33,906 nucleotides of DNA from Singulisphaera sp. GP187 (lineage in GTDB: Bacteria; Planctomycetota; Phycisphaerae; Phycisphaerales; SM1A02): the NCBI GenBank assembly GCA_945896765.1, contig CAMDEL010000001.1:1-33906 (forward strand), read 5' to 3'. The notes beneath the pieces are model-generated. The model did no database searches, was not told the DNA's origin, and saw only the letters and a list, made by a program, of their open reading frames with translations. Below are positions 1 through 33,906 of the stretch, one piece after another (the stretch's first letter is position 1; every line of letters begins with the position of its first letter). The translations under genes were made by a program, and so were the position numbers.

Positions 1-25
1 ACATCGGCCCAACTTTCCAAAGCAG

Positions 26-53
26 TTGACAGTTTCACGCAAGTCGATATCAT
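26..53 (+). promoter_or_regulatory. Candidate sigma70-type promoter of the S10 operon (TTGACA, 16 nt, TATCAT)
   Basis: TTGACA at 26-31, a 16-nt spacer and TATCAT at 48-53, about 30 nt upstream of the rpsJ ATG. Sequence match only. Confidence 0.35.
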
Positions 54-85
54 CGCCGATTCGCCCCTGATCTAGGGGAACTACT

Positions 86-391
86 ATGAACGGAACTATT
101 CGCATAAGACTCGAAGCGTACGACCATCAGGTGCTGGATGCCAGCGCCCGTGAAATCGTGGAGCAAACAAAGATCAGTGGCGCACGTGTGGCGGGACCAG
201 TTCCGTTGCCGACTCGCCGCGAAATCTATACCGTCAATCGATCGCCTTTCATCGATAAGAAGAGCCGCGAACAGTTCGAAATCCGAACTCATAAGCGAAT
301 CATCGATATCTCAGATCCAAATTCCAAGACCGTCGATGCATTGAACCGTCTCGTGGTTCCGGCCGGCGTGTTTGTGAAAATCAAAGCCTAA
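86..391 (+). CDS. rpsJ: 30S ribosomal protein S10 (uS10)
   Basis: 101-aa ORF with IRIRLEAYD and [21 protein letters not shown], typical of S10. AGGGGA Shine-Dalgarno upstream. First gene in the canonical S10 operon order. Confidence 0.97.
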
Positions 392-411
392 GTTTTACGG
401 AGTCGCATCAA

Positions 412-1098
412 ATGAACACTGCAATCATCGGACGCAAAATTGGAATGACTCGTTGGTTTCTCGACGATGGTCGAAATATTCCAGTCACCGTGATTTCCGC
501 TGGACCATGCTTCGTCACACAAGTGAAGACGAATGCGAAGGACGGATACAGCGCAGTTCAACTTGCATACGAAGATGTCAAGCCACGCCGCAGTTCGATG
601 CCAGTCATCGGTCACGATGCGAAAGCTGGAGTTGCTCCAAAGCGCGTGCACAGCGAGATTCGTTTGGCGAACGATGCAGAAGCAGAAGCATTCACTCTCG
701 GTCAAATGATTGACGCCTCGACCTTCAGCAATGTGAAGTTTGTCGATGTCATCGGAACGAGCAAGGGAAAAGGATTCGCCGGAGTTATGAAGGCGTATCG
801 CTTCAAGGGTCTTTGCGCATCGCACGGTACTGAGCGCAAGCATCGTTCACCTGGTTCCATCGGAAGTCACGGAACGGATCGTGGACACGGTGCAAAAATC
901 AAGAAGGGCAAGAAGATGCCTGGTCGCCTCGGTAACGAGCGCGTCACAACACGAAGTCTCGATGTCATCAGCATCGACGCTGAAAAGAATTTACTTATTG
1001 TGAAGGGGGCGGTCCCCGGCGCAAACTCTGGCTATCTCACTGTTCGAGCTGCAATCCGGCTCTACAAACCAAAGGCAAGGCTCCAGGCCAAGGCATAG
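412..1098 (+). CDS. rplC: 50S ribosomal protein L3 (uL3)
   Basis: 228 aa with the GTSKGKGFAGVMK motif. ACGGAG Shine-Dalgarno. Follows rpsJ. Confidence 0.97.
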   Translation: MNTAIIGRKIGMTRWFLDDGRNIPVTVISAGPCFVTQVKTNAKDGYSAVQLAYEDVKPRRSSMPVIGHDAKAGVAPKRVHSEIRLANDAEAEAFTLGQMIDASTFSNVKFVDVIGTSKGKGFAGVMKAYRFKGLCASHGTERKHRSPGSIGSHGTDRGHGAKIKKGKKMPGRLGNERVTTRSLDVISIDAEKNLLIVKGAVPGANSGYLTVRAAIRLYKPKARLQAKA

Positions 1099-1250
1099 AC
1101 GTCATTTTTCTCACGGACGTCGTGCTTTGTTGTGAAGGCCCAACCGGCGAAAGCCCTCGGGAACCACACGACAAGGACAACTTGAACATCATCCAAGTCA
1201 AACTCTACCCACCGCCTGTTGTGATTGGCGTCGGGAGAGCAAGGCGAAAA

Positions 1251-1266
1251 CGGCGATATATCGCCG
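1251..1266. promoter_or_regulatory. Perfect 16-nt palindrome CGGCGATATATCGCCG abutting the rplD ribosome-binding site
   Basis: Read directly from the sequence. It lies in the unusually long 181-nt rplC-rplD spacer, immediately 5' of AAGGAAA and the rplD ATG at 1280. Confidence 0.3.
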
Positions 1267-1279
1267 AAGGAAACACGAA

Positions 1280-1936
1280 ATGATTGATTTACCAATCTAT
1301 TCTCATGACGGTAAGAAGGTCGACTCTCTCAAGATCGACCCTGTAACGCTCGGCGGCGAAGTTCGCTTTGCATTACTGAAGCAAGCTTATGTTGCGGTTC
1401 ACTTGAACCAAAGACAAGGCTCTGCCCGAACCAAGAGTCGCGGAAGCGTTCATGGTTCGACTCGCAAGATTTACAAGCAAAAAGGAACTGGTGGAGCCCG
1501 CGCAGGCGCCGTTCGTTCTCCAATCCGCAAGGGTGGTGGAGTTGCATTCGCAAAGACGCGAACCCGCGAAGATTTGCGGTCGTCACTTCCAAGAAAGATG
1601 CGACGTCTCGCTAACCGCAACGCTTTGCTCGCGAAGCTTGTTGACGGCGAAGTGAAATGCTTCGATCATCTCAATCTCGCTTCGGGAAAGACCACTGTGT
1701 TTGCAGATTTGCTCACGGTTGTGGGCATCAATCGAACCTGTTTGATTGCGCTCGATCCGAAGAACGATGTCGCTCGACAAAGCGCTGCGAACTTGCCATA
1801 TTCCTCGACCATTCGTGTCGATCAACTCAACGTGTTCGAGCTGCTCAATCACCGATTTCTGGTGATTGACCGTGCAACATTGGTTGCATTCCTCGACGAA
1901 AGTTGCTTTGCAAACTCAGAAGAGGTCAAATCATGA
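1280..1936 (+). CDS. rplD: 50S ribosomal protein L4 (uL4)
   Basis: 218 aa with KQKGTGGARAGAVRSPIRKGGGVAF, the uL4 signature region. Confidence 0.96.
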   Translation: MIDLPIYSHDGKKVDSLKIDPVTLGGEVRFALLKQAYVAVHLNQRQGSARTKSRGSVHGSTRKIYKQKGTGGARAGAVRSPIRKGGGVAFAKTRTREDLRSSLPRKMRRLANRNALLAKLVDGEVKCFDHLNLASGKTTVFADLLTVVGINRTCLIALDPKNDVARQSAANLPYSSTIRVDQLNVFELLNHRFLVIDRATLVAFLDESCFANSEEVKS

Positions 1937-2211
1937 TTCCGACCGAAGTCATTCGTCGCCCTCTGATCACCGAAAAAGCAAACGCAGGCGCGAGCGATGT
2001 CAATCGCTACACCTTCGAGATTGATGGACGAGCCAACAAGACTGATGTCAAGTTGGCTGTTGTAGCGCTGTACAAAGTTCGTGTTCTTGGCGTCAGCGTC
2101 AACAACCGAAAAGGCGAAGATCGCCGCGCGAAATTCGGCCTCATTCCAGGCAAGTGGGTCAAGCATGCGATCGTTCGTGTGCATCCCGAAGACCGGATCG
2201 AACTCTTCTGA
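1933..2211 (+). CDS. rplW: 50S ribosomal protein L23 (uL23)
   Basis: The ATG at 1933 overlaps the rplD stop as ATGA. The product starts MIPTEVIRRPLITEKA. A purine-rich Shine-Dalgarno (AGAAGAGG) lies upstream. The ORF-track start at 1903 is a TTG inside rplD and is less likely. Confidence 0.93.
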   Translation: MIPTEVIRRPLITEKANAGASDVNRYTFEIDGRANKTDVKLAVVALYKVRVLGVSVNNRKGEDRRAKFGLIPGKWVKHAIVRVHPEDRIELF

Positions 2212-2235
2212 TTTGATACTGGAGCATAGAAACCC

Positions 2236-3090
2236 ATGACGATTCGAGTTTACAAACCAGTCACGAATAGCCGCCGCAACGCGTCGGTCAATTTGCACAC
2301 TGAAGTCACCAAGAAGAAGCCAGAAAAAAGCCTGCTTCGTCCATTGCCAAAAACTGGTGGACGAAATTGCCAAGGAAAGTTGACCGTTATTCAACAAGGT
2401 GGTGGACATAAGCGCCGCTATCGTCTGATTGATTGGCGTCGTACGAAAGATGATGAGCCAGCTTTGGTCGTCGGAGTTGAATACGATCCAAATCGCTCGT
2501 GCCATCTTGCGCTTCTGAAGTATGCAGATGGAAGCATGCGATACATCCTTGCTCCAAAGAACATCAAGGTTGGATCGAATGTTCTCAGTTCAGCAAAGCA
2601 GATCGATCCTGATGTTGGAAATTGCATGACGCTTCGTCATATTCCAACAGGTCTCGAACTGCACGCAATCGAAATGGTTCCTGGACGCGGCGCACAATTA
2701 GTTCGCTCTGCAGGAATGTCAGCTCGTCTGACAAATAAAGAAGGTCGCTTCGCAACTCTCGTGATGCCATCTGGCGAAATTCGTCAGGTCTCTCTCGATT
2801 GTCGCGCAACAATCGGTCCAGTTGGAAACGCAGATCACGCGCTTGTCAAACTTGGCAAAGCAGGTCGAGCTCGTTGGCTCGGACGACGTCCACGCACTCG
2901 CGGTATGGCGATGAGTCATCATCAGCATCCGCACGGAGGTGGTGAAGGTCGTTCGAAGGGTGGACAGATTCCATCGAATGCAAGCAACACACCATCAAAG
3001 GGCGGTCGCACTCGTTTGCGCGGCAAGGCTAGTGATGAACGAATTCTTCGACGTCGATTCAGTCGTCGTTACGGTCAATTGAAAGTCTAA
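2236..3090 (+). CDS. rplB: 50S ribosomal protein L2 (uL2)
   Basis: 284 aa with GGGHKRRYR and HQHPHGGGEGR motifs. Confidence 0.97.
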   Translation: MTIRVYKPVTNSRRNASVNLHTEVTKKKPEKSLLRPLPKTGGRNCQGKLTVIQQGGGHKRRYRLIDWRRTKDDEPALVVGVEYDPNRSCHLALLKYADGSMRYILAPKNIKVGSNVLSSAKQIDPDVGNCMTLRHIPTGLELHAIEMVPGRGAQLVRSAGMSARLTNKEGRFATLVMPSGEIRQVSLDCRATIGPVGNADHALVKLGKAGRARWLGRRPRTRGMAMSHHQHPHGGGEGRSKGGQIPSNASNTPSKGGRTRLRGKASDERILRRRFSRRYGQLKV

Positions 3091-3123
3091 TTTTCGGTCT
3101 ATTTACTCAGGAGATTACGAAAC

Positions 3124-3414
3124 ATGTCTCGATCATCAAAGAAAGGTCCCGCAGTTGACGAAAAGCTCTTCCGCAAGGTCGAAGCAATTCAACCGGGAAG
3201 CCGACGTCTGCCAATCAAGACTTGGCGCCGCGCATGCACGATCGTCCCCGAATTTGTGGGTACGACATTTCAAGTGCACAACGGACGCATGTTCATTGAT
3301 GTCTTCGTGACTGAAGACATGGTTGGACACAAGCTTGGCGAGTTTTCAATGACGCGTTCCTTCCGAGGACACACGAACAAGAAGGAAGGCATCGCCGGCG
3401 GCGAGAAGTCCTGA
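3124..3414 (+). CDS. rpsS: 30S ribosomal protein S19 (uS19)
   Basis: 96 aa with [29 protein letters not shown] Shine-Dalgarno. Confidence 0.97.
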
Positions 3415-3437
3415 ATCTGATTCATCTGGAGATACCT

Positions 3438-3773
3438 ATGGCATATACAGCTACACATCGTCACTGCCGAATCGCACCGCGAAAAGTTCGTTTGGTCATT
3501 GACATGATCCGCGGACTTGATGTCGCAAGTGCAATGGCTCGTCTGGACTTCAGCCCGCGCCGCGGCGCAGTGTTCGTGAAGGTTGTGCTCAAGAGCGCAA
3601 TCGCCAATGCAGAAGAGAAGGATGCCGATGTTGGCTCACTCTTCATCAAAGAAACAAAGGTGGACGAAGGTCCAATCATCAAGCGCTTTCAGCCGAAAGA
3701 CCGTGGGCGCTCACATCCAATCAAGAAGCGCACATGTCATATCTATGTGACTGTCGCTGAGCGCAAATCCTGA
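3438..3773 (+). CDS. rplV: 50S ribosomal protein L22 (uL22)
   Basis: 111 aa with RIAPRKVRLVIDMIRG and the KRFQPKDRGRSHPIKKRTCHI tail. Confidence 0.96.
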   Translation: MAYTATHRHCRIAPRKVRLVIDMIRGLDVASAMARLDFSPRRGAVFVKVVLKSAIANAEEKDADVGSLFIKETKVDEGPIIKRFQPKDRGRSHPIKKRTCHIYVTVAERKS

Positions 3774-3783
3774 GGCTTTCAAT

Positions 3784-4491
3784 ATGGGTCAAAAAACACA
3801 TCCATTTGGTTTTCGAGTCGGCATCACTGAAGCGCACAAGAGCCGTTGGTTTGCTCCGAAAGCTCTCTTTGGTGAATTGTTGGTCGAGGATTACAAGATC
3901 CGCCAGTTCATTGACAAGCGATTGAATCGCACACCTCCCTTTGCGGCGGTGAGCGACATTCTCATCGAGCGAACGCGCGAAGAATTGACTGTCGTCATCA
4001 AGACGGCGCGTCCTGGCCAAGTGCTTGGACTCAAGGGTTCCGGCAAGGAACAATTGGTCAATGAACTTCAAGCGTTGACGAGTCGCAAAGTCGCCGTGAA
4101 TGTTGTTGAAGTTCGCAATCCAGAAATTGATGCAAGACTCATCGCAGAAACAATGGCAGAACAATTGAAGAAGCGCGCGAATTTTCGTCGCCTCATCAAG
4201 CAGCGCTGCGAAAGTGCAATGCAGAATGGTGCAAAGGGAATTCGAATTCTCTTGGCAGGTCGTTTGGGCGGCGCAGAAATGAGCCGAACACTTGATATGC
4301 GACTTGGATCGATTCCACGTTCAACCTTGCAGGCACATGTTGATTACGCGCTCGCGCATTCATTCACAACCTATGGCGCGCTTGGCGTCAAAGTGTGGGT
4401 CTATCGCGGCATGTATTCCGCTGCTGAAACTCAACCCGAATATCAATCCAATGCAGCGGGCGGTCGAGCCCGTGCGCGTGGAAGACGCTGA
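3784..4491 (+). CDS. rpsC: 30S ribosomal protein S3 (uS3)
   Basis: 235 aa. MGQKTHPFGFRVGI N-terminus followed by the KH and S3-C regions. Confidence 0.97.
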   Translation: MGQKTHPFGFRVGITEAHKSRWFAPKALFGELLVEDYKIRQFIDKRLNRTPPFAAVSDILIERTREELTVVIKTARPGQVLGLKGSGKEQLVNELQALTSRKVAVNVVEVRNPEIDARLIAETMAEQLKKRANFRRLIKQRCESAMQNGAKGIRILLAGRLGGAEMSRTLDMRLGSIPRSTLQAHVDYALAHSFTTYGALGVKVWVYRGMYSAAETQPEYQSNAAGGRARARGRR

Positions 4492-4522
4492 TCTGAACTG
4501 AACCCAGAAAAGAAAAGAAGAC

Positions 4523-4942
4523 ATGAAACTACTTCCATCACGAGTCAAGTACCGCAAGCAACAGCGCGGCAAGATGAAGGGCTGCGCAACACGCGGCAAC
4601 TATGTCGCCTTCGGAGATTATGGATTGCAATCACTGGAAACAGTGTGGCTGAGCGGTCGTCAAATCGATGCAGGCCGTATTGCAGCTCAGCATTTCCTTC
4701 GTCGCCAAGGCAAACTCTATATTCGAGTTTTCCCAGAGAAGCCGATTTCGAAGAAGCCTTTGGAAACCCGAATGGGTACTGGAAAAGCTGAAGTCGAATA
4801 TTGGGCAGCATGCGTGAAGCCTGGAACAATTCTCTTCGAAGTCGAAGGTGTTCCAGAAGATTTGGCGAAGCAAGCTTTGGCGCGTGTGGCGCACAAGATG
4901 CCGATTCGCTGCAGAATGGTTGCCCGTCGTTTGGCAGTATAA
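4523..4942 (+). CDS. rplP: 50S ribosomal protein L16 (uL16)
   Basis: 139 aa with RMGTGKAEVEYWAACVKPGTILFE. Confidence 0.97.
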   Translation: MKLLPSRVKYRKQQRGKMKGCATRGNYVAFGDYGLQSLETVWLSGRQIDAGRIAAQHFLRRQGKLYIRVFPEKPISKKPLETRMGTGKAEVEYWAACVKPGTILFEVEGVPEDLAKQALARVAHKMPIRCRMVARRLAV

Positions 4943-4987
4943 CGAGATAGATACACGAGATAGATATTTAAGCAAGGAACTGAATCA

Positions 4988-5320
4988 ATGGAAATGAATG
5001 AAATCAAGAAAATGAATGACGAAGACTTGGGCCTCGAAAGCGCCCGAGTCCGTCGCGCGCTGTTCAATCTCAAGTCGCAAGTTGTGACTGAAAAGATCAA
5101 GGACTCTTCTCAGTTCGGCAAGATGCGAGTCGAACTCGCTCGGCTGTTGACTGAAGAGTCGTCGCGCCGAGTCGCAAAGAATCCACCAGTTTCTCGCAAG
5201 AAAGTTGCGAAAGCTCCAGTCGTAAAGAAAATAGCCGCCAAGAAGCCAGGTGCAAAGCGATCCGATCTGAAGAAGTTCGAAGCCGGCAAGCTTGTTGAAG
5301 GAAAGAAGGTGATGTCTTGA
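4988..5320 (+). CDS. rpmC: 50S ribosomal protein L29 (uL29) with a Lys-rich C-terminal extension
   Basis: 110 aa. The first ~65 aa resemble L29 (LRRALFNLKSQ). The remainder is a K/A/P-rich tail. AAGGAA Shine-Dalgarno 8 nt upstream. Confidence 0.92.
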   Translation: MEMNEIKKMNDEDLGLESARVRRALFNLKSQVVTEKIKDSSQFGKMRVELARLLTEESSRRVAKNPPVSRKKVAKAPVVKKIAAKKPGAKRSDLKKFEAGKLVEGKKVMS

Positions 5321-5709
5321 GTCGTAAATCCCCAGTTGTGATTCCAGAGAAAAGCCCTCGCCTGATCGGCATGGTCGATCGAGATGTGCAAGATCGAACA
5401 CGACGTGTTGTCATTCAATATTCCGCCAGACATCCACGCTATGGAAAGTATGTCCGCAAGCGCACAGTTCTGCAGATTCATGATGAAACTAACGACTCGC
5501 ATGCGGGTGACCGCGTGGAGATCGCAGAGTGCCGTCCAGTGTCACGAACCAAGCGCTGGGCGCTTGTTCGGATTGTTGAACGCGCACCAATGAAGGCAGA
5601 AATGGTTTATGGCGAAACAGTCAAGGCCAAAGATCCTTTGAAGGATGCTGGCAAGCCAACGACCAAAACTGCGAGCAAAACAGCACCAAAGAAGTCAGTC
5701 AAGAAGTAA
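5317..5709 (+). CDS. rpsQ: 30S ribosomal protein S17 (uS17) with a basic C-terminal extension
   Basis: The TTG start overlaps the rpmC stop. The S17 core runs [16 protein letters not shown] through [18 protein letters not shown]. The exact start is less certain than the product. Confidence 0.9.
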
Positions 5710-5732
5710 AGAAATTAACGGAGACCTCAGCG

Positions 5733-6119
5733 ATGATTCAAAAAGAGAGCAGACTTGAAGTAGCCGACAACAGTGGCGCACGTGAAGCCATGGTGATCGG
5801 TGTGCTTGGATCAAGTACCGCTCGAGGACGCTTCACGCGTCTTTCGATGTCGGTCGGCGATCGAGTTCGTGTTGCAATTAAAGCAGCAATTCCCAATGGT
5901 GACGTGAAGTCCGGGGACAAAGCACTTGCAGTGATTGTGCGCGTCAAATATCCAGTTCGTCGTAATGACGGCTCCTACGTTCGGTTCGATTCGAATGCAT
6001 GCGTTCTGATCGATGATGATGGTAATCCCAAGGGCACGCGCATCTTCGGCGCGGTTGCACGTGAACTTCGGGAAAAGAATTACATGAAAATCGTTTCCCT
6101 CGCGCCAGAGGTGGTCTAA
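5733..6119 (+). CDS. rplN: 50S ribosomal protein L14 (uL14)
   Basis: 128 aa. [18 protein letters not shown]-terminus. Confidence 0.97.
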
Positions 6120-6123
6120 TCCC

Positions 6124-6477
6124 ATGCCGCTCCATGTAAAAAAAGGCGATCTTGTCGTTGTTACCGCAGGAAATAACCGCGGTGAAACTGGTGAAATTAT
6201 CACGGTGGATCGCAAGGCGATGCGCGTGATTGTCAAAGGCGTCAATGTGCGCAAGCGCAATATGAAGCCCAACCAGCAACAGCCAAAGGGTTTCGTGATC
6301 GAGAAAGAACTCTCGATTCACATTTCCAATGTCAGCCCCGTCGTTGATGGGAAACCATCGCGCGTTCGATTTGTCACCAAGCCTGATGGTTCGAAGGTTC
6401 GTCTTTCAGCGCGAAACAATAGTGAATTGCATGTGCTGAGACGTGCGACCAAGTCCAAGACCAAGTCCAAGTCCTGA
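6124..6477 (+). CDS. rplX: 50S ribosomal protein L24 (uL24)
   Basis: 117 aa with a KOW motif, KKGDLVVVTAGNNRGETGEI. Confidence 0.96.
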   Translation: MPLHVKKGDLVVVTAGNNRGETGEIITVDRKAMRVIVKGVNVRKRNMKPNQQQPKGFVIEKELSIHISNVSPVVDGKPSRVRFVTKPDGSKVRLSARNNSELHVLRRATKSKTKSKS

Positions 6478-6487
6478 AGGAGTATCA

Positions 6488-7117
6488 ATGAGCAAGAAAG
6501 AAATACCAACATCGCTTCCTGAACCTCGACTGCGTCGGGCGTATCGCGAAGAAGTTTCCGCCCGAGTTCTGAAGGAATTCGGCATGAAGAACATTCATCA
6601 ATTGCCAAGGATTGACAAGGTTGTGATCAACGTTGGAGTTGGTCGTCACCTCGAGAATCAGAAACTGAAGCCTGAGTATCGCGACGCTGTGATTGGCACA
6701 CTCTCGACAATCTCTGGACAGAAGCCAATCATGATTCTTGCAAAGAAAGCAGTTTCGAACTTCAAGGTTCGAGAAGGTGCGCCAAGTGCATTCATGGTGA
6801 CTCTGCGCCGCGAACGCATGTGGAATTTTCTTGATCGTTTGATCAACCTCGCCATGCCACGTATCAAGGATTTCCGCGGCGTGTCGGACAAGACATTCGA
6901 CCGTCAAGGAAATTTTGCGATGGGATTGAGCGAACAGGCTGTTTGGCCTGAAATCAACATGGCAAACATCAATCACTCGCACGGAATGAACATCAACATC
7001 GTCTTCACGCATAGCGATCCAAAGAAAAGCCGGCTTGTCTTGGCTGAACTTGGAATGCCGTTCGTGAAGCCAGAAGAAACATCAAGCAAGCCAGTTGCAG
7101 CAGCTGCTGCTCAATAA
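6488..7117 (+). CDS. rplE: 50S ribosomal protein L5 (uL5)
   Basis: The ATG at 6488 is preceded by GAAGGAG. The ORF-track start at 6443 is a GTG inside rplX. The L5 core includes LENQKL and VSNFKVREG. Confidence 0.94.
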
Positions 7118-7125
7118 GGAGAACT

Positions 7126-7311
7126 ATGGCAAGTAAACGCGTATTTGCAAAAATGAAGATTGCGCCGAAGTTTTCGACGCGAAAACGAAATCGCTGCGAG
7201 ATCACGGGGCATGCCCGCTCGTATTACAGAAAGTTCAGAATCAGTCGTCACATGTTGCGCCAGTTGGCGTTGCTGGGAATGATCCCAGGCATGCGAAAAG
7301 CTTCGTGGTAA
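7126..7311 (+). CDS. rpsN: 30S ribosomal protein S14, short (61-aa) form lacking three of the four zinc-ligand cysteines
   Basis: 61 aa ending in PGMRKASW. It aligns by eye with type-Z S14, but only the first Cys position is retained: RNRCEITG and RISRHM instead of CxxC and CxxC. Confidence 0.94.
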
Positions 7312-7360
7312 TTCACTACGCCGATATTTATTACTCAGGACAATATTCAAGGACCAAACC

Positions 7361-7759
7361 ATGTCATTGCAAGATCTAACCGCCGATATGTTGACCCGCA
7401 TCCGTAATGCTGTGTCTATTCGCCGCAAGAACGTGACTTGCCTCAATAACCGCCTCAATCGAGGAGTTTTAGAGGTGTTGCGCGACGAAGGTTTCATTAT
7501 GGGATTCGAAGTGATCCCAGACGGACGCCAAGGACTTCTGCGTGTCCAATTGAAGTATGGACCTCGTGGAGAAACGCTGATCAATCGCATTGATCGCGTT
7601 TCCCATTCAGGATGCCGCGTGTATTGCGGGGCCGAATCAATGCCCCGACTTCTTGAAGGACTTGGGATCACGGTGGTCTCAACAAGCCAAGGCGTGATGA
7701 GTGACCGCAAGGCTCGTGAAATGCGCGTAGGCGGCGAAGTTGTGTGCGCCGTTTCGTAA
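7361..7759 (+). CDS. rpsH: 30S ribosomal protein S8 (uS8)
   Basis: 132 aa with DMLTRIRNA and GGEVVCAVS, the hallmark S8 ends. Confidence 0.97.
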   Translation: MSLQDLTADMLTRIRNAVSIRRKNVTCLNNRLNRGVLEVLRDEGFIMGFEVIPDGRQGLLRVQLKYGPRGETLINRIDRVSHSGCRVYCGAESMPRLLEGLGITVVSTSQGVMSDRKAREMRVGGEVVCAVS

Positions 7760-7810
7760 ACGAATACTGATGTAAGCACTCGAAGAATAGAAGAACAGAA
7801 AGAACCACCC

Positions 7811-8374
7811 ATGAGCCGAATCGGAAAACAACTCATTCCCGTCCCAGCCACTGTGAAAATCACAGTCAATGCTGCGACGAAGACTGTCAGCATTCAGGGT
7901 CCGAAAGGGAATAACTCTTTCACCTATCGACCAGAGATGGTCGTTGCATATGACGACAAGACCAAGACTATTTCTTGCACCATTGATGATGTTTCACGAA
8001 TGGAAGAAGGAAATCGTCGCGCATATTGGGGAACAACTCGCGCAGTGATCAACAAGATGGTCAAGGGCGTGTCAGAAGGATTCACCCGCAAGCTTGAAGT
8101 GGTCGGCGTGGGATGGACGTCCAAACTCCAAGGCAAGAAATTGATTCTCTCCGTGGGATATTGCAATCCGATCGAATTGATGCTTCCAGAAGGCGTCGCA
8201 TGCACGATCGACAACAACACAATCATCAATCTCTCTGGCGTCGACGCACAGAAGGTTGGAGCGTTCGCAAGTTTGATTCGCAGTCAACGAAAGCCAGAAC
8301 CATATAACGGTAAAGGCATCAAGTATTCCGATGAAGTCATTCAACGGAAGAAGGGCAAGGCATTCGGCGCCTAA
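7811..8374 (+). CDS. rplF: 50S ribosomal protein L6 (uL6)
   Basis: 187 aa. [13 protein letters not shown]-terminus and a [12 protein letters not shown] motif. Confidence 0.97.
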
Positions 8375-8394
8375 GGCGCTCGAAAGGAATTCCA

Positions 8395-8757
8395 ATGGAT
8401 ATTTGCACACAAAAACGAACTCGACGCAGCCGACGACGCAAGGGACTTCGCAAGACCCTTCGTGGAACTCCGATGCGACCACGCTTGGCGGTCTTCCGAT
8501 CACCACGCCACATTTATGTTCAGATCATCGACGATTTGGCTGGGCGCACGCTCGCTGCTGCATCATCGAAGGACAAAGAATTTGCAGGCAAAGTCGGTGG
8601 CAACTCGGACGCGGCAACCGCCGTCGGACGTGCAGTCGCCGAACGCGCGATCAAGGCCGGCGTTGGCCAAGTGGTTTTCGATCGAGGTGGATACCTCTAT
8701 CACGGACGAGTCAAGGCGTTGGCCGAAGCAGCACGCGCAGCAGGACTCAAATTCTAA
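8395..8757 (+). CDS. rplR: 50S ribosomal protein L18 (uL18)
   Basis: 120 aa with [20 protein letters not shown] and a [13 protein letters not shown] tail. Confidence 0.96.
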
Positions 8758-8793
8758 ATTAATGCTTTTTATTGAAAGATTCAGAGAACAAAT

Positions 8794-9591
8794 ATGAACG
8801 ATAACTTTGATGACAGTGGCGTAGACGCAACAACAGTGAAGGTGTTCCGAACATCCTCCACCGTGGCAGGTGGTCGACGATTCAGCTTCGGCGCACTCGT
8901 CGTGGTCGGTGATCGACACGGCAAGGTTGCAGTTGGATATGCAAAGAGCAATCAAGTTCCAACGAGTGTTGAGAAAGCCACGCGTGAAGGTCGTCGCAAA
9001 TTAAAGGCTTATCCAATGCAAGGTCGAACGCTTCCGCATTCCGTCGAAGGTCGTTTCGGCGCATCGACGGTTCGTTTGGTTCCAGCAAGTCCTGGTACAG
9101 GCGTCATCGCAGGTGCATCAGTTCGTGCAGTTCTCGACATGCTCGGCGTTCAGGATTGCTTGACGAAAGCGTATGGATCCACGAACGCAAAGAATTTAGT
9201 CAAGGCAACATTCGCTGCACTCGACATGCTCCGAACGCGCGAGCAAGTTGAGAAACTTCGCGGCGTGACCCTTGGAACAACCACAGTCGAAGATGCAATT
9301 GCTCGCGGTGTAGCAGCAATGCCATCACAGCGTTCGGGTGAACGCGCAGCAGCTCCAGTCAACACCGTTGGCGATGAACGCCGACGCGGTGGTGGCGGCG
9401 GCGGCGGTGGTGGTGGCGGTGGAAATCGCTTCGGTGGTGGTGGCGGCGGCGGAGGTGGTGGAGGTCGGCCAAGTGGTGGACGTCCGCGTACCGACGGCGG
9501 CGCAGCGCCAGCTTCAGATTCAGCGCCAGCTTCAGCCCCGGCCCCGGCTTCAGCAGCACCAGAGAGTATTACACCCCCGGTTCAGTCTTGA
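8794..9591 (+). CDS. rpsE: 30S ribosomal protein S5 (uS5) with a ~70-aa Arg/Gly then Pro/Ala/Ser C-terminal tail
   Basis: 265 aa. The S5 core has [15 protein letters not shown]. The tail runs RRRG(11)NRFG(11)RPSGGRP followed by PAS repeats. Confidence 0.95.
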
Positions 9592-9624
9592 TTCGCAGTT
9601 CATTTTAGATGAGGAAATAAAGCC

Positions 9625-10269
9625 ATGATGATCCATGATGTCACAAAGGTGGTTGGAAAAGACAAACTTCGTATGCGCGTTGGTCGCGGTGAAGGTAGTG
9701 GCAAGGGCGGCACAAGCGGTCGCGGTCACAACGGTGCGAAGAGTCGTGCAGGTTGGACAAGTCGTCCTGGATATCAGGGTGGATCGACTCCGCTGCTTCG
9801 ACGATTTCCAAAGCGCGGATTTTCCAATTCAGATTTCCGAGTTGATTACCACGTCGTCAATGTTGCGGATCTTGCAAAGCATTTCAAAGCAGGAACAGTT
9901 GTTGATGGCAATGCTCTTGCCTCAGTTGGACTGATTCGCGACACCAAGCTTCCGCTGAAGATCTTGGGTAACGGAGATCTCGCAGTCAAATTGAATGTCA
10001 CAGCTGATCGATTCTCTGGACAAGCAAAGTCCAAGATCGAAGCTGCTGGCGGAACTGCTGTCTTGACCCCTTATGCCGCAAAGGATGCTGCCAAAGCTCA
10101 AGCAGAAGCAGAAGTCGAAGCCACGAAGAAGGCAAATGCTGCCAAGCGTGCTCCAAAGGCAAAGGAAGTTGCAGAACCTGCGGTTCCGGCAGAAGCCAAA
10201 GCAGAAAAGAAGCAAGAGAAGAAAGATAAGCCAGCGAAGAAGCAAGACAAGACCGAAGACAAGAGTTAA
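9625..10269 (+). CDS. rplO: 50S ribosomal protein L15 (uL15) with a Lys/Ala/Glu-rich C-terminal extension
   Basis: 214 aa. The L15 N-terminal G/R-rich region (RVGRGEGSGKGGTSGRGHNG) is present. GAGGAA Shine-Dalgarno. ATG ATG tandem start, so 9628 is also possible. Confidence 0.94.
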   Translation: MMIHDVTKVVGKDKLRMRVGRGEGSGKGGTSGRGHNGAKSRAGWTSRPGYQGGSTPLLRRFPKRGFSNSDFRVDYHVVNVADLAKHFKAGTVVDGNALASVGLIRDTKLPLKILGNGDLAVKLNVTADRFSGQAKSKIEAAGGTAVLTPYAAKDAAKAQAEAEVEATKKANAAKRAPKAKEVAEPAVPAEAKAEKKQEKKDKPAKKQDKTEDKS

Positions 10270-10293
10270 GACAAGAACTGATCCCTCAAAATT

Positions 10294-11706
10294 ATGCTCC
10301 AAGCATTTGCAAACATCTTCCGAATTCGCGACCTTCGCAACAAAGTGTTTTTCACTTTGGGCGTCTTGGTCATTTATCGAATTGGTTTTTGGATCCCGCT
10401 GTTGGGAGTCGATCAAACGGAACTTGCCAAGGCTGCATCCCGTGCATCAGTCGATCAGAGTGGATTCGGTCGATTGCTTGAATACGCATCGATCTTCTCT
10501 GGCGGCTCTTTGCAGCAGTCGACGATCTTCGGATTGGGAATTATGCCGTACATCACGGCGAGCATTATCTTTCAGTTGTTGCAGGCGGTCGTTCCATCGC
10601 TGCAAGAACTCAAGAAAGACGGAATGTCTGGACAACAGAAGATCATGGAGTGGACGCGTTACGCAACCGTCGGACTCTGTTTGTTGCAAGGTCTTATGTG
10701 GTTGGGATTCCTCCGCACGCAGAATTTGGTTCAACCTCAATTCCAACTCGGTGGCGGCTTGGTCATCTTCTATGTCTCTGGAATCTCTGCACTCACAGCA
10801 GGAAGTCTCTTCCTTATGTGGTTGGGCGAACAAGTTGACAAGTATGGAATCGGCAACGGTGTTTCGATCATTCTGACCGCGGGAATTCTGTCACGAATGC
10901 CAAGTGCTGCAACTTGGATCGTTAAGAATTTCGATGCAAGTCTTCAAGGCGGCGATGCAAAGATCGGCGTTGTTGGCTTGCTCATTCTGCTCGCAGGCTT
11001 CCTATTCGTTGTTGGCGGCGCGATCATTATCACCGTGGCACAGCGCCGAATTCCAATTCAACAAGCAAAGCACACGCGTGGTCGCAAAGTGTTTGGCGGT
11101 CAACGTCATTACTTGCCTCTTCGAATCAACCACGCTGGTGTGATGCCGATCATCTTTTCAAGCACGCTGATGATGTTCCCAGCATCGGGTTGCGCATGGC
11201 TTGCGTCACGCGCTGCAGCAGCGGATGCATCATCAACTTGGTCCAGCATCACGAGTTTCATTGCACAGAATTTGCAAATCGGGTCATATCCATATGTCGT
11301 GATTGAGATTCTGTTGATCTATTTCTTCTCATACTTTTGGACGACTGTTCAGTTGTCTCCAACAGACATGTCCAAACAACTTCGCGATCACGGGTCTTTC
11401 ATCCCTGGTCTACGACCTGGCCCACGCACTGCCGAATATTTGGAAACCGTCATTTCACGGATCACGTATGTCGGAGCTGGTGCTCTGGCACTCATCGCAA
11501 TCATCCCAACGATCGTCAGCGAACAACTTGGAATTCCATTCTTTGTCGCGCAGTTCCTTGGCGGAACGGGTCTGCTCATCGTGGTCAGCGTTGCATTGGA
11601 TCTTGTCCAACGTATTGAAGCAAACCTATTGATGCGAAACTATTCGGGATTCCTCACGACAGGGACAAACGACTCTGGTCCACGCATTCGATCGGCAAGA
11701 GGTTAA
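10294..11706 (+). CDS. secY: Preprotein translocase subunit SecY
   Basis: 470 aa. Multi-pass membrane profile with GIMPYITASIIFQLL and GNGVSIIL motifs. Canonical position after rplO. Confidence 0.96.
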   Translation: MLQAFANIFRIRDLRNKVFFTLGVLVIYRIGFWIPLLGVDQTELAKAASRASVDQSGFGRLLEYASIFSGGSLQQSTIFGLGIMPYITASIIFQLLQAVVPSLQELKKDGMSGQQKIMEWTRYATVGLCLLQGLMWLGFLRTQNLVQPQFQLGGGLVIFYVSGISALTAGSLFLMWLGEQVDKYGIGNGVSIILTAGILSRMPSAATWIVKNFDASLQGGDAKIGVVGLLILLAGFLFVVGGAIIITVAQRRIPIQQAKHTRGRKVFGGQRHYLPLRINHAGVMPIIFSSTLMMFPASGCAWLASRAAAADASSTWSSITSFIAQNLQIGSYPYVVIEILLIYFFSYFWTTVQLSPTDMSKQLRDHGSFIPGLRPGPRTAEYLETVISRITYVGAGALALIAIIPTIVSEQLGIPFFVAQFLGGTGLLIVVSVALDLVQRIEANLLMRNYSGFLTTGTNDSGPRIRSARG

Positions 11707-11713
11707 ATCAGAA

Positions 11714-12772
11714 ATGGTCACGATCAGAACAACTCCAAGCCGAACAACTCCAAGCGAAGTTCTCACCGACGCCGATACACGGCGTGGTGGAGTTGTTGCA
11801 ACTGTGCGCTTGGGTGAATCGACTGTTGTTCGACGAAGTCACGCAAGCAATGGACCGCAAGTTGGCGGAGGACGTCAAGTCGAACTTCGAACTGCTGTTG
11901 AAATTGAAGCGATTCAAGCTGCAGCGATTGTCGCTCGCGCTGCAGTCGATGCGGCTCTTCGATGCGCGGTCATCGGAGCAACGCCAGCTTCGTTGGCATC
12001 GATTGCATCTGGAATTATCGCTGCAGAACGAGCGGAAAGTTTGGTTCAGAATCTGGCGATCGAATCACGAGTGGCTGGTCATGCTGGTCATGCTGGTCAT
12101 GCTGGTCATGCTGGTCATGCCGCATTCCCCGCGTCTTGCTGCATCGCAGTCAATGATCGATTGATTCACGCTGTTCCATCTGATGAACCTCTCTGTGATG
12201 GTGATGTTGTCACTGTCGATGTCGCTGTTCGATTGGGTGGATGGTGCGCTGATGTTGCTGACTGCGTCGTCATCGGTCGTGGAACGAGCAGATCTCATGC
12301 GATGGTCAGCGGATGTCACGAAATGCTCGAAGTCGCCTTGGCAACGATGGCTCCAGGAGTTCGTTGGTCACAAGTCGCAAAGAAAATGCAAGATGTTGCC
12401 GAAGCTCGAAGCCTTGGCCTCGTCACTGGCTACGCAGGTCATGGAATTGGTCGCGCTCTGCACGAAGCGCCGATCGCGCCATGCGGAATCGAAGCTGGTT
12501 TTGTTGAACGTGGAGATTTCACTCTCTTGCCAGACATGGTGTTGTCGGTCGAGCCAACAGTTGTTTCTCGTCCAGATGGGATTCGCTCGGTTGATGCCGA
12601 CGGATTTGCCATCGGATGCCGGCTTGTTGCTTGCTCTGATGGTTGGACAATGCGAACTGAAAGTGGTGCCGCAGGTTGCTCAGTGGAGCGCACAGTTGTC
12701 ATCACTCGAAGTGGTTGCGAAATTCTGGATGAAATGTTTGATGGATCGCGTAGCTCTATCAATAGGAGTTAA
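11714..12772 (+). CDS. map: Type I methionine aminopeptidase with an N-terminal extension and an internal (Ala-Gly-His)x5 repeat
   Basis: The MAP core aligns by eye with E. coli MAP. Metal-ligand positions are retained (TVD, CAD, GHGIG, VEP, VERT). The start is uncertain: the ATG at 11714 gives a ~55-aa extension, and in-frame GTG 11804 or TTG 11810 are alternatives. Confidence 0.88.
   Translation: MVTIRTTPSRTTPSEVLTDADTRRGGVVATVRLGESTVVRRSHASNGPQVGGGRQVELRTAVEIEAIQAAAIVARAAVDAALRCAVIGATPASLASIASGIIAAERAESLVQNLAIESRVAGHAGHAGHAGHAGHAAFPASCCIAVNDRLIHAVPSDEPLCDGDVVTVDVAVRLGGWCADVADCVVIGRGTSRSHAMVSGCHEMLEVALATMAPGVRWSQVAKKMQDVAEARSLGLVTGYAGHGIGRALHEAPIAPCGIEAGFVERGDFTLLPDMVLSVEPTVVSRPDGIRSVDADGFAIGCRLVACSDGWTMRTESGAAGCSVERTVVITRSGCEILDEMFDGSRSSINRS
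11726..11755 (+). repeat. 15-bp tandem duplication (14/15 identical) inside the map 5' region, encoding RTTPS RTTPS
   Basis: AGAACAACTCCAAGC followed by CGAACAACTCCAAGC, read directly. Confidence 0.9.
12074..12118 (+). repeat. Perfect 9-bp tandem repeat GCTGGTCAT x5 inside map
   Basis: Five identical in-frame units counted directly. They encode AGH x5 immediately before the HAAFP motif. Confidence 0.98.
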
Positions 12773-12781
12773 AAACTATAA

Positions 12782-12997
12782 ATGGCCAAAGAAGAAAAGA
12801 TCACCCTCGAAGCCGAAGTCACTGAAGCATTGCCTGATGCGATGTTTCGAGTCAAACTTCAGAATGGCCATGAAATTCTGGCCTATGTCAGCGGCAAGAT
12901 GAGAAAGTTCTTCATCAGAATTCTTCCAGGCGATCGAGTCACGATTGAAATGAGCCCATACGACATGACCAAGGGCAGAATCACTTTCAGGCAGTAA
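12782..12997 (+). CDS. infA: Translation initiation factor IF-1
   Basis: 71 aa. MAKEEKI to GRITFRQ with the S1-like fold motifs ([21 protein letters not shown]). Confidence 0.97.
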
Positions 12998-12998
12998 G

Positions 12999-13020
12999 AC
13001 GAAACAAGAACGAAACAAGA
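12999..13020. repeat. Perfect 11-bp tandem duplication ACGAAACAAGA x2 just after the infA stop
   Basis: Read directly. Confidence 0.9.
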
Positions 13021-13087
13021 TCAAGCACAACAGTAAATTTTCACCCCCAACTCAAACAAAGATTCATCAATATTTACGGAGTTACTT

Positions 13088-13204
13088 ATGAAGGTTAGAA
13101 GCAGTATCAAGCGCAGAACACTCGATTGCCAGATTGTTGTCCGAAAGGGCAAGCGCTTTGTCATAAACAAGAAGAACCCAAGACTGAAGCAACGACAAGG
13201 ATGA
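13088..13204 (+). CDS. rpmJ: 50S ribosomal protein L36 (bL36), form lacking most zinc ligands
   Basis: 38-codon ORF below the ORF-track cut-off: [44 protein letters not shown] Shine-Dalgarno 6 nt upstream. Canonical position between infA and rpsM. Confidence 0.9.
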
Positions 13205-13270
13205 TCCCAAGGATGATTCAAAGCGATGATCCAAAGCTGAATCAAAACTGAAACCACATCGGAGAAAACT

Positions 13271-13648
13271 ATGCCACGTATTGCCGGTATCGACATTCCA
13301 GACAAAAAGAAAATCCTCTTTTCACTCCAGTACATCCACGGTATCGGCCCAAAGGGCGCCGAGAAGATCTTGGAAAAGACTGGCATTGATCCCAATCGCC
13401 GAACGCACACACTTGGCGATCAGGAACTTGCAGCGATCTCGAAGGAGATCGATGATGGTTACATCGTTGAAGGTGCTCTGCGACGTCAAGTTGCGCAGGA
13501 CATTCAACGACTCAAGGACATTCATGCGTATCGCGGAGAGCGACATCGTCGTTCATTGCCATGTCGTGGACAGCGCACTCGTACCAATGCTCGTACTCGC
13601 AAGGGTAAGAAGAAGACCGTCGCTGGTAAGAAGGGCGTAAACGGTTAA
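13271..13648 (+). CDS. rpsM: 30S ribosomal protein S13 (uS13)
   Basis: 125 aa. [11 protein letters not shown]-terminus and a basic C-terminus. Confidence 0.97.
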
Positions 13649-13675
13649 TCCAAAGATTCAACCAGAGAAAAAACT

Positions 13676-14050
13676 ATGTCGAAGAAACCAAAGATTCGTA
13701 AGAACGTTATTAAGGGCATCGTGAATGTGAGCGCTTCGTTCAACAACACGATCGTCACAATTACAGACACCAACGGCGAGACCATTTGCTGGGACTCGGC
13801 TGGAAGTGTTGGATTTAAGGGCGCGCGCAAGAGCACGCCATTTGCTGCGAGTCGTGCAAGCGAGCGAGCGGCGGGGAAGGCCCGTCGTATCGGCATGCGC
13901 GAGGTCGAAGTTCGGGTCCGTGGCGCTGGCCCCGGCCGAGAATCAGCTGTCACCGCTCTTCAAGCCAACGGGCTGAAGGTGCTGACGATTGAAGATCAGA
14001 CACCGCTTCCTTTCAACGGATGCCGATCGCCAAAGAAGCGACGCGTCTAA
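13676..14050 (+). CDS. rpsK: 30S ribosomal protein S11 (uS11)
   Basis: 124 aa with [13 protein letters not shown] and a [13 protein letters not shown] end. Confidence 0.97.
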
Positions 14051-14082
14051 CATCATCTTTCGCCTATTGCCCCAAAGCAGGG

Positions 14083-14111
14083 CCGCAGAGCAACCCGGCA
14101 GGGTTCTGCGG
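14083..14111 (+). promoter_or_regulatory. Stem-loop in the rpsK-rpoA spacer (7 bp, 3-nt bulge, 4 bp, GGCA loop)
   Basis: CCGCAGA(GCA)ACCC, GGCA loop, GGGT TCTGCGG, paired by hand. No U-tract follows, so it is not a classic terminator. Confidence 0.25.
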
Positions 14112-14174
14112 TTCCGATCGGGGCTAGGCTCGTTCTGTTCGGACTGGATACTGCCGCATTAGGAGATTTGAATC

Positions 14175-15176
14175 ATGCATATTCGATGGAGAGGTCTTGA
14201 ATTACCGGGTCGTGTGACTGCTGATAAAACCAGTATGACCACGACATTTGGCCGTTTTTCCGCTGAGCCTTTTGAGCGCGGATTCGGTACCACCATTGGC
14301 AACAGCCTTCGTCGCATTTTGCTTTCAAGCATCGAAGGTGCGGCGATTACGAAATTGGCAATCGCAGGAATCACCCATGAATTTTCTTCGATCCCAGGAG
14401 TTGTTCAGGATGTCTCTGACATCTTGCTCAATATCAAAGGACTGATCGTGGAGATGGACGGCGATGAAACCAAGAAAGTGCACATTCGAGTGGAAGGCCC
14501 GTGCGATGTCACTGGCGCGTCCATTGAATCAGATGCTTCGGTTCGCATTCTCAATCCAGATCATGTCATTTGCAGAGTGAATGACAAGGTTCGCTTTGAA
14601 GTTGAACTCACGGTCAATCGAGGTCGTGGATATCAACCTGCAAGTGAGCAATACAACACCGAAGAAGATCAGGTCATTGGAGAAATTCCAGTCGACGCAA
14701 TTTTCACGCCAGTTCTACGCGTTCGTTATCGCGTGGAAGACACGCGCGTCGGTCAGCGTATGAATTACGAGCGTCTCGTTCTTGATGTTTGGACCAACGG
14801 CACAGTGACTCCAGAGATGGCAGTCGTTGAAGCAGGCAAGATTCTTCGCAAGCATGTCAATCCATTCGTGCAGTTTGATTCGGCTGGAGATGAAATGGTT
14901 GATCAAGGACTCTCCTCCGATCAAGAAGTTGATAGTGATTTGGATCGCAAACTTTCCATGACTATCGCGGATCTGAATCTTGGTGTGCGCGGTACGAATT
15001 GCCTGCAAACTGCGGGGATTACTACTGTCGGACAACTCGTGCAAAAGACCGAAGCCGATCTGATGGAACTCCGTTCCTTCGGTCGGACTTCATTCACTGA
15101 AATCGAGAGTCGTCTGCAAGAGCTCGGTTTATCGCTCGGTATGCAAGTATCAGAAGGCTCTTCGTCGAAAGCCTGA
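14175..15176 (+). CDS. rpoA: DNA-directed RNA polymerase subunit alpha
   Basis: 333 aa. N-terminal domain motif GNSLRRILLSSIEGAAI. C-terminal domain with LNLGVRGTNCL and LRSFGRTSFTEI. Confidence 0.97.
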   Translation: MHIRWRGLELPGRVTADKTSMTTTFGRFSAEPFERGFGTTIGNSLRRILLSSIEGAAITKLAIAGITHEFSSIPGVVQDVSDILLNIKGLIVEMDGDETKKVHIRVEGPCDVTGASIESDASVRILNPDHVICRVNDKVRFEVELTVNRGRGYQPASEQYNTEEDQVIGEIPVDAIFTPVLRVRYRVEDTRVGQRMNYERLVLDVWTNGTVTPEMAVVEAGKILRKHVNPFVQFDSAGDEMVDQGLSSDQEVDSDLDRKLSMTIADLNLGVRGTNCLQTAGITTVGQLVQKTEADLMELRSFGRTSFTEIESRLQELGLSLGMQVSEGSSSKA

Positions 15177-15197
15177 AATTAGAAGGAGTATTGAAAA

Positions 15198-15821
15198 ATG
15201 AGACATCGTGTAGCCGGTAAACAACTCTGTTTGGAAAGCGATCATCGCAAAGCATTGCTGCGCAATTTGGCAGCAGGACTTTTTGAGCATGGCGAAATCG
15301 TCACGACTCTGACTAAGGCGAAAGCCGTCAAGCCGTACGTGGAACGCCTGATCACAATCGCTCGACATCGCACTCTTGCGGCTCGTCGTTTGCTTCACAG
15401 CAGATTGACTGACCGTGCAGTGTTTGCTTGGATTGCTGATCCCAATGTCAAGGAAGAACGCAAGACGAGCGCATACTGGGCCCTCCCAGCAGCGAGCGAG
15501 ATTGAGTTCAACCGCTATGGCGAACTTCGAAAGTCGCCGCGCTTGGTTCATCATTTGATGACCCGAGTTGCGCCGCTCTTTACGGATCGACCAGGTGGTT
15601 ACACACGCATCGTCAAACTGGATCGACGCCGAATCGGAGATGCGACAAATTTGGTCGTGCTTCAACTCGTCGGCCGTGAAGGTGGATCGCAAGTTTCAGG
15701 TGGAAGTTCAGTTCGTCGAACCACTGCGGATAAACGAACTGCTTTCGCAGCAAAGATTCGTAAGGAAACAACGAAGGCTGAAAGCAAACCAGAGAACATG
15801 CCAGAGAACAAGCCAGAGTAA
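15198..15821 (+). CDS. rplQ: 50S ribosomal protein L17 (bL17) with an internal insertion and a C-terminal extension
   Basis: 207 aa. MRHRVAGKQL to RPGGYTRIVKL core, with ~40 extra residues in the middle and a basic/acidic tail. Confidence 0.94.
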   Translation: MRHRVAGKQLCLESDHRKALLRNLAAGLFEHGEIVTTLTKAKAVKPYVERLITIARHRTLAARRLLHSRLTDRAVFAWIADPNVKEERKTSAYWALPAASEIEFNRYGELRKSPRLVHHLMTRVAPLFTDRPGGYTRIVKLDRRRIGDATNLVVLQLVGREGGSQVSGGSSVRRTTADKRTAFAAKIRKETTKAESKPENMPENKPE

Positions 15822-15875
15822 GTTTCTGTTTCTGAATTCCGGGTTATTTACAACGCAAATTCATTCCTTCGCCAG

Positions 15876-16868
15876 CTAAAACTGGCGGAGGAATCTTGCG
15901 TCGTTTTCGAAGAGCCATCGGATATCGCTGATGCCATAGCGGCGCATCGCAATTCGCTCAATTCCTAGACCGAATGCATAGCCGCGCCATTCTTCAGGAT
16001 CGATTCCAACTGCGGCAAAGACGTTTGGATCGACCATGCCACATCCGCCGATTTCAACCCATTGCCATTGACCTCGGATGTGCATTTTCATGTCGACTTC
16101 TGCAGAAGGTTCGGTGAATGGGAAAAAGCTTGGGCGCATTCGCACTTCAGCATCTTTGCCGAAATAGGCGTGCGCAAATTGCAGAAGTGCGGTCTTGAGA
16201 TCGACGAGGGAAAGATTGCGATCGACGCACAATCCTTCGATCTGGTGAAACATCGAGAAGTGAGTCGCGTCGTGGGTGTCTGGTCGATAGACGCGACCAA
16301 CCGCCACCACCTTCAGCGGAAGAGGTTGCGTTTCCATCGCACGAATTTGCACAGTGGAAGTCTGCGTTCGCAGCAGTCGCTTCACGCCGGACTGTTCACC
16401 CATATAAAAATTATCCGTAGCGTCGCGCGCGGGATGACCTTCTGGAATATTGAGCGCCGTAAAATTATGCCATTCATCTTCTACCTCTGGACCATCCGCA
16501 ACGGCGAATCCCATTTGCCCAAAGACGTCGATGATTTCATCAATCGTTCTGGAGAGAATGTGCCGGCGACCTTCGCCAAGTGTGACACCCGGTTCGGTGA
16601 CATCAATAGAAGGACCAATGGGCGCAGTACCCAGAAGATTCTTCTGACTTTCGAAAGAAGCTTCGAGTTGCAACTTGAGTTCGTTGAGTCGCTTTCCGAG
16701 TTCTGGTTTTTGATCGCGGGGCGCATCTTTGAGCAGAGACATAAGCGCTTTCAATTCTCCGTTCGTACCTAGGTATTTTGTTCGCCAGATTTCGACTTGC
16801 GCTGGTGATTTTGCAGCAACAAGTTCTGACTCTCCTTGGAGCTGGAGCGAATTGATTTTGTCAATCAT
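15876..16868 (-). CDS. pheS: Phenylalanine--tRNA ligase alpha subunit
   Basis: 330 aa from the ATG at 16868 (MIDKINSLQ). Colinear with E. coli PheS (327 aa), with motifs HPARD, LLRTQTS, FHQIEG and FPFTEPS. The upstream 96 codons of the ORF-track ORF run through tandem repeats and are not homologous. Confidence 0.95.
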   Translation of the reverse strand: MIDKINSLQLQGESELVAAKSPAQVEIWRTKYLGTNGELKALMSLLKDAPRDQKPELGKRLNELKLQLEASFESQKNLLGTAPIGPSIDVTEPGVTLGEGRRHILSRTIDEIIDVFGQMGFAVADGPEVEDEWHNFTALNIPEGHPARDATDNFYMGEQSGVKRLLRTQTSTVQIRAMETQPLPLKVVAVGRVYRPDTHDATHFSMFHQIEGLCVDRNLSLVDLKTALLQFAHAYFGKDAEVRMRPSFFPFTEPSAEVDMKMHIRGQWQWVEIGGCGMVDPNVFAAVGIDPEEWRGYAFGLGIERIAMRRYGISDIRWLFENDARFLRQF

Positions 16869-16953
16869 CGGTGGCCAAATTGAAAGGCGTCGAATTGCAA
16901 GCCATCGGGGTGGAAGTGTAGGGATTTTGTCCCGTGTTTGTCTCGGCAGGGTC

Positions 16954-16998
16954 GGGTCGCATTCTCGGGTCTTTGGATATGAACCGAGAATACGACCC
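16954..16998 (-). promoter_or_regulatory. 15-bp stem / 15-nt loop hairpin in the pheS 5' leader
   Basis: GGGTCGCATTCTCGG (16954-16968) pairs with CCGAGAATACGACCC (16984-16998). The single C-A mismatch on the + strand becomes a G-U wobble on the minus (pheS-sense) strand. Confidence 0.45.
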
Positions 16999-17016
16999 CG
17001 ACACCTGTCGGGATGC

Positions 17017-17098
17017 TCCCCAAGAACTGATCCCCAAGAACTGATCCCCCAGAACTGATCCCCCAGAACTGATCCCCAGAACTGATCCCCAGAATTGA
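17017..17098. repeat. Six tandem 13/14-bp repeats TCCCC(A/C)AGAACTGA in the pheS / sigma-factor divergent intergenic region
   Basis: Units counted directly: 17017, 17031, 17045, 17059 (14 bp each), then 17073 and 17086 (13 bp each). Confidence 0.95.
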
Positions 17099-17225
17099 AG
17101 CTGACACACACACTCCCGAAATCTAAAAATCCGCAACCGTGCAGATTGAAACACAAACCACCTGGAAGGACTCGACATAGAGATAGATAATCAAGGGGTG
17201 GGCATTGAGAAAAATCCTAAATTTC

Positions 17226-17253
17226 TTGCAAAAATCATAAAATCGCTCATAAT
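17226..17253 (+). promoter_or_regulatory. Candidate promoter TTGCAA, 16 nt, CATAAT, ending 8 nt before the sigma-factor ATG (leaderless or near-leaderless)
   Basis: TTGCAA at 17226-17231 and CATAAT at 17248-17253, with the ATG at 17262 and no Shine-Dalgarno in between. Confidence 0.35.
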
Positions 17254-17261
17254 TAACGAAT

Positions 17262-17987
17262 ATGAGTGCCACTTCAGATCCGTTAACCCCAAGTCGATCG
17301 TTTCCAGAGACTCAGACGGTGTGGATTGCCGATCGATTGTCCGAGGGCGAAGCAGGTTTGATGCTCGCCAATGGATATGTGATGGAGAGTTATGTTCGGC
17401 CGCTGAGCATCTATTGCAGCAAGATCGGATTGGCGCGAATGGTGCGTATCGATGCGGATGATTTAGTGCATGGTTTTTTTGCCAATCGCTTGAGCAATTC
17501 TGAATATCTCAAGTCATGGTTGACGAGTGGATTGCGACTTCGCCAATGGTTGCGAAATGGACTTCATTTTTACGTGCACGAATTGCGGCGGCAGAATGCA
17601 ACTCAGCTTGGACTTCACATCGGAGGTCAAGCATTGTCAGAAGAAGTTCTCAGTGAGGGCGCAGCGCACGATCATGAGTTCGAGAGGGCGTGGGCATTGG
17701 CTGCCCTTGACTTGGCGATGAAGGAAACAAAAGAAGAACTCGAGACGCGAAATCGGCGTGATGAGTGGGAAATGTTCTGGAGCCATCATGTCGAAGGAGT
17801 TCCCCACGCAAAAATTGGAGAGCGTTTCCAATTGTCCGCCGCACAAGTAGCTCAGCGCGCATTCGCGGTTGGTGCGCAACTTCGAGATGCGCTTTGTGGA
17901 ATTCTGCGCAAGGACGGAGCATTGGGCAGCGAGATCGATGTGGAAGTTCGGTCCATGATGGAGGTCTTAAATGAACTCCGATCCTGA
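17262..17987 (+). CDS. ECF-type (sigma-70 family) RNA polymerase sigma factor
   Basis: 241 aa. Region-2-like DADDLVHGFFANRL and LRQWLRNGLHFYVHELRRQ. Region-4-like HTH, GVPHAKIGERFQLSAAQVAQRAFAVGAQLRDAL. Confidence 0.75.
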   Translation: MSATSDPLTPSRSFPETQTVWIADRLSEGEAGLMLANGYVMESYVRPLSIYCSKIGLARMVRIDADDLVHGFFANRLSNSEYLKSWLTSGLRLRQWLRNGLHFYVHELRRQNATQLGLHIGGQALSEEVLSEGAAHDHEFERAWALAALDLAMKETKEELETRNRRDEWEMFWSHHVEGVPHAKIGERFQLSAAQVAQRAFAVGAQLRDALCGILRKDGALGSEIDVEVRSMMEVLNELRS

Positions 17988-18441
17988 TTTGCACCACGAT
18001 GATTTCGGAGCGTCGCGTGCGGTTGCGATGCGGCTATTTTGCGCGATCTTAGGCCCAAATGCGCACCCAATTGATCGACTCGCGGCGCGATGCACTGCCT
18101 CGGATGGCGCGCAGTGGAGCAGTCAAGTTCTCGCAGCATTCGTGCCTGTTCCCAAGTCGATTGAAAGTTGGATCACTTGGAAAGATATGGCAAAGACCGG
18201 CATTCGCGAGAGCGATCTTCATGCTGGAGATCCTTTGGCACTCGCTGCATTTTTGCAATATCTCTGCGCGATTGCAGGCGCATTGGCTTTCGATGGAACT
18301 GTAATAACAAAAACTTCGGCAGTCGAAATTCGACGCGCGTTGAATGTGGTTGGTCCATTGATCGAACCAAGATGGCAAGATACTTTCCGTCGAGCACGTG
18401 TTCGACTTGATCAAATCAAAGAGATTGGTTCGACAAAATAG
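17971..18441 (+). CDS. Hypothetical soluble protein, translationally coupled to the sigma-factor gene
   Basis: 156-aa ORF. GGAGG Shine-Dalgarno 6 nt upstream of the ATG. 17-nt overlap with the sigma gene. No TM segment and no HxxxCxxC motif. No family recognised. Confidence 0.6.
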   Translation: MNSDPDLHHDDFGASRAVAMRLFCAILGPNAHPIDRLAARCTASDGAQWSSQVLAAFVPVPKSIESWITWKDMAKTGIRESDLHAGDPLALAAFLQYLCAIAGALAFDGTVITKTSAVEIRRALNVVGPLIEPRWQDTFRRARVRLDQIKEIGSTK

Positions 18442-18444
18442 TTT

Positions 18445-19701
18445 TTATGTTGTGTAGTCGGCGTTGATTTCGACATATCTCTTCGTCAACCCGCACGACC
18501 AGAAAACATCAGACGCATCTCCCATCGCAAGGTCTAATTCAATTCGAACCGTGTCGGCCGTGAATGCACGGCGGACTGCAACGGGGTCAGCGTTCGTTGG
18601 TTCGCCGGCTGCAAAGAGGGCAATCCCACCTGCAGAAACCCGCAGAGTTGATGGATTCAATTCGACTCCCGCGCGGCCTGCTGCAGCGAGGATTCTGCCC
18701 CAGTTCGGATCGCCACCAGTCACTGCGGTCCGCACTAACAAACTCATTGCAACAGTTCGAGCCACTTGCAGTGCATCTGATTGCGTTCGTCCTCCATGCA
18801 CTCGTACTTCAAGTCCGCGCTCGAATCCTTCTCCGTCACGAACAACCATGAGCGCAAGTTCTTGAGCGACTGCTTCAAAGGCAAGTGCAAGTTGATTTGG
18901 CGGAACGATTCCAGCGCAATTGGAAGAGAGCGCAAAGACACTGTCATTCGTGCTTGTGTCACCATCAACTGAGATGCGGTGAAAACTTTGTTCGACGGCG
19001 GATCGAAGGTGTCCGTCCAACGCGCTTGGCGTAAGCGTTGCATCAGTTGCAATCACTGAAATCATCGTTGCCATATTGGGATGAATCATTCCTGCACCCT
19101 TTGCGACGCCAGTCACGGTGCAGGTTCGTTCAGTTGCTCCTTCCATCCAACGAATGATTCGGCTCGCCCACTTTGGTCGCGTATCGGTGGTCATGATTGA
19201 CCGAGCGAATGTCTCGCACGATCCAGGTTGAAGTGAAGCCTTTAGCGCAGGTAATGCCTTCTCGATGCGATCGATTGGAAGTTGCACTCCAATGACACCT
19301 GTGGAATTCACAAGGACCGATTGCGATGGAACACCCAGAGTGGCCGCGAGTGATTCAATCGTGCGGCGTGAGCGAACAAGACCTTCTTCGCCAGTCGCAG
19401 CATTGGCGCAACCAGAATTAATAATGAGCGCGCGAATTCGTGCTGAAGAAACAGCGAGATTGGCTCGAGAGACTTGAATCGGCGCGGCAACAATCAGATT
19501 GCGTGTGAATACAGCAGCGGCGGAGAGTTCTCCAATGCCAAACTCTCCATTGCCAAACAAGATCGCAAGATCATTGACGCCTGGCTTCTTGATTCCTGCA
19601 GCAATACCTCCAGACGAAAATCCGCGTGGCCAATGCGGCGCCGTGGTGGGGGGATTGGAAGGAATGCCGTTGGGTGAGAGCGCTGTGGGAGTTGCGGTCA
19701 T
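18445..19701 (-). CDS. argJ: Bifunctional ornithine acetyltransferase / N-acetylglutamate synthase
   Basis: 418 aa with the self-cleavage region GMIHPNMATMISVIATDA and an INADYTT C-terminus. Confidence 0.95.
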   Translation of the reverse strand: MTATPTALSPNGIPSNPPTTAPHWPRGFSSGGIAAGIKKPGVNDLAILFGNGEFGIGELSAAAVFTRNLIVAAPIQVSRANLAVSSARIRALIINSGCANAATGEEGLVRSRRTIESLAATLGVPSQSVLVNSTGVIGVQLPIDRIEKALPALKASLQPGSCETFARSIMTTDTRPKWASRIIRWMEGATERTCTVTGVAKGAGMIHPNMATMISVIATDATLTPSALDGHLRSAVEQSFHRISVDGDTSTNDSVFALSSNCAGIVPPNQLALAFEAVAQELALMVVRDGEGFERGLEVRVHGGRTQSDALQVARTVAMSLLVRTAVTGGDPNWGRILAAAGRAGVELNPSTLRVSAGGIALFAAGEPTNADPVAVRRAFTADTVRIELDLAMGDASDVFWSCGLTKRYVEINADYTT

Positions 19702-19704
19702 AGA

Positions 19705-21597
19705 TCAGTTGGCCCGAATAGGTGTTGCGCCAGTGTCGAGAGTCATTGCAACTTCATCACATGCATCATTGCGTGGGCATGTTGCGCAGTCTTTGAGAAC
19801 TTTCTCTGGCAAGATGCTGACACTGACTGTCTTGAATCCGCAGCGCGCGAAAAAATCTGGCGCACGTGTCAAGACAAAAACCTTTGGAATACCAAGATCA
19901 GCAGCCCAATCAACGAAGTATCGAGTGAGTGTCGAACCAAGGCCTCCGCCTTTGCGACCAGGCACCACTCCAAGTGAGCGGATTTCGGCTAACTGTGGGG
20001 TATAAATCCACAGGGAGCCGCATCCAACAACGGTATCACCTTCAACAGCGACTGCGAATTCCGAAAGTGACTCGAGTATTTCGTCGCGCGATCGAGGCAA
20101 ATGTTCGCCTTGTCGAGCCCAATGTTCGATGATCCCGCAGATTGCGTCGAGATCATCTATGTGAGCTTCGCGAATTTTTGCATCGCAATACGTTCGCTCA
20201 GTCGAGCCTTCGTCGCTGGATGATTCGATCTGACGGCGAGCGGCTGCAACAGATCCTGCAACTTGAAGTGGTGCAGTACCTCCGCGCACATCGCGCTTGG
20301 CGATCGCACGGTCGACCGTCAGCGCAACATAGACATCGGATTGAATGCGAGGTTCGACCTCTTGCATTTGCGCGACTGTGAGATCTTCGAGTGGCTTCGA
20401 TTCTCTGATGGCTGCGCGTACGAGGCGTCCAGCAGAATGATGTGCATCTCGGAATGGAATGCCCTGATTCACAAGATAATCAGCAAGTTCGGTGGCATTG
20501 GAATATCCACCACCTGCGGCAGCGCGCGCACGTTCGCGGTGGACAATCAATCCATCAAGCACAGGCGGAAGCATTCGTAAGCTGAGCGAGAGATGCTCCA
20601 TCGCATCGAAAAGAGGCTCCTTGTCTTCTTGGAGATCTTTGTTGTATGCAAGAGGCAATCCTTTGAGAACTGTCAAGATGTTCACAAGGTTTGCAATCTG
20701 TCGCCCAGTTTTTCCTCGAATAAGTTCGAGTGCGTCTGGGTTTTTCTTTTGTGGCATCAAACTGGAACCGCTTGTGACGGATTCGGAGAGTTCGATCAAT
20801 CCTGCTTCACCAGTGCTATAAAAAATAATGTCTTCAGCGAAGCGAGAGAGATGGACCGCAGCAAGCGCAGTGGTTGCGAGTGTTTCGACCACGAAATCTC
20901 GATCACTGACGGCATCGAGAGAGTTTGCAGTCGGTGCAGAAAATCCAAGATCATGCGCCAAGTGATCGCGGTCGATGGGATATGCAGTTCCAGCAAGAGC
21001 GCCAGATCCCAGTGGACAGAGTCCGGTGCGAATCGCTGCGTCATTGAATCGATCTCGGTCACGGAGCAACATTTCGACATATGCCATGCACCAATGACCA
21101 AAAAGAATTGGCTGGGCGCGTTGCAGATGCGTGTATCCAGGGAAGAGAGTTTCGCGTTCGCGCTCTGCCAAAGAGAGAAGGCTTCGAATCGCAGCTTCGA
21201 TTTCATTCTGTCGATTTGCAATCTGCTTGAGAGTCCAGAGTCGCAAATCAGTTGCAACTTGGTCATTACGACTGCGACCTGTGTGCAGTTTTTTCCCCAG
21301 TGATCCGACGCGGGCGACAAGTTCTCTCTCCACCCAAGAGTGAATATCTTCGTCGACAGCATCGATCAATGAAGATGGATTTTCAACGCCATGCCGTAAC
21401 ACATCGTTGAGAGCTTCAACGAGCGAATCGGCTTCGCTGACCGACAAAACGTTCGCCCGTTGAAGTGCGCGCGCCCAACCGACGCTTCCTTCAATATCTT
21501 CGTGCAAAAGCGTTCTGTCGAATGCAAGCGAATCGTTGAAAGCTCGAAAGAGTGGATCGGCTGCTTTCGTAAATCTTCCAGCCCAAGTCACGCTCAT
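19705..21597 (-). CDS. argH: Argininosuccinate lyase fused to a C-terminal GNAT acetyltransferase (short N-acetylglutamate synthase-like) domain
   Basis: 630 aa. The ArgH core has GYTHLQRAQP and GSSLMPQKKNPD. The last ~157 aa (about 19705-20178) form a GNAT fold with GRKGGGLGSTL and a KDCATCPRNDACDEVAM end. Confidence 0.92.
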   Translation of the reverse strand: MSVTWAGRFTKAADPLFRAFNDSLAFDRTLLHEDIEGSVGWARALQRANVLSVSEADSLVEALNDVLRHGVENPSSLIDAVDEDIHSWVERELVARVGSLGKKLHTGRSRNDQVATDLRLWTLKQIANRQNEIEAAIRSLLSLAERERETLFPGYTHLQRAQPILFGHWCMAYVEMLLRDRDRFNDAAIRTGLCPLGSGALAGTAYPIDRDHLAHDLGFSAPTANSLDAVSDRDFVVETLATTALAAVHLSRFAEDIIFYSTGEAGLIELSESVTSGSSLMPQKKNPDALELIRGKTGRQIANLVNILTVLKGLPLAYNKDLQEDKEPLFDAMEHLSLSLRMLPPVLDGLIVHRERARAAAGGGYSNATELADYLVNQGIPFRDAHHSAGRLVRAAIRESKPLEDLTVAQMQEVEPRIQSDVYVALTVDRAIAKRDVRGGTAPLQVAGSVAAARRQIESSSDEGSTERTYCDAKIREAHIDDLDAICGIIEHWARQGEHLPRSRDEILESLSEFAVAVEGDTVVGCGSLWIYTPQLAEIRSLGVVPGRKGGGLGSTLTRYFVDWAADLGIPKVFVLTRAPDFFARCGFKTVSVSILPEKVLKDCATCPRNDACDEVAMTLDTGATPIRAN

Positions 21598-22868
21598 CGA
21601 GTGACCTGAGGGGATGAAGTGCGAGCAGCAGAGTTCTTTTGTGCAGCTTGAGAATTCGTAGCATCGCGTAGCGCACGAATACGCGCCGGCAATGAAAAGA
21701 GACGAATGAAACCTTCCGCATGAGTTTGGTCATAGACATTGTCTGCGCCGAAAGTCGCGAAATCCTGACTATAAAGCGAATTCGGACTTCGTCGCCCAGA
21801 GACTGTCGCAGTGCCTTTGAAGAGCCGAACGCGAACGTCACCATCAAGAACTTGCGCCGCATTTTGTGCGCTCGCCCAAAGAACTTCGCGTACTGGAGTG
21901 AACCATGTTCCTTCATAGACGATGCGCGCGAAATCGAGCGCAAGCTTTTGTCGCCACTGCATCGTGTCGCGGTCATAGCACAGTTGTTCCAAACCGCGCA
22001 GCGCTTCCATCAAGATTGTTCCACCTGGTGTTTCGTATGCGCCGCGACTCTTCATGCCGACGAGTCGATTCTCGACCAAATCGATTCGACCAATTCCATG
22101 CGTACCGCCGACACGATTGAGATTTTCAAGAAGTGTGACTGAATCCATCGGCACACCATCGAGCGAAGTTGGGAATCCACTTCGGAATGAAACAGTGATT
22201 TCAGCTCCGGCATCAGGTGCAAGTTTCGGATCACAAGTGAGCATCCACACATCTTCCGGAGGCGCCTTCCAAGGATCTTCCAGATCGCCACCTTCGTGAG
22301 AAATGTGCCATATATTCGCGTCGCGCGAATAGATCTTCTCTGCACTTGCTGCGCAGGGGATAGAACGCACTTTCAAATAGTCCAGCATTTGTTCACGGCT
22401 CTTGAGATCCCAGAGTCGCCATGGCGCAATGACTGGAAGGTGCGGCGCAAGCGCAGCAAATGTGCACTCGAATCGAACTTGATCGTTGCCCTTGCCGGTG
22501 CAACCGTGGCTGAGTGCATCGCAATCTTCAGCAAGTGCGACTTCGACCTGAGCGCGTGCAATGATCGGTCGCGCAATCGAAGTTCCCAAGAGATATCGAC
22601 CTTCATAGACCGAGCCAGTGATCGCCATTGGATATGCGAACTCTTCGAGGAAGGCCTTGCGCAGATCCTTGATCACGCATTTGGTCGCGCCCGAGCGAAT
22701 TGCTTTCTCTTGAATTCCTTCAAGTTCTCGCGCGCCTTGACCAACATCTGCCACGACGGCGATGACTTCGCATCCATATGTCTCAACGAGCCATGGAATG
22801 ATGCAGGAAGTATCGAGACCTCCGGAATACGCGAGTGAAACACGGCGGGGTTTGAATGACTGACTCAT
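21594..22868 (-). CDS. argG: Argininosuccinate synthase
   Basis: 424 aa with AYSGGLDTS and GCTGKGNDQVRFE. Its stop overlaps the argH start as ATGA. Confidence 0.96.
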   Translation of the reverse strand: MSQSFKPRRVSLAYSGGLDTSCIIPWLVETYGCEVIAVVADVGQGARELEGIQEKAIRSGATKCVIKDLRKAFLEEFAYPMAITGSVYEGRYLLGTSIARPIIARAQVEVALAEDCDALSHGCTGKGNDQVRFECTFAALAPHLPVIAPWRLWDLKSREQMLDYLKVRSIPCAASAEKIYSRDANIWHISHEGGDLEDPWKAPPEDVWMLTCDPKLAPDAGAEITVSFRSGFPTSLDGVPMDSVTLLENLNRVGGTHGIGRIDLVENRLVGMKSRGAYETPGGTILMEALRGLEQLCYDRDTMQWRQKLALDFARIVYEGTWFTPVREVLWASAQNAAQVLDGDVRVRLFKGTATVSGRRSPNSLYSQDFATFGADNVYDQTHAEGFIRLFSLPARIRALRDATNSQAAQKNSAARTSSPQVTR

Positions 22869-22943
22869 GGTGACTCCTTCAAAGCAAAGATGGAAGAACG
22901 GACGGTGTGAATAGAAAGCGGACGAGTTGTGTGCGGTCGAGAT

Positions 22944-23900
22944 TCAGATGCGAAGTGCGATATCTGGTCGCAGCAGTGCGAGCATGAGTGCGTTCTGCAC
23001 ATGCATGCGGTTTTCGGCTTGGTCAAGAACGATCGATGCGGATGAATCGATTACTTCCGCAGTGACTTCTTCGCCACGCTTCGCAGGAAGGCAGTGCATG
23101 AAACGAGCGTTCGCGCCAGCCCTGCGCATGAGCTCTGCATTGACTTGATATGGTTCAAGAAGTGCGGTCTTTTCAAGAGTTTGAGATTCTTCGCCCATGG
23201 ATATCCATACATCGGTATAAATCGCATCCGCACCTTTGACAGCATCGAGATCATCCGTGCAGACAATGCGTGCGCCGCTGCGGCACGAACGACCATCTGC
23301 CACTCGAAGAACTTCAGCAGGTGGTCGATAGGACGGGGGAGTGATCACGGTCATTCTGCCGCCAAGTGTGGCGACCGTTTCGATGAGTGAGTGGCATACA
23401 TTGTTCCCATCACCAACCCAAACGAGATGAAGTTGTTCAATTGGGATTCCAGTTTCCAACAATGTGAAGATGTCGGCGAGCGCTTGGCATGGATGATGCA
23501 GATCGCTGAGCGCATTGATCACGGGCACAGAACTCGCCGCCGCAAATCGTTTGAGTAGATCATGTGATCGACAGCGAATGGCAACAACATCAACCCAGCG
23601 CGAAAGATTTTGCGCGTAATCCTCGACGGTTTCGCGCACACCGATCGGCGATGCTTGATGATCCAAGAAGCTGACTCCGCCGCCAAGTTTCTGAAATCCA
23701 AGTTCAAAGGAAACGCGAGTGCGCAGCGAAGGCTTTTCAAAGAGCATCACGAGGGAACGCTGCGCAAGACTTCCTGCGAATGCTGAATAGTCAGCCTTCA
23801 TTCTGCTTGCAAGTGCAAAGAGATGTGTGATCTCGGTTGCGGAGAGATCGACAACCTGAATCAGATCGCGTGTGACGAGGATTGGTGCGGTGAGTGTCAT
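22944..23900 (-). CDS. argF: Ornithine carbamoyltransferase
   Basis: 318 aa with FEKPSLRTRVSFE, HPCQ, DVWISMG and HCLPA motifs. Confidence 0.92.
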   Translation of the reverse strand: MTLTAPILVTRDLIQVVDLSATEITHLFALASRMKADYSAFAGSLAQRSLVMLFEKPSLRTRVSFELGFQKLGGGVSFLDHQASPIGVRETVEDYAQNLSRWVDVVAIRCRSHDLLKRFAAASSVPVINALSDLHHPCQALADIFTLLETGIPIEQLHLVWVGDGNNVCHSLIETVATLGGRMTVITPPSYRPPAEVLRVADGRSCRSGARIVCTDDLDAVKGADAIYTDVWISMGEESQTLEKTALLEPYQVNAELMRRAGANARFMHCLPAKRGEEVTAEVIDSSASIVLDQAENRMHVQNALMLALLRPDIALRI

Positions 23901-24736
23901 CGTGAGAGTGTTGATTGTGTGGTGTGTAGCGATGCGATAGAAGGGGGAAGAATGGTACTACCGACGGATTCACCCTCAGCAAGCCTGGCCAGAATATTTT
24001 TATCACGCCACCCGGCAATCACAACACAGATTCCAGTTTCAGTCGCTGTGGCAAGCGCGTTGTTGATCTTGGGGATCATGCCACCGTAGATCACACCTTG
24101 TTCGATCAAGGTTGCAACTTCTGACGCAGTGATTTGCGAGATGAGTGCGCCATCTTGATCAAGAACGCCAGAGACATCGGTCAAGAAAACAAGTCTTGTT
24201 GCGCCGACAATTCGCGCAATCGCAGCCGCGGCATCGTCTGCATTCACATTGAGCAAATCTCCGCCCGCATCCACCGCAACGCTGGAGATGATTGGCAAGA
24301 ATCCAGCATTGAGCAGAGTATGCACAAGCTTTGCGTCACCGCCGACAACTTCGCCAACGCGGCCGGGATTGAACGGATAGCGCGTGGTCGTGATTGAGGA
24401 GGTAAGAAATCCATCCGCCAAGGAAAGTCCAACTGCCGAAGATCCTCTTGCGAGAAGTTCCGCAACGATGGTCGCATTGACTCGGCCGCTGAGTACCGCA
24501 GAAATTTCGATCATCTGATCGGGTGGTGTCAGGCGAATGCCATCACGTTTTTCTGTTGGCATTCCAAGTCGTGCAAGATGGCGATCGACAGAACTTCCGC
24601 CGCCATGCACGACGATGACCGATCCAGGTCGAGCTGTGTGCAGTGCGCAGATCGAGTCGATCGTCGCTGAAAGTGCTGCGGAATCATCAAGGAGTGCGCC
24701 GCCGAGTTTGACGACAAAGAGTGAGCATTGAATCAT
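23897..24736 (-). CDS. argB: Acetylglutamate kinase
   Basis: 279 aa from the ATG at 24736 (MIQCSLFVVKLGG), which overlaps the argC stop as ATGA. VVHGGG motif. The ORF-track start at 24823 lies inside argC. Confidence 0.93.
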   Translation of the reverse strand: MIQCSLFVVKLGGALLDDSAALSATIDSICALHTARPGSVIVVHGGGSSVDRHLARLGMPTEKRDGIRLTPPDQMIEISAVLSGRVNATIVAELLARGSSAVGLSLADGFLTSSITTTRYPFNPGRVGEVVGGDAKLVHTLLNAGFLPIISSVAVDAGGDLLNVNADDAAAAIARIVGATRLVFLTDVSGVLDQDGALISQITASEVATLIEQGVIYGGMIPKINNALATATETGICVVIAGWRDKNILARLAEGESVGSTILPPSIASLHTTQSTLSR

Positions 24737-25830
24737 GAGTGGACTCCGATGGGCATCGCATTTGACGCGGCAGGCGCTGAAAATCCCTGTGTTTCTGCAA
24801 AGCCAAATCGAATGTTCATACATTGAACTGCTTGACCGGCAGCACCTTTGATCAGGTTGTCAATCGCACTTGAGAGTATGAGGTGCTGTCGCGCTGGGTC
24901 GACGGCGAGACCTATATCGCATCGATTACTCGATTGCACTGCGGAAACCGAGGGCCAATCACCTGCTTTGAGAATGTTGACGAATGGCTCTGATGCGTAT
25001 CGATTGCAAAGGGTTTCACGAACTTGTGTTTCGCTGATGTTCGGCCGAAGAGTCGCATGAATAGTTGAGAGAATTCCGCGATCAAATGGTCCAAGGTGTG
25101 GAGTGAAGATCACATCGGAAAGCGTTTCTTGAATCATTTCTGGTTGGTGGCGATGTGTGAAGACACCATAAGCCTGTTGACTGACTTCACAAAAGAGACT
25201 CTTGAGAGCAGGGGATCGCCCAGCGCCGCTTACGCCACTTGTACTGTCAACAATGATCGAAGTGTTTTCCAAAAGTCCGGCATCGACGAGTGGTCGAAGC
25301 GCAAGTATGACGCTCGTTGGATAGCAACCTGGAACTGCGATCAACTGCGCCTTTGAAATAGCAGTGCGATTGAGTTCGGCGATGCCATAGACCGCCTTCT
25401 CGAGCCACTGCGGATGCGCATGCGAAAATCCATAATGCTTTGGATATGCCGATTGATCGCGCAGTCGAAATGCTGCAGAAAGATCGAAGACCGTGATGCC
25501 TTGTGCGCACAGAACAGGAGCCAAGTCATGGCTTGCTTCGTGAGGTGTCGCCAAGAAGACGACATCGGGTTCGAGTGCGAGAATTTCCGTGGCGTTGGCA
25601 GCGTGCACCTTCAAATCGGTCCATCCACGAAAGCGCGGGAAAATTTGGTCAAAGCGAAGAACGTTTTCGGCGCGCGTGGCTGATGCAAAGAGCCCAACGA
25701 GATCGATTGCGTCATGCTGCAGCAGAATGCCAACGATTTCTGCGCCGGAGTATCCCGCTGCGCCAACAACGACTGCTCGGCAACGCGTGAATGGGGATAG
25801 CGTGGATGATGGAAGGTGACTCATGGACAT
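24733..25830 (-). CDS. argC: N-acetyl-gamma-glutamyl-phosphate reductase
   Basis: 365 aa with GAAGYSGAE and the active-site region VPGCYPTS. Confidence 0.95.
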   Translation of the reverse strand: MSMSHLPSSTLSPFTRCRAVVVGAAGYSGAEIVGILLQHDAIDLVGLFASATRAENVLRFDQIFPRFRGWTDLKVHAANATEILALEPDVVFLATPHEASHDLAPVLCAQGITVFDLSAAFRLRDQSAYPKHYGFSHAHPQWLEKAVYGIAELNRTAISKAQLIAVPGCYPTSVILALRPLVDAGLLENTSIIVDSTSGVSGAGRSPALKSLFCEVSQQAYGVFTHRHQPEMIQETLSDVIFTPHLGPFDRGILSTIHATLRPNISETQVRETLCNRYASEPFVNILKAGDWPSVSAVQSSNRCDIGLAVDPARQHLILSSAIDNLIKGAAGQAVQCMNIRFGFAETQGFSAPAASNAMPIGVHS

Positions 25831-25833
25831 CTT

Positions 25834-26355
25834 TCAGGAATGAGCGGGGGATCGTCGTTGCGATCTGGAGGTTCGTGGATCACCGGCAGAACCTTGCGAG
25901 AGAGATTGCAATCGACGTGCGACTGATTTCGCTGCGCTGTTTGTTGTGCATGCGATGAAGATGCAGTCATCACCTGCAATTGTTCCAATGACTCCCAGTA
26001 ATTTCGCACGATCGATTTCGACAGCAAGCGCACTGGCTTGACCAGGCGGCGTGTGCACGACCGCTTGCGTGCCGCCGATGGCAACTTCAAGCAGGAGTCT
26101 GCGAACCGTAGCAGTGAGTGATGAAATTCGGTCAACGGGGAGAGTTTCGCTTCCCGATGCAAGCATTGCAGAAAGAACTTGATATCCCGCAGCGGACTTC
26201 ACGACGCCAATTTCCGTGAGGTCGCGCGAGAGCGTTGTTTGGGTTGTATCGATACCGACGCGCGACAATTGTTGCGCGAGATCGAACTGACTGGAGATTC
26301 GTCCCGATTCAATCAGCTTGATGATTTGGCGGTGACGTTGAGCTTTGGCGACCAT
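25834..26355 (-). CDS. argR: Arginine repressor
   Basis: 173 aa. Winged-helix N-terminus (RHRQIIKLIESGRISSQFDLAQQL, TQTTLSRDL) and a GTIAGDDCIFI oligomerisation/arginine motif. Confidence 0.92.
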   Translation of the reverse strand: MVAKAQRHRQIIKLIESGRISSQFDLAQQLSRVGIDTTQTTLSRDLTEIGVVKSAAGYQVLSAMLASGSETLPVDRISSLTATVRRLLLEVAIGGTQAVVHTPPGQASALAVEIDRAKLLGVIGTIAGDDCIFIACTTNSAAKSVARRLQSLSQGSAGDPRTSRSQRRSPAHS

Positions 26356-26357
26356 GG

Positions 26358-26392
26358 CGCATTATTATGCAGTCAGATGAATAATAAGTCAA
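26358..26392 (-). promoter_or_regulatory. argR promoter (TTGACT, 17 nt, CATAAT) overlapped by two ARG-box-like operators
   Basis: On the minus strand: -35 TTGACT at 26392-26387 and -10 CATAAT at 26369-26364, with the ATG 8 nt downstream. TGACTTATTATTCA (26391-26378) matches TGAATWWWWATTCA at 13/14. TGCATAATAATGCG (26371-26358) matches at 11/14. Starts are 20 bp apart. Confidence 0.55.
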
Positions 26393-26447
26393 GTCGATTC
26401 TGAAGAAATTTTTGGCGGTTCGATGGTGGGGAGTTCGCGCAACTTTT

Positions 26448-26519
26448 ACAGCCACGGAAACAGCCGCGGAAACAGCCGCGGAAACAGCCACGAATACAGC
26501 CACGAATACAGCCACAGAA
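26448..26519. repeat. 12-bp tandem repeat ACAGCCRCGRAW x6
   Basis: Six contiguous units counted directly. Confidence 0.95.
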
Positions 26520-26685
26520 ATGCATAAGTGTTCAGCCGTGAAAAGTCCTCTCGGGGCTCAGACAGTCCTCGGCGACCGACACGATCCGGTTTGTGAAATT
26601 TTATTGCAAGTGACGTCGGCCGCCTGCGGAACTCGCCCGAGAGAACTTTCCAGCGGCTGGATACGCAAACAGATGTGAGACGGAA
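26520..26685 (-). repeat. Copy A of a ~166-bp repeat containing a 127-nt imperfect palindrome (26533-26659); candidate structured RNA on the minus strand
   Basis: Near-identical to copy B at an offset of exactly 196 bp. Nested stems paired by hand. Confidence 0.85.
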
Positions 26686-26715
26686 ACAGACACAGACACA
26701 GACACAGCCACGGAA
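26686..26715. repeat. ACAGAC x3 followed by one ACAGCCACGGAA unit, linking copies A and B
   Basis: Read directly. Confidence 0.9.
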
Positions 26716-26881
26716 ATGCATAAGTGTTCAGCCGTGAAAAGTCCTCTCGGGGCTCAGACAGTCCTCGGCGACCGACACGATCCGATTTGTGAAATTTTAT
26801 TGCAAGCGCCGTCGGCCGCCTGCGGAACTCGCCCGAGAGAACTTTCCAACGGCTGGATACGCAAACGAATGTGCGACGGAA
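26716..26881 (-). repeat. Copy B of the ~166-bp repeat (palindrome core 26729-26855)
   Basis: Same as copy A. The few substitutions fall in the bulge and loop. Confidence 0.85.
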
Positions 26882-26957
26882 TCTGAAAAACGTTCGAGCG
26901 AGAATTTGATTCGCCAACGTGGGCAGCGGAATGATTTGAACCTCGGCGAGTTTGCAA

Positions 26958-26982
26958 GCCGAGCAAGTCTGCGCAGCTCGGC
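26958..26982. other. Perfect 7-bp inverted repeat GCCGAGC, 11 nt, GCTCGGC
   Basis: Read directly. No U-tract follows on either strand. Confidence 0.4.
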
Positions 26983-26989
26983 GCAGCAT

Positions 26990-27188
26990 GTTTGAGCCCG
27001 GGGGCAAATCAGTCCGCTGCCAAAATCTGCACGAACCACTTTTGAGTCCATGCATGTTTGAGCCCGGGGGCGAATCAGTCCGCTGCCAAAATCTGTACGA
27101 ACCACTTTTGAGTCCATGCATGTTTGAGCCCGGGGGCAAATCAGTCTGCTGCCAAAAATCTGCACGAACCATATTCGAGCCCATCCGC
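26990..27188. repeat. 66-bp tandem repeat x3 (third copy degenerate at its end) immediately 3' of rsmA
   Basis: Units start at 26990, 27056 and 27122. Each has CCCGGG, and CATGCATG spans the first two junctions. Confidence 0.95.
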
Positions 27189-27194
27189 CAAAAT

Positions 27195-28040
27195 TCAGCG
27201 CGCATGCATCAATTGAACAACTTGCTCTGGTGCAAGTTCTTCCGGCCGCATCGTTGGTTCGATACCCGTGGGCCATGTTCCGCTGCGACCGAGTATCGCT
27301 CCGAGTTGTTTGCGCCGCTTGTTAAAAAGTGTTTGCATGAATGCGCTGAGTGCAGCGACATCGAATGTCGGAGGTTGTTCAAGTTGTTCAATCGCAATCA
27401 TGGAACTCGTCACTTCGGGCGATGGCCAAAAACATGATGGTGGAAGTTCGGCAAAAATTTCGGTGCGACTGAGCAAATGCGAAAGGATCGAAAGAGGTCC
27501 GTACTCACCACATCGTGGCGAGGCGATCAATCGCTGCGCAACTTCGCGTTGGATGGTTGCATATTGTCCGATGCAATCGCGCCGCGTTGTCATGAGCAGA
27601 ATGATCAATGGAGTCGCAGCTTGATAAGGCAGATTCGCCACAAGTTTGAAGGACTTTCCCCCAAAGCGGCGATCGATTTCCGCCATCAATTCAGCGGAAA
27701 GTTTGTGCTTTCCATCGAGGCAATCCGCAACAATCAGCGAGACTTGTTCTGGAGCGCGAGCAATCACCCGATCTGTCAGAATCGCCGCCATATCTCGATC
27801 GATTTCGCATGCAACAATGTTTGCGCCGACTTCCACAAGTGCTTCGGTCAGTGCGCCAGTACCAGGGCCGACTTCAAGCACGCAATCACCATGCTTCACG
27901 CCAGCGCGCGCGATGATCCGGCGAATCTGATTGTGATCATGCAGAAAGTTTTGGCCGAATCGATGCCTTGGATGAATGCCTCGAACATCCAGCATCGCGC
28001 GAATTTCACTGAGCGTCTGCACGATGTCGCTTAAAACCAC
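27195..28040 (-). CDS. rsmA: 16S rRNA (adenine1518/1519-N6)-dimethyltransferase
   Basis: 281 aa with RFGQNFLHD, VLEVGPGTGALT and ANLPYQ motifs. Confidence 0.95.
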   Translation of the reverse strand: MVLSDIVQTLSEIRAMLDVRGIHPRHRFGQNFLHDHNQIRRIIARAGVKHGDCVLEVGPGTGALTEALVEVGANIVACEIDRDMAAILTDRVIARAPEQVSLIVADCLDGKHKLSAELMAEIDRRFGGKSFKLVANLPYQAATPLIILLMTTRRDCIGQYATIQREVAQRLIASPRCGEYGPLSILSHLLSRTEIFAELPPSCFWPSPEVTSSMIAIEQLEQPPTFDVAALSAFMQTLFNKRRKQLGAILGRSGTWPTGIEPTMRPEELAPEQVVQLMHAR

Positions 28041-28384
28041 TCGCGTCGATTGACGATATAGGTTCGGCAGAATTCTTCATCGCTCTTGGTGAGATAGGTG
28101 ATGCCTTCGACGATGCCGATGATCGCCATCACGAGCGCACCTGATCCTGGAAGACACAGACAGGCAGTCACCACAGAACCAACAATCGTCACCCCCAACA
28201 TAATGATTCCTGCCAACTGATATCCAAGCACAAACTTGTGAATTCCAAGCGCTCCAAGCAGAATCCCAAGCACGCCGGCCGCAACCTTCTTGCTCTTGGC
28301 TGTTTCAAGTTGAGCCGCAGTGAATGCTGAGGGAATCGCATTCGAAAATGGGGGGGGAGTTTGATTCTGCGGAGTTTCATCCAT
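28031..28384 (-). CDS. TM2 domain-containing small membrane protein
   Basis: 117 aa. KKVAAGVLGILLGALGIHKFVLGY followed by a second hydrophobic helix. Overlaps the rsmA start by 10 nt. Confidence 0.8.
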   Translation of the reverse strand: MDETPQNQTPPPFSNAIPSAFTAAQLETAKSKKVAAGVLGILLGALGIHKFVLGYQLAGIIMLGVTIVGSVVTACLCLPGSGALVMAIIGIVEGITYLTKSDEEFCRTYIVNRREWF

Positions 28385-28407
28385 AGTTGTTTCCTCTGAA
28401 ATGCAGT

Positions 28408-29997
28408 CTATCTCGCAACAGCTTCGGCTCGGACTTCACGAAGCACAGAGACCTTGATCTCGCCAGGAAACGTCATCTCATCTTCGACGCGCTTGGCAAT
28501 CGCTGTGGCAATCATGTGTGTTGTCGCATCATCGGCTTTGCGAGCGTCGACGATGACGCGAATTTCGCGTCCCGCCTGCACGGCGAAAGCTTCGGTCACG
28601 GAAGGTTGCTCACGCGCAATCGCTTCGAGCTGTTCGAGGCGTTTGATGTAAAGCTCCATCGACTCGCGTCGCGCTCCAGGTCGTGCGCCAGAGAGGGCGT
28701 CGGCCGCCATCACAATTGGGGTGTACGGAGTTGTCGGCGGAATATCAGAGTGATGTCCACCAATCGCATTCAAGACAGCATCTGTTTTTTCGCCATGACG
28801 CGCCGCGAATTCCATACCGATCGCTGGATGCCCACCTTCAATCTCATGATCCATCGCTTTGCCGATGTCATGCAGAAATCCTGCGCGGCGAGCGATCGCG
28901 CCGTTGAGCCCAAGTTGATCCGCGATCAGCTGCGAAAGAAAAGCAACTTCCAAAGAATGTCGCAGCACGTTCTGACCATAACTCGTCCGGAAGTGCAACT
29001 TGCCCATTGCCTCAATGATCTTGGGATTCAATCCACGAATGTCTGCTTCGAGCGCAGCTTCGGTTCCATGCTGAATAATGCGTTGATGAATGTCCTTGCG
29101 AACTTGCTCGACGACTTCCTCGACACGCGATGGATGGACTCGGCCATCCGCAACCAACTTCTGCAAGGTCTCTGCCGCAATGGCTTGACGCACACGATCG
29201 AAGCAAGAAACGCTGATCACGCCAGGCGTGTCATCGATGAGAATGTCAACGCCAGTCAACTTTTCAATTGCTCGAATGTTGCGGCCTTCGCGTCCAATGA
29301 TGCGCCCCTTCATTTCTTCGCTGGGGATCTTGACGCTGCGAATGGTCGAATCTGACACGGTTTCTGCGGCATAACGCTGGATTGCCATCAGAGTGATTTC
29401 TCTCGCACGCTCGCCGGCTTTCGCTTCTGCTTCGGTAATGATTTTGTGCTCGACCACGGCGGCCTGACGCATACTGTTGTTGCGAACATCTTCCAAGAAA
29501 ATCTCTCGCGCTTGTTCGACTGTCAGTCCAGCAATTTCGGAGAGTCGACGCTGAATCGATTCCCGTTCCTGCGTGACGGTGGTGAGGGCTTGCGCCAGTT
29601 CTGCTTGGCGTGCGTTGATCGCTTTGTCTTGTTGGTCGAGCCGAACTTCGCGGTCATTGATGTGCTCGAGTTTGCGCTCGAGTGTTTCCTGAATTTTCTG
29701 AGTTCTGACTTGACTCTCTTGCATACTTTGCAAAGCGAGTTTCACTTCGCGGTCGACTTCGCTTCTTCGCTCTGCCGCTTGTTTCTGAGCGGCAAGCTGA
29801 ATGTCTTTGGCACGATTACTTGCCGTGGACTCTGCGCTTCGGATCACTTCTTCGGCCTGCTGTTTGGCTCTTCGAAGACTTCGGCCTGTGTACAAACCGA
29901 TTGCGATGCCGCCGCAAACGAGTCCCAGAAATAACGCGGCTGCAATAAGCAGCACTTCGACAAATGTCAGGTTGATCAAATCAGTCTGTCCTGTCAT
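28408..29997 (-). CDS. rny: Ribonuclease Y
   Basis: N-terminal TM helix, coiled-coil region, KH domain (GRIIGREGRNIRAIE) and HD domain (FLHDIGK). The ATG at 29997 follows GAAAGGGG. The ORF-track start at 30030 is a TTG. Confidence 0.93.
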   Translation of the reverse strand: MTGQTDLINLTFVEVLLIAAALFLGLVCGGIAIGLYTGRSLRRAKQQAEEVIRSAESTASNRAKDIQLAAQKQAAERRSEVDREVKLALQSMQESQVRTQKIQETLERKLEHINDREVRLDQQDKAINARQAELAQALTTVTQERESIQRRLSEIAGLTVEQAREIFLEDVRNNSMRQAAVVEHKIITEAEAKAGERAREITLMAIQRYAAETVSDSTIRSVKIPSEEMKGRIIGREGRNIRAIEKLTGVDILIDDTPGVISVSCFDRVRQAIAAETLQKLVADGRVHPSRVEEVVEQVRKDIHQRIIQHGTEAALEADIRGLNPKIIEAMGKLHFRTSYGQNVLRHSLEVAFLSQLIADQLGLNGAIARRAGFLHDIGKAMDHEIEGGHPAIGMEFAARHGEKTDAVLNAIGGHHSDIPPTTPYTPIVMAADALSGARPGARRESMELYIKRLEQLEAIAREQPSVTEAFAVQAGREIRVIVDARKADDATTHMIATAIAKRVEDEMTFPGEIKVSVLREVRAEAVAR

Positions 29998-30321
29998 AAC
30001 GGGGACCCCTTTCAAAGGGCGTAATCCCAAATCGACAATGACAGTCGGATGCAGGCAGGAAATCAGGCGCAGTTTGAATCGTTCAGTTTCGGGAATCCTG
30101 TTTGAAAGAGTTCAGATCACAAATGAGGAGTCAGTCGAGAATCAGCGCGTCAGATCTATACGAACCCTTGCGAGCTCGTCGGGGGAGTACCCCGAATTTC
30201 CTACCTCACCGACTGCTGTCGGGGAGAGCGGGTGAAAAAGTGCCGACGGCGGAGTGCCGCAGCGTCATGAGAGTATTCGCCAGTCGGGGGTAGCGTCAAC
30301 GGCAGTTATCATCAAGAATCA

Positions 30322-32133
30322 ATGAGCGGGCCCTTTATGCGCATTCTGCAGGTTCTTCCTTTGAACCCAATCGCGCTTCGCTTGGTTCAAGGGGGATCTT
30401 GTCGCACTCGTCATCTGATGATTCGTTCAGGATATTTAGCACTTATGGTGATGGTCCTGCTGGTTGCCCTCATTGGGTCGGGCACGACTCTTCGCGAATT
30501 GTCGCAGAGCGGCGCGCGAGCATTCTCGATTGTCAGTTTCGGGCAGGTCTTTCTGATTTGCATTCTTGCGCCGATTTTTATGGGTGGCGCGATTGCGCAA
30601 GAATCGAATCCGCAAACATGGGATGTGATGCTGACATCTCCACTCAGTTCATTGCAGATCGTGCTCGGCAATTTATTTGGCCGATTGTTTTTTGTTCTCG
30701 CACTTTTGATCAGCACCTTTCCTCTTTTCGCCGTGACACAACTCTTCGGTGGTGTGCCAGGCTCTGCGATCATCGAGAGTTATGCAATATCTGCATCGAG
30801 CGCGCTGGTGATGGGAACAATCGCAATCACATTGAGTGTGACGCGCACGGGTGGTCGTCGATCTGTGTTCGTGTTCTATTGCGCCATCATCCTTTTTCTC
30901 TTTACAACATATGCGTTGGACCTTGCACTACAAACGCCAATCGCAGTGGGAAGCGATGCAGTCTTTACAACATGGATGACTCCACTCAATCCATTTCTGA
31001 CTTTAAACGTGCTATTACAGTCGAACATCTACATCCCTATGGATTTCGCCGGTACTGGATATCTCTGGCCGCAACGCATGTGGCTTGGTTCGCCAGTCTC
31101 AACGCAGTTATGGTTCTTCACTCTGCTTTCGATTTTCTTGATCGCATATTCAACTCTGCGCGTTCGCATTCTCGGCGGCGCACTGATCAGCGGTGGCGCG
31201 AAAGGACTGGGAGGCGATTCGAGTCGCGACCCGCGACGCGTTGGATCAAGTCCCATTGCATGGCGTGAACTTCATTCGAGAAGCCAAACAATGAGGGCAA
31301 AAACAATTCGGTGGGTCTTCATTTCTTTTGCAATCTCGATTGGATTTGTGATCGTCTTGCTCTCGCGTTCTGGAACTCTGAATGCTTTCCAGACTCGGTT
31401 GGCGCTCGCATCTGTCATTGGCGCGGAGATATTGGTTGTGATTCTCACCGCACTGAATTTGAGCGCGACTGCGGTCAGTCGCGAACGCGAAGACAAATCG
31501 CTGGACATTCTTCTGACGACTCCAATTCAACCTGGTGCATATATCGCAGGAAAACTGCGTGGTTTAGTGCAGTATTTGCTTCCGCTGATCGCGGTGCCAT
31601 GCGCAACACTTGGGATTGCTTCCTTGTATTTCATCACCAACGGATTTGGCAGTGGTGCAAATTTGATGGTTTCGGAAATCGTCGGTACTGGCAAAGTGTC
31701 CGTTCCAATTGTGCTTCCTGAAGTCGCGCTTGCACTTCCGATCGTGTTGACTTCATTCACCGCACTCTGCGTGATGGTCGGTTTGCAGTGGTCGGTCAAG
31801 AGCAAAGGAACAATTGCATCGGTTGTTGGAGCGACAGGCGTGGTGGCAATTATTGGCGGGTCGATTGGATTGTGCGGTTGGTCGATCGGCGGTTCAATTC
31901 CATACGGAGGAGCGATAATCAATGCCGCAAGTCCGATGAACCTTGCTCTTTCAGCGATCGAGCCTGGAATGATGATCCCTGGAAGTTTGGAATCTGTCGC
32001 CGGCAGACGCTGGTCGCTTCTCGGTGGATCACTCTTGGCGTCTATTTTGTACTGCGCAATCGTGTACGGGCTGCATTCCTCGATCAAGTCGAGTTTCATG
32101 ATGACCGTGCGCCGCTTGACTGGTACATCATGA
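30322..32133 (+). CDS. Internally duplicated ABC-2-type transporter permease-like polytopic membrane protein
   Basis: 603 aa, highly hydrophobic. Both halves carry the loop motif AQESNPQTWDVMLTSPLSSLQIVLGNL / SREREDKSLDILLTTPIQPGAYIAGKL, typical of ABC-2 permeases. No ATPase gene is adjacent. Confidence 0.7.
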   Translation: MSGPFMRILQVLPLNPIALRLVQGGSCRTRHLMIRSGYLALMVMVLLVALIGSGTTLRELSQSGARAFSIVSFGQVFLICILAPIFMGGAIAQESNPQTWDVMLTSPLSSLQIVLGNLFGRLFFVLALLISTFPLFAVTQLFGGVPGSAIIESYAISASSALVMGTIAITLSVTRTGGRRSVFVFYCAIILFLFTTYALDLALQTPIAVGSDAVFTTWMTPLNPFLTLNVLLQSNIYIPMDFAGTGYLWPQRMWLGSPVSTQLWFFTLLSIFLIAYSTLRVRILGGALISGGAKGLGGDSSRDPRRVGSSPIAWRELHSRSQTMRAKTIRWVFISFAISIGFVIVLLSRSGTLNAFQTRLALASVIGAEILVVILTALNLSATAVSREREDKSLDILLTTPIQPGAYIAGKLRGLVQYLLPLIAVPCATLGIASLYFITNGFGSGANLMVSEIVGTGKVSVPIVLPEVALALPIVLTSFTALCVMVGLQWSVKSKGTIASVVGATGVVAIIGGSIGLCGWSIGGSIPYGGAIINAASPMNLALSAIEPGMMIPGSLESVAGRRWSLLGGSLLASILYCAIVYGLHSSIKSSFMMTVRRLTGTS

Positions 32134-33485
32134 CAAGTGACGGATCCACGCGTATGTGGATTGTCATTGCGAGTGCGTTTTTCTCGCTGCTCTTCGTCTT
32201 CTTTTCGCTGCGAAGATTCCGCCGCCGCGCAATCTTGCGTGCGATGCCGACGACGCCGATTGGAGGTGTCTTTGTAGGAGATGTGGAAATCAAGGGGAAT
32301 GCCGTCGCGCGCAATCCCGTGATTGGTTATCTCTGCGAGTCGCCTTGCGTTTGTTTTTCATGGACAATCTCCGAGCATTGGACTCGGCGTCGCACGGTGA
32401 CAAGTACGGACAGCAAGGGCAATACGACAACGAAGGTTGTGACCGATCATGGCTCTGATGTTGTTGCCAATAGTCTCGATCAAACTGCGCTTGAAGTCGA
32501 AGATGACAGCGGGAGAATTCTCGTGCACTGGGAAGGCGCAAAGGTGGAGAAAGAAACACTTTTTTATCAAGTCGTGAATGAGGGAGAGCCACTTTATTAT
32601 GGCAAAGGTCCTGCCGGTTCTGTCTCTGGCTCCAACGGTGTTCGGACATTCTCAGAGGATGGAATTCGCATTGGAACGCCCTTGTTTGTAGTGGGATATG
32701 CGCGTCAGAGAGAAGACGTTGTTGATGTGGAAATCGCTCGTGGTGGGCGAAAGGGAACTGCGACCGAAGGCGCGGAGGCACGATTGTTTTTGATCTCGAC
32801 TCGCAATGAAGCGGCTGTCACCAGTGGTCACGGAACCGCTGGATGGTTCTATGCAATCATTGGATTTCTCGCCGTAGGAGGTTTGTTGATGATCGATGCT
32901 GCAGACGACAATGGGCACCTTGGACGAAAGTTTCCGTGGTACTTCGCGATTGGCTTCGCGAGTTTTTGTATGGTCTTCGCACTCGCGTGGTTTGTCTGGA
33001 TGTTCAACGAACTGATTGATTTACGCAATCGTGTTGTTCGTGCTGCGTCAAATATCGACGTGCAGTTGAAGCGGCGCGCGGATTTGATTCGAGGATTGAT
33101 CGAGTGTGCATCTGCAATCCGTGATCACGAAGGGAGATTGCAAAAAGCGATCGCATTTCTTCGCGCACAAGCAATGTTGGAAAATCGCAAGTCTGCGCAT
33201 GGACATGCGAAAGTCGCAATGCCGATGATTGACGCAATCATCGAGGCGTACCCAAATCTCAAATCCGGCGAGGTCTTTCTGCGTCTGCAAGAAGCGCTGA
33301 GCGATGCCGAACAGCGCATCGCATTGGCGCGCGACGAATTCAACGGCACCGCTGCGGGATACAACACAAGAATTGTTGAATTTCCAAGCAGAATCGTTGC
33401 AAGTTTCGCCTTGATGCGCCGCGCAAATTTCTTCGAAGCGACGACCTTCGAACGCATCGTGCCAACTGTGCAAACAAGCGTGTAA
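32130..33485 (+). CDS. Membrane protein with an N-terminal GIDE-like domain fused to a C-terminal LemA domain
   Basis: The ATG at 32130 overlaps the permease stop as ATGA. 451 aa: TM helix, ~230-aa domain, two TM helices, then a LemA region (NIDVQLKRRADLI, EAYPNLKSGEVF, YNTRIVEFPSRIVA). The GIDE assignment is tentative. Confidence 0.75.
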   Translation: MTSDGSTRMWIVIASAFFSLLFVFFSLRRFRRRAILRAMPTTPIGGVFVGDVEIKGNAVARNPVIGYLCESPCVCFSWTISEHWTRRRTVTSTDSKGNTTTKVVTDHGSDVVANSLDQTALEVEDDSGRILVHWEGAKVEKETLFYQVVNEGEPLYYGKGPAGSVSGSNGVRTFSEDGIRIGTPLFVVGYARQREDVVDVEIARGGRKGTATEGAEARLFLISTRNEAAVTSGHGTAGWFYAIIGFLAVGGLLMIDAADDNGHLGRKFPWYFAIGFASFCMVFALAWFVWMFNELIDLRNRVVRAASNIDVQLKRRADLIRGLIECASAIRDHEGRLQKAIAFLRAQAMLENRKSAHGHAKVAMPMIDAIIEAYPNLKSGEVFLRLQEALSDAEQRIALARDEFNGTAAGYNTRIVEFPSRIVASFALMRRANFFEATTFERIVPTVQTSV

Positions 33486-33580
33486 GCGAGATTTGGCGCA
33501 TCGTCGTTGAAGGCTGGCGAGACTCTCGCTAGAATCAGATTTCAGCCCCAAGAAGAGCACATAGAAGGAGATTCAACGCC

Positions 33581-33906
33581 GTGAGCACTCTCGATCCGTT
33601 TCAAGCAAAGTCCACCATTCGTACCGCAAACGGAGATCGAACGATCTGGAAGTTGAGTGCGTTGAAGTCCGTGGGCAACATCGATCGACTGCCATATTCC
33701 ATTCGCGTTCTCTTGGAAAGTGTGCTGCGAAATCTTGATGGTCGAATCTATACCGAGGATCATGTGCGAGCTCTTGCGCAGTACGACCCAGCGAAGCCGA
33801 GCGACGAAGAAATTCCTTTCATGCCAGGACGAGTGGTCTTACAAGATTTCACTGGTGTTCCTTGCGTTGTTGATCTTGCTGCGATGCGTGGTGCGATGAA
33901 GCGAAT
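33581..33906 (+). CDS. acnA: Aconitate hydratase A, 5' fragment that continues beyond the window
   Basis: The GTG start is preceded by GAAGGAG. N-terminus includes LPYSIRVLLES and IPFMPGRVVLQDFTGVPCVVDLAAMR. Confidence 0.9.
   Translation, partial: MSTLDPFQAKSTIRTANGDRTIWKLSALKSVGNIDRLPYSIRVLLESVLRNLDGRIYTEDHVRALAQYDPAKPSDEEIPFMPGRVVLQDFTGVPCVVDLAAMRGAMKR

Follow-up and report, generated by a model that had tools for sequence, protein, structure and literature searches.

Two 127-nt palindromes that lie in tandem between rsmA and argR belong to a modular, high-copy family of intergenic hairpin repeats in an uncultured clade of freshwater Planctomycetota. Each contains a two-strand core that recurs in other phyla, and the orientation of the copies appears to follow a replication-type strand skew. 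We give a probability of roughly 55% to the reading that the palindrome is a REP/REPIN-like hairpin element acting as single-stranded DNA, with a putative enzyme partner. The family is absent from Rfam 15, and we found no description of it in open-access full text, where searches with the core sequences returned only unrelated primers; it is a repeat family from an uncultured but ecologically common freshwater lineage. "The window" below means the whole stretch of DNA analysed, 33,906 nucleotides.

Repeat modules between rsmA and argR

The region comprises the following features, all on the minus strand.

25834-26355, minus: argR, Pfam-confirmed
26448-26516, minus: 12-nt tandem repeats TGGCTGT[AT]T[TC]CG, about six units, after the argR-proximal palindrome
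26517-26532, minus: 3' flank of the argR-proximal palindrome, AACACTTATGCATTTC, conserved across copies
26533-26659, minus: palindrome P, argR-proximal copy, a 127-nt rod-like hairpin of arm subtype 1
26555-26575, minus (second copy 26751-26771): core motif B, TCGCCGAGGACTGTCTGAGCC, read from the sequence
26622-26637, minus (second copy 26818-26833): core motif A, GGCGAGTTCCGCAGGC, read from the sequence
26660-26681, minus: 5' flank of the argR-proximal palindrome, GTCTCACATCTGTTTGCGTATC, conserved before nearly all copies
26682-26728, minus: after the rsmA-proximal palindrome, its 3' flank (26713-26728) and a short degenerate repeat array (26682-26712)
26729-26855, minus: palindrome P, rsmA-proximal copy, 127 nt, unlike the argR-proximal copy at 4 of 127 positions
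26856-26877, minus: 5' flank of the rsmA-proximal palindrome, GTCGCACATTCGTTTGCGTATC, conserved
26878-26985, minus: A module, a dispersed repeat ending in ...GCGAATCAAATTCTCGCTCGAACGTTTTTCAGATTCC, usually the head of an array
26986-27183, minus: three tandem 66-nt repeats, the unit being dispersed at 29-34 other loci
27195-28040, minus: rsmA, Pfam-confirmed

A sequence-only reading had placed the palindromes at these coordinates, as a tandem duplication spaced by 196 nt and flanked by minus-strand rsmA and argR. Pfam confirmed both genes, two tools recovered the 196-nt period (26481-26676 and 26677-26872), and all the stems that had been named were found on reading the sequence. The two 127-nt cores differ only at 26589, 26611, 26613 and 26653; their alignment matched exactly the substitution sites proposed before, which fall in the loop, the loop-proximal bases and the bulge. 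The pairs 26541/26650, 26547/26644 and 26575/26620, read directly, are A·C on the plus strand and therefore G·U on the minus strand. An assembly artefact was rejected: the two copies are unlike in both sequence and repeat arrays, and two- and three-unit arrays recur in many independent assemblies.

In both copies the minus strand gave the more stable RNA fold.

26533-26659: minus strand -62.0 kcal/mol, z -5.5; plus strand -50.7 kcal/mol, z -2.6
26729-26855: minus strand -64.1 kcal/mol, z -5.8; plus strand -51.8 kcal/mol, z -3.3

None of 200 shuffles was as stable as the minus-strand folds. With DNA parameters the ranking was unchanged (-29.9 and -31.5 kcal/mol for the minus strand versus -25.0 and -26.6 kcal/mol for the plus strand).

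The unit that is repeated extends beyond the palindrome and includes the conserved 22-nt 5' flank and 16-nt 3' flank, in which TGCGTA (5') can pair with TATGCA (3') and lengthen the rod. An array similar to the 12-nt repeats follows most copies elsewhere, and its unit number differs among strains. The A module sequence precedes many copies of P and is present at 35-45 other loci; part of it forms an inverted repeat with the 3' part of the 66-nt unit (arms 26922-26947 and 26996-27021). The entire segment 26448-27183 is a mosaic of dispersed repeat modules. The full array has the layout [66-nt repeats]-[A module]-([5' flank]-P-[3' flank]-[12-nt repeats]n)n, and the window holds a two-unit array that occupies the rsmA-argR spacer down to the argR promoter.

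The sole promoter-like site, TTGACT-17-CATAAT at 26392-26364, is downstream of the array and immediately before argR. The array is upstream of this promoter and therefore lies outside any argR leader; no promoter-like site was found upstream of the window copies. A search of both strands of 26200-27400 for terminator-like sites (a G+C-rich hairpin with a U tract) gave none, so that an intrinsic terminator was rejected, and tRNA and tmRNA scans found nothing. As had been noted from the window alone, there is no credible ORF: no conserved ORF was found among the copies, and no reading frame is open in all of them. An opposite-strand ORF starting at the conserved ATGCAT was considered and discarded, for it ends within 2-6 codons in about half of the ATG-bearing copies.

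In contigs with identical ArgR the array consists of one copy or of one and a half, and the upstream gene is another. Metagenome contigs break at the arrays, and the gene upstream of argR varies among contigs of one species; either the elements drive rearrangements or they cause chimeric joins in the MAGs.

Dispersal and orientation of the family

A genome scan with an exact 21-mer, core motif B of the palindrome, matched at least 106 genome stretches, and a metagenome scan with a 24-mer matched at least 120 contigs. Full-length copies numbered at least 119 from six planctomycete MAGs and at least 155 from metagenome contigs, at least 274 together; the genome copies (at least 119 full-length) are 80-98% identical. 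Among the matches listed, 294 core pairs occur in the 1.64 Mb around copies. The search of genomes and relatives that the sequence-only reading had called for therefore shows that the element is not local to rsmA-argR. Neither core pattern was found in viral contigs, a plasmid search for the core yielded only chance matches in GC-rich coding DNA, and blastn of the 127-nt core at E<=1 found nothing in 5,426 complete E. coli genomes.

By crude ORF calls, and over loci many of which are mutually orthologous, so that these counts and those of orientation below are not fully independent, convergent gene pairs hold 62 of 99 copies, compared with 139 convergent pairs among 848 other gene pairs (odds ratio 8.5, p = 1e-21; among the matches listed), and divergent pairs hold 12 of the 99. 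Neighbouring copies are co-oriented in 83 of 84 pairs among the matches listed; in the same set, tandem pairs in genomes are direct (28/28), same-contig pairs in the metagenome set are co-oriented (45/45), and so are 10 of 11 distant clusters that share a contig. There are two arm subtypes, which differ at nine positions and both keep the rod. Species with 73-98% identical flanks have occupied orthologous sites with subtypes switched, and no empty orthologous site was seen, every orthologue recovered having at least one copy. One genome has subtype 1 only, and 17 of its 24 copies share a private G-C pair.

Among the matches listed, the strand equivalent to the window's minus strand folds better in 119 of 119 genome copies (mean -64.4 versus -53.2 kcal/mol) and in 129 of 131 metagenome copies. 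The strand asymmetry first seen in the window is therefore real and family-wide. The minus-strand transcription that had been deduced from it finds no support, since between co-directional genes the foldable strand is sense in 13 cases and antisense in 12 (among the matches listed). Gene GC skew was 0.018 for the foldable strand versus 0.082 for the other strand (p = 3e-18), a contrast that was replicated (0.017 versus 0.075, p = 3e-20); the coding-corrected skew was negative, that is, the foldable strand was C-rich, in 58 of 73 and 59 of 77 loci, all among the matches listed. In the window the plus strand is G-rich and bears ribosomal-protein operons. By the usual GC-skew rule and one ribosomal-protein operon, the C-rich strand is presumably the leading-strand template. 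Apparently, element orientation follows a replication-type strand skew and not flanking transcription.

IS200/IS605-type elements are expected to have their active strand on the lagging-strand template, and the orientation observed here is opposite to that. To our knowledge, an effect of replication polarity on the survival of hairpin DNA has so far been documented mainly for engineered palindromes and integron attC sites; the strong, replicated orientation bias of this family offers a natural test of it. Private stem mutations comprised 12 G·U-type and 14 A·C-type events. With no excess of G·U, these mutations give no sign that selection for the wobble strand is ongoing.

The conserved core and its possible function

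The core consists of 16 + 21 nt (37 bases in total) in two strands, GGCGAGUUCCGCAGGC and UCGCCGAGGACUGUCUGAGCC, placed between two helices; strands A and B are not complementary to each other. It occurs in Planctomycetota, Proteobacteria and Myxococcota. Motif A is matched at 16 of 16 positions in eight non-planctomycete copies not chosen by motif A, and motif B at 20 of 21 in a copy not selected on motif B (L081b). As read from these sequences, the core is invariant across at least three phyla, and the helices, wholly different, are still complementary. In proteobacterial and myxobacterial MAGs the P1 and P2 helices covary around the core. Two betaproteobacterial orthologues, read directly, show a compensatory change from U-A to C-G and a change from C-G to U·G, and a U·G pair beside GGGC is kept in four proteobacterial or myxobacterial copies with otherwise different stems. 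The near invariance of the stems and a one-register shift in subtype 2 make double-sided covariation weak among planctomycete copies. Circular permutation is seen in three copies; in permuted copies the closed hairpin has CTGA exactly at its 5' foot, and the core also has CCGA.

The window gave no match in Rfam 15 at the gathering threshold or at E<=10, in agreement with the first impression that no known RNA family is present; with the cross-phylum loci added, only sub-threshold matches to generic long hairpins (microRNA precursors) appeared. The earlier idea of an undescribed structured element fails for an RNA of the rsmA-argR spacer and stands for a cross-phylum core with covarying helices that Rfam lacks. 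Several likenesses were rejected. A cis-regulatory leader in the other phyla is contradicted by unrelated neighbours (enoyl-CoA hydratase, sulfatase, PilZ, inositol monophosphatase). The opposite-strand 9-mer GACAGUCCU, which we take to be part of the hairpin-ribozyme substrate, has no required partner strand, and the sarcin-ricin loop likeness of subtype 1, CGAGAGGAC, sits in a variable stem and was taken as coincidence.

In the 1.64 Mb around the copies listed, regular expressions for HUH Y1 motifs, whether of RAYT or of class 3 type, had no hit, and the class 3 motif (NHVH...YVxxEQ) was absent near every copy listed. The same 1.64 Mb held no transposase beyond a small IS3-like remnant, which lies in mosaic regions. 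In the loci listed, no autonomous insertion sequence with the same termini was seen, the ORFs between distant copies being unrelated genes. No target-site duplication was visible at the palindrome ends in about 120 copies, in which the element ends are blurred by flanking modules.

In the reading that we favour, the folded single strand (minus-sense in the window) would be the working form, at the level of DNA rather than of a transcript; we infer this because orientation tracks replication-linked strand composition and not the direction of neighbouring genes. Hairpins on the lagging-strand template would be extruded at each replication and then lost by excision, hairpin cleavage or slippage. 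The bias towards the C-rich strand would then reflect the survivorship of copies, which would also account for a polarity opposite to that of IS200/IS605. Arrays may expand and contract through unit duplication and 12-mer slippage, copies may be homogenised within a genome, and sites at gene 3' ends may last because the element is harmless there. More speculatively, the invariant core could be the site that a single-strand DNA enzyme, acting in trans, recognises and cleaves. The likeliest candidate would be a Y1 HUH endonuclease of the REP-associated type, possibly of the "class 3" group, which might have amplified the element in this planctomycete lineage. Covarying helices and permutation around a cross-phylum core are the mark of a motif that a conserved machine reads, and the core provides a handle for finding that partner by phyletic co-occurrence.

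Tentatively, the core might be an undescribed active motif, either a new small self-cleaving ribozyme or the site of an uncharacterised single-strand DNA enzyme, that was amplified to hundreds of replication-oriented copies. A stricter RNA reading, which we consider unlikely, makes the core a functional RNA module (a new small self-cleaving ribozyme or a protein-binding motif) that rides on a repeat, is transcribed within 3' UTRs and shapes mRNA ends or stability. Functional RNAs, small ribozymes among them, typically show invariant unpaired bases in the core, circular permutation and conserved U·G pairs. The family offers a two-strand core invariant across phyla with covarying P1 and P2, a permutation like that of hammerhead and twister ribozymes, the conserved U·G next to GGGC in the four proteobacterial or myxobacterial copies, and consensus non-Watson-Crick pairs that are all G·U on one strand. 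Its location at gene 3' ends, mostly convergent, makes read-through transcription likely, and published REP work takes such a position as a sign of transcription (PMC3733652). However, the nearly equal sense and antisense placement between co-directional genes (13 and 12 among the matches listed) and the replication-type orientation are not what RNA function predicts. The window copies have neither a promoter-like site upstream nor a terminator, no similarity to Rfam ribozymes or RNA families appeared even at E<=10, and G·T pairs stabilise DNA hairpins as well.

An ordinary MITE, whose arms would serve as terminal inverted repeats for a DDE transposase that is encoded elsewhere and binds them as double-stranded DNA, with the hairpin and the G·U pattern as by-products, is decidedly improbable. 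Transposase-bound termini predict a constant outer end, and here the outermost stem varies while the inner, asymmetric core is invariant; moreover, the core strands do not complement each other, and circular permutation would be senseless for terminal repeats. Tandem copies are always direct and oriented by strand skew (among the matches listed), and orthologous sites have been occupied since before species divergence. The high-copy, non-coding, intergenic and palindromic nature of the family, its size close to that of ERIC and Correia elements, the lack of strand preference in private stem mutations and the IS3-type remnant inside mosaic regions do fit a MITE. The original MITE-like label is right as to a dispersed non-coding palindromic repeat; for a classical MITE, no target-site duplication was visible at the palindrome boundaries, and beyond that remnant no transposase was found near the copies listed. 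A regulatory RNA, leader or terminator specific to rsmA and argR, suggested by a minus strand that codes for both neighbours and folds very stably, is refuted: hundreds of copies adjoin unrelated genes, the only promoter-like site lies downstream of the array directly before argR, no hairpin-plus-U-tract terminator is present, and contigs with identical ArgR vary in copy number and upstream gene.

Comparison with known systems

ERIC and Correia elements are imperfect palindromes of about 127 nt, intergenic and often transcribed. The family resembles them in size, imperfect palindrome and intergenic setting but shows no visible TA target duplication at the palindrome ends, and it cannot be classed as ERIC, with no sequence similarity in the 5,426 E. 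coli genomes. We know of no modular arrays, cross-phylum core or strand-skew orientation in ERIC or Correia elements.

Like the family, integron attC sites are imperfect palindromes, and attC acts as one folded DNA strand. In chromosomal integrons the foldable attC strands predominantly belong to the leading-strand template; the family shares this polarity with such sedentary attC sites (PMC8946536). It is not an attC site, however: its ends are CAGCCGYTGG...CACGGCTG, without an R''/R' GTTRRRY box; cassettes and an integrase are absent, the neighbours being housekeeping genes; and its conserved part is inside the rod rather than at the base.

On the flanks of class 3 Y1 enzymes there are high-copy hairpins (about 600 in one genome) whose 5' foot is CnGA, and the reported hosts of these enzymes are mainly Planctomycetes, Acidobacteria and Proteobacteria (PMC6006769). 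The host phyla of these class 3 TnpA-Y1 hairpins (Quentin et al. 2018, PMC6006769) overlap the phyla that bear the core; copy number is high in both, and the CCGA/CTGA of the core fits CnGA, with CTGA at the foot when permuted. Unlike the published hairpins, which are called weak and were compared by description only, the rods of the family are very stable, and the supplement of that paper (PMC6006769) contains no sequence matching the core. The class 3 link is a lead.

The closest likeness is to REPINs and REP-BIMEs. A REPIN hairpin has conserved arms around a variable spacer, and REPINs form tandem clusters (PMC3116915). In both cases extragenic high-copy hairpins combine two strongly conserved arms with a spacer that varies (PMC3116915, PMC3333891, PMC3733652), and the family shares with them compensated arm changes, tandem clusters, mosaics with other repeat motifs, a location at the 3' ends of genes and in the gaps of convergent pairs, genome-specific variants common to paralogues, and intergenic sites that related species both occupy with differing content. 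As a high-copy extragenic repeat mainly between convergent or co-directional genes it agrees with REP/REPIN, but it is not built from a 20-40-nt palindromic unit with an unpaired GTAG/CGTC tag, two of them inverted. Its arms are not themselves short palindromes, so there is no REP doublet; the unpaired tag is missing, CGTC being confined to the paired inner stem of the opposite strand; copies in tandem do not alternate but are direct in every case (among the matches listed); each unit has a 12-nt variable-number array; and no RAYT was found near the copies listed (1.64 Mb). REP sequences are species-specific; the asymmetric core of 16 + 21 nt, by contrast, is the same in different phyla. Together, the orientation bias and the cross-phylum core exceed ordinary REP or MITE biology.

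Palindromes between rsmA and argR

The spacer between rsmA and argR is occupied by a tandem duplication and by further repeats.

25834-26355, minus strand: argR (Pfam)
26448-26520: 12-nt tandem array, beside the palindrome
26481-26676 and 26677-26872: tandem duplication, period 196 nt, found by two tools
26533-26659 and 26729-26855: 127-nt imperfect palindrome, one per unit
26986-27183: 66-nt repeat, three in tandem; the unit is dispersed over 29-34 other loci (among the matches listed)
27195-28040, minus strand: rsmA (Pfam)

The sequence-only reading had described near-identical tandem copies spaced by 196 nt between two minus-strand genes, and the period and the Pfam assignments bore this out. 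The two palindromes differed only at 26589, 26611, 26613 and 26653, which are loop, loop-proximal and bulge positions, so the substitutions lie outside the stems, as had been claimed; the three stem mismatches named earlier were confirmed in the sequence: A·C on the + strand, hence G·U when the minus strand is read. Folded as minus-strand RNA, the two copies reached -62.0 and -64.1 kcal/mol (z -5.5 and -5.8; 0/200 shuffles were equally good), compared with -50.7 and -51.8 kcal/mol for the plus strand, and DNA parameters ranked the strands in the same way. An Rfam search of the window gave no match, in agreement with the earlier statement that no known RNA family was recognised, and a tRNA scan of the window found none.

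Every base of 26448-27183 matched repeat modules in 27-105 other loci among the matches listed; against the same matches, the unique sequence in the spacer was only the last 92 nt before argR. The single promoter-like site of the region (TTGACT-17-CATAAT, 26392-26364, minus strand) lies within this unique stretch, which places rsmA upstream of the array and the argR promoter downstream of it. Only about 8 nt separate the end of this near-consensus promoter from the argR start codon, suggesting that the argR mRNA is leaderless or nearly so. An inverted repeat overlapping the promoter (TTATTATTCA ... TGCATAATAA) resembles an ARG box; if it is one, argR would be autoregulated.

A dispersed family of modular arrays

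An exact 21-mer of the right arm matched at least 106 stretches of genome contigs, and the matches listed came almost all from six freshwater Planctomycetota MAGs. These loci contained at least 119 full-length copies with 80-98% identity to the window copy. Using a 24-mer of the left arm in an independent scan of metagenome contigs, we found at least 120 contigs with at least 155 further full-length copies. Among the matches listed, the right-arm 21-mer was exact in just 95 of the 155 metagenome copies; the first sample was therefore biased, and the family is larger still. The palindromes had been proposed as a novel RNA specific to the rsmA-argR locus. That reading is wrong: the repeat is high-copy and dispersed, which by the proposal's own terms excludes it. 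No reading frame was open throughout the copies, which rules out a protein-coding element and agrees with the earlier failure to see a credible ORF.

Conservation extended past the palindrome. At almost every copy listed, it was accompanied by a 22-nt 5' flank (GTCGC...TTGCGTGCC) and a 16-nt 3' flank (CnCACTTATGCATTTC), which are able to pair (TGCGTR with YTATGCA) into a longer rod. The 3' flank was followed by 12-nt repeats (CGTGGCTGTATC and variants) in variable number, and the array was headed usually by the A module (~110 nt) and sometimes by 66-nt tandem repeats. Neighbouring copies were all direct (28/28 in genome loci and 45/45 in metagenome contigs, among the matches listed). Identity among copies was 93-94% in the arms but just 67-70% in the apical 30 nt. 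Two arm subtypes (70 and 35 copies among the matches listed) differ at four left-arm and five right-arm positions; the full rod is kept in both, shifted by one register in the second, and chimeric copies with unmatched arms are present.

Several further features of the arrays were observed. The number of 12-nt units varied among near-identical strains (three in contig L001, six in the window, seven in L002), and locus L007 has about nine 13-nt units (GGATCGATTCCGT) in place of the 12-nt array; every 12- or 13-nt unit contains GGCTG, with which the palindrome also ends. The 66-nt repeat has a 3' part that matches part of the A module in inverted orientation (26922-26947; 26 nt, 81% complementary), so the region holds a second, distinct long-hairpin repeat. 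At L002 347-500, L007 146-300, L009 1-85 and other loci, a left half-palindrome (up to ...CCGCAGGC) is fused to another conserved module that itself has a hairpin (GAAATGGGCAAC...GTTGCCCATTTC); the junctions have the appearance of recombination between modules at short motifs that they share. In two loci of one MAG (L072 ~30-90 and L092 ~4760-4830), an IS3-type transposase remnant of ~20 codons (SRKIYGSPRVSAELSSDGA) adjoins the A module at the same junction.

Based on crude ORF calls, arrays lay between convergent genes at 62 of the 99 loci listed, between co-directional genes at 25 and between divergent genes at 12, compared with 139 convergent pairs among the 848 other neighbouring gene pairs of these loci (odds ratio 8.5, p = 1e-21). 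Orthologous intergenic sites were occupied across species with just 73-98% identity in the flanking genes, and no empty orthologous site was recovered among the orthologues compared. The content of the sites had turned over: subtype 2 was found in one MAG where another has subtype 1, distant orthologous sites had no loops in common, and one MAG contained subtype 1 only, and 17 of its 24 copies had G-C at a position that is normally G·U. Such a pattern amounts to concerted evolution of the copies in each genome, at sites that are long-lived.

Contigs encoding an identical ArgR protein showed a variable region upstream, with one copy, or a half copy, another hairpin module and one copy, and with differing numbers of 12-nt repeats; several of them terminate within the repeats. 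Arrays would change through unit duplication and 12-mer slippage. Upstream lay rsmA in the window, infC-thrS-nrdR in both L001 and L002, and something different in L003. Two explanations are possible: rearrangement mediated by the arrays, or a chimeric assembly join between rsmA and argR in the window. In related MAGs (L032, L060), rsmA is followed by its own array, adjoining a convergent gene.

Strand polarity of the hairpin

The minus-sense strand gave the better fold in 119/119 genome copies listed (mean -64.4 vs -53.2 kcal/mol) and in 129/131 distinct metagenome copies listed. The consensus of each subtype contains three or four G·U pairs and zero A·C; rare private variants showed no wobble bias (12 G·U-type vs 14 A·C-type events). 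The strand asymmetry noticed in the window is thus real and family-wide, but the minus-strand transcription read from it was not supported: between co-directional genes, the foldable strand was sense in 13 cases and antisense in 12 (among the loci listed).

Distant clusters on one contig were co-oriented in 10 of 11 cases among the loci listed. The mean GC skew of genes was 0.018 for the foldable strand vs 0.082 for the other strand (p = 3e-18, genome loci listed), and the metagenome contigs listed replicated this (0.017 vs 0.075, p = 3e-20). Coding-corrected skew in the orientation of the element was negative in 58 of the 73 genome loci listed (p = 4e-7) and in 59 of the 77 metagenome loci listed. 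The link with skew is not explained by gene orientation, since both strands have equal coding density. In the window, the + strand is G-rich throughout, bears the S5-L15-SecY-RpoA-L17 operons and is presumed to be the leading strand; the foldable strand is therefore C-rich and presumably the leading-strand template. The + strand has a GC skew of ~+0.05 over nearly the whole of 1-28000, even where all genes are on the minus strand (argR-argC-argB-argF-argG-argH-argJ, rsmA and RNase Y), so transcription of the long arginine operon appears to run head-on against replication.

If the element functioned as RNA, a link with transcription would be expected, and none was seen; the link with replication points to the DNA level. 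We infer that the element acts as folded single-stranded DNA. Hairpins of the lagging-strand-template type are cleaved by SbcCD (PMC3315005), and in sedentary integrons the foldable strands of attC are mainly on the leading-strand template (PMC8946536). The polarity is as expected if lagging-strand-template hairpins are a liability, and may be read as survivorship, in which copies with a stable hairpin on that template would have been lost. The family is single-strand asymmetric, located at gene 3' ends, oriented with strand skew and evolving in concert.

The cross-phylum core and known repeat kinds

A few 21-mer matches outside Planctomycetota were judged not to be chance. The core carriers are as follows.

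L040, L083: two Betaproteobacteria MAGs
L081 (two copies), L100: a 'Proteobacteria' MAG
L063: a Polyangiales MAG
L013: a low-GC contig binned as Clostridia
L025: a second planctomycete lineage

Each such MAG has strand B (the 21-mer, TCGCCGAGGACTGTCTGAGCC) with strand A (GGCGAGTTCCGCAGGC) on the same strand. Strand A was matched 16/16 in eight copies not selected on it, and strand B 20/21 in L081b, the second copy in L081, which was found by proximity alone. P1, the helix outside the core, differs completely from lineage to lineage, but its strands remain complementary over 9-30 bp. Its first 12 positions each show several Watson-Crick pair types among 34 distinct versions, with totals of 337 Watson-Crick, 37 G·U, 19 A·C and 15 other pairs. 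A U·G pair beside GGGC is common to four proteobacterial/myxobacterial copies with different stems. Three copies are circularly permuted (strand B, a short closed hairpin, strand A), and their flanks form a second helix; between two orthologous betaproteobacterial copies, U-A is replaced there by C-G (both bases changed) and C-G by U·G. Genes adjoining the core in these phyla are mutually unrelated, and the core had no match in Rfam, plasmids, E. coli or viral contigs, or in the literature searched. From the constancy of strands A and B beside changing complementary helices, the hairpin carries an asymmetric internal-loop core between two helices, read on one strand; in the copies compared, its sequence is fixed over very large evolutionary distances. 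The repeats form a dispersed, modular hairpin family with a cross-phylum core.

Strand B was also exact in two Polyangia contigs and one Phycisphaerales contig (L036 1-130, L102 120-300 and L051 4340-4520), with strand A diverged (GATCCGCAGGCC) in the former and absent from the latter; these copies may be degenerate or a further core variant.

That the core is a structured RNA or ribozyme has, in our estimate, roughly one chance in five. Folded single-stranded DNA is the preferred reading, and the core might, speculatively, serve as the site for an enzyme that acts in trans on single-stranded DNA; the Y1 HUH superfamily offers the best lead, also a speculative one. Class 3 of that superfamily is found chiefly in Planctomycetes, Acidobacteria and Proteobacteria, and hairpins whose 5' foot reads CnGA, present in up to ~600 copies, flank its genes (PMC6006769). 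In permuted core copies, the closed hairpin has CTGA exactly at its 5' foot. No Y1 HUH gene was found in the loci around any copy. A replicated replication-strand polarity together with a permutable cross-phylum core is not ordinary and merits follow-up.

ERIC has a palindrome of like size and unrelated sequence. At the copies compared, the hallmarks of a classical MITE could not be demonstrated. Unlike REP/REPIN, the family lacks the GTAG or CGTC tag, its arms do not consist of REP units, and a search of the loci around the copies found no RAYT. It is like REP/REPIN/BIME in copy number, position, clustering, conserved arms with a variable spacer and concerted evolution, and we file it as a new, REP-like family.
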